Source: Alphaproteobacteria bacterium (GTDB lineage Bacteria; Pseudomonadota; Alphaproteobacteria; UBA828). Taken from it: 64,000 nucleotides of DNA. Of the stretch, positions 1 to 64,000 are shown in pieces (within the stretch, counting starts at the first letter, position 1; every line of letters starts with the position of its first letter). Below the pieces are notes generated by a model. The model saw nothing but the letters and a program-made list of their open reading frames with translations. It did no database searches and had not been told where the DNA came from. A program made the translations under genes and the position numbers. The stretch is from assembly GCA_965220745.1 (NCBI GenBank), contig CBDCQT010000013.1:128001-192000 (forward strand), read 5' to 3'.

Positions 1-712
1 GCTCGACGAACTCGTCGCCCACGTCCTCCCCATAGCTCGCGCTCACGGCCTCGATTGCACTTGCCGCGGGCCGGCCCTCTCCGGAGACCACCGCGTCATA
101 GGCCCGCGCGGTCCGCTCCCAGCGCCGGTCCCGGTCCATGGCGTAGTAGCGGCCGGCAACCGTCGCGATCCGCACGTTGGGCAGGTCGTCAAGTAAGTCT
201 TCGAATGCCGGCAGATCGTCGATGGCCGAACGCGGCGGCACGTCGCGGCCGTCGAGGAAGGCGTGGACCCGGACCGGAATGTTGTGGTCGCTCAGGATTC
301 GCGCGAGAGCCGTCATGTGATTCTGGTGCGAATGCACGCCGCCCGGCGAGATCAGTCCCATGAGGTGACAGCGCCCGCCGCTCTCCTTCAGCCGCCGGAT
401 GAGCGAGAGGAGGGCTGGGTTCTGTGCGAGCGAGCCGTCAGCCACGGCCGCGTCGATGCGAGGCAGGTCCTGCAGGATCACCCGGCCTGCGCCGATGGTC
501 ATGTGGCCCACCTCGGAGTTGCCCATCTGGCCTTCGGGCAGGCCCACGGCGCCGCCGGCGGTGGCGAGCAGGCCGTAAGGGCGCGCGGCGCACAGCCGGT
601 CCCACACCGGCGTCTCGGCGAGCGCGATGGCATTGTGCTCGGTCTCGGCCCGATGGCCCCAGCCGTCCAGCACGCAAAGGACGACGGGTCGATATGCGGT
701 CTTTTGGGCCAT
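1..712 (-). CDS. gpmI: 2,3-bisphosphoglycerate-independent phosphoglycerate mutase (N-terminal part; runs off window)
   Basis: Manual translation from ATG at 712: MAQKTAYRPVVLCVLDGWGH...GLPEGQMGNSEVGH...GGVHSH...HAFLDGRD, all iPGM motifs. Confidence 0.93.
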   Translation of the reverse strand, partial: MAQKTAYRPVVLCVLDGWGHRAETEHNAIALAETPVWDRLCAARPYGLLATAGGAVGLPEGQMGNSEVGHMTIGAGRVILQDLPRIDAAVADGSLAQNPALLSLIRRLKESGGRCHLMGLISPGGVHSHQNHMTALARILSDHNIPVRVHAFLDGRDVPPRSAIDDLPAFEDLLDDLPNVRIATVAGRYYAMDRDRRWERTARAYDAVVSGEGRPAASAIEAVSASYGEDVGDEFVE

Positions 713-770
713 GACCCGGCCTTCTAACCCGCCTGCCCGCCGTTGGCCACGGTCGGGGCCTCGGGCCGGT

Positions 771-1292
771 TCAGTCCGAGTCCGCGCGGTCCGAGCGGCT
801 GATGGTCACCGGGGCGCCGCCCGTCAGCGTCTGGTAGACCACGCAGTAGCGCTCCGTGAGCTTGTAGAGCTTCTCGAGGTCCTCCGGCGCGGCGTCGCTT
901 TCCAGCGCGAAGTGCAGGCGGATCGCCCGAAAACCCACCGGCGCGTCGCGGTCGACGCCGAGCGTGCCGCGCACGTCGAGATCGCCTTCGGCGCTCACCT
1001 GCGCGTCCCGGATGTCGATGGAGAGCGCCGTCGCCACGGCTCTCAGCGTCACGCCGGCGCAAGCGACGAGGGCCTGGAGCAGCATGTCGCCGGAGCAGGC
1101 CTGCAGCCCCGTCCCGCCGCCCGAGGGGTGCAAGCCGGCCTCGACCAGTGCCTTGCCGGTATCGACAGAGCACGCGATCTCCGAATCGTCCACCGCGCCG
1201 GAGGCCTTGAGCACGATGAGCGCGGCATCGGCGTCCTCCCGGTAGCGCTCCTTGAGCGGCGCCTGCAGCGATCTGAGTTGGTCGGCATCCAT
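771..1292 (-). CDS. OsmC/Ohr-like family protein
   Basis: ACSGDMLLQALVACAGVT and ERYCVVYQTL two-Cys pattern. Confidence 0.85.
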   Translation of the reverse strand: MDADQLRSLQAPLKERYREDADAALIVLKASGAVDDSEIACSVDTGKALVEAGLHPSGGGTGLQACSGDMLLQALVACAGVTLRAVATALSIDIRDAQVSAEGDLDVRGTLGVDRDAPVGFRAIRLHFALESDAAPEDLEKLYKLTERYCVVYQTLTGGAPVTISRSDRADSD

Positions 1293-1306
1293 GGTGTGAG
1301 TCCTTT

Positions 1307-2659
1307 CTAACGTCGATAGGCGGCGGCGGGATGGCGTGCCGAAAGCCGCGCCTCGCCGAAAAGTTTTTCGCGAAGCGTGCCCGGCGCATAGTCCGATTGC
1401 ACCAGCCCGCGCCGGCGCAGCTCCGGCACCACACCCTCGATGAAGTCCGCGAAGGTGCCGGGCGTGACCGCGTAGACGATATTGAAGCCATCCACGCCCG
1501 CGTCGTGCCAGGTCTGGAACGTGTCCGCGATCTGCTCCGGCGTGCCGACGAGGAACTGGCCCGACGCGCGGGAGCGGATGAGGTCGCGGAAGGTAACCGA
1601 CTTGTCCGGCGCCGATTCGATCAGCCCTCGGACTACGCCCTGCATGGCATCGGTCTCAAGGCTCGCGAGCGGCGCGTCGAGGTCGATGGCACCGAGGTCC
1701 ACGCCGACGCTGCCACTCATGTGCGCGAGGCCGCCTTCGACGCTCGACTGCGCCGCGTAGTCCGCCGCCTTGGCCTTGGCCTCCGCCTCCGTTCCGCCCA
1801 CCACCGGGGTCACACCCTGGAAGAACAGGATGTCCTCGGGATTTCGCCCTCGGCGATCGGCACGGGCGCGGACGTCCTGCACCACACCGGTGGAGGCCTT
1901 GAGGCTCCGCATGGAGGCGAACATGAAGACGCACTCGGCGTGGGTCGCGGCGAACTCTCGCCCGCGCTCCGACGAGCCCGCCTGGAAGAGCAGCGGCGTG
2001 CGCTGCGGCGAAGGCTCCGAGAGGTGCGGCCCCTCGACCTCGTAGTAGGCGCCGGCGTGGTCGATGGGGTGGATCCTGGCGGGGTCGGCATAGCGGCCGC
2101 GCGCGGTGTCGCAGAGCACCGCGTCCTCCTCCCAGCTTCCCTCCCAGAGCTTGTAGGTGACCTCCAGATACTCCTCGGCGCGGACGTAGCGCTCGTCATG
2201 GGGCGGCAGCCCGCCGAAGCCGAGATTGGTGCCAGCGTTGGGCAGGTAAGAAGTCACGATGTTCCAGGCGATCCGCCCCCGCGTAATGTGATCCAGCGTC
2301 GAGATCTGGCGGGCGAAGGTGAAGGGCGGCACCTGCAGGACGGAGCTGGTGAACGCGAAGCCGAGATGCTCGGTCGCCATCGCCATGGCCGGGATCAACG
2401 GCATCGGGTCGTTCGCCGGGATCTGCACCGCCTCGACGATCGCGGTCTCCGGTCCGCCGCGATAGAGGTCGTAGGTGCCGATCACGTCGGCGAGGAAGAG
2501 CGCGTCGAAGCCGCCCCTCTCCAGCAGCCGGGCGAGCTCGATCCAGGGCTCGATCCGGTTGAACTCGCGCTGGCGCGTGTCGTCCCGCACCCAGAGACCG
2601 TGCTGGATGTGGGAGACGCAGTTCATCGAGAACGCGTTGAGGTGGATGCGCTTCTTCAT
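1307..2659 (-). CDS. FMNH2-dependent monooxygenase, NtaA/SnaA/DszA family (LLM class)
   Basis: MKKRIHLNAF start; FDALFLAD, GRIAWNIVTS, SPQRTPLLFQAGSS, PGTLREKLF motifs. Confidence 0.9.
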   Translation of the reverse strand: MKKRIHLNAFSMNCVSHIQHGLWVRDDTRQREFNRIEPWIELARLLERGGFDALFLADVIGTYDLYRGGPETAIVEAVQIPANDPMPLIPAMAMATEHLGFAFTSSVLQVPPFTFARQISTLDHITRGRIAWNIVTSYLPNAGTNLGFGGLPPHDERYVRAEEYLEVTYKLWEGSWEEDAVLCDTARGRYADPARIHPIDHAGAYYEVEGPHLSEPSPQRTPLLFQAGSSERGREFAATHAECVFMFASMRSLKASTGVVQDVRARADRRGRNPEDILFFQGVTPVVGGTEAEAKAKAADYAAQSSVEGGLAHMSGSVGVDLGAIDLDAPLASLETDAMQGVVRGLIESAPDKSVTFRDLIRSRASGQFLVGTPEQIADTFQTWHDAGVDGFNIVYAVTPGTFADFIEGVVPELRRRGLVQSDYAPGTLREKLFGEARLSARHPAAAYRR

Positions 2660-2795
2660 CGGCGTCCGCCTCCGGGGTCGCGAACCAGCATGGCACGCCC
2701 GCGCCGGCTGCGAAATGCGCGTGACGTGCCGGCGAGATTGCCCATTCTGTATGGTCGAAATCCTCGAGTCGTTGCGGTGACCGGCGGGGGAGGCG

Positions 2796-3593
2796 ATGGC
2801 GGAAGATCGTGCGGCAAGCGGGACAGTCGGCGTGAAGGGCAAGGTGGTGCTGATCACCGGGGCATCGCGCGGCATCGGCGCATGCTGCGTGCGCGCGCTG
2901 CTCGATGGCGGCGCGTCCGTCGTCATCCACTACAACCATAACCGGGAGGCGGCGGAGGTGCTGGCCGAAGCGGCGCCCGATCGCTGCCACCTGGTGGGGG
3001 CCGATCTGACCGATGAGGAGGCGCCCAAGACGCTCTGGCGAGAGGCGATCGCCTGGCAGGATCGGATCGACGTGCTGGTCAACAACGCGGCGGTCTACGA
3101 GGCGGAGCCCGCCTTCGCCGAAGACGACGCCTGGCCCGAGGCTTGGCGCGCGGTCTGGCAGCGCACGCTGCAACTCAATCTTCTGGCGCCTGCCGAGCTT
3201 GCCACGCGCGCCGTCGCGCACTTCCGCGAGCGCGGCGAGGGCGGCATCCTGATCCACCTTTCGAGCCGGGCCGCGCATCGGGGCGAAAAGCCGCTGCTCG
3301 GCTCCTATGCGGCCAGCAAGGGCGCCCTCAACGCGCTGAGCCATACCCTCGCCCGCACCCACGGCGGCGACGGCATCCTCTCCTACGCGGTGGCGCCGGG
3401 CTGGGTCGGCACCGACATGTCGTGGGACTACATCAACGAGACCGGCGATCGCGGCCCGCTCGGCGAGAACGCTCTGGGCACGCTGATCCCGCCCGAGGAG
3501 GTGGCGAACATCGTGACCTTCCTCGCCTCGGGCGCGGCCCGCCACGCCACAGGTACGGTCATCGATATCAACGGCGCGTCTTTCCCGCGCTAG
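2796..3593 (+). CDS. SDR family NAD(P)-dependent oxidoreductase
   Basis: TGASRGIG, NNAA and YAASK motifs. Confidence 0.9.
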   Translation: MAEDRAASGTVGVKGKVVLITGASRGIGACCVRALLDGGASVVIHYNHNREAAEVLAEAAPDRCHLVGADLTDEEAPKTLWREAIAWQDRIDVLVNNAAVYEAEPAFAEDDAWPEAWRAVWQRTLQLNLLAPAELATRAVAHFRERGEGGILIHLSSRAAHRGEKPLLGSYAASKGALNALSHTLARTHGGDGILSYAVAPGWVGTDMSWDYINETGDRGPLGENALGTLIPPEEVANIVTFLASGAARHATGTVIDINGASFPR

Positions 3594-3640
3594 CAGGCGT
3601 GAGCCAGTCGTGGAAGGCGCGACAACCACGGAGGACAACC

Positions 3641-4750
3641 ATGAAGGCAACCACAGGCGCAGCGATGCTGGCCACAATTGGTCTGCTGGCACTTCCGGCT
3701 TGCGTGCACGATAACGGGGACGGCGCTTCAGACCGTCCAACGACCGGCGAAATGGACGAGTCCACGGAAACTTTCGACGATTTGCGCGGGACCAACGCGG
3801 CCGAAATCCTGGACGTGACCGGCGAGGCAGCAATTTCGCTGCCCCAATTCGGAGGCGGAGGCGTTGTTCAGTCCGCAGGCGTTGGCGTAGCGGGCGCTTC
3901 CAGCGTTTCCACGAGCTTCGACGGCACTGACTTGACCGTCACGATATCGCGCGAGGATGGCAGCGCGCTGACGCTGAACTCGGGGAGCGACTCGTCCGAG
4001 GGTTCCGAAACCGTCGACTCGCCCATCGCCGGCCACGGCGCTCAAAGTTGGGTCCTGTTTGAGCCCACCACCGACGGCATGTCGGTCGCGATCGCCACGG
4101 TGACCGCGAACGAGGACGATGTGGCCGATTACCTGACCGTGGGTCATTGGATGCACATCGCTGTCGATGTGGCCGAATTCAGCTTCACCGGCGCGGAGAT
4201 CGGAGCGTTCGTCGATGGCCCCGAGCTCTCCTTTGCCTCGCCGGCCAATCTGCCTGCCGGGGGAACGGCGTCATATTACGGGCCGGCATCGGGCGCCTAC
4301 AGCGTCCTTCACGGCACCGACACGGGGGTCATCCCGGGTTCGACGGAGAGCGGCATGTTCAACTCGACCGTCGAGCTCGCGGCCGATTTCGCAGCCAACA
4401 CCATCTCCGGATGTGTGGGCTGCAGCGATGGGGTTGCACTGTTCGGGGAACATTACGACGCAGACACCGGTGAGAGCACCCAAGTCATGTTCGAGGATTC
4501 GGGTTACCGGCTGCACCTCGATCCCACCATTCTCGTCTCCGACGGCGCCTTCCTCGGTCAGCAGATGCGTCTGGAGCACCCGGACATTTCGATCGCGAGC
4601 ACGGAGGGTGCTTGGGGCGGTCGATTCTCGAGTATTGCGGACGGCGTCGGCGATCCCCGCCTGGTGGCCGGCACCTTCGGCGCCGAGGCGACCAGCGCCG
4701 GCGGGAGCGAGGGCGCCTTCCTCGGCTCCTTCGTCGGCACGAAGGAATAG
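3641..4750 (+). CDS. Putative surface lipoprotein with TbpB-like C-terminal beta-barrel
   Basis: RBS GGAGG before ATG 3641; lipobox LPAC; 'LPAGGTASYYG', 'LAADFAANTISG', 'GAWGGRF...VAGTFG' pattern. Confidence 0.6.
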   Translation: MKATTGAAMLATIGLLALPACVHDNGDGASDRPTTGEMDESTETFDDLRGTNAAEILDVTGEAAISLPQFGGGGVVQSAGVGVAGASSVSTSFDGTDLTVTISREDGSALTLNSGSDSSEGSETVDSPIAGHGAQSWVLFEPTTDGMSVAIATVTANEDDVADYLTVGHWMHIAVDVAEFSFTGAEIGAFVDGPELSFASPANLPAGGTASYYGPASGAYSVLHGTDTGVIPGSTESGMFNSTVELAADFAANTISGCVGCSDGVALFGEHYDADTGESTQVMFEDSGYRLHLDPTILVSDGAFLGQQMRLEHPDISIASTEGAWGGRFSSIADGVGDPRLVAGTFGAEATSAGGSEGAFLGSFVGTKE

Positions 4751-4812
4751 ACGCCCGGCCAGCACCGCGATATCGAACGTGCCGGCAGGCTGGCGAGAGA
4801 GTGGAGGCGGTG

Positions 4813-5099
4813 ATGAACGAAGCGTTCACGAAGTGGGATGTTACCGAGCACATCCGGACCCGCGAAGACGCGCGCCTCTACCTGGAAGCCTGCGCGGAAG
4901 AAGATCCGGGCGACGGCAGTCTGGTCCGCGCCGCTCTGAACGACATCGCGCGGGCGGGCAACATGAGCCAGTGGCCCGCGACGCGGGAATGAGCCGCGAG
5001 GGGCTCTACAAGGCGCTATCCGAGGATGGGAACCCCAGCTTTGCGACAGTGACGCGGATCGCACGGGCGCTGGGATTGCAGGTACGGATCACGGCGTAG
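4813..5099 (+). pseudogene. Addiction-module antidote (HTH antitoxin, HI1420-like), frameshifted
   Basis: N-half MNEAFTKWDVTEHIRT...IARAGNMSQ and C-half ARDAGMSREGLYKALSEDGNPSFATV are in different frames; one base missing near 4971. Confidence 0.8.
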
Positions 5100-5121
5100 A
5101 CGCCGCCCCGCCGTCCCAACC

Positions 5122-5910
5122 TCACCGCCCTCGGCGTTCGTAGACGTTCGCTCTCGGGGTGGCGCCGATGCGCCGCGCGATGGCCTTCCACCGAGCGCCG
5201 TGGCGGGCTTCTGGGCCGGCCAGCGCATGGGCGATCTCGTGCAGGATCGTGTCCCTGATCTCGGCCTCGCTCGCGTCCAAGGCATGGGCGCGGCCGATGC
5301 GGATCACACGCTCCTGAAAGTTGCAGTCGCCGAGACGCCGCTCGGCTTCGAGGAAGGCGAAGGTCCACTTGGCGAGGCCGTGCTCATCCATCAAATCCCG
5401 CGCCATCGCGGCGATGCGGGTCAGCCGTTCCGCCCCGTTCCTCAAACGACCCTTGCCGGTGCCCGCATCGCTCAGGCCGGCGTAGGGCACGTTCCACAGG
5501 CTCCGGCCCACCCGCACCCTGGCCTGGGTCGGGTTGAGCTTCACGATCCTGCCCTGAAGCGCGCCGTCGGCGCTGGCAAAGGTCACCCGGTCGCCCACCC
5601 GCCAGCGGGCGCGTGCCGCGTCTTGCGGTGTCAGCATCGTCGCGCGGCGGGCGCGGCCGGAGGGCGAGAGCGCCGCCTCCGACACCTTCCACGTCTGGTC
5701 TTCACCGTCGATCACCGTCGCGAGGCGCCTGTGGCCCGGCCGGCGGAGGAGGTGGCCGTGAATCGTCCGTCCGCGATGGCTGAATCGCACGGCGTCGCCG
5801 ATGGAGAGCGTCCGTTCCTCCTGCCTCTCGGCCACCCGCTCAGTCCTTTCCGGCCCCGCCGAGTCCGCCGCTCGCGCGGTGCCCGGCGCGGGCCGCGACT
5901 CGGCGGTCAT
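5122..5910 (-). CDS. SprT-like zinc metalloprotease domain protein with two N-terminal SH3/KOW-like repeats
   Basis: RRLGDC...DTILHEIAHAL...HGARWK SprT motifs. Confidence 0.8.
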   Translation of the reverse strand: MTAESRPAPGTARAADSAGPERTERVAERQEERTLSIGDAVRFSHRGRTIHGHLLRRPGHRRLATVIDGEDQTWKVSEAALSPSGRARRATMLTPQDAARARWRVGDRVTFASADGALQGRIVKLNPTQARVRVGRSLWNVPYAGLSDAGTGKGRLRNGAERLTRIAAMARDLMDEHGLAKWTFAFLEAERRLGDCNFQERVIRIGRAHALDASEAEIRDTILHEIAHALAGPEARHGARWKAIARRIGATPRANVYERRGR

Positions 5911-6131
5911 TATGCGAAGAATTGTACAGGATTCGACGCCGCAAGGCGCAATTCGTGGGCAGGGTCCGGGGCAGACTTCCCGCCGCTGCCATGAATGCCG
6001 ATGCGCCCAATTTGCCTTGTTTTACGGGCATAACCGCACAATTGCGCACCGGGTGATAGCTCCAAGCCGGAAGCCGTTCTGCGCGTTGACGTATTGACAA
6101 CGGATGCCCGAGGGTTACAAGCCCGGCCGTC

Positions 6132-7400
6132 ATGTTCAGCGCCCGGTGGATTCGCGAGAACGGCGCCGCGTTCGACGCAGGCCTCGCCCGGCGCGGCGTA
6201 GAGCCCCATGCCGAGCAGGTGATAGAGCTCGACGCGCGCAGGCGCGAGGCCCTCACCGCACTTCAGGACCGCCAGAAGGCGCGCAACCAAAAGTCGAAGC
6301 AGATCGGCGCCGCTCGCGCCCGCGGCGAAGATATATCCGACCTCATGGCCGAAGTCGCAGGGCTCAAGGACGCGGCCCAGGCGTTGGAGCGTGAGGAGAA
6401 GTCGCTTGCCACCAAGCTCGACGCCTTGCTGGCCGGCCTCCCGAACTTACCGGCGGACGACGTGCCAGACGGCGCCGACGAGAGCGCCAATGTCGAGATC
6501 AGGCGCTGGGGCGAGCCGGCGCATGCGGACGGCAGCGCGAGGCAACACTTCGAAATCGGCGAGGCGCTCGGCCTCATGGACTTCGAGCGGGCTGCCAAGC
6601 TCTCCGGCTCCCGCTTCGTCGTTCTCTCGGGCGCGCTGGCGCGGCTGGAGCGGGCGCTGGCTGCCTTCATGCTGGACATGCACACCACCGAGTTCGGCTA
6701 CACCGAGACCGCGCCGCCGCTGCTGGTGCGCGACGCCGCCGCCTTCGGCACCGGCAACCTGCCGAAGTTCGAGGAAGACCTGTTCCACACCACGGACGGC
6801 TTCTGGCTGATCCCGACGGCAGAGATGCCGCTCACCAACCTTGCCGCCGGCGAGATCCTGGAGGCGGACTCGCTGCCGCTGCGCTTCACCGCCTACACGC
6901 CCTGCTTCCGGGCCGAGGCCGGCGCCGCCGGCAAGGACACCAGAGGCATGCTGCGCCAGCACCAGTTCTCCAAGGTCGAGCTGGTGACCGTGACCCGGCC
7001 CGAGGACTCGGAGGCCGAGCACGAGCGCATGACCGCCTGCGCCGAGGAGGTGCTGAAGCGCCTCGGCCTTGCCTACCGGGTGGTGGTGCTGTGCGCGGGC
7101 GACATGGGTTTTGCGGCGCGCAAGACCTATGACATCGAGGTCTGGCTGCCGGGGCAGGGGCGCTATCGCGAAATCTCCAGCTGCTCCAACTGCTGGGACT
7201 TTCAGGCGCGGCGGATGAACGCGCGCTACCGCAAGGCCGGCGAGAGGCAGACGCAGTTCGTCCATACGCTCAACGGCTCGGCGCTCGCGGTCGGCCGCAC
7301 CTTGGTCGCAGTGCTGGAGGCCTACCAGCAGGAGGGCGGCGGCGTGGCGGTGCCCGAAGCACTCCGCTCCTATCTCGGCGGCCTGGAGGCAATCGGCTGA
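6132..7400 (+). CDS. serS: Serine--tRNA ligase
   Basis: [46 protein letters not shown] motifs. Confidence 0.98.
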
Positions 7401-8155
7401 TGCGCGTCCTCGTCACCAACGACGACGGCATCGAGGCGCCCGGCATCAAGGTGCTGGAGCGGATCGCGCGCGGCCTCTCCGACGACGTGTGGGTGGTAGC
7501 GCCCGAGACCCAACAGAGCGCCGCCTCCCATTCGCTCACGCTGCACCGGCCGCTCCGCATCCGCCGCATCTCGAAGCGCCGCCATGCGGTCAACGGCACG
7601 CCCACCGACTGCGTCTTCCTCGCCTTCAACAAGATCATGGCCGACGGCCGGCCCGACCTGGTGCTTTCCGGCGTCAATGACGGCCCCAACGTCGGCGAGG
7701 ACGTGACCTATTCCGGCACCATCGCGGCAGCCATGGAGGCGACACTGTTCGGCGCGCCCGCGGTGGCGCTCAGCCAGGCCTACGGGGATGACCGCAAGCA
7801 CCATTGGGCGACTGCAGAGCAATGGGCCGGGCGTCTCCTGCCCATGCTGATCGAGCGCGGATGGCCCAAGCGTGTCCTCATCAATGTGAATTTCCCTGAC
7901 TTGCCGGCTGCCGAGGTGCGCGGGATCAGGGTGGTGCGTCAGGGCTTGCACGCGCTCGACGACACCCTGGAGGAGCGGATCGACCCCCGGGGCAGGTCCT
8001 ACTATTGGATCGGTGCGCAGTTGCCTGCGGCCGGCAGCGGGCAGCGCGGCACCGACATGGATGCTCTCGACGAGGGCTACGTGTCGGTCACGCCGCTCCA
8101 TATGGACCTCACCCATCGGCGGACCCTGACATGGCTGCGGGAGGTCATCGAATGA
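7400..8155 (+). CDS. surE: 5'/3'-nucleotidase SurE
   Basis: LVTNDDG, GTPTDCV, SGVN.G.N, YSGTIAAAME; follows serS. Confidence 0.97.
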   Translation: MRVLVTNDDGIEAPGIKVLERIARGLSDDVWVVAPETQQSAASHSLTLHRPLRIRRISKRRHAVNGTPTDCVFLAFNKIMADGRPDLVLSGVNDGPNVGEDVTYSGTIAAAMEATLFGAPAVALSQAYGDDRKHHWATAEQWAGRLLPMLIERGWPKRVLINVNFPDLPAAEVRGIRVVRQGLHALDDTLEERIDPRGRSYYWIGAQLPAAGSGQRGTDMDALDEGYVSVTPLHMDLTHRRTLTWLREVIE

Positions 8156-9309
8156 TGGGACACCTGCGTGAGACCGGCTCGATCGCGACCGTCGTGGGCG
8201 CCCCACTGATGGTGGCTGTGCTCGTGGGAGTGAGCGCCTGCGGCGAACTTCAGGCCAGCGTTGAAAAGCTGATGAAACAGGAGACCGCCCAAGTCGATCC
8301 GGTTCCGGCGGAGCCGCGTGCCGCTCCGGCACTGGAAGAGACGATGCCGCCGCCTTTCGAGGCGACAGAGCCCCAACCGGCGCCGCCGCCGCGCGAGAAG
8401 CCGGCGCTGCTGCTGACGGTCGGCGCCGGCGACACGGTCAGCGAAATCGCCCACCGCTACGGCGTGGCGACGGTCGCGGTCATCAAGCTGAACGGCCTGA
8501 CCTACCCCTACTGGCTGCGAACGGGCCAGCGGCTCGCGCTTCCTCGCGCGGCTCGTGCCGTCGCCCGTCGCGACGGGCCGCAGGTGGAGGCGCCTCGCTA
8601 TGTCAATGGAGAACCGGTCCTGACGGTCGCCGCGATCGAGGCCGAGCCTGCAGCGCCAGCCCGCGTGGAGCCCAAAGAACCCGTGCGTACGGTGACTGCG
8701 GCGCCCACTCCGAGCATCCATGTGGAGCCTGTGGAGCCCGCGCCGTCGGTCCGGGCGGGGTCTGCGGCACCGGAGCCGCTGGTTCGGGCGGAGACCGCGG
8801 CGCCCAAGCCGCCGCGTTCCCCCAGTCGGCGCATGGCGCGAGCGGAGCCGGAAGCGACGCCGCCCCGACCCACGCTGTACGCGCTGGCGCGGCAGTCCGG
8901 ACCGGACCACGTGCCGCTGCCGCCCACCCGCAACACCTTCCTCTGGCCGCTCGAAGGCCGCGTGATCTCCGGCTTCGGGGCCAAGCCCGGCGGCAAGCAC
9001 AACGACGGGATCAATATCGCCGTGCCCGTCGGCAGCGAGGTGCGCGCCTCGCAGAACGGCGTGGTGGCCTATGCCGGCAACGAGCTCAGAGGATACGGCA
9101 ACCTCGTGCTGATCCGGCATGACGGCGGCTGGATGACCGCCTACGCCCACAACGACTCCCTCCTGGTGGGGAAAGGCGACGTGGTGCGGCGCGGCCAGGT
9201 GATCTCGCGCTCGGGCAGGTCGGGCGGTGTCTCTCGCCCGCAGTCCCATTTCGAGATCCGGCGCGACGGCGAGCCGCAGGACCCGCTGCGCCTGCTCTCC
9301 CGCAAGTAG
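8152..9309 (+). CDS. nlpD: LysM + M23 peptidase lipoprotein (NlpD/DipM-like)
   Basis: Lipobox VSAC, LysM (VGAGDTVSEIA), M23 (WPLEGRVISGFG, NDGINI, YAHN, HFEIR); position after surE. Confidence 0.8.
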   Translation: MMGHLRETGSIATVVGAPLMVAVLVGVSACGELQASVEKLMKQETAQVDPVPAEPRAAPALEETMPPPFEATEPQPAPPPREKPALLLTVGAGDTVSEIAHRYGVATVAVIKLNGLTYPYWLRTGQRLALPRAARAVARRDGPQVEAPRYVNGEPVLTVAAIEAEPAAPARVEPKEPVRTVTAAPTPSIHVEPVEPAPSVRAGSAAPEPLVRAETAAPKPPRSPSRRMARAEPEATPPRPTLYALARQSGPDHVPLPPTRNTFLWPLEGRVISGFGAKPGGKHNDGINIAVPVGSEVRASQNGVVAYAGNELRGYGNLVLIRHDGGWMTAYAHNDSLLVGKGDVVRRGQVISRSGRSGGVSRPQSHFEIRRDGEPQDPLRLLSRK

Positions 9310-9404
9310 AGGTATGAAGGCGATGGAATGGCTCACCGCTTCCCTCGTCGCGGAGTCCGAGGCCGCGTCGAGGGTCTTTGTGAGAGCGTTGTCGTTCATC
9401 CGAG

Positions 9405-10637
9405 TCAGGGGTGCGGACGGTCCAGATTGAGGGCGCCTCCAAGCAGATATTCGTGGATGGCCATCGCGCAACTCACCGACCTCTCGGAGGAGGGGTTCGC
9501 GAGGATACCGGTGATGACCTCGGCACGACGCGGCGCTATCCCCTCGGCAACGACTTGCCGGGCTGCATCGACGTAGCCGGGCGCTTCCGACAAGGGGCCG
9601 GCAAGCAATATGACCTCGGGCACGACCAGACGGGCGAGCTGAACAACGACGCGACCGAGCTCGCGACCCGCTCTCGCCATCAATGCTCTAACCATCGGAT
9701 CGTCGGTTTGGTCACGCTCCACGGCTTCGCGAAGGGATTGCGCCACAGAGGAGGGCGGCGATCGTGAGGGCGTCATGACTTCGCCATGCAAGCACCGCAG
9801 TATGCCGAGTCCGCCCCCCAGCTGGTCAAGCGTCGAGACGGTACCGTTCTCTCCGGTCACTTCCATTTCGCCGATCCCCCCGCCAGGGAATCCTTCTCGA
9901 TCAACCAGTCGGCCTCCCAAAATTACGACCGCGTCGATCCCCAGCCCGCAGACCAGCGTCAGCACGTTGTTGAAACCGCGTGCCGCACCAAAGAGCGTCT
10001 CTGCCTGCGCGATGGCGGCCGCCATTGATCGGACTCTCACCGGCAGGTCGAGGACGTCTGCAAGCCTCGCGCGCAGCGGAAAACGCCCCCATCCTAGATA
10101 AGGAGAATCCAGTAGGTCTCCTCGTACTGGGTCCACTGCGCCCGCGATCGTAAGAACACCGCCGATCAGGCGCCCTCGATCATCGAGATGCGCCCCGATC
10201 AGGCGTCGACTCTCTCGTGCCACGCGCCGGATGACCAAGTCTGGCTCTTCAACGGAATCGAGCTCGACACTGCTGGCCGCAATGGTCCTGTTCTTGATAT
10301 CGGCCAACGTGACTGTCAGGAAGGTCGGGTCAATGCCGATTCCCAGCACTTGGCCTCCTTGGGGGTCAATATCCAAGCGCATGGTGCGGCGTCCCGGTTT
10401 GACCGGACCATCGCGGAGCTTTTCGGGCAATTCCCGCACCAGGCCTTCATCGATTAGTGGACGTGCGATGCGCGACACTGCCCCTGCGGTCAGGCCGACT
10501 CTATCCGCAATTGCCGTTCTGGATATGGGTCCGAACAGCAGGATTTGCTCGAGAACCGACTGACGGTTCCGGCGGCCCTTTTCGCTGACGCGACCGTCTT
10601 CTTCTCGTCCCCGGATAATCGGGTGGTCGCGAGTCAT
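9405..10637 (-). CDS. ROK family transcriptional regulator
   Basis: N-terminal HTH (GPISRTAIADRVGLTAGAVSRIARPLIDEGLV), PGRR, ROK sugar-kinase-like body. Confidence 0.85.
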   Translation of the reverse strand: MTRDHPIIRGREEDGRVSEKGRRNRQSVLEQILLFGPISRTAIADRVGLTAGAVSRIARPLIDEGLVRELPEKLRDGPVKPGRRTMRLDIDPQGGQVLGIGIDPTFLTVTLADIKNRTIAASSVELDSVEEPDLVIRRVARESRRLIGAHLDDRGRLIGGVLTIAGAVDPVRGDLLDSPYLGWGRFPLRARLADVLDLPVRVRSMAAAIAQAETLFGAARGFNNVLTLVCGLGIDAVVILGGRLVDREGFPGGGIGEMEVTGENGTVSTLDQLGGGLGILRCLHGEVMTPSRSPPSSVAQSLREAVERDQTDDPMVRALMARAGRELGRVVVQLARLVVPEVILLAGPLSEAPGYVDAARQVVAEGIAPRRAEVITGILANPSSERSVSCAMAIHEYLLGGALNLDRPHP

Positions 10638-10926
10638 GCTTGGCTCATCCGCGGCTCGTGACGGCGCAGGCGCAGCCCATCAGCTTGCACCTCGCTGCGG
10701 CGCGGGTTCGTTCAGGTTTGCCAAAGGCGACAGCGATCTCCCACCGGCCATTAGTGACCCACGAAACTGTGTCGGTTGCGCCGCGCCAGCGGGTGTCGTT
10801 CCCGATGCTCGATCCGCTCCGGCACTCCGCCAACCCCTTGATCCTAGCCGGGATGCGTGCGAGTAGACGGAAGCGCACCGCCTTTGTGAAATACAAAGTT
10901 TTCGGCGAATCGATACCGATTCTGTT

Positions 10927-11400
10927 ATGCTAAAAAATCCCGATGGACCGCTCCCGCGGATGCACGCCCTGCGTGCGTTCGACGCCGCCGCACGACATTC
11001 GAGCTTCAACCGTGCCGCCGAGGAGCTGGGGACCCACCAGCCTTCCGTCAGCCGCTACATCGCGGAGCTGGAGCACGAGATCGGCGTCCGACTGTTCGAA
11101 CGCAGCCACCGCGCCGTAAGCCTCACTCCGGCGGGAGAAGTCTTCCATCGCGCCGTCGCCGTCGGTCTGGCGCGCATCGCCGCGGGTGCGCGTACGGCTT
11201 CGAGCGTCTCGGAGGATCAGCGGGTGGTCGTCGCCTGCGGCCCTGGAACCTCGTACCAGTTTGTGATGCCGCGCTTCCAAGACCTGCACCAGGCGATCGG
11301 TGAGGACGCCTGCCTGCGCGTCCTCACGCTCGACCCCGACATGCTCGACCGCCTGGGCGACGGTGCAGGAGCGCCGGCCGAAGCCGGGCGCGCAGGGTAA
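10927..11400 (+). pseudogene. Truncated LysR-family (GcvA-like) regulator
   Basis: Intact HTH (ALRAFDAAARHSSFNRAAEEL...LFER...LTPAG) but only 157 aa versus about 300 for a full LysR. Confidence 0.75.
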
Positions 11401-12007
11401 TAGAGTAACGCTCCCTGGCAGCGGAGGCACGGTAAAAGCACAAATTGTTTTCAACAAGACACGTTATATTCACGAAGTCATGTCTAGATTGTGATTTGTG
11501 GATGAAGAGGTTGCTGCTCCGACTCGCTAACGATGCGGAGACAGGGTCGCTTGAAGCGCGCCGCAGGGGGCGGCGAAAACTGCGAACGCGTCGGCGCGAC
11601 CGATAATGGCGCTTGAACCGGGCTCACAAACTGGTTCTTGGAACCGGTCACAGAAGAAGCGATGATTCGCTTGACCCCTTATTCTTCGATTTCTCAGCAT
11701 GGGTGGCGGAGTTTACGGACGAGTGCCTCCGGCGCTGCGCGCCGCGTCGGAAGCTCTCGGGACGCGCCGCACGGCATTTCAACATGGCCCGTAGCCCCCA
11801 CCTCCGGGTGTCTTCAACGCGAAGGTATCCGAACGCTTCAGATCAATGTTGCACGCTCGATAATCCCCGCAGCGCACATGCCTCAACTTGGCGATGTGTG
11901 TGTCGAGATGCTAAACGAGGGACGTGGCTACGCCGTTAAGTGCGAGGACGGTCGCGAGAGTCCACCAGCGAGGTCTCGACAAGGCCTCTTCAACAGGGGA
12001 GGTTCGA

Positions 12008-12706
12008 ATGCCCTCCAACCGGAACGTGTCGCGTGACCTGGCGTTCGCCGACAATCATCTCTATGCGAAGCTGTTCACCGATGTGGAGCTCCTGGAGGTG
12101 GACGGCATCGTCGTCAATTTGTCCCCACAAGCAATCCATGTGGAGGGAGACGTCCGAACGGCCATTCAGCCATGGCGGTCCACAATCATCCGTGGAAACC
12201 GGGTTGTCGAGGCCGAGCGGATTGCGGTCTTGCGCATCACGGACCTAGAGAATCTCGGCGGTGTCATGTTCCGCGGATGGGACTGGTTTGGCGATGTGTT
12301 CGACGGATTTCCCAGACAAACGCCCTTGTACCTGGCGCCAGTCGACAATGTCGGTCGCACAGAAGAGGATCCGTTGGCATTCACGATGGAGCGTGAGAGT
12401 CGCGAGCAGCTCCAGCCCTTCGACATCGTGGTCAAGTGTTGGTGGTCGCCCAATGAAACGGACTGCCTCATACATAACGAGCATTCATTCCTCGAATTGC
12501 ACACCCAGGTGCACGGAACGGGGCGGCTGCAGAAGTTCCGCGAACCGGATGCGTCCACGCTGTACGAGGATGTGATCATGGCGCCGGGCTTCACCCATGA
12601 ACCGTTCTGCACGGTGGCCGGAGAGAACGAGTTTACCTACGCCTGGCACCGCTACTACACGGTTACCGAGAGCATCTGGTTCGTGACTGAGTTGCACCCC
12701 GTATGA
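12008..12706 (+). CDS. His-rich cupin-like protein (possibly related to the aldos-2-ulose dehydratase cupin domain)
   Basis: RBS GGGAGG; motifs DCLIHNEH, ELHTQ, APGFTHEPF, YAWHRY. Confidence 0.55.
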   Translation: MPSNRNVSRDLAFADNHLYAKLFTDVELLEVDGIVVNLSPQAIHVEGDVRTAIQPWRSTIIRGNRVVEAERIAVLRITDLENLGGVMFRGWDWFGDVFDGFPRQTPLYLAPVDNVGRTEEDPLAFTMERESREQLQPFDIVVKCWWSPNETDCLIHNEHSFLELHTQVHGTGRLQKFREPDASTLYEDVIMAPGFTHEPFCTVAGENEFTYAWHRYYTVTESIWFVTELHPV

Positions 12707-12869
12707 ATTGAACGGAGCGGCTGCGCGGAACTGGCGGCTTGCGTCATGTTCATTTCTGCGATGGCGAGGGTGTGGCAAAGAGCCGAATGCGTGAAGGAAG
12801 TGCTTGCGCAGAACGAACAAGCGCTGCGCGAGGAGAGGCGACCCTGTTCGTCTTTGTAAGGCTAAACTA

Positions 12870-12949
12870 TTGTTCGGCGCGCAGATTGGATGCCGATCGG
12901 CGTGGCAACGTGTTGATTTCCTTTGATTCCGAGGGGTCAAACGATGGTG
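12870..12949. repeat. ~80-bp direct repeat, copy 1 (IHF consensus plus hairpin)
   Basis: Aligns without gaps to 17043-17122 with about 11 mismatches. Confidence 0.85.
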
Positions 12950-13243
12950 CCGATAAGGGGTCAATTTTCCACGCCTAACAACAGTTCCTTACCGACAAAG
13001 GATCGCTCACTTCAGCCTCGACGGAGAATGCAGAGTGCAGGGTTGAATTTCCAGGGGGCCGCTCCCCGCGATAAGCACCCGTGAAAGGAATGGGGACGAT
13101 GATGCCACGCCACTTGGCGCTCGCCGGGAGCGGCATGAGCGCGGGATCGCCACCAGCCACCTGCGGGCGCACGCGCCATCGCGAAGAATCCGAGGGCCGG
13201 CGACGGGGACGACACGTCCCATTCGAACCGACTCGCAAGGACG

Positions 13244-15595
13244 TTATTCTTCGCCGGGCGGGGCCATGCGGTAGCCGACGCCGCGAACGTTGAATATCCA
13301 GGTCGGGTTCGCCGCGTCCTCACCGAGCTTGGCGCGGAGCTTCTTGATGAAGTTGCGAATGAGATCCATGTCGCCGGCCTCGCGCCCACCCCAGACCTGG
13401 CGCAGCAGCGCCTCGTAGGTCACGACCCGTCCCGCGTTGAGCGAGAGGACGCGCAGCAACTCGTATTCCGTCGCGGTAAGCGTTACTTCGCGCCCGGCAA
13501 CCGTGACCCGGTGCGACTCGTAGTGGATGGCGAGCGCGCCGAGCGCGAAGGGCTCGGGGCGTGCGACGCGCCGGAGCGCCGCCTCGACCCGGGCGATGAG
13601 CTCGGTGGGCGAGAACGGCTTGACGACGTAGTCGGCGGCGCCCGCCTTCAACGCCCTCGCGACGGTCTCGTCGCGGCCGTAGCCGGAGATGAAGACGACC
13701 GGCAGGTCGGCGAGCTCCGGCACGCTCTCCATCAGCGCAATCCCGTCGGTTCCGGGCAGCATGAGGTCGAGCAGGACAAGGGATGGCTTCTCGGTCCGGA
13801 TGACGTGGGAGAGGTCCGCATGGTCGCCCGTCACGAGGGGGGCGTAGCCCGCTCCACTGAGGATGTCGCGCACGTAGCGAAGTGTCTTCGGGTCGTCGTC
13901 CACCACCAGGATGCGGGTGGGCTCGCGCGGATCGGACGCCGGATCGGCGGAGCGGCGGCCGGAACGGGGGGCTTCGCCTTCACGGGCGTCTTCGACCGCC
14001 GGCAGGGTAAAGGTGAAGCGGCTGCCCTGGCCGGCGCCGCCGCTCTCGGCGCGGATGCGGCCCCCGTGCGCTTCCACCAGCCCCTTGCAGATGACGAGCC
14101 CGAGGCCGGTTCCTGCGATCGCCCGCTCGCCGCCGGCGCCGGCGTACTTGCGAAACAGATGCGGCAGCTGCTCGGGCGCGATGCCCCTGCCTTCGTCCGA
14201 GACCGAAATCGAGACGTGGACGCCGTCGCGCTTGGCCGAGATCTGGATGGGGGAGGAGGCGGGCGAGTGGCTCGCGGCGTTGGCGATCAGGTTGTTCAGA
14301 ACCTGCGCGATGCGCCGGCGGTCGGCCATCACAGGCGGCAGGTCGGGCGACATGTCGATGAGCACGGAGTGCCGGCCGCCGCCGGAAAGGAAGGTATTCC
14401 GCGCACGGTCCACAAGCGCGGCCACCGCCGAGGGTTCCGGCGAGACCGAGAGCGTGCCCGCTTCGATGCGCCCGGCATCGAGCAGGGCGCCGATGAGGCC
14501 GCGCATGTGCCCGGCCTGCTCGTGGATGATGCGATGGAACTCGTGCATCTCGGCCGGATCGAGGTCCGCCGACTCTTCCAGAAGCGTGGCGGCCGAGCCC
14601 AAAATGGAAGTCAGCGGGGCGCGCAGCTCGTGGCTCACCAAGCCGAGGAACTCTGCGCGCAGCCGCTCCAGCTCCTCGAGCGGCGCCAGGTCCTGAAGGG
14701 TCACCACGACCGAGCCGATCCCGCCACCTTCGGCAGGGATGGGCGTGGCGTTGATCAGCGTGCGCACGCTGCGCCCGTCGGGCACCGAGAGCACGACCTC
14801 CTCGGCGCGCAGCGTCTCGCCGGTGCCGAGCTGCTGCGCGATGGGGAACTCGCTCAGGGACACCTCACGGCCGTCGGCCCGGCGGAAGGAGACCACCTCG
14901 AGCAGTTCCTCCGCCGGGCGGCCCGCGGTGCGCAGGCCCTCGACGATGCGCCGCGCCTCGCGGTTGAACGACACCGGCCGGCCGTTCCGGGCATCGAACA
15001 CTACCACGCCGACCGGCGAGGTCTCGATGAGGGCCTCAAGATCAGCCCGTGCCTGGCGCTCGTCGCGATGCGCGCGCGCGTTGGCGATCGCCGTCGCCGC
15101 TTGGCTTGCGAACAGGAGCAGGATCTCCTCGTCCTCGTCGGTGAACGCGGGCGCGCCTTCCTTCTCGCCGAGGAAGAAGTTGCCGACATGGACGCCCCGG
15201 TGGCGCATCGGCGTGCCCTGGAAGGTCTTGGAGCGCATCAGGGCCGGGGAGAAGCCAAGGGAGCGGACCAGGGCGGGGAGGTCGGTGAGCCGGATCGGGC
15301 CGGGCAGGTCGCGGAAATGCGCGAACAGCTTCGGTCCGTCCGGCCAGTCGACGAACTGGCGCTGCTCGTCGGGGGTGAAGCCCGAGGTGACGAACTCGCG
15401 CACCTCGCCCGCCTCGTCGATGGTGGTGATGATGCCGTAGCGCGCGGCGGTCAGCGCGCGGGCGCTGTCGGCCGCCTCCTGCAGCACGGTGGTGACGTCG
15501 AGGCTCGCGCTGATGCGCAGCACCGCCGCGCTAAGCGCCGAGATCCGCTCGCGCAGCGCCTCGACTTCCTGCCGCGGTTCGCTGGTCTCGTTCAC
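13244..15595 (-). CDS. Hybrid GAF-PAS-histidine kinase fused to an OmpR-type response regulator (REC + winged helix)
   Basis: GTG 15595 after AAGGAGGAGG; SHELRAPLTSI H-box, NLIANA/DEGRG/GTGLGL boxes, VVDDD..LLDLMLPG..KPF receiver, LTATEYELL..NVRGVGY DNA-binding domain. Confidence 0.9.
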   Translation of the reverse strand: MNETSEPRQEVEALRERISALSAAVLRISASLDVTTVLQEAADSARALTAARYGIITTIDEAGEVREFVTSGFTPDEQRQFVDWPDGPKLFAHFRDLPGPIRLTDLPALVRSLGFSPALMRSKTFQGTPMRHRGVHVGNFFLGEKEGAPAFTDEDEEILLLFASQAATAIANARAHRDERQARADLEALIETSPVGVVVFDARNGRPVSFNREARRIVEGLRTAGRPAEELLEVVSFRRADGREVSLSEFPIAQQLGTGETLRAEEVVLSVPDGRSVRTLINATPIPAEGGGIGSVVVTLQDLAPLEELERLRAEFLGLVSHELRAPLTSILGSAATLLEESADLDPAEMHEFHRIIHEQAGHMRGLIGALLDAGRIEAGTLSVSPEPSAVAALVDRARNTFLSGGGRHSVLIDMSPDLPPVMADRRRIAQVLNNLIANAASHSPASSPIQISAKRDGVHVSISVSDEGRGIAPEQLPHLFRKYAGAGGERAIAGTGLGLVICKGLVEAHGGRIRAESGGAGQGSRFTFTLPAVEDAREGEAPRSGRRSADPASDPREPTRILVVDDDPKTLRYVRDILSGAGYAPLVTGDHADLSHVIRTEKPSLVLLDLMLPGTDGIALMESVPELADLPVVFISGYGRDETVARALKAGAADYVVKPFSPTELIARVEAALRRVARPEPFALGALAIHYESHRVTVAGREVTLTATEYELLRVLSLNAGRVVTYEALLRQVWGGREAGDMDLIRNFIKKLRAKLGEDAANPTWIFNVRGVGYRMAPPGEE

Positions 15596-16670
15596 GACCT
15601 CCTCCTTCGCTGACCCGGTCCGCACTCCAGTTCCCGCAGCCTACGGTCGTCCGCTGCGGCGCACGGGACGCACGCTCGGCGAGGCTTCGACTGTGCTGGC
15701 GGCACAGATGCACCCGGGCCAACGTACTCCAACATTTACGGAAAAAACACCAACATGACCGAGTTTGGCACACACAATTTACAAATAGTTCGGTAAGAAT
15801 TGCCCTCCAGGGCACTCGTTCGCGCGTGTCGCGCGCGCAGCAGCAGGAATGGCAGGACGCTCTCCATATGTCGGTTCTTGATGACTCTGGTTCGGCAGAT
15901 GCCAGACAAGCGGCTTCATGAGGCACGAAGAGCAAGATGACACCACGCGGCCGGAACGGAGCGGGCAACCGATGGTGACGGCGTCGTGCCGAGCGTCGAT
16001 CCTGGTGTGGTCCTGCCGAAGGTGGTGGGTTGGTGACCAACACGAGTCGTCGAACGATGCGGATACGCGAACTCGTCGCCATCCTCGCGGGTGTTGTAGT
16101 CGCAGGCGTCGCGTGAAACCAGCGCCGGGCCATGCTTGGTCGCGACAGAAACCTGGGCTCGATCAGCGAGCGCCTTGCCCTCATCAAAGGCCTGCTCCGG
16201 GGAAGCCGGGCCCTTCCGGAAGAAGAGGCATCGGCATCACGGAAAGGGCGGGAGCCTTTGGAGCATCAGCTCGATCCCTGTCTCGGCTTCCGTCCCTTGG
16301 GGCCGTCCGCCTTGTTCCTGCGGTCGCGGCGGGAACGTCCTTACTGGCGGACGGCTCCATCTCCAGGTTCGGTCCCCAATATTGGTTCGGGACCACTCGG
16401 CCGCCTGCCCCATCCTCGTGACGCCTTGTTGTGCTGCCGTGGGCGGGCGGCCGCTTTTTTGGTGTCCACCAGCATGAGGGGCCGTTCTGCCTGCGGTCTG
16501 GCGGTAGCAGACGCCCCCTCCCTCGCGGTCTACGGCGGAGGCAGCGACCCGGATTCGCAGCCGGCCCTCAGCCTCGGCACCTCCGAAATCGTACTTGGCG
16601 ACGCCGAGGACGGCAGGCGTTGCGTACGGGAGGTGAGGTACGGCGGGCTTCAGCGGTGGAGGTCACGGCA

Positions 16671-17009
16671 ATGGAGTTGAGCGCAGATCGGGAGGACGGC
16701 ATCCTGTCCGTGCGCGTGCAGGGGCGAATAGACGGCGCCAACGTCCGGCAGTTCATGGAGACTGTCCGATGCGCCACCGAAGACGGCGACCGCGCGGTGA
16801 TCATGGATTTCGAGCGGCTGGTCTACATCAGCAGCTCCGGACTTCGGGCCGTGCTCATGACCGCGAAGAGCCTCCGGAGCCGGGACGTCGGGTTCGCGCT
16901 GTGCTCCCTTTCCGACGTCGTCCGTGCTGCGTTTGGGACCAGCGGCTTCGACAGGATCATCGCGATCCATCCGACCAAGGCCGACGCGCTGGCGGCGCTC
17001 GATTGCTGA
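16671..17009 (+). CDS. STAS-domain anti-sigma factor antagonist
   Basis: RBS GGAGG; GRID, YISSSGLR phospho-serine motif, SGFDRII. Confidence 0.88.
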   Translation: MELSADREDGILSVRVQGRIDGANVRQFMETVRCATEDGDRAVIMDFERLVYISSSGLRAVLMTAKSLRSRDVGFALCSLSDVVRAAFGTSGFDRIIAIHPTKADALAALDC

Positions 17010-17042
17010 CGCGGTCGTTTTGTACCTTGGAGACCCTACCTG

Positions 17043-17122
17043 TTGTTCGGTGCGTAGGTTGGATGCAAATCGGCGTGGCAACATGTTGATTCCCTTTGAT
17101 TCCGAGGAATCAAACGACGGCG
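17043..17122. repeat. ~80-bp direct repeat, copy 2
   Basis: Contains CAACATGTTGATT (IHF consensus on minus strand) and perfect inverted repeat TTTGATTCC-GA-GGAATCAAA. Confidence 0.85.
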
Positions 17123-17252
17123 ATCGACAACACCCTGAGTGCAATTGCAGGCGGGGGCGACCAAGCCCGCTTGAGTGTGGGATATAACGGGATATATGAT
17201 TTAGCGTCGCCTCTGAAAACGACGGTTCATCAATAAGTTATCCGACTCTAGC

Positions 17253-17328
17253 TGGTAGCGGGGGAGGGACTCGAACCCCCGACCCATGGATTATGATTCC
17301 ACTGCTCTACCGACTGAGCTACCCCGCC
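17253..17328 (-). tRNA. tRNA-Met(CAT), elongator type
   Basis: GGCGGGGTAGCTCAG...GTGGA-ATCATAA-TCCAT...GTTCGAGTCC...ACCA cloverleaf, 76 nt. Confidence 0.95.
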
Positions 17329-17585
17329 CCAGGAGCCGGAAGCGCATCGCTATACGCGGCGCCCTCGCCGCCTGTCAAGCGCACCGCAGAGGGGGCGGCC
17401 TCGTCTAGCGGAACGGCGGCGAATAGAGGGCGCCGCGTCTGCTTTCGATCGAGTGCCCGGCAGTTGCCTCCAGGCCGGTCTCCCCATAACATCCTGCCGC
17501 CCGGCACACGGGGAGGCCGGGCCATGATCGAATCGGCGCGTCGTCGAGCCCGAGCGGCCCGGCGTGCGCCTCACTGCGTGGGAGA

Positions 17586-19634
17586 GTGGTGTTGACAGAT
17601 TATCTGGTCGGGATCGACGTCGGAGGCACGTTTACGGATTTCGTGAGCTACAATTCTGAGACCAGGGCGGTCGATGTTTGGAAGATCCTGTCGACGCCCC
17701 ACGACCCCAACGAAGGCATCCTGGGCGGGCTCGGGCGCTTCGAGGCGCCGTCGGACATCCGTAACATCAGGCTGGGGACGACGGTGGCGACCAACGCGAT
17801 CCTGGAGCGCAAGGGCGCGAAGGTTGCCTACGTGACCACGGAGGGCTTTCGCGACATCCCCTTCATCCAGCGGGGCAATCGACGCAGCCACTACGACATT
17901 ACCTGGATCAAGCCGAAGCCGCTGGTCAAGCGCCGCAACTGCTACGAGGTGAACGAGCGGATCATGTCCGACGGCACGGTACACGTGCCGCTCGACGAAG
18001 ACGGGGTCCGCGCCATCGCGCAGCAGATCAGGGAGGAGGGCTCCATCGAGGCCGTGGCCGTCAACTTCCTGTTCTCGTACGTGACGCCGGATCACGAACG
18101 GCGCGCCAAGGAGATTCTGGAAGAGGAGCTGCCGGATATCCCCATCTCCATCTCCTACGACGTGCTGCCGAAGTGGAAGGAGTACGAGCGCGCGTCCACC
18201 ACCATCGCGGACGCCTACGTCAAGCCGGTGGTCAACAGCCAGGTCGCGAACCTGCGCGAGCGCTTCAAGGGGAGCGGGGTGACCGACCAGGCCGTCGTCA
18301 TCAAGTCCAACGGCGGCGAGATGACCCTGGAGGCGGCGCAGCGGACGCCGATCCAGATGACCGTCTCCGGCCCGACGGGCGGGGTGATCGCGGGCAAGCA
18401 TGTCGCCAAGCTGAGCGGCATCAGCCACCTCGTCACCCTCGACATGGGCGGCACGTCGACCGACACGTCGACCATCGTGGGCGGGCAGGAGAACTTCACC
18501 ACCGACTACGAGGTGGAGTTCGGCGTCCCCATCCAGATCCCCATGATCGATATCCGCACCATCGGTGCAGGCGGCGGCTCCATCGCCTGGATCGACAAGG
18601 GCGGCATGCTGCGCGTGGGGCCCGAGAGCGCAGGCGCGAACCCCGGCCCCGCCTGCTACGGCACCGGCGGCGAGCGCCCGGCGGTGACCGACGCCAACCT
18701 GCTGCTCGGCCGCATCAACCCGGAAAACTTCCTGGGCGGCGAAATGGCCCTCGATGTGGCCGCGGCGGAGAAGGCGATCGCGACGGTTGCGGAGCCCTTG
18801 GGACGCACCGCCGAGGAGACCGCACTCGCCATCGTGCAGATCGCCAACAACAACATGGTGGGGGCGCTCCGCTCGGTGCTGATCGAGCGCGGTCTCGACC
18901 CGCGCGACTTCGCGCTCTTGGCCTTCGGCGGCGCGGGCCCGCTGCATTCGGCCGACCTGATGAACGACGCGGGCATCCCGTCGGGCGTCATCCCCAACTA
19001 CCCCGGCCAGTTCTCGGCCTTCGGCTTCATCCTCACCGATGCCCGCGTCGACGTGCAGCGCACGGTGCAGATGACCTCCAAGCGCTTTGACCAGGCGCGC
19101 GCATCGGAGGTGATGCACGCGCTGATCGAGACCGGCATCGCCGAGCTGAAGGCGCAGGGCTACGTCAAGAACATCGAGATCTACCGTTCGCTGGAGATGC
19201 GCTATCTCGGCCAGAACTACGAGCTGGAGATCCCGATCGCCTTCGAGTCCTTCACGGACGAGACCACGCCCAAGGTCTGGCAGGCGTTCCACGACATGCA
19301 CCTCGCGCGCTTCGGCTTCAACATTCCGCGCGAGGTGATCGAGGTCATCACGGTCAAGGCGACCGTGGTCTCGCTCACCGAGAAGCCCGATCTCGCCACC
19401 ATCGGCAAGGCCGACGGCGAGCCCGAGGTCGTCTCCACACGCTCGGTCGTGTTCGACGACGGGCGCCACGACACGCCGATCTACAACCGCGCCCAGCTGC
19501 GCGACGGCCACGCGATCACCGGGCCTGCGGTTATCGAGGAGCCGGTCTCGGTGACCGTCTTGCGCCCCGGCCAACCCATGAAGGTGGATCAGTACGGCAA
19601 TCTTCTGATCGGCCGCATCGCCGAGGAGTCCTGA
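17586..19634 (+). CDS. Hydantoinase A / oxoprolinase family subunit
   Basis: GIDVGGTFTD, GTTVATN, DMGGTSTD, GAGGGSIA, GPESAGANPGPACY. Confidence 0.93.
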   Translation: MVLTDYLVGIDVGGTFTDFVSYNSETRAVDVWKILSTPHDPNEGILGGLGRFEAPSDIRNIRLGTTVATNAILERKGAKVAYVTTEGFRDIPFIQRGNRRSHYDITWIKPKPLVKRRNCYEVNERIMSDGTVHVPLDEDGVRAIAQQIREEGSIEAVAVNFLFSYVTPDHERRAKEILEEELPDIPISISYDVLPKWKEYERASTTIADAYVKPVVNSQVANLRERFKGSGVTDQAVVIKSNGGEMTLEAAQRTPIQMTVSGPTGGVIAGKHVAKLSGISHLVTLDMGGTSTDTSTIVGGQENFTTDYEVEFGVPIQIPMIDIRTIGAGGGSIAWIDKGGMLRVGPESAGANPGPACYGTGGERPAVTDANLLLGRINPENFLGGEMALDVAAAEKAIATVAEPLGRTAEETALAIVQIANNNMVGALRSVLIERGLDPRDFALLAFGGAGPLHSADLMNDAGIPSGVIPNYPGQFSAFGFILTDARVDVQRTVQMTSKRFDQARASEVMHALIETGIAELKAQGYVKNIEIYRSLEMRYLGQNYELEIPIAFESFTDETTPKVWQAFHDMHLARFGFNIPREVIEVITVKATVVSLTEKPDLATIGKADGEPEVVSTRSVVFDDGRHDTPIYNRAQLRDGHAITGPAVIEEPVSVTVLRPGQPMKVDQYGNLLIGRIAEES

Positions 19635-19636
19635 CC

Positions 19637-21364
19637 ATGACCCAGAAGCCCGACGTCGACATGGTCGCCATGTCGATCATCGACTCCACCATGACCGCGG
19701 TCTGCCGCGAGATGGGCATCGTCCTGATGAAGACGTCGTACTCGACGATCTTCAACGAGGCGCTGGACTTCACCTGCGCGCTCGCGAGCCCCGAAGGCGA
19801 GATGATCGCGCAGGCCGAATACTGCCCGTCGATGATCGGCGGCGTGCCCCTGCTGGTGCGAAGCTGCGTCAAGGAGATCCCGCTGGAGACCCTCGAGCCC
19901 GGCGACGTGATCTGCCACAACGACCCCTACCGCGGCGGCCTGCACTGCCCCGAGCACACGCTGATCAAGCCGGTCTTCGTCGATGACGAGCTCATGGGCT
20001 TCGCCATGACCATCGGGCATCTGCAGGAGATTGGCGGCATGGTGCCTGGCGCCTTCGCCGGCGAGGCGACCGAGATCTTCCACGAAGGCATCCGCGTGCC
20101 CCCGGTCAAGATCAAAAGCCGCGGCGAGGACGTGGAGGAGGTGTGGAAGCTGCTGCTCGCGAACGTCCGCACCCCCCGCTACAACTACGGCGACCTGCGC
20201 GCCCTGATCGCGGGCGTGGACGTGGGCGAGCGCGGGCTCGCCAAGCTCATCCGCAAGTACGGCAAGGACAACTTCCGCCGCAACGTGCTTGACCTGATGG
20301 ACTACTCCGAGAGCCGCATGCGCGCGGAGATCGGCGCCATCGAGGACGGCGTCTACCGCTTCCAGGACCAGGTCGAGGACGACGGCATCGAGAGCAGGCC
20401 CTACACCATCAAAGTGGCCGTCCACGTCCAGGGCGGGGAGGTGGTGATCGACTACTCCGGCACCTCGCCGCAGGCGCTGGGCCCGATCAACGCCACCCTC
20501 GGCGTCTCCTACTCCGCCGCCTACAACGGCATCCTGCAGGTCACCGACGAGACCATCCCCAAGAACTCGGGCTGCTTCCGTCCGATCCGCGTGGTCTCGC
20601 CGCCCGGCACCTTGCTCAACGTGGACTATCCGGGGCCGGAGGTCGGCGGCAACACCGAGACCCACTGCAAGATCGCGGGCGCGGTGATCGGCGCGCTGGC
20701 GCCGGCGTTGCCGGATCGCACCATGGCGGCGGAAGGCGCGACGCACACCAACTTCGTCTTCGGCGGCACCGACGAGGAGACCGGCGAGGCGTTCGTCTGC
20801 TACGCCATCGAGCTCTCGGGCTGGGGCGGGCGCAGCTTCGCCGACGGCAACGACGCCACCGATTCGATCAACGGCAACTGCCGGGTGGTGCCGGTGGAGG
20901 TGTTCGAGACCCGCTTCCCGTTCCGCACCGAGTCCTACATCCTGGTGCAGGATTCCGGCGGCGCCGGCCTGAATCGCGGCGGGCTCAGCACCCAGCGTAC
21001 GCTCAAGAGCCTGGATACCGAGATCATGGGCAGCCAGATGTCCGACCGCCACCGCAACCGGCCCTGGGGGCTGCACGGCGGCCAGCCCGGCGGCCTCGCC
21101 GGCACCTGGCACCAGTCCGCGAACACGACCAGCTGGCACATGATCGACGAGGCCTTCGGCAAGGCCAGCCCCAGCAAGTGGAGCAACGTGCGCATCCGGC
21201 CGGGCGATTCGATCCGGTTCCAGACTCCGGGCGGCGGCGGCTGGGGCGATCCGCGCGAGCGCTCGCGCGAGCAGGTGATCGAGGATCTGGCCGAAGGCTA
21301 CATCTCGCCTGCCTCGGCGCGGGAGCACTACGGCCTGGACGGCGCGGCCGAAGCGGCGGAGTAG
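19637..21364 (+). CDS. Hydantoinase B / oxoprolinase family subunit
   Basis: NDPYRGGLH, PVEVFE, DSGGAG..RGG, TPGGGGWGDP. Confidence 0.93.
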   Translation: MTQKPDVDMVAMSIIDSTMTAVCREMGIVLMKTSYSTIFNEALDFTCALASPEGEMIAQAEYCPSMIGGVPLLVRSCVKEIPLETLEPGDVICHNDPYRGGLHCPEHTLIKPVFVDDELMGFAMTIGHLQEIGGMVPGAFAGEATEIFHEGIRVPPVKIKSRGEDVEEVWKLLLANVRTPRYNYGDLRALIAGVDVGERGLAKLIRKYGKDNFRRNVLDLMDYSESRMRAEIGAIEDGVYRFQDQVEDDGIESRPYTIKVAVHVQGGEVVIDYSGTSPQALGPINATLGVSYSAAYNGILQVTDETIPKNSGCFRPIRVVSPPGTLLNVDYPGPEVGGNTETHCKIAGAVIGALAPALPDRTMAAEGATHTNFVFGGTDEETGEAFVCYAIELSGWGGRSFADGNDATDSINGNCRVVPVEVFETRFPFRTESYILVQDSGGAGLNRGGLSTQRTLKSLDTEIMGSQMSDRHRNRPWGLHGGQPGGLAGTWHQSANTTSWHMIDEAFGKASPSKWSNVRIRPGDSIRFQTPGGGGWGDPRERSREQVIEDLAEGYISPASAREHYGLDGAAEAAE

Positions 21365-21373
21365 GGGCGCCGA

Positions 21374-21542
21374 CCCCCTCTTCACCCCGGCCCTCTCCTC
21401 CACCTCTTCATTTCCCTCAGGCGCCGGGCGCTCGCTTGGCTACCGCGCCTTGCGGCACGAGGGGGAGGAGTAGGGAGAGAGGGCTGGTGCCGCCTGCGTC
21501 CCCTCTCCGCCCTTTGGGGGGAGAGGGACAGGGAGAGGTGGG
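21374..21542. repeat. Nested REP-like palindromes between convergent genes
   Basis: C/T-rich arm ...GGGAGAGAGGG, GTCCCCTCTCC..GGAGAGGGAC, and inner TTCCCTCAGGCGCCGGGCGCTCGC shared with 27779 and 31774. Confidence 0.75.
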
Positions 21543-21601
21543 TATTTCAGTCTGCCGAGATCCGCGAGGTTGGATCGCGGGTCGGCTTTGGACAGCGGGA
21601 C

Positions 21602-22861
21602 TTACTCTTTGCTGCGCTCCGCAACGAGGGCGTCGAGCCTCTCGAGCAGGGCCGCGCGGTCGGGCGTGAAGTCACGCTCGATCCACCAGTCCTCGACCGC
21701 GCGGAGCAGTTGGCCGACCTCCGGCCCTTCCTCGACACCGCGTTCAATCACGTCCGCGCCGCGTAGCAGGAACTCCGGTGCCTCCCACGTATCGGCGATC
21801 TCCAGCATCGCACGCAAGAGTGAGTCCTTCGCATCAAGGTTCTCCTCGGCCCAAACGACGAGCACCAAATCCCGGAAGCGCTCACGTCCCAACCGATGGA
21901 GGAGTCGGCGCTGGACTCGGCGGTCAATGCGAGGGTTGATCGGGTTTGGCCCTACAACGAGCGCGACAAGTCGTTCGGCCTGAATTCGCGGCAGTTGCCA
22001 GCGATCGGCAAAGGCCCTTACGGCGGTGGCGGTCTTCTCTGTGCCGCTATCGGCGATCAAAGCGGCGAGTCGCCGGATCGGGTCGAGAGCGGAGTAAAAT
22101 CGCTCGAGGCCGATGAGGCGGGTGAAAGCCTCTGGTTGCCGTGCCAACGGCAACAGTTGGTCGAGAACGCCAGTGTTGAGCATGGCGGAGATCGCCGGTA
22201 CGGGATCATCTGATGCCAGCAGCTTCAGCATCTCGCCCTGAATTCGTTCGTACGATAGCAGCGTGATCGTGTCTGATGCCGCTTCGCAAGCCACAAGCGC
22301 CGCTACGTCCGGCGCGCCCTGCCCGTACCAAGCATGGAAGCGGAAGAAGCGGAGGATGCGCAGGTGGTCCTCGGCGATGCGCGTCGCGGGGTCGCCGACG
22401 AAGCGCACACGGCCGGCCTTCAGGTCCGCCTGCCCGCTGAAATAGTCGTAGAGCGTGCCGTCGGGCGCGGCGCTCATGGCATTGATGGTGAAGTCGCGGC
22501 GCGCCGCGTCTTCCCGCCAGTCGTCGGTGAAGGCGACCTCGGCGTGGCGGCCGTCGGTCCGCTCGTCGCGCCTGAGCGTCGTGATCTCGTAGCGCTCGCT
22601 GCCGGCAAGCGCCGTAACGGTGCCGTGCGCGATGCCGCGCGGGACGGTGCGGGTCTCGATGCCCGCGTCACCCAGCAGCGCCATCACCCGCTGGGGCGGG
22701 TCGGGCGTGCCGATGTCGATATCGTCGCTCTCGCGCTCCAGCAGCGCGTCGCGGACGCAGCCGCCGACGAAGCGGACATCGGCGCCATCGGCAGTGAGCG
22801 CGTCGATCACGGCGCGGGTCGCTGGCGCCGTGATCCAGGGAGCGTGGACGGTGTTCTCCAC
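21602..22861 (-). CDS. cca: CCA tRNA nucleotidyltransferase / poly(A) polymerase family
   Basis: RFVGGCVRD, DIDI, EITTLRRD, DAARRDFTINA, EDHLRILRFFRF; start codon approximate. Confidence 0.9.
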   Translation of the reverse strand: MENTVHAPWITAPATRAVIDALTADGADVRFVGGCVRDALLERESDDIDIGTPDPPQRVMALLGDAGIETRTVPRGIAHGTVTALAGSERYEITTLRRDERTDGRHAEVAFTDDWREDAARRDFTINAMSAAPDGTLYDYFSGQADLKAGRVRFVGDPATRIAEDHLRILRFFRFHAWYGQGAPDVAALVACEAASDTITLLSYERIQGEMLKLLASDDPVPAISAMLNTGVLDQLLPLARQPEAFTRLIGLERFYSALDPIRRLAALIADSGTEKTATAVRAFADRWQLPRIQAERLVALVVGPNPINPRIDRRVQRRLLHRLGRERFRDLVLVVWAEENLDAKDSLLRAMLEIADTWEAPEFLLRGADVIERGVEEGPEVGQLLRAVEDWWIERDFTPDRAALLERLDALVAERSKE

Positions 22862-22872
22862 CGAACGCGTGC

Positions 22873-23151
22873 TCAGTCGATGACCTCGCCGGGCACGATC
22901 TCGCCGTCTACGATGCGCGCCGGCACGTAGGTGCCCTCGGGGTCCCCACCGGCGGTCATCGCCCATACCACCAGGCTCGCCGCTGCCAGTATCAGACCGC
23001 TGCCCAGGAGCCTGACCCACGGCATCTTGCGCAGCTGCGCCGCCACATGGCTGCGGCTCAGCTGAACCCGGCGCGACAGGATGAGGAACGCGAAGTAGAG
23101 GATCGTCGGCGCGAGCAGGATCAGGATATGGATCAGGGTGGTTCTCAACAT
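22873..23151 (-). CDS. Small membrane protein (DUF6111-like)
   Basis: Two hydrophobic helices and C-terminal YVPARIVDGEIVPG; usual position between NudL and cca. Confidence 0.75.
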   Translation of the reverse strand: MLRTTLIHILILLAPTILYFAFLILSRRVQLSRSHVAAQLRKMPWVRLLGSGLILAAASLVVWAMTAGGDPEGTYVPARIVDGEIVPGEVID

Positions 23152-23807
23152 GATGCGCGCACCACATCCCGGAAGTTGACGAGGATCGCCGCCGTAGCGC
23201 CCCAGATATGATACGCCTCGTAGGGCATCACGTAAAAACGGCGCTCGACGCCGCCGACGGTCATCTTGTCGCGCCGGTAGTTGCTGGGCTCCAGCACGAA
23301 GGGCAGCGGCACCTCGAAGACCTCGGCGACCTCGCGGGTATCCGCCTCGAAGGCGGGCGGCGCCACGACGAAACCGACGACAGGGGTGATGCGATAGCCG
23401 GTGCCCACCAGATAGTCGTCGAGCCGGCCGACGATCTCGACCTGCGATGCGGGCAGGCCGATTTCCTCCTCGGCCTCCCGGAGCGCCGTTCTCTGCGGGG
23501 TCCCGTCTTCGGGGTCGGCGCGGCCGCCGGGGAAGCTGATCTGGCCGGCGTGGCGCGCGAGGCGCTCAGCCCGGCGCGTGAGCAGCACCGAGAATACGCC
23601 CGCGCGTTCGATGACGGCGACGAGCACGGCGGCAGGCGTAATCGGCTCCGATGCTGGCAGGCGGCCCCAGGACTCTTCGCTGTGACGGAGCGAGCCCGGC
23701 ACGCGGGCGGAGGGCTCCCGCTCCGCTGCGGCGATGACCGCCTCCCAGGGCTGATCCGGCGCGCCCGGAGCCCGCTGCGCCACGGCGCGCAGAATGTCGG
23801 CTTGCAT
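23145..23807 (-). CDS. CoA pyrophosphatase (Nudix, NudL-like)
   Basis: LLTRRA..L..HAGQISFPGG...ALREAEEEIGL, IWGATA. Confidence 0.92.
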   Translation of the reverse strand: MQADILRAVAQRAPGAPDQPWEAVIAAAEREPSARVPGSLRHSEESWGRLPASEPITPAAVLVAVIERAGVFSVLLTRRAERLARHAGQISFPGGRADPEDGTPQRTALREAEEEIGLPASQVEIVGRLDDYLVGTGYRITPVVGFVVAPPAFEADTREVAEVFEVPLPFVLEPSNYRRDKMTVGGVERRFYVMPYEAYHIWGATAAILVNFRDVVRASC

Positions 23808-23827
23808 CGACGGGGCTCGTTTGGCGT

Positions 23828-24346
23828 TCAGGCTGCGTCGTCGAAGGGGAAGAACACGCCGTCGCTCCAGACGCCGAGCACCGGCCGGCCTTCGATCTCC
23901 CGCTCGACACAGAGCTCCACCAACGGATAGTAGGCGGCGCGCGCCACCCGTGCCTCCAGGCCATCGCGCACGGTGAGGTAGGGCGCCTTCTCGTTGGACC
24001 CCGGCAAGGGGCGGAAGGAGAGGGGGTGCGCGGCGTCGGCGCTCACCCACTCGTCCAGGTTGGTGCGGAAGCGCAGGCGCTGGCCTTCGCCGTCGCCTTC
24101 GGCGTCCATCTCGACAGCGATGAAGGGCACGTCGTTGACCGCGATACGCGCCTTCTCCACCGGCGTGACGAGCCAGTAGTCGCCGTCCTCGCGCCTCAGC
24201 ACGCTTGCGAAGAGCTTGACCAAGGGCAGCCGGCCGATGGGGCAGCCTTCGTGAAACCACGTGCCGTCGCCCGCAATCCTGATGTCGATGTCGCCGCAAA
24301 AGAGCTGCGGCGGCCGCCCGGCGGCCGGTGCCTGCGATTCGCCCAT
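23828..24346 (-). CDS. DUF1285 domain protein
   Basis: FCGDIDIRI..DGTWFHEG.PI.R, YWLVTPVEK, FRTN. Confidence 0.88.
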   Translation of the reverse strand: MGESQAPAAGRPPQLFCGDIDIRIAGDGTWFHEGCPIGRLPLVKLFASVLRREDGDYWLVTPVEKARIAVNDVPFIAVEMDAEGDGEGQRLRFRTNLDEWVSADAAHPLSFRPLPGSNEKAPYLTVRDGLEARVARAAYYPLVELCVEREIEGRPVLGVWSDGVFFPFDDAA

Positions 24347-24429
24347 GCGCGCACTATAGCCGAGCGAAGGGGTTGCGGGGTCATATCCGATGATCGCCCT
24401 GCCGCATTCGGCAAGTAGCTCGGAAGCAA

Positions 24430-24504
24430 CCCCCTCCTCACCCCAAACGTCTATATGGACGCCTCCCACCGCTGATGCTGTCGCTCGGGAGGGTTGAGGT
24501 GGGG
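24430..24504. repeat. Degenerate REP-like inverted repeat
   Basis: CCCCCTCCTCACCCC ... GGGAGGGTTGAGGTGGGGG. Confidence 0.4.
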
Positions 24505-24590
24505 GCTACGAAGCCTACAGTCTCAATCGTTGAAGGGGACATGGGCGACGCCCTCGTCGACCTTGATGCGGGGCACGGCGCAACCCAGCA

Positions 24591-24633
24591 TAAAACGCGC
24601 AGGGCAGGGCGCGTCAGGGCACCCCGCCCTGCG
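24591..24633 (-). terminator. Putative intrinsic terminator of the substrate-binding protein gene
   Basis: GCAGGGC...GCCCTGC stem followed by a short T-run on the minus strand, just after the stop codon. Confidence 0.45.
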
Positions 24634-24642
24634 CAAGGGAGG

Positions 24643-25761
24643 CTACTTCGCGAGCCAGGTGTTGAACACCTCGTCGAGCTCTGCCCGGTGATCAGCCCAC
24701 CAGACGTAGTCGAAGTCGAAAATAGTCGCGGCGTTGTTTGGATCGGTCGGCATATGGGGCTTCATGTCGATGCCGAGATCGGCATGGTTGCCCACGAGCG
24801 GCGCCGACGAGTAGCGGGCCGGACCGTAGGAAATGAACTTCGCCTGGTCCGCCAGACGCTGCGTATCCGTGGCAAAGTGGAGATACGCCTTCACCGCATC
24901 GAGATCCTTGACGCCGACCGGCACGACCCAGCCGTCGAGATCGAAAATCTGCCGATCCCACATCATGGCGATGGGCTGGTTCTTCTCCGCGATGGCCGAG
25001 AAGAGGCGGCCGTTGTACGCCGAGGCAATGACGACCTCGCCGTCCGCCAGAAGCTGCGGCGGCTGCGCTCCCTTGGTCCACCACACCACCTGATCCTTGA
25101 TGGTATCGAGCTTTGCCAAGGCACGGCTCACGCCCTCGGACGTGCTGAGCATGCCATAGACATCTGCAGGTGCCACGCCATCGGCGAGCAGCGCCCATTC
25201 GAGATTGTTGATGGGCCGCCTCTCCAGCGAGCGCTTGCCGGGGAATTTCTCCAGATCGAACACGTCCGCGATCGAGGACGGCTGCTCACCCTCGAAGACA
25301 TCGGTGCGATAACCGAAGGTCGTGGAATAGACGATCTGCGGGATGAAGCAGTTGGTGCCACCCGGCGACAGCGTGCCGGCGAAGAAGTCTTCCGACGCAG
25401 GGGTCCCGTCCGGCGCGGGCGCCAGCCACGTGTCGGGATCGATTTCCATGATCAACCCCTCATCGCACGCGGTAATCGCATCGGCTGCGACCATGTCGAC
25501 GATGTCCCAAGTGACGTTGTTCGACTCCACCTGTGCCCGAACCTTTGCCAGCCCTTCGGCGGCGTTGTCGTCATTGATGATGTTGATGTCGGGGTTCGCC
25601 GCCATGTAGGGGTCGTGATAGGCCTTCTGCTGGCTCGCCGTATAGGCGCCGCCCCACGACACGATCGTGAGGTCGAGCGCCTGGGCACTGCCGGCCGCCA
25701 ACGCAACGCCGGCGGCAACGATCGTGGAACCCATCAACAAACTCACTGCCTTTAGTCTCAT
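24643..25761 (-). CDS. ABC transporter substrate-binding protein, polyamine/opine (PotD-like) family
   Basis: Signal peptide ending AQA; LTIVSWGGAY, WDIVD, FPGKRSL, AYNGR. Confidence 0.9.
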   Translation of the reverse strand: MRLKAVSLLMGSTIVAAGVALAAGSAQALDLTIVSWGGAYTASQQKAYHDPYMAANPDINIINDDNAAEGLAKVRAQVESNNVTWDIVDMVAADAITACDEGLIMEIDPDTWLAPAPDGTPASEDFFAGTLSPGGTNCFIPQIVYSTTFGYRTDVFEGEQPSSIADVFDLEKFPGKRSLERRPINNLEWALLADGVAPADVYGMLSTSEGVSRALAKLDTIKDQVVWWTKGAQPPQLLADGEVVIASAYNGRLFSAIAEKNQPIAMMWDRQIFDLDGWVVPVGVKDLDAVKAYLHFATDTQRLADQAKFISYGPARYSSAPLVGNHADLGIDMKPHMPTDPNNAATIFDFDYVWWADHRAELDEVFNTWLAK

Positions 25762-25834
25762 TGCTTTTCCTCCTTCGCTTGAGGGTGGGATCGACCGGCC
25801 GATGCTCGACGACCGCGCCGCCCATTGCATTTTC

Positions 25835-25920
25835 AAACGGTTCTAATACTATATTGTCTACTCTATCACATAAAATACTATTGTGTCGCAGTTCAAACGC
25901 AGTTTCTTGCAAAATGTTGG
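25835..25920. promoter_or_regulatory. AT-rich divergent promoter/operator region
   Basis: AATACTAT twice (25845, 25874) and CACA-N11-TGTG, between the SBP and GntR genes. Confidence 0.45.
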
Positions 25921-26219
25921 ACCCGTCGGGCGCCAGGCACATCATCGTCGAAGCGCCCGGCCGGCCGGCCGGTGGATGGCCGCGTCGAGATACGCTAGGC
26001 TCCGCGCCGATGCGTCCTATACGACTTGAGGCGAATGACGTGATCACCAACCTCGCCGAGAGTTGCCGAATGACGTCCACAAGGGTGACGTCCGGGCGTC
26101 CCCCGACTGGTTCGCCGAGTTTGCCGTGCCATCGCCCGATTTGTCGATCTCGTGGCTGTGGATCGTATTGCCCCCATTGGGCAGGTCGATAGCGACCGAC
26201 TCGGGCAGACGCAGGCCTC

Positions 26220-27167
26220 ATGAACCAGCAGGAAGCCCCACCGCCGCGGGCGGCCGCCACATCCACAGGCGGCAGCATGCCGAGCCCGCTTCAGCTCGAG
26301 ATGGCGCGAAACATCCTGGAATATCTGTGCCGCCGCGAGATGAGTGCAGGAAATCACCTCACCGAGCAGGAGCTGGTGCGCGAGTTCAAGGTGTCGCGAT
26401 CGCCCATCCGGGGCGCGCTGTCGTACCTGGCAAACATGGGGATCGTCGAACGGCGGCCCAACCGCGGCTACTTCGTCAAGCTGAGCGGCAGTGAGCTCCG
26501 TCTCGACAGTCTGGAATTGCCCAGAACGGACGACGAAGAGCTCCTGCTCACGGTGGTGGAAGACTGGTTCGAGAAGAGGGTGCCGCAGTCGTTTTCCGAG
26601 GCGGAATTCCGCAGACGCTACGGGTTGGGCAAGATGACCGCCTCGCGCATCCTCGTGAAGCTGTCCGAGGATGGCATCATTTCGCGAAATCGCGGTCACG
26701 GGTGGCGATTCGAGCCAACGCTCAACACCAAGGGCGCGCGCGACGAGAGCTTCGCCTTCCGCATGGCCCTGGAGCCGGCCGCGATTTGCTCGCCGACCTT
26801 CGAGCTCGATCGCGGCCTGGCGGACATGTGTCGTCGCAGGCACGACACGGCGCTGCGGCAGCGGGAGCTGCCTTCGTACAGCACGTTGATCGAAATCGAC
26901 GCCATGTTTCACCGACTGATCGGTGTTTCATCGCGCAACAGATACTTCCTGGTGGCCATCGAGCGACAAATTTCTCTCCGGCGCAGTCTGGAGTATGCAA
27001 CCTGGACTGCCGTGAGAGCGCGCGTGATCGAGTCCTGTGGCGAGCACATGGAAATTCTGGACGCACTGGAGATAAATCGGCGCGATGACGCCGCCGAGAT
27101 GATGCGACTCCACCTCGCCGGCTCTCTCGACCTCACCACCTGGCGCGAGCTCGGCAACGCCGACTGA
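26220..27167 (+). CDS. GntR family regulator with tandem winged-HTH domains and FCD
   Basis: EQELVREFKVSRSPIRGAL..NRGYFV, second HTH ..SRNRGHGWRF, FCD DAMFH..EH. Confidence 0.85.
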   Translation: MNQQEAPPPRAAATSTGGSMPSPLQLEMARNILEYLCRREMSAGNHLTEQELVREFKVSRSPIRGALSYLANMGIVERRPNRGYFVKLSGSELRLDSLELPRTDDEELLLTVVEDWFEKRVPQSFSEAEFRRRYGLGKMTASRILVKLSEDGIISRNRGHGWRFEPTLNTKGARDESFAFRMALEPAAICSPTFELDRGLADMCRRRHDTALRQRELPSYSTLIEIDAMFHRLIGVSSRNRYFLVAIERQISLRRSLEYATWTAVRARVIESCGEHMEILDALEINRRDDAAEMMRLHLAGSLDLTTWRELGNAD

Positions 27168-27201
27168 GTCACCGTGTCGAGCGGGACGAGAGCCGGCAGC
27201 C

Positions 27202-27759
27202 TCAGTCGTTGAAGGGGACGTGGGCGACGCTTTCGTCGACCTCGATGCCGAGCACGGCGCAGAAGCTGCCGAGCAGCTGGTAGTAGCCGATCATCACCAC
27301 GAGATCGACGAGGCCGGCGTCGCCGAGTTCCGCGCGCAGCCGGGCCACCAAGGCGTCGTCCACGTCTTCGCCGCTGGCGACGAGGCGGGCGAGGCGGAGC
27401 GCGGGCCCCACGGGCGCGGGCTCCGAGTCCATCGCCGGCGTGCCGACCACGGCCCGGAAGCGCTCCGGCACCTTGTGGATGTGGTGGTCCCACTCGAAGA
27501 CGTTGCCCACGGCCTGCGAGACCGTGCAGATGACCATCTCGCGCAGGTCGTTATCGAGCGCCGAGTGCCAGCGCACGTGCTCGCCCACCGAGGCGACGGC
27601 CCGGAGCGCCTCCGGGCTTTGCCCCATGACCGCGAACATGTTGGGCATGAAGGCGAGCTTGCGGGTCTCGACCACGTGGTCCCAGATCGGCACCTGCTCG
27701 GCTGAGAGGTCATCGCGCTCCGCCCGCGGCAGGCGCGGGGCTGCGGCATAGCTGGTCAT
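27202..27759 (-). CDS. Carboxymuconolactone decarboxylase / AhpD-like protein
   Basis: LREMVI...FEWDHH, LGDAGLVDLVVMIGYY. Confidence 0.8.
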   Translation of the reverse strand: MTSYAAAPRLPRAERDDLSAEQVPIWDHVVETRKLAFMPNMFAVMGQSPEALRAVASVGEHVRWHSALDNDLREMVICTVSQAVGNVFEWDHHIHKVPERFRAVVGTPAMDSEPAPVGPALRLARLVASGEDVDDALVARLRAELGDAGLVDLVVMIGYYQLLGSFCAVLGIEVDESVAHVPFND

Positions 27760-27778
27760 CGGATTCTCTCTTTCGTGT

Positions 27779-27867
27779 TCCCTCAGGCGCCGGGCGCTCG
27801 CTCCGCTTGCTTGGCTACGCGCCATTCGGCGCGGCGCGCAGTCGCGCGCTCCGGACCTGCGGTCCGG
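27779..27867. repeat. Intergenic multi-hairpin repeat (uninterrupted copy of the family hit by the IS)
   Basis: TTCCCTCAGGCGCCGGGCGCTCGC...GCTACGCGCC..GCGCGCAGTCGCGCGC.CCGGACCTGCGGTCCGG. Confidence 0.8.
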
Positions 27868-27900
27868 TTGTTCATATTTTCACCAGCGAGATGACCCCGT

Positions 27901-28917
27901 TCAATCCGCGAAGGCCTCGATCATCGCCTCGTGATTGGCCAAAGATTCCTCGCGCTCGACGAAGGGGTTGGGGCAGTAGAGCAGCACGGTCTCGAACAGC
28001 TCCTCGAAGCGGTCGAGCTGGCCGCGCACGTCGTCGGGCGTGCCGGCGAGCGCCAGTGCGTCGATCATGTCCTCGGTCACGAGCTCGGCCATGGCGGCCA
28101 CGTCGGCCCGTGCCCAGGCCTCGCGGATCGCGAGCTTCTCGCGCGTGAAGCCCGCCGGGTCGAGCACCTGGTCGAAGTAGGGGAGCCGCGTATAGAAGGC
28201 GACGCAGGGCCGCGCCCGTTGCCTGGCGCGGGCGCGGTCCTTGTCCACCGAGCAGATCTTCACCGCGCAGTGCTCGAACGCCGAGGGGTCGCGGCCGGCC
28301 CTGGAAAGCCCTTCCTTGACCGCCGGGTGCACGATCTCGGTGAAGTAATGCGGCGTGTTGAGCACGTTGGCGAGCAGGCCGTCTCCCACCTCGCCCGCCA
28401 GCCGCAGCATCCCCTTCTGCACCGCGGCGAGGTAGATCGGCGGCGGCTCGCAGGGCGGCGCAATCAGGCGGCGATAGTCGCGCACCGTGATGATCTCGCC
28501 TTCGTAGTCGATCGGCGCGGTGGGAGACGCGGTCCACATCCGCCTGATCGAATTCACATACTCGCGCATGCGCTGAACCGGCCGCCGGTACGAAACCCCG
28601 TGCCAATTCTCGTTCCATTCCTTTGGCGCGGTGCCGAGGCCGAGCACGAAACGCCCGCCCGTGAGCTCGGCCATCGACATGGCGCTGATCTCGGTCATTG
28701 CCGGGGGCCGGGCGAAGACGGCGACGCCGGTGCCGAGGCGCGCGCGCTTGCACCGGGCCGCCATGCCGGCGAGCGGCACGAAGGCATCGCGGCCGAGCTC
28801 GGTGGTCCAGAGGCTTTCCGCGCCCGCGTCCTCGGCTTTGGCCGCGAAGTCGATGGTTTCCTGCAGCGTCAGGTTGTCGCCGCTGAAGAGCACGCCCCAT
28901 TTCCACTTGCGGGCCAT
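27901..28917 (-). CDS. LLM class flavin-dependent oxidoreductase
   Basis: RLGTGV, GRFVLGLG, PPIYLAA, AGEVGDG, LAGTPDDV. Confidence 0.88.
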   Translation of the reverse strand: MARKWKWGVLFSGDNLTLQETIDFAAKAEDAGAESLWTTELGRDAFVPLAGMAARCKRARLGTGVAVFARPPAMTEISAMSMAELTGGRFVLGLGTAPKEWNENWHGVSYRRPVQRMREYVNSIRRMWTASPTAPIDYEGEIITVRDYRRLIAPPCEPPPIYLAAVQKGMLRLAGEVGDGLLANVLNTPHYFTEIVHPAVKEGLSRAGRDPSAFEHCAVKICSVDKDRARARQRARPCVAFYTRLPYFDQVLDPAGFTREKLAIREAWARADVAAMAELVTEDMIDALALAGTPDDVRGQLDRFEELFETVLLYCPNPFVEREESLANHEAMIEAFAD

Positions 28918-28934
28918 CGTCTTTCTCTCTCTTG

Positions 28935-30677
28935 TCAGCGGGGCTTGGCGCGGAGCGCGGCGGTGGCGGCTTGGTCGACCGCGCCGTCGACGGCGATGAT
29001 GACTCCGTACTGATCCCGCGCGCGCTCGGCCGAGATGTAGCCGTCGGCGACGTCGGCGGCGACCGCCTCTGCCGGGCGGGTGAAGGGATCGCCGAAGCCG
29101 CCGCCGCCGCCGGTCACCACGGCGACGCGGTCGCCCTCGCTCAGCGCCTCATAGGGGATGCGCGCGACCCGCTTGACCGAGCCGTTGCTCTCGATCCGCA
29201 TGTAGTTGTTGGAGCCTTCGCCGCCGCCCTCAAGGCCCCAGGGGCGCTCGATGGAGCGGCCGATGCTGCAATAGGTGTGCGCGTCCGCGCCGGCCACCTC
29301 GAACTCGCGGACCACGCCGAAGCCGCCACGGTGGCGGCCGGCGCCGGCGCCGTCCTCGACGTTGAGGGCGTAGCGGCGGATGGCGAGGGGGAACTTGGCC
29401 TCGAAGAGCTCGACCGAATAGTTGTAAGTGTCGCCGTCGGTGGTGGCGATCAGCGCGCTGGTGCCGTCGCCCGACGCGGTCGCGCCCCAGCCGCCGATCG
29501 CGGGCTCGATGTGGACGTAGACCTCGCCGCTCTCCGGGTCGCGGCCGTAGAAGTATGTGCCGGCGAGGCTCATGTAGGAGCCGGCGCTGAAGCGCTCCGG
29601 CGCGACTTCGGCCAGCGCCTTCCAGGCGAGCTCCGAGGCATGGGCCGAGCCTTCGTAGTACCAGCCGGTGGGCGCGGGCTTCTCGGCGGTGAACACGGTG
29701 CCGGGCGGGCAGACCAGGCTTACCGGGCGGAACCAGCCCTCGTTGGAGGGCGCCTGCGGGTCCACCAGCGACTTGAACACGGTCTTGACCGCCGAATCCA
29801 GCGCCCCGAAGGCGCAGTTGATCGGCCCCTTGACCATCGGGCTGGTGCCGGTGAAGTCGAAGGCGATGGTGTCGCCCCGGATGCGCACGACGACGGCGAC
29901 GCGAAAGCGCTCCTCGGTGATGCCGTCGCCGTCGATCCAGTCTTCCGCGGCGTAGTCGCCGTCGGGCAGCGCCGCGACCGCGGCCCGGCTCAGGCGCTCG
30001 CTGGTCTCCAGGATGCGGCCGAAGGTGGCCTTGACCGCGTGGGTGCCGTAGCGGGCGAGGACCTCGCGCAGCCGCGTTTCGGCGATGCGCACGGCGGCGA
30101 GGCCCGCGTTGAAGTCGCCCAGCGACTGCACCGGCAGGCGCACGTTCTCGCGGATCAGCGCGATCACGTCGTCGATGGTCTCGTCGTCCCGGCAGACCCG
30201 GATGCCGGGGAAGCGCACGCCCTCCTGATAGATCTCGGTGGCGGTGGGCGAGATGCTGCCGGGCACGGCGCCGCCGACCTCGCTCCAATGGGCCACGGAG
30301 ATGGCGAAGGCGAAGAGCCGGCCCTCCACGAAGATCGGCTTGATCAGCGCGATGTCGCAGCTGTGGGTGCCGCCCTCGAAGGGGTCGTTGGTCATGAAGA
30401 CGTCGCCCGGCCGCATGGTCTCGCCGTGGCGGCGCACGATCGAGCGCACTTGCGGTGCGAAGGTGCCGGTGAAGAGGGTGATGCCGTTGGTCTGCACCAC
30501 GAGCTCGCCGTCGGCATCGCAGAGGCCGCAGGCGAAGTCGAGCACCTCGTAGATCACGGGGCTCATGGAGGTCTTGGCGATGACGATGCCCATCTCGTCG
30601 GCAAGCGCGAGCAGCTTGCCGCGAATGATCTCGCGCGTGACCGGATCGGCGGCGGACTCGTTAGCGGGTGCGGTCAT
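28935..30677 (-). CDS. Hydantoinase B / oxoprolinase family subunit
   Basis: DPVTREII, NDPFEGGTH, EIYQEG, GAGRHRGG, GGGGFGDP. Confidence 0.92.
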   Translation of the reverse strand: MTAPANESAADPVTREIIRGKLLALADEMGIVIAKTSMSPVIYEVLDFACGLCDADGELVVQTNGITLFTGTFAPQVRSIVRRHGETMRPGDVFMTNDPFEGGTHSCDIALIKPIFVEGRLFAFAISVAHWSEVGGAVPGSISPTATEIYQEGVRFPGIRVCRDDETIDDVIALIRENVRLPVQSLGDFNAGLAAVRIAETRLREVLARYGTHAVKATFGRILETSERLSRAAVAALPDGDYAAEDWIDGDGITEERFRVAVVVRIRGDTIAFDFTGTSPMVKGPINCAFGALDSAVKTVFKSLVDPQAPSNEGWFRPVSLVCPPGTVFTAEKPAPTGWYYEGSAHASELAWKALAEVAPERFSAGSYMSLAGTYFYGRDPESGEVYVHIEPAIGGWGATASGDGTSALIATTDGDTYNYSVELFEAKFPLAIRRYALNVEDGAGAGRHRGGFGVVREFEVAGADAHTYCSIGRSIERPWGLEGGGEGSNNYMRIESNGSVKRVARIPYEALSEGDRVAVVTGGGGGFGDPFTRPAEAVAADVADGYISAERARDQYGVIIAVDGAVDQAATAALRAKPR

Positions 30678-30834
30678 GGTCCCTCCCGGCGCGGGATTGT
30701 TCCCGAGGCTCAGGTATCGCGCAAGCGGGCGGGTCCGTCCGCGCCGGGCAGGAGACCCCGCACCATGGTGCGGTGGCGGCGGCGACAGCCGGGCATCACG
30801 ATGCGCCGTTTCGTCCGATACGAAAGGAGTCATC

Positions 30835-31707
30835 GTGGCCACACAGCGACAGATCGAAGCCAACCGCCGAAACGCCCAGTCGAGCACCGGCCCGAAGACC
30901 GAGGCCGGCAAGGCCGCGTCGTCGGCAAACGCGCTCAGCCACGGCCTTACGGCCGCCGACAACGTGGTGCTGCCGGAGGAAAACCCCGATGAATTCGAGC
31001 GGCTCAGGGAGGGCGTGATCGCCGACCTCCAGCCGGCGGGCGCGCTGCAGGAGGCACTGGCGCATCGCGTCGCCGTGCTGCTCTGGCGACTCGACCGCGT
31101 CGCCCGGTTCGAAGCCGGGCTCTTCGTTCACGGCCAACTCACCGTGATACGCGACAGGGTGGGCGACCCGTTTCGTTCTTCAAGCATCTTGCAGGGTCTC
31201 GCCGACCTGCCGAAGGAGGTCACGCAGCTGCAGGAGAAGTGTGCACGGTTCAAGCGCAGGATCGACGAGGACATCCAGGCCCAGGCACCCTCCGCTCAGG
31301 TGCTGGTGGAGCGGCGCCAGAGTGCGCGCGCCTTCGACCAGATTGCGCGCCACGAGGCGATGCTGCAGCGGTCGCTGAACCGGACGCTGGACGAGTTTCG
31401 CCGCTTGCGCGACGCATCGGCTGCGGCAGCCGGATCGAAGGCGCCGCCGCCGGCCGCGCCGGCCGATCCCGACCCTGCGCCGGCTCGCGACGTTCCCCCG
31501 CCCGCGTCTGCGGGCCCGCAGCCCGATAGCGGCGAGGCCCAAGGCGAGGCCGGGCGCACGGGCGAAAAAGCGTTTTTGCAAAACGAAGCCAATTCAGCGC
31601 AAACGCCTGACCTGGAAGCCGATTCGAAAGCCGGTACGGAATCGCCGCAGGCCGGGACCGGAGGGCCGCCACTCCCAAGAACGGAACTCGCGCCAGGGCA
31701 CGATTAG
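30835..31707 (+). CDS. Uncharacterised protein with 'QIEANRRNAQSSTGPKT..GK..S..NA..HGL' N-terminus
   Basis: GTG after AAAGGAG; conserved-looking basic N-terminus, helical core, Pro/Ala-rich tail with LQNEAN. Confidence 0.75.
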   Translation: MATQRQIEANRRNAQSSTGPKTEAGKAASSANALSHGLTAADNVVLPEENPDEFERLREGVIADLQPAGALQEALAHRVAVLLWRLDRVARFEAGLFVHGQLTVIRDRVGDPFRSSSILQGLADLPKEVTQLQEKCARFKRRIDEDIQAQAPSAQVLVERRQSARAFDQIARHEAMLQRSLNRTLDEFRRLRDASAAAAGSKAPPPAAPADPDPAPARDVPPPASAGPQPDSGEAQGEAGRTGEKAFLQNEANSAQTPDLEADSKAGTESPQAGTGGPPLPRTELAPGHD

Positions 31708-31738
31708 ACCTTACCTGATCGCTGCAGCCCGAAGAGCG

Positions 31739-31830
31739 CCCACCTCCCGCTGTCCCCTCCTAAACTTGTACGTTTCCCTCAGTCGGCGGGCGCTCGCATC
31801 ACGCGCCCGCGCGCGTGTGGCCGCGCGACG
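31739..31830. repeat. Left part of REP-like element interrupted by the IS
   Basis: CCCACCTCCCGCTGTCCCCTCC pairs with GGAGGGGGGACAGGGGGAGGTGGG near 33400-33422; inner TTCCCTCAG..GGGCGCTCGC. Confidence 0.75.
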
Positions 31831-31904
31831 CTCTGATGTCCTTCGTCAAGCAAGAGTTCGAACGGACCTATCAAGCGCCAAGCGGCGCCTGAGTTTCGCA
31901 AGTC

Positions 31905-32089
31905 GCGCGCATAGCGGTGGGAACGCGGCCCAGGACGTTGGTGAACAAGCTCTGATGCGCGGGTCGAGACCGCATGTCCGTGTCTGCGTCCGGGGCTGGT
32001 CCTGTCTCGCATCGGGCGTCGGCGATGCCGGCCACAAAGCGTCGTCGGGAGTTCCCCCGTCGTTGCCGCGTCCCCGCCGCTATGCGCGC
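31905..32089 (-). ncRNA. Predicted bridge/seek RNA of the IS110 element
   Basis: 25-bp closing stem 31905-31929/32065-32089 enclosing four segments that match target and donor flanks. Confidence 0.75.
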
Positions 32090-32113
32090 TATGGGCGATC
32101 GCTCTCCCTCGGA

Positions 32114-33226
32114 TCAGTTCGCCGCAGGCTCCATGCGCGCGATCGCCCACATGAAGCCGACCAGCTCACGGGCCACGGCGGTGACCGCGACCGTGCTGCG
32201 CTTTCCTCGTGCGCACAGCGCGCGGTAGCGCCTGGTCAGGCGCGCCTGTGCTTTCCATGCCACCTCCTGGACGTCCTGCGGCAGATGTCTCGTCGCGAAG
32301 TATTTCTTCCTTCCCACCGCCGCAGGATGGCGGTAGGCCCAGGCGCTCTCCGCCAACACGTGGCGCACCCGTGCGTTGCCGGCCCTGGTGATGCCGCCGC
32401 GCCGAACGCTCTCGCCCGTCGAGCGCTCACAGGGCACGAGGCCGAGATAAGCCATCAGCCGCCGAGGATGCTCGAAGCGACGGATGTCGCCGACCTCCAC
32501 CATGAAAGTGACCGCCGTAATCAGGCCGACCCCGCGCAGCGCCTGAAGGCGGTCCACCGCTTGAGCCAGCGGCCAGTCGAGCAGGGCGTCTTCGATCGCT
32601 CCTTCCAGCCGCGCGACGCGCTCGCGCTCCTGTCTCTCGGCCGCGATCATCTCGTGCAGCACGACTTTCTGGGCGGGCCAGTCGAAGCTGAGCTCGTGGA
32701 GCCAGGCCATGTGCCTGGGGCCCCACGCCTTCTTGCCAGCGTAGACCCTGCCATGACGCAGCAGGAAGGAGCGGATCTCCTGGCGCTTGCGGGTGCGGTC
32801 TCTCACCGCCGCCTCGCGGGCGCGCACGAGATCGCGCATCGCTTCATGGGCCTCGTCCGGTGTCCAGATCTCGGTCAGCTCGCCGGCCCGGAACAGGCGT
32901 ACCAGCTTCACGGCGTCGCGGCGGTTCGTCTTCACCCGCTCACCGGGCCGGCGCGGGATCAGGGACGGTGCGATGACGGCGCAGTCGTGTCCGAGCCCCT
33001 CGATCAGACGCTTCAGCCCGTAGCCCGTCGGGCCGGCCTCGTAGCAGAAGTGCAGCCGTGCGCCTGGCCGCTCGAGCTTGCGCACGAAACGACGGACGGC
33101 AGCCGCATCCGAGGCGATCTCGCCGAAATACCTGACCTCACCATCGCGTCCGCCTTCCGCCACCGCGACGGCGTGGCTGTCCTTCGACACGTCCAATCCG
33201 ATGAAAACCTCGCTATAGTCGACCAT
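32114..33226 (-). CDS. IS110 family transposase/recombinase
   Basis: FIGLDVSK, CYEAGPTGY, RVKTNRRDA RuvC-like domain; LRGVG, YLGLVP.ERSTG, GGITRAGN, AVARELVGF. Confidence 0.96.
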   Translation of the reverse strand: MVDYSEVFIGLDVSKDSHAVAVAEGGRDGEVRYFGEIASDAAAVRRFVRKLERPGARLHFCYEAGPTGYGLKRLIEGLGHDCAVIAPSLIPRRPGERVKTNRRDAVKLVRLFRAGELTEIWTPDEAHEAMRDLVRAREAAVRDRTRKRQEIRSFLLRHGRVYAGKKAWGPRHMAWLHELSFDWPAQKVVLHEMIAAERQERERVARLEGAIEDALLDWPLAQAVDRLQALRGVGLITAVTFMVEVGDIRRFEHPRRLMAYLGLVPCERSTGESVRRGGITRAGNARVRHVLAESAWAYRHPAAVGRKKYFATRHLPQDVQEVAWKAQARLTRRYRALCARGKRSTVAVTAVARELVGFMWAIARMEPAAN

Positions 33227-33334
33227 GGTTCGCCCTCCTGGCTTGAGGCCCTGCTCACTGAGCAACCCTCGTTGAGATCAGCCAGTGTAGGGCGAACCGC
33301 CCCGCACCAGCCGGACCAGAAGGACATACGGTCT

Positions 33335-33425
33335 CGCTTGCCTACGCGCTTACGCGCGCGGCGCAGTCGCGCCGTCCGGGCCTGCGGCCCGGCATGGCGG
33401 AGGGGGGACAGGGGGAGGTGGGGCC
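33335..33425. repeat. Right part of REP-like element interrupted by the IS
   Basis: CGCTTGCCTACGCGC..GCGCAGTCGCGC..CCGGGCCTGCGGCCCGG resembles 27804-27867; ends in G-rich outer arm. Confidence 0.75.
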
Positions 33426-33433
33426 CCGAAGGA

Positions 33434-34543
33434 TCAGCCGAGGCGTTCGTCGATCAGCCGGTTCACCTCTGTGGCGGCCTCCATCTGCACCATGTGGCCC
33501 TGGCCCTCCATCACCGTGCAGTCCACGCCGTCCGGCAGGCCGTCGGCGTGGGAGGCTGGGATGATCTGGTCGCCCGCGCCCCAGATGACGAGCGTGGGCA
33601 CACTGCCCGCCACGTCGCGCATCGCCTCGGCCTGGGCGCCGCCGGGCGCGAAGGCGTCCCGCACCGTGCTGAGCGCGGCGGTGACCCCGTCGATCCGCTT
33701 GAAGGCGAGCAGGTCGTTGATGAGCTGGCGGGTCACCAGCGCCGGGTCGCTGAACAGCTTCTCGACGTGGGGCTTGAGGTCCTTCCGGCGCTCGGCCGAG
33801 ATGAAGCCCTCCAGATAGTCCCCGTCGATGTCGCTGCCGAGGCCGGCGCTGCCGATCAGGGTGATCGATGCCACACGCTCCGGTGCCGCGCGGGCCACGG
33901 CAAGCGCGATGGCGCCGCCCATGGAGTGGCCGACGAGATGGGCCTGCTCGATTTCCAAGGCGTCGGCGAAGCCGGTGACGATATCGGCGAAGAAGCCGAT
34001 GGAGCCGTCGCCCACGTCCTTGCTGGAGCTGCCGTGCCCCGGCAGGTCGAGGGCATGGACAACCCGCTTGGCGGCGAGGGCCTCGTGGTTGAACAGCCAG
34101 TTGTTGAGGTCGCCGCCGAAGCCGTGGATCAGGATGACCGGCGTGCCGCCTTCGCCCCGCGTGAGGTAGCGGATCGTCCGCCCGGCGACTTCCACCGACT
34201 CGGTCGCCGGGCCGCCATCCTCATCGTCATCCTCGGGCGGCACGAAGTTCGCCTGAAAGTCGGTGACGAAGGCGTCGATATCGGCGTCGGCGACGCTCTC
34301 GTCGGCGACGATGCCGAGCAGGCCGCCGACCGGCAGCACGTCGCCCTCCTGGGCGACGCAGCGGCGGAGCGTGCCCGCGTCCGCCGCCTCGACCGCGCTG
34401 GAGATCTTCTCGGTCTCGATGTCGATGATCTCATCGCCCGGCGTGATCGAATCGCCCTCATCCACAAGCCATCCGGCCACCTTCCCCTCCTTCATGGAGA
34501 GGCCCCATTTGGGCATGCAAACGGTGCGGATGCCCTCGCTCAT
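33434..34543 (-). CDS. acoC: Acetoin dehydrogenase E2-type subunit (lipoyl domain + alpha/beta hydrolase)
   Basis: MPKWGLSM, IETEKI lipoyl-Lys, IHGFGGD, GHSMGG, GHMVQME. Confidence 0.92.
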   Translation of the reverse strand: MSEGIRTVCMPKWGLSMKEGKVAGWLVDEGDSITPGDEIIDIETEKISSAVEAADAGTLRRCVAQEGDVLPVGGLLGIVADESVADADIDAFVTDFQANFVPPEDDDEDGGPATESVEVAGRTIRYLTRGEGGTPVILIHGFGGDLNNWLFNHEALAAKRVVHALDLPGHGSSSKDVGDGSIGFFADIVTGFADALEIEQAHLVGHSMGGAIALAVARAAPERVASITLIGSAGLGSDIDGDYLEGFISAERRKDLKPHVEKLFSDPALVTRQLINDLLAFKRIDGVTAALSTVRDAFAPGGAQAEAMRDVAGSVPTLVIWGAGDQIIPASHADGLPDGVDCTVMEGQGHMVQMEAATEVNRLIDERLG

Positions 34544-35553
34544 TTGCTGGACTCCATCACCGCCTTCACGGCCTTCTGCACCGCCGCGGCGTCGGGGATG
34601 TAGAGATCCTCGAGCGTATCCGAGAACGGCACCGGCGTGTGCGGGGCGGTCACCTGCTTGATCGGCCCCTTGAGGGAATCGAAGGCCTTTTCGCAGACCA
34701 TCGCCGCGATGTCGGTGGCCATGTTGCAGCGCGGGTGCGCCTCGTCCAGCACCACCAGGCGGCCGGTGTTTTCCACGGTCTCGATCACGGTGTCCTCGTC
34801 GAGCGGCGAGGTCGTGCGCAGGTCGACGATCTCGCACTCGATGCCGTCGTTGGCGAGCGCGTTCGCCGCCTCAGCCGCGACATGAACCATGCGGCCCAGC
34901 GTCACGATCGAGACGTCGTCGCCCTCGCGCACGATGTTGGCCTCGCCGAAGGGGAGCGCATAGGGCTCCTCCGGCACGTCGCCTTCAAGGGTGTAGAGCC
35001 CCTTGTGCTCGCAGAAGATCACCGGGTCGTTGTCGCGGATCGCCTGGATCAGCAGCCCCTTGGCATCGTAGGGCGTCGCCGGGGTTACGACCTTGAGCCC
35101 GGGGATGTGGGTGAACACCGGATAGAGGCACTGCGAGTGCTGGGCGGCAGCGCGCAGCCCGGCGCCGTACATGGTGCGGATCACCACCGGCGTCTCGGCC
35201 TTGCCGCCGAACATGTAGCGGAACTTCGCCGCCTGGTTGAATATCTGGTCGAAGCAGACGCCCATGAAGTCGATGAACATCAACTCCGCCACCGGGCGGA
35301 GGCCCGCGGTCGCCGCGCCCACGGCGGCGCCGATGAACGCGGATTCGCTGATCGGGGTGTCCATCACCCGATCGCCGTACTTGCCGTAAAGCCCCTTGGT
35401 GATGCCGAGCGGGCCGCCCCAGGCGTCGCGCTCGCCGTCGGTGCCGAGCCCGCCGGCCACGTCCTCGCCCATGACGACGACGGTCTCGTCGCGCTCCATC
35501 TCCTGCGCGAGGGCTTCGTTGATCGCCTGCTGGTAGGTCGCTGTGCGTGCCAT
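34540..35553 (-). CDS. acoB: Acetoin dehydrogenase E1 beta
   Basis: DAWGG, DTPISE, NQAAKFRYMFGGKA, AAQHSQ. Confidence 0.93.
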   Translation of the reverse strand: MARTATYQQAINEALAQEMERDETVVVMGEDVAGGLGTDGERDAWGGPLGITKGLYGKYGDRVMDTPISESAFIGAAVGAATAGLRPVAELMFIDFMGVCFDQIFNQAAKFRYMFGGKAETPVVIRTMYGAGLRAAAQHSQCLYPVFTHIPGLKVVTPATPYDAKGLLIQAIRDNDPVIFCEHKGLYTLEGDVPEEPYALPFGEANIVREGDDVSIVTLGRMVHVAAEAANALANDGIECEIVDLRTTSPLDEDTVIETVENTGRLVVLDEAHPRCNMATDIAAMVCEKAFDSLKGPIKQVTAPHTPVPFSDTLEDLYIPDAAAVQKAVKAVMESSK

Positions 35554-35568
35554 GACTCTCTCCCTCGC

Positions 35569-36537
35569 TCAGTAGGATACGTAGACGTCGGTCAGAAGAT
35601 CGGCGGCGGTCGGCGGCGGTGCCACCTTGGCCTTGGCGACCGCGCCATCGATCTGGGCTTCGGCCTCGCCATCGATCGCATCGAGATCGGCGGCATCGAG
35701 CAGCCCGGCCTCGGTCACCCTCTCGCGGAACATCGCCAGGCAGTCGCGCGACTCGCGCAGCTTCTTGACCTCGTCGGGTCCGCGGTAGGTCTGGGCGTCG
35801 CCCTCGAAGTGCCCGTAGTAGCGGTTGAGCTTGCATTCCAGCAGGCTCGGGCCGCCGCCCTCGCGGGCGCGCTTGATAGCCTCGCCGGCGGCCTCGTAGA
35901 CCGCAAAGAAGTCGTGCCCGTCGATCACGACGCCTGGCATGTTGAAGCCGCTGGCGCGGTCGGCGGCATCGTCGCAGGCGATCGACCACTTGGACGAGGT
36001 CGATTCAGCGTAGCCATTGTTCTCGATCACGAAGATGCAGGGCAGGTTCCAGACCGAGGCCAGGTTGAGGCTCTCGAACGTGGTGCCCTGGTTGGAGCCG
36101 CCGTCGCCCACGAATGCGATGGCGACGCCGCCGGTGTCGAGCTGCTTGGCCGCGAGCCCTGCGCCGCAGATCAAGGGCGGGCCGCCGCCCACGATGCCGT
36201 TCGCGCCCATCATGCCCTTGTCGAGGTCGGCGATGTGCATGGAGCCGCCCTTGCCGGCGCAGAGGCCGTCCTTACGGCCGTAAATCTCCGCCATCATGCC
36301 GTCCACGTCGCATCCCTTGGCGATGCAGTGGCCGTGGCCGCGGTGGGTGCTGGCGATGCGGTCGCGATCGTCGAGGTGCATGCACACGCCGACGCCGCTC
36401 GCCTCCTCGCCGGCATAGAGGTGCACGAAACCCGGAATCTCGCCGGTCGCGAACTCGATGTGAAGGCGTTCCTCGAACTCGCGAATTGTGCGCATGGTTG
36501 TGTAAGCCTTCAACAATTCGTCTCTGCTGAGCTGCAT
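35569..36537 (-). CDS. acoA: Acetoin dehydrogenase E1 alpha (TPP-dependent)
   Basis: GEIPGFVHLYAGEEA, STHRGHGH, GDGGSNQG..ENN, RYYGHFEGDAQTYR. Confidence 0.93.
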   Translation of the reverse strand: MQLSRDELLKAYTTMRTIREFEERLHIEFATGEIPGFVHLYAGEEASGVGVCMHLDDRDRIASTHRGHGHCIAKGCDVDGMMAEIYGRKDGLCAGKGGSMHIADLDKGMMGANGIVGGGPPLICGAGLAAKQLDTGGVAIAFVGDGGSNQGTTFESLNLASVWNLPCIFVIENNGYAESTSSKWSIACDDAADRASGFNMPGVVIDGHDFFAVYEAAGEAIKRAREGGGPSLLECKLNRYYGHFEGDAQTYRGPDEVKKLRESRDCLAMFRERVTEAGLLDAADLDAIDGEAEAQIDGAVAKAKVAPPPTAADLLTDVYVSY

Positions 36538-36576
36538 ACCAGTGGCTCCCCTTTGCCTGCGTGGTGGCGTTCGGCC

Positions 36577-37671
<1,095 letters not shown>

Positions 37672-37707
37672 CAGTACCCCCAGACAGGCATTCGATCAGG
37701 CTCCCGC

Positions 37708-38586
37708 CTACTCTCTGACCGCGCCCATGGTCAGGCCGGCGACGAGATAGCGTCGGATCAGAAGGCCCAGGAACATCATCGGGACGGTCGTGACCACGCC
37801 TGCGGCCATGATCATGCCCCACTGAATCTTGACAGGTTGGACGAGCTCGGCCGTGGCCACCGGCAGGGTCTTGGCGCCGCCCGAGCCGATGATCGTGGCG
37901 AACAGGAAGTCGTTCCAACCGAAGAGCACGCAGAGCACAATGAAGGCGCCGAGCCCCGGTGCCACCAGTGGGATGATCAGCCTGAACGCCTGCCAGCGGG
38001 TGCAGCCGTCGCACTGCGCCGCTTCCTCGATCGCGTAGGGAACGTTGTCGAAGAAGCCTTTCAGAATCCAGATAGCGAAGGGCAGGTTGAAGGTGGTGTA
38101 GGCGAGAATCAGGCCGGGCAGGGTGCCGACCAGCCCGGACGAGCGGAAGATCACGTAGAGCGGCACCATGACCGCCACCACCGGCGCCATCCGGGTAGAG
38201 ATGATCCAGAACAGCAGGTCGCGCTTGCCGCGAAACTCGGCGCGGGAGAGCGCGTAGGCCGCCATCGAGCCGAGCGAGACGGAGACCGCCGCCGAGCCCA
38301 GCGACGCGATCAGGCTGTTGCGCAGGTAGGTGCCGAAATGCTTCTCGGTAAAGAGCTCGACGTAGTGCGTGCCGGTCGGCTTGAAGTCGAACATCACGCC
38401 GAGGTTGCCCCAATCGCCCGGCTCCGGCAGCTGGAACGCATCCAGAAGGTCCTTGAAGGACGAGACCACCATGATGAAGAGCGGCAGCACGGTCCAGACG
38501 AAGAAGAAGATCAGGAACAGGATCGAGAGACCCTGCAGAACGCTGCGAAGCGGCGAGCGATAGCGGACGATCTCGCGGGATGCCAT
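37708..38586 (-). CDS. Carbohydrate ABC transporter permease (MalG-like)
   Basis: EEAAQCDG EAA loop, WNDFL, GLTMGAV. Confidence 0.93.
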   Translation of the reverse strand: MASREIVRYRSPLRSVLQGLSILFLIFFFVWTVLPLFIMVVSSFKDLLDAFQLPEPGDWGNLGVMFDFKPTGTHYVELFTEKHFGTYLRNSLIASLGSAAVSVSLGSMAAYALSRAEFRGKRDLLFWIISTRMAPVVAVMVPLYVIFRSSGLVGTLPGLILAYTTFNLPFAIWILKGFFDNVPYAIEEAAQCDGCTRWQAFRLIIPLVAPGLGAFIVLCVLFGWNDFLFATIIGSGGAKTLPVATAELVQPVKIQWGMIMAAGVVTTVPMMFLGLLIRRYLVAGLTMGAVRE

Positions 38587-38589
38587 CGG

Positions 38590-39564
38590 CTAGTGCTCGC
38601 GCTCGGTCCTGATCTTGCGGGTCGGGTCCTCGAACACCTTGGTCAGCACCAGGCCCAGCAGGATCGTCAGCAGCAGCAGAGTGAACGCAATGGCAGCGCC
38701 ACGGCCGAGCTCGAAGAACTTGAACGACACGTCGAACAGGTAGGTCGGCAGAATTTTGGTCGCGTTGGCGGGGCCACCACCGGTCATGATCAGGATCGTG
38801 TCGATGAATCTGAAGTTGTCCATGAAGCGGAGCAGGATTGCGATCAGCAGGAACGGGTAGAGGTTGGGCAGCGCGACGCTGAAGAAATTGCGGAACGGTC
38901 CGGCGCCGTCGACCATGTGCGCTTCAAGCTGATCCTGCGGCACGCGCTTGAGGCCGGCGAGCGTGATGAGCGCGATGAGCGGGGTCCATTGCCAGACGTC
39001 GGTCGCGACGATCGCGAACATCGCCCAGAACTTGTTGCCGAGGATCGAGCCGCCTTCGAGCAGCCCGATGCTCTGCAACAGCCAGAAATACCAGCCGAAG
39101 GTCCCGTTATAGAGAAACATGTAAAGGAAACCGGCGACGACCGGCGCCATCATCATCGGCATCAGGAAGATGGTGACGAGGATTTTCTCGAAGCGGTTGT
39201 TGTTGAGGATGACCGCCACGAGGACGCCGAGGCCGATCTCGACCGAGAGGCAGAGCGCGCTGTACTTGAAGAGCGTGAGCCAGCCTCTGATGAACTTCTT
39301 GTCGGAGGCGAGCCGGGAGAAGTTGTCGATGCCGGCCCATACGTCCGACTTACCCGGCGCGAGTTGCACCTCGTGCAGGGTCATGTAGACCAGCCAGACC
39401 AGGGGATAGAGGGAGATCGCCGCCAGCAGCAGGATCGCCGGCAGCATCAGCCAAAGCAGGTAGTAGCGCGGCGGCCGGTGATTGAATTCCTCCGGCACGT
39501 AATCGATCGTCCGTACACCGCGCACGACGCCGCCCGCGACATCGATGTTCGCGATGTTGGCCAT
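38590..39564 (-). CDS. Carbohydrate ABC transporter permease (MalF-like)
   Basis: GIDNF, DVWQWTP, EAHMVDGA, MTGGGP. Confidence 0.93.
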   Translation of the reverse strand: MANIANIDVAGGVVRGVRTIDYVPEEFNHRPPRYYLLWLMLPAILLLAAISLYPLVWLVYMTLHEVQLAPGKSDVWAGIDNFSRLASDKKFIRGWLTLFKYSALCLSVEIGLGVLVAVILNNNRFEKILVTIFLMPMMMAPVVAGFLYMFLYNGTFGWYFWLLQSIGLLEGGSILGNKFWAMFAIVATDVWQWTPLIALITLAGLKRVPQDQLEAHMVDGAGPFRNFFSVALPNLYPFLLIAILLRFMDNFRFIDTILIMTGGGPANATKILPTYLFDVSFKFFELGRGAAIAFTLLLLTILLGLVLTKVFEDPTRKIRTEREH

Positions 39565-39683
39565 GCGCTGGGTCTCCGCGCCGTTTCGCCGTCCGCGGCC
39601 GGCTACTGTCTGTGTTGGTCAGAAGCCGCAACCCGCCCGAGAGACGCCGGGATGCCGGCGCGCCTCGGGCGGAGCGGTGTTAC

Positions 39684-41213
39684 CTAGACGTCGTGGATGG
39701 CGTCCAGCTCGTCCCGAATGGAATCGCATGCCTCCTGAGCCGAAAGCTCACCGGAGATGCACTGCTGCGTGCCGACGCGAACGATCTCGTGATACTCGTT
39801 CGACTTCGGCAGCTTCGGCCCGAGCACCATGTTGGGTGTGCGGATGCCCTTGTCGTAGACCGCCTCGAAGGTGAGCGCGTTCGGCATGGTGGTCGGCCGA
39901 TTGCGCGCCTCCTGGACCTCCGGCACGTCGAGGACGGACTTGCGGGTAGGCGTGCCGCCGACGCCGCGCAGCACCATGAGCTGCGTGTCGTGGCTGCAGG
40001 CCCAGCTGGCGAAGATGAACGCCGCACGCTGCAGGTCCATGTCCGCCCCGGCGTTGATGCCGATGCCGCCGATGCCGCAGTTGGTTGCGTTGACGACATT
40101 GTCGCCACCGTCGACGTTCCACTCGACGGCGCCCTTGGGCCCCATGGCGTAGCCCGTCTTGCCGCCCGCGGCGACGGACTGCTCAGGATCCTCCACCGAG
40201 GCCGCGAACTCGTGGTACTGGATCTGCATGGCCACGCCGCCGGCGGCGTAGACCGTGTTCAGCTCCAGGGTGCCGTTGGTCAGGTTGTCGGGATGGCTGA
40301 CGTCGGCGAGGGCCTTGTAGCCTTCCATCGCCTTGACCGACTGCGCATCGCCCCAGTTGGTCGGGCCGGGGTTCTTCGAGCCCAGCGTGTCGTCGACCGC
40401 GAAGTCGAGCCACTGGTTCTGCGCGTACATGTGCCGCTGGATGTCGAGCTGCGTGGTCCAGCCAAACGAGCCGTGATGCTGCGCGTAGCCGTAGGGGATG
40501 GACGAATCGCGCTCGTGCATCTTCCCGAAGAACTCGGTGATATCGACCATGTCCTTGTAGGTCGTCTCGTCGGTGAACTCGAGGCGGTAGCCGTAGTCTG
40601 CCTCGAAGTCCTTGGTCAGCTTCTCGAACAGGTCCTGCCGGTAGAAGGTGCAGGACACCGCGCAGTCATAGGGGAAGGCGCGGATCGGGCCGCGCTCGTA
40701 GTAGACGCCGCAGGCATCCAGATAATTCTCGAACCAGACGTCGCTGCCGTAACCCTGCGGGTCGAGCGGCAGCGTGTCGTCGACCGAGAACTCGTTGAGG
40801 TCGGCGTAGAAGTCCGCGAAGGGCGAGCCGATCGGCTTGTCCTGCACGTAGTTGAGGTGATAGTCGGCCTGGCCGCTACGCAGGTCGATACCGACCTTCT
40901 GCTGCACGGTGGGCAGGCCGTCGGTGAGAATCTCAACTTCGATCCCGGTGAGATCGTAGAACGCCTGGATGTTGTCGCGGATCGCGAAGGACGGCGGCGT
41001 GTTCTCGGACATGAAGACGAGCTTCGAGCCCTCGTACTGGCGCCACTTGGCTTCATCGGACGAATAGGCGTAGACCGGGCGGCGCGTGATCACCGAGTTC
41101 ATGCCAACCGCGATCGAGCCCGCGCCGAGTGCGGTTGCGACACCGCCTCCGAGCTCGAGGAATTTGCGGCGGCTGATCGGCTTGTACAGCGCCTTCTTGG
41201 GCATAGAGAACAT
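39684..41213 (-). CDS. Tat-exported ABC substrate-binding protein
   Basis: SRRKFL twin-arginine signal; first gene of the ABC operon. Confidence 0.85.
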   Translation of the reverse strand: MFSMPKKALYKPISRRKFLELGGGVATALGAGSIAVGMNSVITRRPVYAYSSDEAKWRQYEGSKLVFMSENTPPSFAIRDNIQAFYDLTGIEVEILTDGLPTVQQKVGIDLRSGQADYHLNYVQDKPIGSPFADFYADLNEFSVDDTLPLDPQGYGSDVWFENYLDACGVYYERGPIRAFPYDCAVSCTFYRQDLFEKLTKDFEADYGYRLEFTDETTYKDMVDITEFFGKMHERDSSIPYGYAQHHGSFGWTTQLDIQRHMYAQNQWLDFAVDDTLGSKNPGPTNWGDAQSVKAMEGYKALADVSHPDNLTNGTLELNTVYAAGGVAMQIQYHEFAASVEDPEQSVAAGGKTGYAMGPKGAVEWNVDGGDNVVNATNCGIGGIGINAGADMDLQRAAFIFASWACSHDTQLMVLRGVGGTPTRKSVLDVPEVQEARNRPTTMPNALTFEAVYDKGIRTPNMVLGPKLPKSNEYHEIVRVGTQQCISGELSAQEACDSIRDELDAIHDV

Positions 41214-41519
41214 GCTGTGCTCCTCCTTGGCGAATGTCGGGCTATGGCGTAACAGGGACGGGACGGTGTGAATATCGCGGCTCGCGCGGCAAGCTTCCGC
41301 GCGGTCTCCCTCCGCCGGCTGGCGGCAAACTGAACGTTTGTTTTCCCGGTGTCAATGGTCGCACCGATCAGGAACAAGCTCGTGTGTTGCCCGCAAGTTC
41401 TCTCCCTGTGGTCGACGGAATTCCACCGATTCCATCGATTCAACGACGGCGAAGCTCCTTGACCTTCCCCCGGCAGGCGCTTGTATGGGGAATGCACGGG
41501 GCAGGAGGCCGGAAGCGGA

Positions 41520-42917
41520 ATGACCATGCGTATTTCCCGACGGGCGTTCAACGGTGGACTCGTGGGCCTCGCGGCGGCGGGCAGCACCGCATTCGGAGTG
41601 GAACCAGCTCGCGCGGATGTGCCGACGCTGGAGGCGAATACAGGGTTTGCCCAACTCGCGCCGCCCGAGTTACCGGCAACACCCATCTGGGGCTATGAGG
41701 GGCAAGTGCCGGGTCCAGTCGTCCGCGTTAGGCAGGGAGAGCGTGTCGAGCGGCGATTCGTCAACAGTCTGCCGCAGGCCTCGACCGTGCACTGGCATGG
41801 CATCAGGATCGATAATGCCATGGACGGGGTGCCGGATCTGACGCAGTCGGCGGTACCGCCCGGCGGCAGCTATCTATACGATTTCGTGGTGCCCGACGCC
41901 GGAACCTACTGGTATCACTCCCACAATCGGACCTGGGAGCAGCTGGCCCGCGGACTGTACGGAGCGCTCATCGTCGAGGAAGCCGACGGCGGGCCGGAGG
42001 TCGACCGCGACGAGCTCATGCTCATCGACGACTGGCGTCTCACTCAAGAGGCGCAGATCGATTCGAATTTCGGTGCCATGGGCGATCGCTCGCACGGGGG
42101 GCGTATCGGCAATTGGGTGACGATCAACGGTGCGGGCGAATGGCGCGTCGAGGTCGGGCGGCACGAGCGGCTCCGGCTGCGGCTGGCGAACGCTGCCAAC
42201 GCACGCATCCTGGTACTGGGGCTGCACGGGCTGGAGGGCTGGGTGGTCGCCCTGGACGGGCAGCCCCTGGCCGCGCCCGAGCCCCTCGAGCGGCTCCTGC
42301 TTGCGCCGGCGCAGCGCGCCGATCTAATCGTCGACGCGACCGCCGAAGAGGGATCGGATGCGTTCCTCGTCTCGCTTGAGCGCGACGGCGCCTACAGGAT
42401 CGCGAGCTTCCGTGTGGACGGCACGATGAGGCCCCGACCACACGCCGCACCGGCGCCACTGGAACCCAATCCGGTTGCGTCGCTGCGCGGTCTAGCCGAG
42501 GCACGGTCCGCTCGGCTTCTGATGCAGGGCGGTGCCATGGGCGGCATGCAGAGCGCAGTCATGGGCGGCCGCGAAACAGACATCCGCGACATGGTGGCCC
42601 TGGGAAAGGTCTGGGCCTTCAACGGTGTCGCAGACTTCGCCGCACACCCCTTGCTCGACCTTGCGATCGACGAAGTGGCCCGGATCGCCATCGTCAACCA
42701 AACCGCCTGGCCTCACGCGATGCATCTGCACGGTCACCATTTCCGGCGCGTCGGCGAGGATGGCACCCTCGGGCCGCTGCGCGACACTCTGCTTCTGGAT
42801 CGTCAGGAATCTGCCGAGATCGCGTTCGTGGCCGATAATCCCGGCAACTGGCTCCTTCATTGCCACATGCCGGAGCATTCAGCCGGCGGGATGGAAACCT
42901 GGATTCGCGTCGGCTGA
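41520..42917 (+). CDS. Multicopper oxidase (Tat-exported)
   Basis: SRRAF; HWHG, YWYHSH, HAMHLHGH, HCHMPEH...M copper motifs. Confidence 0.95.
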   Translation: MTMRISRRAFNGGLVGLAAAGSTAFGVEPARADVPTLEANTGFAQLAPPELPATPIWGYEGQVPGPVVRVRQGERVERRFVNSLPQASTVHWHGIRIDNAMDGVPDLTQSAVPPGGSYLYDFVVPDAGTYWYHSHNRTWEQLARGLYGALIVEEADGGPEVDRDELMLIDDWRLTQEAQIDSNFGAMGDRSHGGRIGNWVTINGAGEWRVEVGRHERLRLRLANAANARILVLGLHGLEGWVVALDGQPLAAPEPLERLLLAPAQRADLIVDATAEEGSDAFLVSLERDGAYRIASFRVDGTMRPRPHAAPAPLEPNPVASLRGLAEARSARLLMQGGAMGGMQSAVMGGRETDIRDMVALGKVWAFNGVADFAAHPLLDLAIDEVARIAIVNQTAWPHAMHLHGHHFRRVGEDGTLGPLRDTLLLDRQESAEIAFVADNPGNWLLHCHMPEHSAGGMETWIRVG

Positions 42918-42959
42918 ATGGGCGCGGCCCTCGTCGCTGCCCTCCCCGTTGCGGCGGGG

Positions 42960-44912
42960 CTACGATCGAAGGGCGGGAAGGTCCTCGAAGAGCGCCAGCG
43001 CCTCCGGGTTCGCCAGCGCCTCGCGATTCTTGACCGCGCGGCCGTGAATCACGTCGCGGACCGCAAGCTCGGTGATCTTGCCCGAGCGGGTGCGGGGGAT
43101 GTCGGCGATCTGGATCACCTTGGCCGGCACGTGGCGGGGCGTGCATTCTCGGCGGATGCGTTTCCTGATCCGGTCGGCAAGCGCGTCGTTCAGCCCGATT
43201 CCTTCGCGCAATCGGACGAAGAGCACGATGCGCTGGTCGCCCTCCCAGTCCTGGCCGATGCAGATGGCCTCCAGCACCTCGTCGCACTGCTCGACCTGGC
43301 GATAGATCTCCGCCGTGCCGATGCGGACGCCGCCGGGGTTCAGCACCGCATCGGAACGGCCGTGGATGACCAGCCCGTCGTGTTCGGTGCGCGTCACCCA
43401 GTCGCCGTGGCACCAGACGCTGTCGAAGCGATCGAAGTAGGCGCCGTGGTACTTGGCGCCGTCCGGATCGTTCCAGAACGAGACCGGCATGGAGGGGAAG
43501 GGCCGCGTGCACACCAGCTCCCCCGGCTCGCCGCGCACGGGCTTGCCGACATCGTCGAACACGTCGACCGCCATGCCGAGGCCGAAGGCCTGCAGCTCGC
43601 CCCGCCGGACCGGGCCCATCGGATTGCCCAGCGCGAAGCAGGAGATGATGTCGGTGCCGCCCGAGATCGAGGCGAGGTGGAGGTCGTCCTTGACGGCGCG
43701 GTAGACGTACTCGAAGCCCTCCGGCGCGAGCGGCGAGCCGGTCGAGGTCATGGTGCGCAGCGCGCCGAGGTCGTGGGTGCGCTTCGGTTCAAGTCCCGCC
43801 TTAGCGGCGGCGTCCAAGTATTTGGCGGAAGTGCCGAAAAGGGTCATGGCCTCGGCGTCCACATAATCGAAGAGCACGTTGCCGTCGGGGTGGAAGGGGG
43901 AGCCGTCGTAGAGCAGCAGCGTCGCCTCCGAGGCCAGAGCGCTCACCAGCCAGTTCCACATCATCCAACCGCAGGTGGTGGCGTAGAACACCCGGTCGCC
44001 TCGCCCGATGTCGCTCTGCAAGGCGTGCTCCTTCATGTGCTGGAGCAGGGTGCCGCCGGTGCCGTGCACGATGCACTTGGGCGCGCCGGTGGTGCCGGAG
44101 GAGAACATGATCACCAGCGGGTGGTCGAACGGCACGCGCACGAAGTCGATCGGACCGCCCTCTTGCTCTCCAAGCGCTTCGCCATAGAGAGTGGCGCCCC
44201 TGATGCCGTCCAGGGACGGACTCTCCTCCGCGTAGGGCACCACGATCACGTGCTCCACGGTGGGAAGCTCCGCCAGGATTTCGCGCACCTGCGGCCGGCG
44301 GTCGAAGGTCTTGCCGCCGTAGAAGTAGCCGTCGGCGGCGATCAGCACGGTGGGTTCGACTTGGCCGAAGCGGTCGAGCACGCCGCGCGTGCCGAAATCC
44401 GACGAACACGAGGACCAGACGGCGCCGAGACTCGCCGCCGCCAGCGCCGAGACGATGGTCTCGGGCATGTTCGGCAGGTAGCCCGCGACCCGGTCGCCCT
44501 GGCGGACCCCGCGGGCTGCCAATGCCTGAGCCATGCGCGACACCTGGTCGCGCAGCGCGGAGAAGCTGAGGCGCCGCTTCACGCGGTCCTCGCCCCAGAA
44601 GACCAGCGCGTCCGCCTCATCTCGCCGGCGCAGCAGATTCTCGGCGTAGTTGAGCCTGGCGTCGGGGAACCAGCGGGCGCCCGGCATCTTGTCGCCATCG
44701 ACCACGATGCGCTCGCCCGGACCGTCGCCGATGATGCCGGAAAAATCCCACATCGAGCGCCAGAACTGCGCCGGCTCGGCGATCGACCAGGCGTGCAGCG
44801 CGGCATAGTCCGGGGCATCGATGCCCCATGTGGCGCGCACGTCCGCCATGAAGCGGCCCAGTCGGGCTCGTTCGAGGCGTTCGGCCGATGGCGTCCAGAG
44901 AGGCTCGGTCAT
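42960..44912 (-). CDS. Acetoacetate--CoA ligase
   Basis: [54 protein letters not shown]. Confidence 0.93.
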
Positions 44913-45080
44913 GGCTCCTCCGCTTCTGTCGCGCCCTCATAGCAGGCTCCCGCGCCGAACGGGAGACCCGAAGGGCCGAGGTGTGAGCAAAGAGTTTCGG
45001 CGCAGGCATTTGCCAACTGTTCGAGTAAACTCGTCAGTGCTTCGTGCTCCAAATCGTCCGGCAAGACGAGAGAGGCGCCC

Positions 45081-45389
45081 ATGATTGCCGCCGTCGCCGA
45101 GCGCACCGCCGAGATTCAGCGGCTTTGCGGCCGGCATCGCGTGCAGAGGCTCGCACTGTTCGGCTCGGCAGCAAGCGGCGAGCACCGCGACGGCGCGAGC
45201 GACTACGACTTCGTGGTGGAGTTTCCACCAATGCCAGCCGGCGCTTACGCTGACGCCTATTTCGGTCTGTTGGAGGACCTGGAGCAGCTACTCGACGGCC
45301 CGGTGGAACTGGTCGTTGGTTCGGCCATCAGGAACCCGTTCTTTCGCCAATCAGTCGAGCGAACCAGTGCGCTTCTCTATGAAGCCTGA
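45081..45389 (+). CDS. MNT-type nucleotidyltransferase antitoxin
   Basis: LFGS...SDYD motif; 102 aa; overlaps the HEPN gene. Confidence 0.88.
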   Translation: MIAAVAERTAEIQRLCGRHRVQRLALFGSAASGEHRDGASDYDFVVEFPPMPAGAYADAYFGLLEDLEQLLDGPVELVVGSAIRNPFFRQSVERTSALLYEA

Positions 45390-45735
45390 AGCCCAAAAGT
45401 ATCTGTTCGACATCTGGCGTGCCGTGGAGTTGCTGACCAACTTCACTGCGGGTAAGGCGTTCGCCGATTACGAGCACGACGCCATGTTGCGTTCAGCAGT
45501 CGAGCGCCAGTTTGAGATTGTCGGAGAGGCGACGGCACAGCTAGCCAAACTCGACCGTGGTCTCGCCGCTCGTATCGGCCAATACCGTCGCATCGTGGCC
45601 TTCCGCAATATCCTCATCCACGGCTATGCAGATGTAGACGACCGCCTGGTGTGGGATGTGGTCGAGACCAAGCTCCCGGCCTTGCGCCGCGATGTCGAGA
45701 GGCTGTTGAGGGAGGCGGGGATGGAGCCTTCCTGA
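45379..45735 (+). CDS. HepT-like HEPN ribonuclease toxin (DUF86)
   Basis: AVERQFEIVGEA and RNILIHGY (R-X4-H-X-Y). Confidence 0.9.
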   Translation: MKPEAQKYLFDIWRAVELLTNFTAGKAFADYEHDAMLRSAVERQFEIVGEATAQLAKLDRGLAARIGQYRRIVAFRNILIHGYADVDDRLVWDVVETKLPALRRDVERLLREAGMEPS

Positions 45736-45886
45736 TCGCGGGTTCGCGAGCCCGCATGCGGCGCGCCATCCACGCCGATTGACATTCCGGCGATATTCCC
45801 TATTGAAAGCGGACCGAATTCGTCCTATATGCCCGTCACGCACGCTCGGCGAGAGCGCGGGCGAGGCGATTGCGAGGGGGTACAGC

Positions 45887-46351
45887 ATGATCCGCGTCAG
45901 CCGCATGGCCGACTATGGTGTCGTGGCCATGACCCACATCGCGCGCGCACCGCGCGCCCGGCACACGGCGGCGAGCATCGCGGCGCAGACCGGCGTGCCC
46001 CAGCCGAGCGCGAGCAAGCTCCTGAAATTGCTGGCGAAGGCCGGCATTCTGACCTCCCATCGGGGGGCCAAGGGCGGCTACGCGCTCGCACATGCGCCCG
46101 AGCAGGTCTCGGTGGCTGACCTGGTTGCCGCCGTGGACGGACCGATCTCGCTCGCCGATTGCCTCGACGGCCCGTCTGGCATCTGCGAGCTGGAGAGCTT
46201 CTGCTCGGTGCGCGGCCCCTGGCAGAAGATCAGCGACGCGATCCGCGTGGCGCTGGAGGAGGTGACGTTGGCCGACATGGCCCAGGCGGCGGAAGGCGCA
46301 GGCGATTGGCGCGCGCCGGCTGAGACCGCAGGCCGGGAGCACGCGTCATGA
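45887..46351 (+). CDS. Rrf2/IscR-like SUF system regulator
   Basis: [14 protein letters not shown], three Cys ([12 protein letters not shown]); heads the suf operon. Confidence 0.9.
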
Positions 46352-47811
46352 GCGCCCAGCACGAGGCCGCGCAGGCGGTCGAGTCCTACGCCGGCGAGCG
46401 CTACAAGTACGGCTTCGTCACCGATGTCGAGGCCGACTCCGCGCCGCCCGGCCTGGACCACGACACGATCCGCTTCATCTCCGCCAAGAAGGGCGAGCCC
46501 GAGTGGCTATTAGCATGGCGTCTCAAGGCCTTCGAGCGCTGGCTTGAGATGGAAGACGAGGAACCGGCCTGGGCCAAGCTGCACTATCCGCCCATCGATT
46601 ATCAGGACGCCTGCTACTACTCCGCGCCCAAGTCGGATTCGGACCGGCCCAAGAGCCTGGACGAGGTCGACCCGGAGCTGCTGAAGACCTACGAGAAGCT
46701 CGGCATCCCGCTCCAGGAGCAGGAGATGCTGGCCGGCGTCGCGGTGGACGCGGTGTTCGACAGCGTCTCGGTCGCCACCACGTTCAAGGACAAGCTCGCC
46801 GAGATGGGGGTCATCTTCTGCTCGATCTCGGAGGCGGTGAAGGAGCACCCTGAGCTGGTGCAGCGTTACCTGGGCTCCGTGGTGCCCTATTCGGACAACT
46901 TCTTCGCGACGTTGAATTCGGCGGTCTTCACCGACGGCTCCTTCGTCTACGTGCCGAAGGGCGTGCGCTGCCCGATGGAGCTCTCCACCTACTTCCGTAT
47001 CAACGCGGCCAACACCGGGCAGTTCGAGCGCACGCTGATCGTCGCCGACGAGGGCTCCTACGTGAGCTATCTCGAAGGCTGCACGGCGCCCATGCGGGAC
47101 GAGAACCAGCTTCACGCGGCCGTGGTCGAGCTGATCGCGCTCGACGACGCCGAGATCAAGTATTCCACGGTGCAGAACTGGTATCCCGGCGATGCCGAGG
47201 GCAGGGGCGGAATCTACAACTTCGTCACCAAGCGCGGCGCCTGCCGCGGGGCCAACGCCAAGATCTCGTGGACCCAGGTGGAGACGGGGTCCGCGATCAC
47301 CTGGAAGTACCCGAGCTGCATCCTGCAGGGCGACAATTCGGTGGGCGAGTTCTACTCCATCGCCATCACCAACAACCGCCAGCAGGCCGATACCGGCACC
47401 AAGATGATCCACATGGGCCGCAATACGAAGAGCCGGATCGTCTCCAAGGGCATCGCCGCCGGGCGCTCGGACAGCACCTATCGCGGGCTGGTGCGCATCC
47501 AGCCCAAGGCCGAGGGCGCGCGCAATCACACCCAGTGCGATTCGCTCCTGATCGGCGCGGAATGCGGCGCCCACACGGTGCCCTACATCGAATCCCGCAA
47601 CCCCACGGCGCGGGTTGAGCACGAGGCGACGACCTCGAAGATCAGCGAAGACCAGCTCTTCTACTGCCGCCAGCGCGGCATCGACGAGGAGGACGCGGTG
47701 GCGCTGATCGTGAACGGCTTCTGCCGCGAGGTGTTGCAGGAGTTGCCAATGGAGTTCGCAGTCGAGGCGCAGAAGCTCGTGGCAATCAGCCTCGAAGGCA
47801 GTGTCGGCTAG
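46348..47811 (+). CDS. sufB: Fe-S cluster assembly protein SufB
   Basis: [30 protein letters not shown]. Confidence 0.97.
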
Positions 47812-47832
47812 GACGGACAGCACGGGACAGCC

Positions 47833-48603
<771 letters not shown>

Positions 48604-48619
48604 GCGGGGACAACCGGCC

Positions 48620-49939
48620 ATGCCCGCTGCGCGAACCATTCCGTTCGACTATCCGGTGCCGGGCCCGGCGGCGGCGCTTCCGGGCGCCGGCCTGCCGTGG
48701 CTCGATGCGCTGCGCAACGAGGGCCGGCGGCTCAGCGCGAATGGGCTGCCAAGCACCCGCACGGAGGCGTGGAAGTACACCAACCTCGCGCCGCTCGCCG
48801 AACTCGACTTTCCGCCGCCAGCGCTGGGGGCCGAGGCCCAGCCTGCCGATTTTCGGCCCGGCGCTTTCGACGGGTTGGATGGGCCAACTGTGGCCTTCGT
48901 CAACGGCAGCCTGTCGCCGGAACACTCACGGCTCGATGGCCTGCCCGACGGGCTGCGCGTGCGCGGGCTGGCGCAGGGTCTGGCCGACGACCCGGCCGGG
49001 ATCGAAGCGCTGGTCGGCGGCGCCGAGTCCCTCAATGGCGATCTCTTGGCTGCTTTCAACGCGGCCTTCGCAACTGACGGCTGCATCGTCGAGACCGCGC
49101 CGGGCACGAGGGTGGAAGAGCTTGTCCGGCTGCGCTTCGTCGCCGCGCCCGGCAGCGAGCCTCTCGCCTACCATCCGCGCGTCATCGTGCGTTTGGGCGC
49201 GGGCAGCAGCCTCACCCTGATCGAGTGCCATGAAGGGCCGGCGGGTGGGCCAACATGGTCAAACCCGCTCGTGGACATCCGGGTGGGCGAGGGCGCCCGG
49301 CTCAGCCACATCAAACTGCAGGTCGAGGGCGAAGGTGCCTATCACACCGCGCTGGCCAAGGCGGTGCTGGCTGGGGAGGCCCGCTACGAGAGCCATCTGC
49401 TGGCGCTCGGCGCCCGCCTCGCGCGCCACGAAATCCATGTCCAGCTCGCAGGCGAGGGCGCGGATTGCCAGCTGCGCGGCGGCTACATGGCGCGCGGCAG
49501 CCAGCATATCGACAACACCACGGTGATCGACCACGCCGTGCCTCATTGCGAGAGCCGCGAGGTCTACAAGGGCGTGCTCGACGATACGGCGCGCGGGGTC
49601 TTCCAGGGCAAGATCATCGTGCGCCAGGATGCCCAAAAAACCGACGGCCACCAGCTCAACCGCACGCTGCTGCTCTCACGCAAGGCCGAGATCGACACCA
49701 AGCCCGAGCTCGAAATCTACGCCGATGACGTGAAATGCAGCCACGGCGCGACCGCCGGCGAGCCCGAGGCCGACCAGCTCTTCTATCTGCGCTCGCGCGG
49801 CCTCGATCACAGAACCGCGCTTGCGCTGATCGTCGAAGGCTTCATGGGCGAGCTGCTGGAGGAGACTGGCCACGAGCCGGTGCACGCGGCTTTGGCTGCG
49901 CGTGTCGCGGATTGGATCGAGGGAGGTGAGGGATCGTGA
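48620..49939 (+). CDS. sufD: Fe-S cluster assembly protein SufD
   Basis: EAWKYT, KPELEIYADDVKCSHGAT, LFYLRSRG. Confidence 0.95.
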   Translation: MPAARTIPFDYPVPGPAAALPGAGLPWLDALRNEGRRLSANGLPSTRTEAWKYTNLAPLAELDFPPPALGAEAQPADFRPGAFDGLDGPTVAFVNGSLSPEHSRLDGLPDGLRVRGLAQGLADDPAGIEALVGGAESLNGDLLAAFNAAFATDGCIVETAPGTRVEELVRLRFVAAPGSEPLAYHPRVIVRLGAGSSLTLIECHEGPAGGPTWSNPLVDIRVGEGARLSHIKLQVEGEGAYHTALAKAVLAGEARYESHLLALGARLARHEIHVQLAGEGADCQLRGGYMARGSQHIDNTTVIDHAVPHCESREVYKGVLDDTARGVFQGKIIVRQDAQKTDGHQLNRTLLLSRKAEIDTKPELEIYADDVKCSHGATAGEPEADQLFYLRSRGLDHRTALALIVEGFMGELLEETGHEPVHAALAARVADWIEGGEGS

Positions 49940-51204
49940 ACACCGCTTCCGCTCAGCCCGTCGATCGATCCACGGCCACTTTGGCGCCGTTCGACGTGGA
50001 GCGGGTGCGCGCAGATTTCCCGATCCTCTCGCGCACCGTTCACGGCAAGCCGCTGACGTTTCTCGACAGCGGCGCGAGCGCCCAAAAGCCGCGCCAGGTG
50101 ATCGATGCGCTATCGCACTGCTACGAGGCCGAATACGCCAACATCCATCGCGGCGTCTACGAGCTGAGCGCCAAAGCGACGGAGGCCTACGAAGGTGCCC
50201 GCGCCAGGGTGCAGCGTTTCGTCAATGCCCGCTCGGCGAACGAGATCGTCTTCACCAAGGGCACGACCGAGGCGATCAACCTGGTCGCCACGAGCTGGGG
50301 TGGGGCGTTCCTCAGCGAGGGCGACGAGGTCGTGCTCTCGGTGCTAGAGCACCACGCCAACATCGTGCCGTGGCAATTGCTGCGCCAGCACACGGGCATC
50401 GTGCTCAAGGTGGTGCCGACAGACGAGCGTGGCGCCTTTCCGCTCGACGCCTACGAGGCGCTGGTCGGGCCACGCACCAAGCTGGTCGCGATCACCCACG
50501 TCTCAAACGTGCTGGGCACCGTGGTCCCCGTCGCCGAGGTCGTGCGCATCGCCCACGCCAACGGCGCCAAGGTGCTGATCGACGGCGCCCAGGGGATCGT
50601 CCACCAACCCGTGGACGTGCAGGCGCTGGACGTCGATTTCTACTGTTTCTCGGCCCACAAGCTCTACGGGCCGAGCGGCATCGGCGTGCTCTACGGCAAG
50701 GAGGCGCTGCTCGCCGCCATGCCGCCCTATCAGGGCGGCGGCGACATGATCGAGCGCGTCACCTTCGAGCGCACGGCCTTCGCCCCGCCGCCGGCGCGGT
50801 TCGAGGCCGGCACGCCGCCCATCGCAGGCACCGTCGGCCTTCATGCCGCAATCGACTATGTCGCGTCATTCGATCCGGCGGCCGTCGTCGCCCACGAGCA
50901 CGACCTGCTCGCCTACGCGACCGAGCGGCTCGGCGCGCTGAACAGCGTCCGCCTCTACGGCACCGCTCCGGGGAAGGCCGCCATCGTCTCCTTCACCATG
51001 GACGACGTGCATCCCCACGACATCGGCACCATTCTCGACCGCGCGGGCGTCGCGGTGCGGGTCGGCCATCACTGCGCGCAGCCGTTGATGGACCACTTCG
51101 ACATCGCCGGTACCGTGCGGGCCTCCTTCGGCCTCTACAACACGCGGGACGATATCGACCGACTGATTGACGGGCTCGACGAGGTGCGGGAGATTTTTGG
51201 CTGA
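49936..51204 (+). CDS. sufS: Cysteine desulfurase SufS
   Basis: LDSGASAQKP, SAHKLYGP, RVGHHCAQP. Confidence 0.96.
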   Translation: MNTASAQPVDRSTATLAPFDVERVRADFPILSRTVHGKPLTFLDSGASAQKPRQVIDALSHCYEAEYANIHRGVYELSAKATEAYEGARARVQRFVNARSANEIVFTKGTTEAINLVATSWGGAFLSEGDEVVLSVLEHHANIVPWQLLRQHTGIVLKVVPTDERGAFPLDAYEALVGPRTKLVAITHVSNVLGTVVPVAEVVRIAHANGAKVLIDGAQGIVHQPVDVQALDVDFYCFSAHKLYGPSGIGVLYGKEALLAAMPPYQGGGDMIERVTFERTAFAPPPARFEAGTPPIAGTVGLHAAIDYVASFDPAAVVAHEHDLLAYATERLGALNSVRLYGTAPGKAAIVSFTMDDVHPHDIGTILDRAGVAVRVGHHCAQPLMDHFDIAGTVRASFGLYNTRDDIDRLIDGLDEVREIFG

Positions 51205-51665
51205 TGTCCGAGCTGCGCGAGCTTTATCAGGAGGTGATCCTCGATCACGGCAAGTCGCCGCGCAATTTCGGCAAGCCGCCGGCGGTGACCGGCGAATCCC
51301 ACGGCCACAACCCGCTCTGCGGCGACACGATCACAATCTACGTCGATGTGGCCAACGACGTGGTCACCGACATCGGCTTCGAGGGCAGGGGCTGCGCCAT
51401 CTCCATGGCGTCGGCCTCGATGATGACCGAGATGCTGCGCGGCAAGTCCCTTGACGAGGTGGAGGCAATGTTCGCCGAGTTCCACGCTCTGGTGGCGTCG
51501 ACCGAGCCAGCCTGCGAGGCGGGCTTCGAAACGCCGGATCTGGACAAGCTGATCGTGCTCGCCGGCGTGCGGGAGTTCCCGATGCGGGTCAAGTGTGCGA
51601 CGCTTCCCTGGCACACGATGAAGGCGGCGCTCGACGGCGAGAGCGAGGAGATCACGACGGAATGA
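51204..51665 (+). CDS. sufU: SUF system NifU-family protein SufU
   Basis: LYQEVILDH, NPLCGD, GCAIS, RVKCATL. Confidence 0.93.
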   Translation: MSELRELYQEVILDHGKSPRNFGKPPAVTGESHGHNPLCGDTITIYVDVANDVVTDIGFEGRGCAISMASASMMTEMLRGKSLDEVEAMFAEFHALVASTEPACEAGFETPDLDKLIVLAGVREFPMRVKCATLPWHTMKAALDGESEEITTE

Positions 51666-52213
51666 TGAACCTGTTCCGCAAGAAGCGCCCGCCCGAGGCG
51701 GAGCCCGAGCCGGCCGCTCCTCCGGAGGCGGTCGAGACATCCCCAGCGCCGACTCCTTCGCCGGCAGCCGCGCCTCAGAGCTACGAGGCCTGGTCGCCGG
51801 ACGGGCCGCCCGGCGCCGTCGGTGCTGGCGGGCTTGCGCCGCAGCTGGTCGAGGCTGCGCCCGAGGCGGCCGAGACCCTGCCGACACCGCCGGGCTTGAG
51901 CCCCGATCACCCGCTTGCAGGCCAGATCGCGCGGGCCTTGAGCTCCGTCTACGACCCGGAAATCCCGGTGGACATCTACCAGCTCGGCCTTGTCTACGAC
52001 GTGGCCTTGAACGAGGCCAATGACGCCCGCATATCGATGACGTTGACGACGCCCGGCTGCCCTGTGGCCGGCAGCATGCCCAGCATGGTCGAGCACGCGG
52101 TTGCGACCATGGTGGAAGGGATTGGCGACGTGGAGGTCGATCTGGTGTGGGATCCGCCCTGGTCTCCGGACATGATGTCGGAGGCCGCCCAGCTCGAACT
52201 CGGCTTTATGTAA
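51662..52213 (+). CDS. DUF59/SufT Fe-S assembly protein with Pro-rich N-terminus
   Basis: VYDPEIPVDI, MTLTTPGCPVA, WDPPW. Confidence 0.9.
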   Translation: MMNLFRKKRPPEAEPEPAAPPEAVETSPAPTPSPAAAPQSYEAWSPDGPPGAVGAGGLAPQLVEAAPEAAETLPTPPGLSPDHPLAGQIARALSSVYDPEIPVDIYQLGLVYDVALNEANDARISMTLTTPGCPVAGSMPSMVEHAVATMVEGIGDVEVDLVWDPPWSPDMMSEAAQLELGFM

Positions 52214-52237
52214 CCGCCATCGGACGCGGAATTTGTG

Positions 52238-52582
52238 ATGAAGGACATTCTCTCCATTAGCGAGCGCGCGGCAGAGCGCATCAACCACCTGATGTCGCTT
52301 CGGCCGGACGATGCCGAGCCCGCCGTCGGCATCAAGATCGGAGTCAGGAACGCCGGCTGCTCCGGCATGTCCTACACCATGGACTATGCGGAGGAGGTGC
52401 CGCCCGCCGCCGAGGTGATCACGCAGCGGGGTGTGACGGTGGTGGTGGACCCGGCCGCGGTAATGTTTCTGATCGGCACCGAGCTCGACTTCAGCGAGGA
52501 CAAGCTCAGCGCCACCTTCGTCTTCAACAACCCCAACGTCACCAGCACTTGCGGCTGCGGCGAGAGCTTTGCCGTCAACTGA
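52238..52582 (+). CDS. A-type Fe-S carrier (SufA/IscA)
   Basis: GCSGMSY and NPN...CGCGESF. Confidence 0.93.
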   Translation: MKDILSISERAAERINHLMSLRPDDAEPAVGIKIGVRNAGCSGMSYTMDYAEEVPPAAEVITQRGVTVVVDPAAVMFLIGTELDFSEDKLSATFVFNNPNVTSTCGCGESFAVN

Positions 52583-52696
52583 GGCCGGGCCGGCAGCAAG
52601 AACAAGAAATTACAAAACGAACCCAATTTCGCGCAACTTATTGATTTAGAACCAACTTATCGCGTTCTGCAGGCCCTCACGTCGGGCCAGCGGTGC

Positions 52697-52773
52697 TGGT
52701 CGGGGTGGCCGGATTTGAACCGGCGACCCTCTGCTCCCAAAGCAGATGCGCTACCTGGCTGCGCCACACCCCG
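52697..52773 (-). tRNA. tRNA-Pro(TGG)
   Basis: CGGGGTGTGGCGCAG...TCTGC-TTTGGGA-GCAGA...GTTCAAATCC...ACCA, 77 nt. Confidence 0.96.
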
Positions 52774-52843
52774 GACCGGTTGGGATTCCTGCGCGAGTCA
52801 TAAGAGCCTCGCGACCAGGCCGCAAGCGCGCCGTCCGATAACC

Positions 52844-53587
52844 TTACTTCTTCGGTTGATCGGCTGAGGGTGCGGGGCTCTCGGGTTCCGGGTCCTCTTC
52901 GTCTTCTTCCACCTTAGCGCCGGGCCTGGCATCGGGCGGGCTGACGATGCCGCCGGAGATCACGAGCTTGACGCCTTCCTCCACGGTCATGTCCAGCGGG
53001 ATGCAATCCTTTCGCGGCACGAACAGGAGGAAGCCCGAAGTGGGATTGGGCGTGGTCGGCAGGAACACGTTGACCATCTCCTCCTCCGTCACCCGCTGCA
53101 CCTCGCCCCGCGTGGGGCTGGTGATGAAGCCGATGACCCAGATGCCCCGGCGCGGATACTCGATCAGCACGACTTCGCGGAAGGCGTTGGCCGACTGCGC
53201 CAGCACCGCGTCGAAAATCTGCTTGAGCACGCCATAGATCGTGCGCACCACGGGCACGCGGGCGACCAGGCTTTCGCCGAAGCGGACCAGGAAGCGGCCG
53301 GCCACGTTGGCGAACAGGGCACCGACCAGCGTGACCAGGATCAGCACGATCACGATGCCGACGCCGGGGACGTTCCGGCCCAAAACGTCGGACGGGTTGT
53401 AGGCGTCGGGGATCAGCGGAACGACCGCGCGGTCGAAGAGATCGACCACCAGCCAAAGCAGCCACAGGGTGATGCCGATCGGCGCGGTGACGACGACGCC
53501 GGTGAAGAAGTAGGTCCTGAGGCGCGCGAAGAGGCCGCGCCTGCGCGGCGGCTGGATGAGACGAGGGGGCGGCGTGCTCTCGTTCAT
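52844..53587 (-). CDS. DUF502 membrane protein
   Basis: RTYFFTG, VLIEYPR, VFLPTTPNPTSGF. Confidence 0.9.
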   Translation of the reverse strand: MNESTPPPRLIQPPRRRGLFARLRTYFFTGVVVTAPIGITLWLLWLVVDLFDRAVVPLIPDAYNPSDVLGRNVPGVGIVIVLILVTLVGALFANVAGRFLVRFGESLVARVPVVRTIYGVLKQIFDAVLAQSANAFREVVLIEYPRRGIWVIGFITSPTRGEVQRVTEEEMVNVFLPTTPNPTSGFLLFVPRKDCIPLDMTVEEGVKLVISGGIVSPPDARPGAKVEEDEEDPEPESPAPSADQPKK

Positions 53588-53877
53588 CTCGGGAGGTGAC
53601 GCCGGCGCCCCGGCCTATCGGGGTGATCGAGCGTTCTCGTCATGATCCCGCGGCCCCGCTTGTACAGTTCTCTGTGTACCTGCCACTCAGCGTTGTCGCC
53701 AGATTATTCGTTGTGGGGCAATGCCGAGCTTGACGCGCTGTCCGACCGTCTGAGGCTGCTTGGCGGGGTGCGACGCGGCGCCTATCATGACGCCACACGG
53801 CGCACCTTCGCGTGGCCGCCGGCGCGGTTGAGCCCGTAAGCCGGCAAAGACTGCGCGCAGCTAGGGAGGAAGAGCCG

Positions 53878-54825
53878 ATGTCCAGACAACTCACCGTCGC
53901 CGCGGCCCAAATGGGACCCGTTGCGCGCGCCGAGACACGCACGCAAGTGGTCGACAGGCTGATAGCGATGCTGCGCGCCGCGCACCAGGCCGGCGCCACG
54001 CTCGTGGTCTTTCCGGAACTGGCGCTCACCACCTTCTTTCCGCGTTGGGTCATCGACGATCCCGAAGAACTCGACAGCTACTTCGAGACCGAGATGCCGA
54101 ACAACGAAACCCAGCCGCTCTTCGCTGCCGCGCAGGAGCTCGGTGTTGGATTCCACCTCGGCTACGCTGAGATGGTCATCGAGGGCGACGGTTCAAAGCG
54201 CTATTTCAATACCGCCATCATCGTCGACCGCGACGGACAAATCGCCGGGAAGTACCGCAAGGTTCACATTCCCGGACATGCCGAGCCGCAGCCCGGCCAG
54301 GTTCATCAGCATCTCGAGAAGCGCTACTTCGAGCCCGGCGACCTGGGCTTCCCCGTGTTCCGCACCATGGACGGCGTGATGGGGATGTGCATCTGCAACG
54401 ACCGGCGCTGGCCCGAGACCTACCGGGTGATGGGCCTCCAGGGCGTCGAGATGGTCATGCTCGGCTACAACACGCCGAGCACCAATCCCTTCGCCAAGGG
54501 GCAGGAGGCGCCGCATCTCGGCATGTTCCACAACCACCTCTCCATGCAGGCCGGCGCCTATCAAAACGGCACGTGGGTGGTCGCCTCTGCCAAGGCCGGC
54601 ATGGAGGAGGGCATTCACCACATGGGCGGGAGCTGTATCATCGCGCCGACCGGGGAGATCGTGGCTCAGGCCCAGACCGAGGGCGACGAGGTGATCGCCG
54701 CGCCGATCGATTTGGAACGGGGAGTTTATATTCGCGAGACCATCTTCAACTTCGCCGCGCACCGGCGGATCGAGCATTACGGCCTCATCTCCAGCCAGAC
54801 CGGCGTGGAGCCGCCGCCCGCCTGA
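53878..54825 (+). CDS. N-carbamoyl-D-amino acid hydrolase (nitrilase superfamily)
   Basis: FPELALTTFFPRW, YRKVH, HLEKRYF, ICNDRRWPE (E-K-C triad). Confidence 0.92.
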   Translation: MSRQLTVAAAQMGPVARAETRTQVVDRLIAMLRAAHQAGATLVVFPELALTTFFPRWVIDDPEELDSYFETEMPNNETQPLFAAAQELGVGFHLGYAEMVIEGDGSKRYFNTAIIVDRDGQIAGKYRKVHIPGHAEPQPGQVHQHLEKRYFEPGDLGFPVFRTMDGVMGMCICNDRRWPETYRVMGLQGVEMVMLGYNTPSTNPFAKGQEAPHLGMFHNHLSMQAGAYQNGTWVVASAKAGMEEGIHHMGGSCIIAPTGEIVAQAQTEGDEVIAAPIDLERGVYIRETIFNFAAHRRIEHYGLISSQTGVEPPPA

Positions 54826-54849
54826 GCGCCGCCGGCCAGCATGGCCGGC

Positions 54850-55821
54850 TCAGACGGTGAGGACGATCTTGCCGAAGTGTGCGTTGGCGCGCATGTGAGC
54901 CTGCGCTTCTGCCGCCTGCTCCAGCTGAAATGTGCGATCGATCGGCAGGCTGAGCGTGCCGTCCTCCACCGCATCCCAGATGTCGGCACGCATGGCAGCG
55001 TTGATCGCGCGCACTTCCTCCACCGAGCGGGTGCGGAAGGTCACACCGATATAGTCGATGCGCTTCAGCGCGTGCAGGTCGAAGTCGAACTCGGCAGTGA
55101 AGCCGCCGAGGCGGCCCACGTTGACGATGCGTCCCAGCACGGCCGCTGCCTGCATGGTCTGGTTGGCGAGCCCGCCCGAGACCTGATCGATGGTGAGGTC
55201 CACGCCCTTGCCGCCCGTGGCTTCGCGCGCCTGCTCCACCCAGGTGGGGTCGGTGGGGTCCAGGGCGAGGTCCGCGCCGAACTCGGTGAGCCGCGCGCGC
55301 CGGCCGGCGTCGCGGGAGGTGGCGAGCACCGTGCCGGCACCCTTGAGGCGGGCGATCTGGATCGCCATGAGCCCCACACCCGAACTCGCGCCCTGGATCA
55401 GGACGGAGTCACCGGCGGCGAGGCGGCCGTTGGTGACGAGCGCGTCGTGCATGGTCTGGAGCGCGATGGGCAGCGTCGCCGCCTCGGTAGGGCTGGCTGC
55501 GGCCTTGGGCACGGGGCAGACCCGGCCCCAGTCGGTGACGGCGTACTCGGCGTAGCCGCCGGCGCCCGAGCACATGACCCGGTCGCCGGGCTGGAACTCC
55601 GGCACTTCGGCACCGACAGCCGCGACCTCCCCGGCCCATTCGAGGCCCGCGATCGCGCCCGCGCCGCCGAGAGACCCGTGGGGGCGCCCTGCCGCCATGA
55701 TCAGGTCTGCCCGGTTCAGGCCGCTGGCGGCGACCTTGACCAGAATCTCGTTTGGCTTGGGCTCCGGCACCGGTACGTCGCGGACCGCCAGACCGTCTTC
55801 GCCAAGCACCACTGCCTTCAT
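54850..55821 (-). CDS. MDR-family NADPH:quinone oxidoreductase-like protein
   Basis: LNRAD, GGYAEY, GASSGVG, HFGKIVL. Confidence 0.9.
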   Translation of the reverse strand: MKAVVLGEDGLAVRDVPVPEPKPNEILVKVAASGLNRADLIMAAGRPHGSLGGAGAIAGLEWAGEVAAVGAEVPEFQPGDRVMCSGAGGYAEYAVTDWGRVCPVPKAAASPTEAATLPIALQTMHDALVTNGRLAAGDSVLIQGASSGVGLMAIQIARLKGAGTVLATSRDAGRRARLTEFGADLALDPTDPTWVEQAREATGGKGVDLTIDQVSGGLANQTMQAAAVLGRIVNVGRLGGFTAEFDFDLHALKRIDYIGVTFRTRSVEEVRAINAAMRADIWDAVEDGTLSLPIDRTFQLEQAAEAQAHMRANAHFGKIVLTV

Positions 55822-55978
55822 TTGTCGTCTCCCGCCCGCGTCATGCGTACTCCTCCTTATACCCTCCGCCGGCATGATTGGCGTGGTGGCGCGATTCTTT
55901 CGTATCCATAAGGCGATTGCCGGGTATGTCCTTGTGACGTACATGACATGCCGTTCGGCATGTAACGAAGAAATCGGA

Positions 55979-58444
55979 ATGCGAAGCCCGCGCCGCCGAT
56001 TGACGCCACTGGCCCGGATTGCGGTCCCGCTGCTGGCCGTCGTGGCGCTGGTCTCGGGCTGCGGCGGCGGGGGTGGCGATCCAAGCCCGCAAACGTCGGC
56101 CCCACCGGCGACCGATTTGCCAGCGGAGTCCGACCGGCCATCCGAGCTCGACCCGCCGCCGATCGAGGATGCCATGCCGGCGTGCATCGAGACTATCATC
56201 GGTTGCTTGGCACCGGCGGCGTACGAAGCGGAGCGCCAAACGATCGCAGATGCGCATAGCGGCGCGGACGGGTTCAAGAACCAGTGGGGCTTGAGGCTGA
56301 TTCGGGCGGACCAGGCCTATGCGCAACTCGAGCTGAAGCATGGCAGCGGTACGGAGCCCGGCAGCGGCCAGACGGTTGGTCTGATTGACACCGGCATCGA
56401 TGCAGGGCATCCGGTGTTCGCCGGCAAGACCGTAAGCGAGCATTTTTTCGGTAGGGCGCAAGACGAGACTGGCCGGGAGTTTTCTCATGGGACGGCAGTC
56501 GCCAGCATCATCGCGGCCCGGCAGAACGCGATGTTCGACTACCCCGGCGCGAGTCCCGCGCAGGGTGCCGCCTGGGGCGCCGATATCGCGATGTTCGCCG
56601 TGCCGACTGGTGCAGATGACGGCGCCTACGAACCGATCCCGTTGACTGCTCAAACCAGCGATGACGACCGATGGGCGACCCAGTTTAGGCACTTGATCAA
56701 TTGGTCCAGCGACGGGCGGACACTCGATTTCGTCAACGTGAGCGTGGGGTACCACGGGATCATCGACCAGTACAGCGAAGAGGATCTGCGCGCCAGCTTC
56801 GGCAGCTATATCGAGACCCTCGCGCAGGCGGACACGACCGATAAGATGGTCTTCATCTGGGCGGCCGGTAATGCCCACGGCGACGACTGCAATGCCGTGG
56901 ACTTCGAGAGCGACCCGGACCTTTGCATAGATGGAAAAATCAACGCCAGGTCGGTCGAGGTTCAGGCCGGCCTTCCGGCCCGGATCGCCGAGTTGCGCGG
57001 GCACCTCATTTCCGTCGTGGCCGTCGCGCCCGACAGTGACATGGATGGCGACTACGAGATCGCCGACTTCTCCAATCGCTGCGGCATAGCCAAGGACTGG
57101 TGCATCGCTGCACCGGGCGAGGACGTCCGGGTGGCCTATTTCGGACCCTACGAGGGGACAGCGGGAGCGCGGCGCAACGGCACTGGCGGCGGAACATCGT
57201 TTGCCGCGCCTATGGTGACGGGTGCGCTCGTGGTGATGAAGGACTATTTCCGCGACGAGCTGTACAACACCGATCTCGTTGCGCGGCTTATGGCGACTGC
57301 CAACAAGAGCGGCATCTATGCCGACGCGGATGTCTACGGCCAGGGCCTCTTGGACCTAGCCGCCGCGACCTCGCCTGCCGGTACGCGCACGCCCAGCATT
57401 GCACTCGATCAGCGGGTCGAGGGCGTCGGCGTCGATCTGGCGGCGACCGGCCTCGGGCTCGGCACAGCCCTCGGCGACGGGCTCACGCGGGCGCTCGCCG
57501 GGCAAGAAGTCGCAGCCTTCGACGCGCTGGGTGCGCCGTTTTGGTATTCGCTCGGCACTCTCACCGAGATTGCGCAAGGCCCCTCGGCAGGTGCACGGCT
57601 TCGAAGATTCATGGTGCAAGCGCGTGAAGGACGCGAGCCCGTCCGCTGGCACCCAACTCTCGGTGCACTCGAGGATGTCGATGGGGGTGGCGTCTCCGCC
57701 CCGCTGCGATTGGGCTTACTCGCTACGCCGACGCTGGGAGCCAGCGGGGGGCATCTCTCTCTCGCCGGGCGGGCAGTGGCTTTGGGCACTGCGGGGAACG
57801 GAGGTGTTGTTTCCGCTGCTGCATTTTCCACCGAAGGCCTGGACGGGGTGGCGCCGGCATCGGGGGCCATGATCGTCTGGCAACCGGAAGGAGGAGCCCC
57901 TCTCGGCTTGCACGGCGGTCTGGTGGCCGAACGTCAGGGCCTTCTCGGCTCCAGCGCGACCGGCGCCTTCGGGCGCATGGCGGCTGCGTCCGCCTTCGCC
58001 GGTGTCCAGGCGAGCGAGCAGGTCGGTGCGTGGCATCTCGGTGCCAACGCCGAGATCGGTACGGTCAACGCGTCGGTGCGCGGCGGGCTGATCGGCGATA
58101 TCTCACCGCTAACTACGAGTGCCTTCACCCTCCACGCAGCGCGGTCCTTTGCCGATGCGGGCACGCTCACTGTCTCGCTCTCGCAGCCGCTCCGCGTCGA
58201 GGCCGGCAAGGCCCGTCTTGCGGTCCCGATCGGTCGCACGAAAGATGGATACGTGCGCCGCAGTTCGGTGACCGCCGATCTCGTGCCCACGGGCCGGCAG
58301 ATCGAACTCGCGGCTCAGTGGTGGCAGGCACTCGCGACGGGCGGCGAGCTGCGCTTCGGCGCGATCTGGACCCGCCATCCGGGGCACGCCGCTGTGGCGG
58401 ACCCCGATCTCACGTTGCTGGCAGGTTGGCGGCAGACCTTCTGA
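55979..58444 (+). CDS. S8 (subtilisin-like) serine peptidase lipoprotein with C-terminal beta-barrel-like domain
   Basis: Lipobox VSGC; IDTG, HGTAVA, AAGN, GTSFAAP; YGQGLLDL; ends GWRQTF. Confidence 0.88.
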   Translation: MRSPRRRLTPLARIAVPLLAVVALVSGCGGGGGDPSPQTSAPPATDLPAESDRPSELDPPPIEDAMPACIETIIGCLAPAAYEAERQTIADAHSGADGFKNQWGLRLIRADQAYAQLELKHGSGTEPGSGQTVGLIDTGIDAGHPVFAGKTVSEHFFGRAQDETGREFSHGTAVASIIAARQNAMFDYPGASPAQGAAWGADIAMFAVPTGADDGAYEPIPLTAQTSDDDRWATQFRHLINWSSDGRTLDFVNVSVGYHGIIDQYSEEDLRASFGSYIETLAQADTTDKMVFIWAAGNAHGDDCNAVDFESDPDLCIDGKINARSVEVQAGLPARIAELRGHLISVVAVAPDSDMDGDYEIADFSNRCGIAKDWCIAAPGEDVRVAYFGPYEGTAGARRNGTGGGTSFAAPMVTGALVVMKDYFRDELYNTDLVARLMATANKSGIYADADVYGQGLLDLAAATSPAGTRTPSIALDQRVEGVGVDLAATGLGLGTALGDGLTRALAGQEVAAFDALGAPFWYSLGTLTEIAQGPSAGARLRRFMVQAREGREPVRWHPTLGALEDVDGGGVSAPLRLGLLATPTLGASGGHLSLAGRAVALGTAGNGGVVSAAAFSTEGLDGVAPASGAMIVWQPEGGAPLGLHGGLVAERQGLLGSSATGAFGRMAAASAFAGVQASEQVGAWHLGANAEIGTVNASVRGGLIGDISPLTTSAFTLHAARSFADAGTLTVSLSQPLRVEAGKARLAVPIGRTKDGYVRRSSVTADLVPTGRQIELAAQWWQALATGGELRFGAIWTRHPGHAAVADPDLTLLAGWRQTF

Positions 58445-58684
58445 CACATATTTGATTCAATTGAATGGAAGCATCGCCACTCGAGAGGGCATAGCATGTC
58501 GTGCCGTTGCGCTGGTCAGTGGCATGCTGCTGACCAGTTGTGACAGTTCAATGACAGTGCCGCGATGGTGCTATAACGATTCGGTAACCGTTGACGCTTT
58601 TCATGGTCACGCTCAAACTTTTGTCGTCGAGTCGTTATTCGCGATAATCGGTATCGAACCCCAAGAGTGAAATGGGAGCGAGCA

Positions 58685-58960
58685 ATGAACAAGGCTGAGC
58701 TGATCAGGGCTGTCGCAAGCGACGCGGACATTTCCAACGCCGACGCTGCGCGCGCGGTGGACAGTGTGTTCGGCGCCATCACCGACACGCTGCGGAGCGG
58801 CTCCGACGTCAGGCTGGCGGGGTTTGGTTCGTTCAGCGTCGTCGAACGGAAGGCCACGACCGGACGAAACCCCCGCACGGGCGAAACGATTGCGATCGCC
58901 GCCTCCAAGCAGCCGAAGTTCAAGGCTGGCAAGACGCTCAAGGACGCGGTCAACGCCTGA
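58685..58960 (+). CDS. hup: DNA-binding protein HU
   Basis: MNKAELI, GFGSF, GRNPRTGE, PKFKAGKTLKDAVN. Confidence 0.95.
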   Translation: MNKAELIRAVASDADISNADAARAVDSVFGAITDTLRSGSDVRLAGFGSFSVVERKATTGRNPRTGETIAIAASKQPKFKAGKTLKDAVNA

Positions 58961-58982
58961 TCGCTGTCCCGCCGGCTGGCGC

Positions 58983-59058
58983 GGGCGGTTAGCTCAGCTG
59001 GGAGAGCGCTTGGTTTACACCCAAGAGGTCGGCGGTTCGATCCCGTCACCGCCCACCA
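58983..59058 (+). tRNA. tRNA-Val(TAC)
   Basis: GGGCGGTTAGCTCAG...CTTGG-TTTACAC-CCAAG...GTTCGATCCC...ACCA. Confidence 0.96.
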
Positions 59059-59228
59059 GGCGTCGGTTGTTCCAGGTGCGCGACGACGCGGAAGCCTAGC
59101 CGAGCAGGCCGGGCCCCGCAGCGCGCGGTCCCTTCTGTTCCCACCCTCAGCCAAGCAACTTGACCGCGCCGGACCCCTGCTCTACATGGAGGCGGCCGGC
59201 GCGGCGACGGCACGCCGCCGGACCTGTC

Positions 59229-59307
59229 GGGGGTGTAGCTCAGCCTGGTTTAGAGCGCCGGCCTGTCACGCCGGAGGTCGCGGGTTCGAGTCCCGTCACT
59301 CCCGCCA
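59229..59307 (+). tRNA. tRNA-Asp(GTC)
   Basis: GGGGGTGTAGCTCAG...CCGGC-CTGTCAC-GCCGG...GTTCGAGTCC...GCCA. Confidence 0.96.
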
Positions 59308-59479
59308 CTTCCCCGGGGCGCCGTTCTTGAGCACCGGGACGGGAAGAGCTGCAACGGGGTGCCGTTTTGATGCAGGCTGCGGGATTCGGGGGTGGCCGGG
59401 GATGGCTGCGGCGCGAATGCCGTAGGGCGCCAGTGCGCGAACCGTTGGCCGCACGAGGCCGATCGGTAGGTGATCGCTG

Positions 59480-59854
59480 ATGACTGCATCGACTGATCTT
59501 CTCCTCGAATATCTGCCCATCGTCATCTTTCTCGGTATCGCCGGTGTGATGGCGATTGCCGCCATCGCGGGCTCCTACGTGCTCGCGCCGCAACGGCCCG
59601 ATCGCGACAAGATCGCCGCCTACGAGTGCGGCTTTGACGCCTTTGAGGATGCGCGCGGCCGCTTCGACGTGCGCTTCTACCTCGTGGCCATCCTCTTCAT
59701 CATCTTCGACCTTGAGGTCGCCTACCTGTTTCCGTGGGCGGTCTCGTTCAGCGAGATCGGGCTTTACGGCTTCTGGTCGATGATCGTCTTCCTCGGGCTG
59801 CTGACCATCGGCTTCGTGTACGAGTGGAAGAAAGGCGCGCTCGAATGGGAGTAG
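59480..59854 (+). CDS. nuoA: NADH-quinone oxidoreductase subunit A
   Basis: [20 protein letters not shown]. Confidence 0.96.
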
Positions 59855-60399
59855 AGAGCACGACCGTCGGCCTGCCGGGCAAGCCGTTGCCGGCGGGTGA
59901 GACCCAGGATCAGGCGCTCGCGCTGGTCAGCGGCGAGCTGAACGACAAGGGCTTCGTCGTCGCCCAGCTCGACAGCGTCATCAACTGGGCGCGCACGGGC
60001 TCGCTCTGGCCGATGACCTTCGGGCTCGCCTGCTGCGCGGTCGAGTTCATGCAGACCATCGCGTCCCGCTACGACATCGACCGCATCGGTATGGTGCCGC
60101 GCGCGAGCCCGCGCCAATCGGACGTGATGATCGTCGCCGGCACGCTCTGCAACAAGATGGCGCCCGCGTTCCGGCGGGTCTACGACCAGATGCCGGAGCC
60201 GCGCTACGTCATTTCCATGGGTAGCTGCGCCAATGGTGGCGGCTACTATCACTATTCCTATTCGGTGGTGCGGGGCTGCGACCGTGTTGTCCCGGTGGAT
60301 GTCTACGTCCCCGGCTGTCCGCCCACGGCCGAAGCGCTGCTTTACGGCATCATGCAATTGCAGCGGAAGATCCGGCGCGAAGGGACCATCGCGCGCTAG
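59845..60399 (+). CDS. nuoB: NADH-quinone oxidoreductase subunit B
   Basis: [28 protein letters not shown]. Confidence 0.96.
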
Positions 60400-60423
60400 C
60401 GCGCGAGCAGAGCGGGCGAGGGG

Positions 60424-61047
60424 ATGGACACGGCCGGACTACGCGACCTGGGCGAGCACGTCGCGACCAGTCTCAGCGACTACGTGTTCGCGGCCGAGGT
60501 CACCCGCGACGAACTGACCGTGGACGTGCGCGCGGACCAGGTGGTGCGTGTGCTCAAATTCCTGAAGGACGATCCGCGCTGCCGCTTCGAGCAGCTGACC
60601 GACCTCTGCGGCGTCGATTATCCGGAGCGAGACCCGCGCTTCGATGTCGTCTATCACCTGCTCAGCTTGAGCCACAATTGCCGGCTGCGCCTCAAGGTCG
60701 GCGTCAACGAGGACCAGCCGGTGCCGTCGGCGACCGAGATCTACCCCTCCGCCGGATGGTGGGAGCGCGAGACCTGGGACCTCTACGGCATCTACTTCGC
60801 CGGCAACCCGGACCTGCGCCGGCTGCTCACGGACTACGGCTTCGACGGCCACCCGCTACGCAAGGATTTTCCGCTCACCGGCTACGTGGAGCTGCGTTAC
60901 GATTCGGAGCAGAAGCGGGTGGTGTACGAGCCGGTGAAGCTCACCCAGGAATTCCGCCGCTTCGACTTCCTGAGCCCCTGGGAAGGTGCGGCCTACCCGC
61001 TGCCGGGCGACGAGAAGGCGGATGAAGCGGGCGAGGACGGGCGCTGA
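60424..61047 (+). CDS. nuoC: NADH-quinone oxidoreductase subunit C
   Basis: [20 protein letters not shown]. Confidence 0.96.
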
Positions 61048-61049
61048 TC

Positions 61050-62228
61050 ATGAGCGAGCGCCAGATCCGCAACATGACCGTGAACTTCGGGCCGCAGCAT
61101 CCGGCGGCGCACGGGGTTCTCCGCCTTGTGCTGGAGATGGACGGCGAGGTGGTCGAGCGGGCGGACCCGCACATCGGGCTGCTCCATCGCGGCACCGAGA
61201 AGCTGATCGAGTACAAGACCTACCTGCAGGCAGTGCCCTACTTCGACCGGCTCGACTATGTCGCGCCGATGAACCAGGAGCACGCCTACGCGCTCGCGGT
61301 CGAGGCTCTGCTCGGACTGGAGATTCCCAGACGGGCCCAGTACATCCGGGTGCTCTACAGCGAGATTTCGCGCATCGCCAACCACTTGATGAACATCTGC
61401 ACCATGGCGCTCGACGTCGGCGCGATGACGCCCTTCTTCTGGGGCTTCGAGGAGCGTGAGCTGACCATGGAGTTCTACGAGCGGGCGTCGGGCTCGCGCC
61501 TCCATGCCGCCTACTTCCGCCCCGGCGGTGTCGCCTACGATCTCGCCCCCGACTTGCTCTCGGATATTGGTGCGTGGAACGAGAAATTCCCCAAGGTCAT
61601 CGACGACATCGAGAACGTGCTGACCGAGAACCGCATCTTCAAGCAGCGGACAGTCGACATCGGCATTCTGAGCCCGCAGGAGGCCTTCGATTGGGGGCTC
61701 ACCGGGCCGGTACTGCGCGGCTCCGGCGTCTCTTGGGACCTGCGCCGCAACCAGCCCTACGAGGTCTACAGCGAGCTCGAATTCGGGGTGCCTGTCGGCT
61801 CCAACGGCGACTGCTACGAGCGCTATCTCGTCCGCATGGAAGAGATGAGGCAATGCGTCAAAATAATCGCGCAATGCCTTGAAAAGATGCCGGAAGGGCC
61901 GGTCAAGGTTCAGGACAACAAGATCACGCCACCATCCAGGGCCGTGATGAAGGAGTCGATGGAAGCGCTGATCCATCACTTCAAGCTCTACACCGAGGGC
62001 TACCACGTGCCGGCGGGCGAGACCTACCGCGCGGTGGAGGCGCCGAAGGGCGAGTTCGGGGTCTATCTCGTGGCCGACGGCACCAACCGGCCCTATCGCT
62101 GCAAGATCAGGGCGCCGGGCTTCGCGCACCTGCAGGTGCTCGATCACATGAGCAAGGGCCACATGCTGGCAGACACGGTGGCCAACTTAGCCAGCATGGA
62201 CATCGTGTTCGGGGAGATCGACCGGTGA
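61050..62228 (+). CDS. nuoD: NADH-quinone oxidoreductase subunit D
   Basis: [28 protein letters not shown]. Confidence 0.97.
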
Positions 62229-62818
62229 CGGGCACGGCGGGCAACGGCGCTGAGGCGTTCGTCTTCACGCCCGAAAACCGGGCCAAGGCGGACGCCGTGA
62301 TCGCCAAGTACCCGGCGGGCTGTCAGGCCAGCGCGGTGCTGCCGCTGCTCGACCTTGCGCAGCGTCAGAACGGCGGCTGGATCTCCCAGGCGGTGATGGA
62401 GCACGTCGCCGAGCTGCTGGATATGGCGTCGATCCGGGTCTACGAGGTCGCGACCTTCTACACGATGCTGAACCTGGAGCCGGTCGGCCGCCATCACGTC
62501 CAGCTTTGCCGGACGACGCCGTGCTGGCTGCGGGGCTCGGACGCGCTGCGAGATGCGTGCCGGGAGGAGCTCGGCATCGGCCTGGGCGGGACCACGGAGG
62601 ACGGCCTCTTCACGCTGACCGAGGTCGAGTGCCTCGGCGCCTGCGTCAACGCGCCGATGGTGCAGATCGACGATCATTTCTACGAGGACCTCGACCCGGC
62701 GCGCATGAAGGAGATCCTGCGTGCCTTCCGGGCCGGGAGCCCGCCCGAGACGGGCCCGCAAACCGGCCGCCAGACCTCGGCGCCCGCCTCGGGCCTGACC
62801 ACACTGACCGAGCTTTGA
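62225..62818 (+). CDS. nuoE: NADH-quinone oxidoreductase subunit E
   Basis: [22 protein letters not shown]. Confidence 0.95.
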
Positions 62819-62820
62819 CC

Positions 62821-64000
62821 ATGCTCAGCGATTCCGACCGCATCTTCACCAACCTCTACGGCGCCCAGGACCCGGGCCTGGCCGGCGCCCGTGCGCGGGG
62901 CGACTGGGACGGCACGGCAGCGCTGATGGCCAAGGGCCACGACTGGATCATCGATCAGGTTAAGGAGTCAGGCCTGCGCGGGCGCGGCGGCGCCGGCTTC
63001 CCGACCGGACTGAAGTGGTCCTTCATGCCGAAGGAGGAGGCCCCCGGCCGGCCGCATTACCTCGTGGTCAATGCCGACGAGAGCGAGCCCGGCACCTGCA
63101 AGGACCGGGACATGATGCGGCACGACCCGCACAAGCTGATCGAGGGATGCCTGATCTCGGGCTTCGCCATGCGGGCGCACGCCGCCTACATCTACATTCG
63201 GGGCGAGTTCTACGACGAGGCGGTCGCGCTGCAGGCGGCGATCGACGAGGCCTATGACGCGGGCCTCATCGGCAAGAACCCGTGCGGCACCGACTGGCCT
63301 TTCGATGTCTACCTGCACCGGGGCGCCGGCGCCTACATTTGCGGCGAGGAGACCGGGCTGCTCGAGAGCCTGGAGGGCAAGCCAGGGCGGCCCCGCCTCA
63401 AGCCGCCCTTCCCGGCGGCGGTCGGGCTCTACGGCTGCCCGTCGACGGTGAACAACGTCGAGACTATCGCGGTCGTGCCCACCATCCTGCGCCGTGGCGC
63501 CGAGTGGTTCGCCGGCCTGGGCCGGCCCAAGAACACCGGCACCAAGGTCTTCTGCATCTCCGGCCACGTGAATCAGCCGTGCAACGTGGAAGAGGAGATG
63601 GGCATCCCCATGCGCGAGCTCATCGAAAAGCACGCGGGCGGGGTGCGCGGCGGCTGGGACAACCTGCAGGCGGTGATTCCCGGTGGTGCCTCGGTGCCGC
63701 TGCTGCCGAAGTCGATCTGCGACGACGTGCTGATGGACTTCGATTCTCTGATGGCGGAGAAATCCGGGCTCGGCACGGCGGCGGTGATCGTGATGGACAA
63801 GTCCGCCGACGTGGTCGAGGCCATCGCCCGGCTCTCCCACTTCTACATGCACGAGAGCTGCGGCCAGTGCACGCCCTGCCGCGAGGGCACCGGCTGGGTC
63901 TACCGCGTGATGCTGAGGCTCATCAGGGGCGAGGCGTCGGTCGAAGAGATCGACATGCTGTGGGACGTGGTGGGACAGATCGAGGGCCACACCATCTGCG
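62821..64000 (+). CDS. nuoF: NADH-quinone oxidoreductase subunit F (runs off window)
   Basis: Manual translation: [60 protein letters not shown]. Confidence 0.96.

Follow-up and report, generated by a model that had tools for sequence, protein, structure and literature searches.

An insertion sequence of the IS110 family with IS1111-type layout whose right-end RNA very probably guides the choice of target and donor

The window analyzed in this study, a stretch of 64,000 nucleotides from an alphaproteobacterial contig, contains an insertion sequence with a single recombinase gene and non-coding DNA on both sides of it, 283 bp downstream of the gene and 108 bp upstream (table 1). The junctions proposed by a previous sequence-only reading of the window, cgacg-CT-ctgatg at the left end (31826-31838) and ggacatacggt-CT-cgcttg at the right end (33322-33340), were confirmed by direct reading and by re-extraction with a script, and an empty site grows by 1502 bp upon insertion. 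The genome contains three copies of the element, and different ends in other copies, which the sequence-only reading had named as a sign against its interpretation, were not found: the termini are identical in all three (3/3). Two of the copies differ by a single nucleotide in 1504, with 95% identity for the third. An uninterrupted orthologous site with a single CT (...gcgcgac-a-CT-cgcttgcc) was identified in a genome of the same genus (G011, locus L065), and one contig each from two public runs (X4 and X5) skips the element (joint 31830->33333). The element is real and mobile, and the near-identical copies together with the empty site indicate recent movement. The target is positioned at the edge of a REP-like repeat.

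Table 1. Features of the insertion sequence and its flank (positions in the window; RNA and gene are on the minus strand).
Feature	Position	Strand	Basis or remark
Whole insertion sequence	31831..33334	-	1504 bp, CT core counted at both junctions
Core CT, junction at non-coding end	31831..31832	+	Gene strand: AG
Core CT, junction at gene start	33333..33334	+	Sequence, genomic copies, empty site
Sub-terminal inverted repeat, non-coding end	31836..31844	-	GAAGGACAU, 9 bp
Sub-terminal inverted repeat, gene-start end	33319..33327	-	AUGUCCUUC, 9 bp
Recombinase/transposase gene, 370 aa	32114..33226	-	Open reading frame; motifs FIGLDVSKD, FCYEAGPTGY, KTNRRDA, GLVPCERSTG
-35-like hexamer TTGACG	31844..31849	-	Sequence; TTGAC conserved at this end in homologues
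Bridge/seek RNA core, 167 nt	31914..32080	-	Match of covariance model R1
Target-binding loop, 5' strand	32037..32046	-	GACGACGCUU; consensus structure; includes first target guide (LTG) CGACGCU, 32044-32038
Capping stem-loop P3 of target-binding loop	32013..32036	-	Compensatory changes in 7/9 pairs
Target-binding loop, 3' strand	32003..32012	-	AUGCGAGACA; consensus structure; includes second target guide (RTG) GCGAG, 32010-32006
Donor-binding multiloop	31933..31991	-	Closed by P4 (31991-31987 / 31937-31933) and P5 (31980-31978 / 31941-31939)
Candidate left-donor guide (LDG) GGACAUGCGGUCU	31967..31979	-	13 pairs (one G:T) with gene-strand AG+accgtatgtcc, gene-start end
Small hairpin in donor loop	31959..31973	-	GCGG-UCUCGAC-CCGC; comparison of 24 sequences
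Right-donor guide (RDG) CAUCAGAG	31950..31957	-	Identical to gene-strand last 6 nt of non-coding end plus core
Repeated extragenic (REP-like) flank	33335..33409	.	~35 family copies in genome (blastn of flanks against genome)

The encoded protein was assigned to the IS110 family RNA-guided transposases based on the NCBIfam profile NF033542 (254.7 bits versus a cut-off of 140, with residues 8-364 aligned to profile positions 1-339 of 343), and it also matches Pfam PF01548 (54.5 bits, 1.5e-14) and PF02371 (79.4 bits, 2.7e-22). The identity to an IS4321-family transposase is 28% over 64% of the query. The C-terminal motif G--P----S/T-G is present, and three positions of the DEDD tetrad are occupied as expected (D in FIGLDVS, E in YEAGP and the fourth D in RRDA), leaving the tetrad incomplete at the third position, which is N in the KTN that the motif alignment places within GERVKTNRRDAVKLV.

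The non-coding region downstream of the gene contains a structured RNA. In 35 of 59 sources, model R1 matches over its full length downstream of the gene and in the same orientation as the gene, and a compensatory change was observed in 31 of the 35 pairs of the R1 alignment. Overall, 93.4% of the cells in this alignment, which was fitted to the R1 model structure and is biased towards it, are paired, compared with 70.0% after shuffling (0/500 shuffles reach the observed values) and 40-48% in slid controls. The minimum free energy fold (-132.1 kcal/mol, z -4.4, 0/200 shuffles as stable) contains an outer stem (32065-32089 / 31905-31929) that lengthens the RNA core to 31905-32089, giving an RNA of ~167-185 nt overall, and 12 pairs of this stem are part of the covariation-supported helix P1. 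The stem, reported earlier as 25 bp and folded here as 24 pairs plus one bulge, encloses all four RNA segments that had been proposed as guides. In the stem of the small hairpin within the donor loop one pair varies among 24 sequences (CG 18, UA 5, GC 1) and three are invariant, and none of the four is ever broken (0/4). A search of positions 31500-33700 against Rfam in E-value mode matched no family, placing the RNA in no curated family of that release.

In the circular form of the element the hexamer TTGACG would precede TATGTC (33328-33323) by 17 nt. A scan of positions 31700-33500 for sigma-70-like promoters and intrinsic terminators returned 0 and 0, and the junction promoter is therefore only a prediction from two half-sites; promoters formed at the circle junction are described in the Introduction of Siddiquee et al. 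(2024, PMC11187229). RNA libraries cover the region with one assembled contig (31829-32123, metatranscriptome X20) that might be DNA carry-over and is no proof of transcription.

All four of the minus-strand RNA segments singled out by the sequence-only reading (CGACGCU, GCGAG, GGACAUGCGGUCU and CAUCAGAG) were found at their positions (table 1). The first target guide, CGACGCU, is complementary to gene-strand AG+cgtcg, the flank beside the non-coding end, and the second, GCGAG, is identical to gene-strand gcg+AG, the flank beside the gene start. Covariation between the target guides and the flanks was tested in 18 elements whose ends had been defined independently, with 20000 permutations per guide. 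The mean match with the cognate flank was 5.67 nt for the first guide (2.36 nt for non-cognate flanks) and 5.0 nt for the second (2.66 nt for non-cognate flanks), and the observed sum was reached by 0/20000 permutations for each of them. Examples are the loci L035 (CGAAUGCU with AGcattcg), L012 (AGCAATC with AGcaatc) and L052 (AGAAAGCA with AGaaagca), as well as L024 compared with L026 (ttcaa vs cttaa). The covariation that the sequence-only reading had suggested looking for in homologues is thus present for both target guides.

The further claim that the specificity of the element can be read off directly was overstated, as all guide positions are matched at the site in only one of the three genomic copies and none of the genome's 87 perfect 10-nt sites carries the element (~42 such sites are expected from composition). 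The guides of L002 and of the window copy are the same, yet the L002 site fits only 4/7 positions of the first guide, and at the site of copy L003 four contiguous positions of the first guide and two positions of the second are matched. The older copy, L003, has CGGCGCU as its first guide; L002 and the window copy both have CGACGCU. The site of the newest insertion fits the changed guide base, and the window copy may be a record of a natural one-base retargeting. A 10-nt stretch just 5' of GCGAG, CGCCCGAUGC, can pair with the flanking sequence of copies L002 and L003 and was considered as an extra guide in another register; it was rejected, and the match is probably coincidental, since the stretch forms the 3' strand of helix P3 and is conserved in relatives with unrelated targets.

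Two explanations that deny the element a working guide RNA were evaluated. The non-coding end might be nothing but a structured 3' untranslated region or terminator that matches the target over 7 and 5 nt by chance. Matches of this length are weak on their own in a genome with 67% G+C in which the 10-nt site is present 87 times, but the permutation results over 18 elements and the fact that the guides occupy identical loop columns within a covarying structure leave this explanation with hardly any probability. The element might also be a decaying relic in which replacement of the third catalytic Asp by Asn inactivates the enzyme and the guide matches are fossils. Asp is found at that position in 26 of 39 aligned homologues and the RRDA codons of copy L003 carry an 8-bp deletion, as a relic would lead one to expect; against this, KTN is present in 12 of the 39 aligned loci, which span different bacterial orders, and in 117 of the 120 nearest protein clusters (90%-identity clusters), with intact lengths of ~370 aa, and the element has two copies 1 nt apart and an empty site within its genus. 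Decay is accordingly very improbable, if somewhat less so than a mere 3' untranslated region. The clade-wide distribution indicates that KTN is a conserved variant and not damage. The sequence-only reading was right that KTN replaces KTD in this protein, but the replacement is the norm of the clade and no peculiarity of the window copy. The TG of the Tnp-domain motif is similarly widespread (116 of the 120 nearest clusters), and a TG variant is described for IS1111 transposases in section 6 of Siddiquee et al. (2024, PMC11187229).

The two donor guides differ in the evidence that was obtained for them. The right-donor guide is identical to the element end over 7-8 nt in 14/14 elements and varies together with that end (CAUAAGAG and AUAUCAG, and AUAGCAG in L052), so that the covariation proposed for the homologues is present here as well. 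The left-donor guide forms a duplex of 13 nt with the gene-start end, its sole mismatch being a wobble (RNA G opposite bottom-strand T), whereas the longest duplex in 182 non-cognate RNA/end pairings is 10 nt. A match of 12-13 nt was found in 4/4 close relatives examined, and these matching relatives show no covariation because neither the element end nor the guide varies among them. The best duplex stays at background length (4-7 nt) in L035, L010, L012, L013 and 12 further, more distant elements, and a search across the whole non-coding end of the distant relatives identified nothing above the non-cognate background. Furthermore, the first two nucleotides of the segment are located in P5 and nucleotides 7-10 in the covarying hairpin stem, and the folding of guides into stems, which had been named as evidence against the sequence-only reading, thus applies in part to this guide. 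Of the four guides expected in homologues three covary with the DNA, and the case for the fourth is the 13-nt match that is invariant in close relatives.

These data raise the alternative that the RNA guides both sides of the target and one end of the element, while the protein reads the gene-start end through the 9-bp sub-terminal repeat and the 13-nt match is a by-product of shared repeat sequence and a structural hairpin. Several observations fit this alternative: the left-end complementarity is 4-7 nt in 16/20 elements, with none above background beyond the closest relatives; an anchored search of the entire non-coding end gave 4-7 nt in 12/15 elements (non-cognate 4-10); the GCGG/CCGC hairpin covaries; the GGACAU in the left-donor guide is the repeat sequence itself; and in L012 the end is unchanged although most of the match is gone. 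Siddiquee et al. (2024, PMC11187229), in section 6 and the Discussion, also allow for a different mode of end recognition in IS1111-type elements. However, a run of 13 consecutive pairs including the core exceeds all 182 non-cognate comparisons, keeps register with the core, as the IS621 pairing does, and persists in the close relatives, and according to the text of Durrant et al. (2024, PMC11208160), where 93% of IS1111 elements have a predicted bridge RNA in the right end, donor-binding nucleotides of IS1111 orthologues are often located in a multiloop. On balance, guidance of three contacts with protein recognition of the fourth appears unlikely, though far from negligible. Its wider form is equally tentative: throughout a large and mostly alphaproteobacterial clade, whose recombinases combine Asn as the third catalytic residue with a Thr-Gly pair in the Tnp domain, the RNA could direct just three of the four DNA contacts, and the apparent left-donor guide may be a conserved hairpin that needs to stay folded. 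If true, the RNA would represent a hybrid of RNA-guided and protein-guided end recognition.

Overall, the element is very likely an IS110-family insertion sequence with an IS1111-type layout whose right-end RNA guides its own target and donor by pairing. The layout agrees with the previous assignment (non-coding region 3' of the gene, 9-bp sub-terminal inverted repeats), and the combination of three copies with the same ends, the empty site of a relative and a 13-nt duplex compared with a non-cognate maximum of 10 nt places the observation beyond chance. The description as an intact RNA-guided recombinase holds as far as an IS110-family element with its own guide RNA is concerned and has to be qualified by the weaker left-donor guide and by KTN as the norm of the clade.

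Based on the analogy with IS621 and ISEc11, the element would leave as a circle, its two ends joined by a single CT, and the circle junction would create a promoter (TTGACG-17-TATGTC) that transcribes the gene and then the RNA. The outer stem of the RNA encloses a target module and a donor module. Within the target module, CGACGCU would pair with one target strand on one side of the CT core and GCGAG with the other target strand on the other side of the core; within the donor module, CAUCAGAG would pair with one element end and the core, and in this clade GGACAUGCGGUCU could pair with the other element end and the core. The RNA-protein complex would then, as in the analogous systems, align the circle junction with the target cgacg-CT-cgc, and strands would be exchanged at the core without target duplication. 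It is from these analogies that we infer how the RNA is transcribed and processed, how the circle forms, how the reaction is catalyzed and what the left-donor pairing does.

The element adds a well-delimited natural bridge/seek-RNA recombinase with exact ends, an empty site and a covariation-supported RNA structure, whose guide positions are reprogrammable on paper and which belongs to a clade whose catalytic tetrad carries a conserved Asn. In practical terms, orthologues of this kind are interesting as candidates for programmable DNA insertion. They also bear on two mechanistic questions, namely how IS1111-type elements recognize their ends and how many guide-target pairs are needed in vivo, with the same guide being found at a 4/7 site while 87 perfect sites are empty. 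The picture of how these elements work stays unchanged.

Among the known systems, IS621 as described by Durrant et al. (2024, PMC11208160) shares with the window element a DEDD-type RuvC/Tnp recombinase, a CT core in all guide pairings, a longer target guide on the 5' strand (7 nt here, 9 in IS621) and a shorter one on the 3' strand (5 nt here, 4 in IS621), a separate donor-binding module and a REP-like target. By the same description the two differ in the location of the RNA (3' of the gene here, 5' in IS621), in the guide order and the core, which relative to the gene strand are reversed and read AG, respectively, here, in the donor module (a multiloop with a small hairpin here, a simple internal loop in IS621), in the sub-terminal repeats (9 bp here, 2-3 bp in IS621) and in the KTN and TG of the active site here. 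The 9 bp fall within the range of 7-17 bp given there for IS1111 elements. The sequence-only reading had assigned the IS621 order to the guides, which is correct only for the strand antisense to the RNA and the gene; on the gene strand, CGACGCU (5'), complementary to the top strand, precedes GCGAG (3'), which is identical to it, the reversed order published for the IS1111 seekRNAs.

According to the abstract and section 9 of Siddiquee et al. (2024, PMC11187229), the sequences encoding these seekRNAs lie downstream of tnp, and the match to the top strand precedes the one to the bottom strand. The window element resembles the elements reported there (ISEc11, ISPa11, ISKpn4 and ISPst6) in the non-coding region downstream of tnp, the sub-terminal inverted repeats, the GL-P----(S/T)G motif, the order of the two matches, a long RNA (148-172 nt there, 167-185 nt here) and a circle-junction promoter, which is predicted from sequence here. 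It differs in the length of the protein (370 aa compared with the 330-350 aa quoted for IS1111-type transposases) and in being known from sequence alone. ISSso6 (the NCBI annotation name of an element on a Shigella boydii plasmid, locus L061) shares 43% protein identity over 99% of the query, has an R1 match 3' of its gene (59.1 bits, E 4.6e-10) and a second target guide, CGUAAG, that equals its left flank cgtaAG, but its target is different and adjoins an IS66-family gene. ISPpu9 of Pseudomonas putida, as described in PMC12288879, likewise belongs to the IS110 family, resides in REP sequences and has a gene for a small RNA (Ssr9) downstream of the transposase; solo copies of that RNA gene are present elsewhere in its genome, whereas the only three copies of the RNA identified here are each located inside a copy of the insertion sequence. 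The element is a clean new example of a known guide-RNA system and not a new system.

The element (31831-33334, minus strand) measures 1504 bp when the CT core is counted at both junctions, and the positions that the sequence-only reading had assigned to these junctions and to the four RNA segments proved exact when the sequence was re-read. Three copies with the same termini are present in the genome (13 contigs, 4.82 Mb): the window copy, L002 and L003, so that the possibility raised earlier, of other copies with different ends, is not borne out. Each copy is bordered by CT at both ends, and the outer flanks differ by copy (gcgcgacg/cgcttgcc in the window, tcaaaccg/cgcccgat in L002, tcacgccg/tgcccgat in L003). 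L002 lies on the same contig as the window copy and differs from it at 1 nt in 1504. L003 (G000:C10:219811-221307), on another contig, is 95% identical to the window copy and reads as a pseudogene because of an 8-bp deletion within the RRDA codons that removes part of them and shifts the frame at the fourth catalytic residue. The orthologous locus in a genome of the same genus (G011, 96% identity) lacks the element and reads ...gtggccgcgcgac-a-CT-cgcttgcctacgcgc..., one base apart from the left flank in the window (a for g beside the core). The insertion therefore adds 1502 bp, the empty site holds a single CT, and the ends are those drawn originally. Furthermore, 31830 is joined to 33333 in one contig each of the public sequencing runs X4 and X5 (sides of 67 and 30 letters). 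The element is thus real and mobile, and the window copy is probably the newest of the three insertions since at element position 44 it departs, by a derived base, from the state that L002 and L003 share.

Positions of the element's features and of the adjacent gene in the window
Feature	Position	Strand	Basis or remark
Left junction, cgacg-CT-ctgatg	31826-31838	+	read from sequence
Right junction, ggacatacggt-CT-cgcttg	33322-33340	+	read from sequence
Recombinase ORF, 370 aa	33226-32114	-	ORF reading
First target guide, CGACGCU	32044-32038	-	consensus structure; within 5' strand of internal loop (32046-32037)
Second target guide, GCGAG	32010-32006	-	consensus structure; within 3' strand of internal loop (32012-32003)
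Left-donor segment, GGACAUGCGGUCU	31979-31967	-	
Right-donor guide, CAUCAGAG	31957-31950	-	unpaired in donor loop
Outer helix P1			RNAalifold consensus
Target module: P2, P2b, 10 x 10-nt internal loop, capping hairpin P3			RNAalifold consensus
Donor module: 36-nt loop closed by P4 and P5			RNAalifold consensus
Neighbouring gene	33434-34837	-	ends 100 bp from element

The recombinase matches PF01548 (1.5e-14), PF02371 (2.7e-22) and NCBIfam NF033542, "IS110 family RNA-guided transposase" (254.7 bits, cut-off 140), and contains the motifs FIGLDVSKD, FCYEAGPTGY, KTNRRDA and GLVPCERSTG. The asparagine noticed earlier at the third acidic position (KTN) is present but not peculiar to the window copy: it occurs in 12 out of 39 aligned homologous loci (window copy, L005-L012, L035, L032) and in 117 of the best-scoring 120 protein clusters (90% identity), with KTD in 1 and no match to the motif in 2. 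In 116 of the same 120 clusters TG is found where other family members have SG, as described for IS1111 transposases (PMC11187229). From the clade-wide substitution, the two near-identical copies and the empty site in a relative, we infer that the KTN enzyme is functional.

The minimum free energy fold of 31833-32113 (minus strand) reaches -132.1 kcal/mol (z = -4.4, 0 out of 200 shuffles as stable) and includes the long outer stem proposed before (32065-32089/31905-31929, 24 pairs and one bulge). The consensus was obtained with RNAalifold from 11 well-aligned non-coding ends of relatives (57-96% protein identity), and a covariance model of the guide RNA (R1, 35 pairs) was built from 10 sequences with the guide regions kept unpaired. 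Full-length R1 matches were obtained in 35 out of 59 sources; every one lies on the gene strand, 3' to the gene, and they extend to relatives at only 43-50% protein identity (Paenibacillus, Acidobacteriota, Planctomycetota, Actinomycetota). In the R1 alignment (31 distinct rows), which was fitted to the model, 93.4% of cells are paired compared with 70.0% after shuffling, 31 out of 35 pairs show a compensatory change, and both-side changes are found in 228 cells compared with 62 in the shuffled alignment. None of 500 shuffles attains the observed values on any of five measures, and pairing is 40-48% in a control in which the partner is slid by 1-3 columns. The genome contains only three copies of the RNA, each inside an IS copy; an R1 search beside a fourth, different IS110-family transposase gene outside the window (G000:C13:657362-657781; PF01548 54.8 bits, 370-aa open frame) gave no RNA match, and Rfam holds no family for this RNA.

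Covariation between guides and flanks in homologues was assessed with element ends defined without the two target-guide segments. The gene-start end was placed by its conserved spacing (core, 5 nt, ATG, sub-terminal repeat), a rule verified in genomes with several copies (L019-L021, L025/L030 and the three copies here), and the non-coding end by the repeat of the right-donor segment. A total of 18 elements with distinct guides or sites was used, L002, L003, L019, L021 and L025 being dropped because their guides were already represented. The longest core-anchored match of the first guide averages 5.67 nt against the element's own flank and 2.36 nt against the flanks of other elements; for the second guide the means are 5.0 and 2.66 nt (over 16 elements, those having 6 nt or more of flank). 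Both target guides covary with their flanks as expected from the sequence-only reading, with 0 out of 20000 flank permutations attaining the observed sum in either case. Two elements, L020 and L027, score 0 for the first guide because its core part is mismatched. Compensatory cases include L035 (CGAAUGCU with AGcattcg), L012 (AGCAATC with AGcaatc) and L052 (AGAAAGCA with AGaaagca), and the guides of L024 and L026 (UUGAACU and UUAAGCU) differ as do their flanks (ttcaa and cttaa). In L010 the junction reads gtaTG/accg (break after TG), and TG stands at the matching place in its second target guide, GUAUG, as well as in its right-donor guide, CAUCAGUG. In L019-L021, from one Bryobacterales MAG (four copies counting L018), the core beside the non-coding end is AA in two copies and AG in one; their RNA has UU at the core position of the first target guide and AG in the second target guide and the donor guide, so one and the same RNA carries different core bases in its guides. 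In the flank of L021 the terminal sequence of the element itself (gctccatatcag) is repeated.

The claim that specificity can be read off directly goes too far: only the window copy matches its site at the full 7 + 5 positions, and the genome has 87 occurrences of the 10-nt motif cgacg-CT-cgc (~42 expected from composition), none of them occupied. L002, whose guides are those of the window copy, sits at gggcgAG/cggtttg on the gene strand (break after AG), where the first guide matches 4/7 and the second 5/5 positions. The first target guide of L003 (CGGCGCU) differs by one base; at its site the first guide matches 4 contiguous positions (7/8 with one mismatch) and the second 2 (4/5 plus a wobble). 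The window site fits the base that separates the L002/window guide from that of L003, a single case suggestive of natural retargeting. L002, L003 and L005 (a 96%-identical element in another genome) share one position of one repeat family, which has ~17 copies of 200-280 bp in G000 (e.g., C10:417358-417555, C11:646907-647103), several uninterrupted exactly at the core. The 10 nt beside the core in this family (gcatcgggcg) are complementary to the P3 3' strand (CGCCCGAUGC), a match that is probably fortuitous given that relatives inserting at other targets conserve this part of the RNA. The window copy lies in a second, REP-like extragenic family of ~35 copies (window 33335-33409 and 31739-31830), typically ...gcgcgtag(g/c)caagcgag followed by cggagcgagcgccc...tgagggaaat. 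Most of these copies read gcgAG/cggag (break after AG), so that the first guide is matched at only 4 positions. On its right side the window site carries another module (cgtcgcgcggccac...), of which a few further occurrences exist, so that two repeat variants seem to be combined in it. The element flanks form a long inverted repeat (31738-31760 and 33400-33425).

The right-donor guide is borne out: in all 14 elements examined its segment is identical to the core together with the terminal 5-6 nt of the non-coding end, and it changes along with that end (L012 and L013 have CAUAAGAG, a distant group (N)AUAUCAG, and L052 AUAGCAG). The case for the left-donor guide is weaker: its match is far above chance in this clade, but it shows no covariation and partly overlaps conserved helices. 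The single mismatch in the 13-mer is a wobble (RNA G opposite bottom-strand T), and pairing extends over 13 nt in the window copy and L005, 12 in L006 and L008, only 7 in L035 and 6 in L010; in the remaining 12 elements it covers 4-6 nt at unrelated places. A terminus-anchored search of the whole non-coding end gave 12-13 nt in 3 out of 15 elements; for the remaining 12 the value was 4-7 nt, compared with 4-10 nt for non-cognate left ends (182 comparisons). In L012 the end accgtatgtcc is unchanged, yet most of the match is lost. The first two bases of the segment (GG) belong to helix P5, and its middle GCGG (31973-31970) pairs with CCGC (31962-31959) in a hairpin whose four G-C/C-G positions are never broken in 24 sequences, while one pair varies (CG 18, UA 5, GC 1). 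Durrant et al. (PMC11208160) report donor-binding nucleotides in a multiloop, not a simple internal loop, in many IS1111 orthologues, which fits the donor architecture here.

A 945-aa open frame running antisense through the element and the neighbouring gene (31766-34603, plus strand) was rejected as an artefact of high G+C. The product of the neighbouring gene, judged by eye, is presumably acetoin dehydrogenase E2-like, an alpha/beta hydrolase joined to a lipoyl-domain protein. A scan of the integrated element found no sigma-70-like promoter and no terminator. Circularization would place TTGACG (31849-31844) upstream of TATGTC (33328-33323) at a distance of 17 nt; the family as a whole conserves TTGAC at the non-coding end and, at the opposite end, a TA-rich hexamer, and junction promoters from which the non-coding region too would be transcribed have been described (PMC11187229). 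The metatranscriptome run X20 contains one contig over 31829-32123 with 4 differences, assembled contigs being unable to show transcription.

The guide order had been likened to that of IS621 by setting plus-strand DNA against minus-strand RNA. Read along the gene and RNA strand, the core is AG; complementarity to this strand lies in the 5' target guide, and the 3' guide has the sequence of the strand itself. Siddiquee et al. (PMC11187229) give this order, with the top-strand match placed 5' to the one for the bottom strand, for IS1111-type seekRNAs, and the opposite order for the IS110 type. For the 5' guide of IS621, pairing is with the bottom strand (PMC11208160). Turning the DNA over reconciles the two descriptions; the element is organized like IS621 except that gene and RNA are inverted relative to the CT core. 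Every organizational feature of the IS1111 group is present, a group in which bridge RNAs were predicted in the right end of 93% of elements (PMC11208160) and seekRNAs of four members were found by experiment to be required and programmable (PMC11187229). The protein has 370 aa compared with the 330-350 aa quoted for IS1111-group transposases. It shares 28% identity with an IS4321-family protein over 64% of the query and 43% with ISSso6 over 99%, and an RNA of the same family lies downstream of the ISSso6 gene (59.1 bits). ISSso6 on a Shigella boydii plasmid (L061) and a homologue on a Mesorhizobium huakuii plasmid (L063) each have a pair of IS66-family accessory genes immediately downstream, a position that suggests an IS66-family end as their target. 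Overall, the finding is a correct, well-resolved instance of an already known kind of system. Of some interest are three points: the Asn and Thr variants of the active site are conserved, the left-donor guide is weakly supported over the RNA family as a whole, and guide match and site occupancy are only loosely related.
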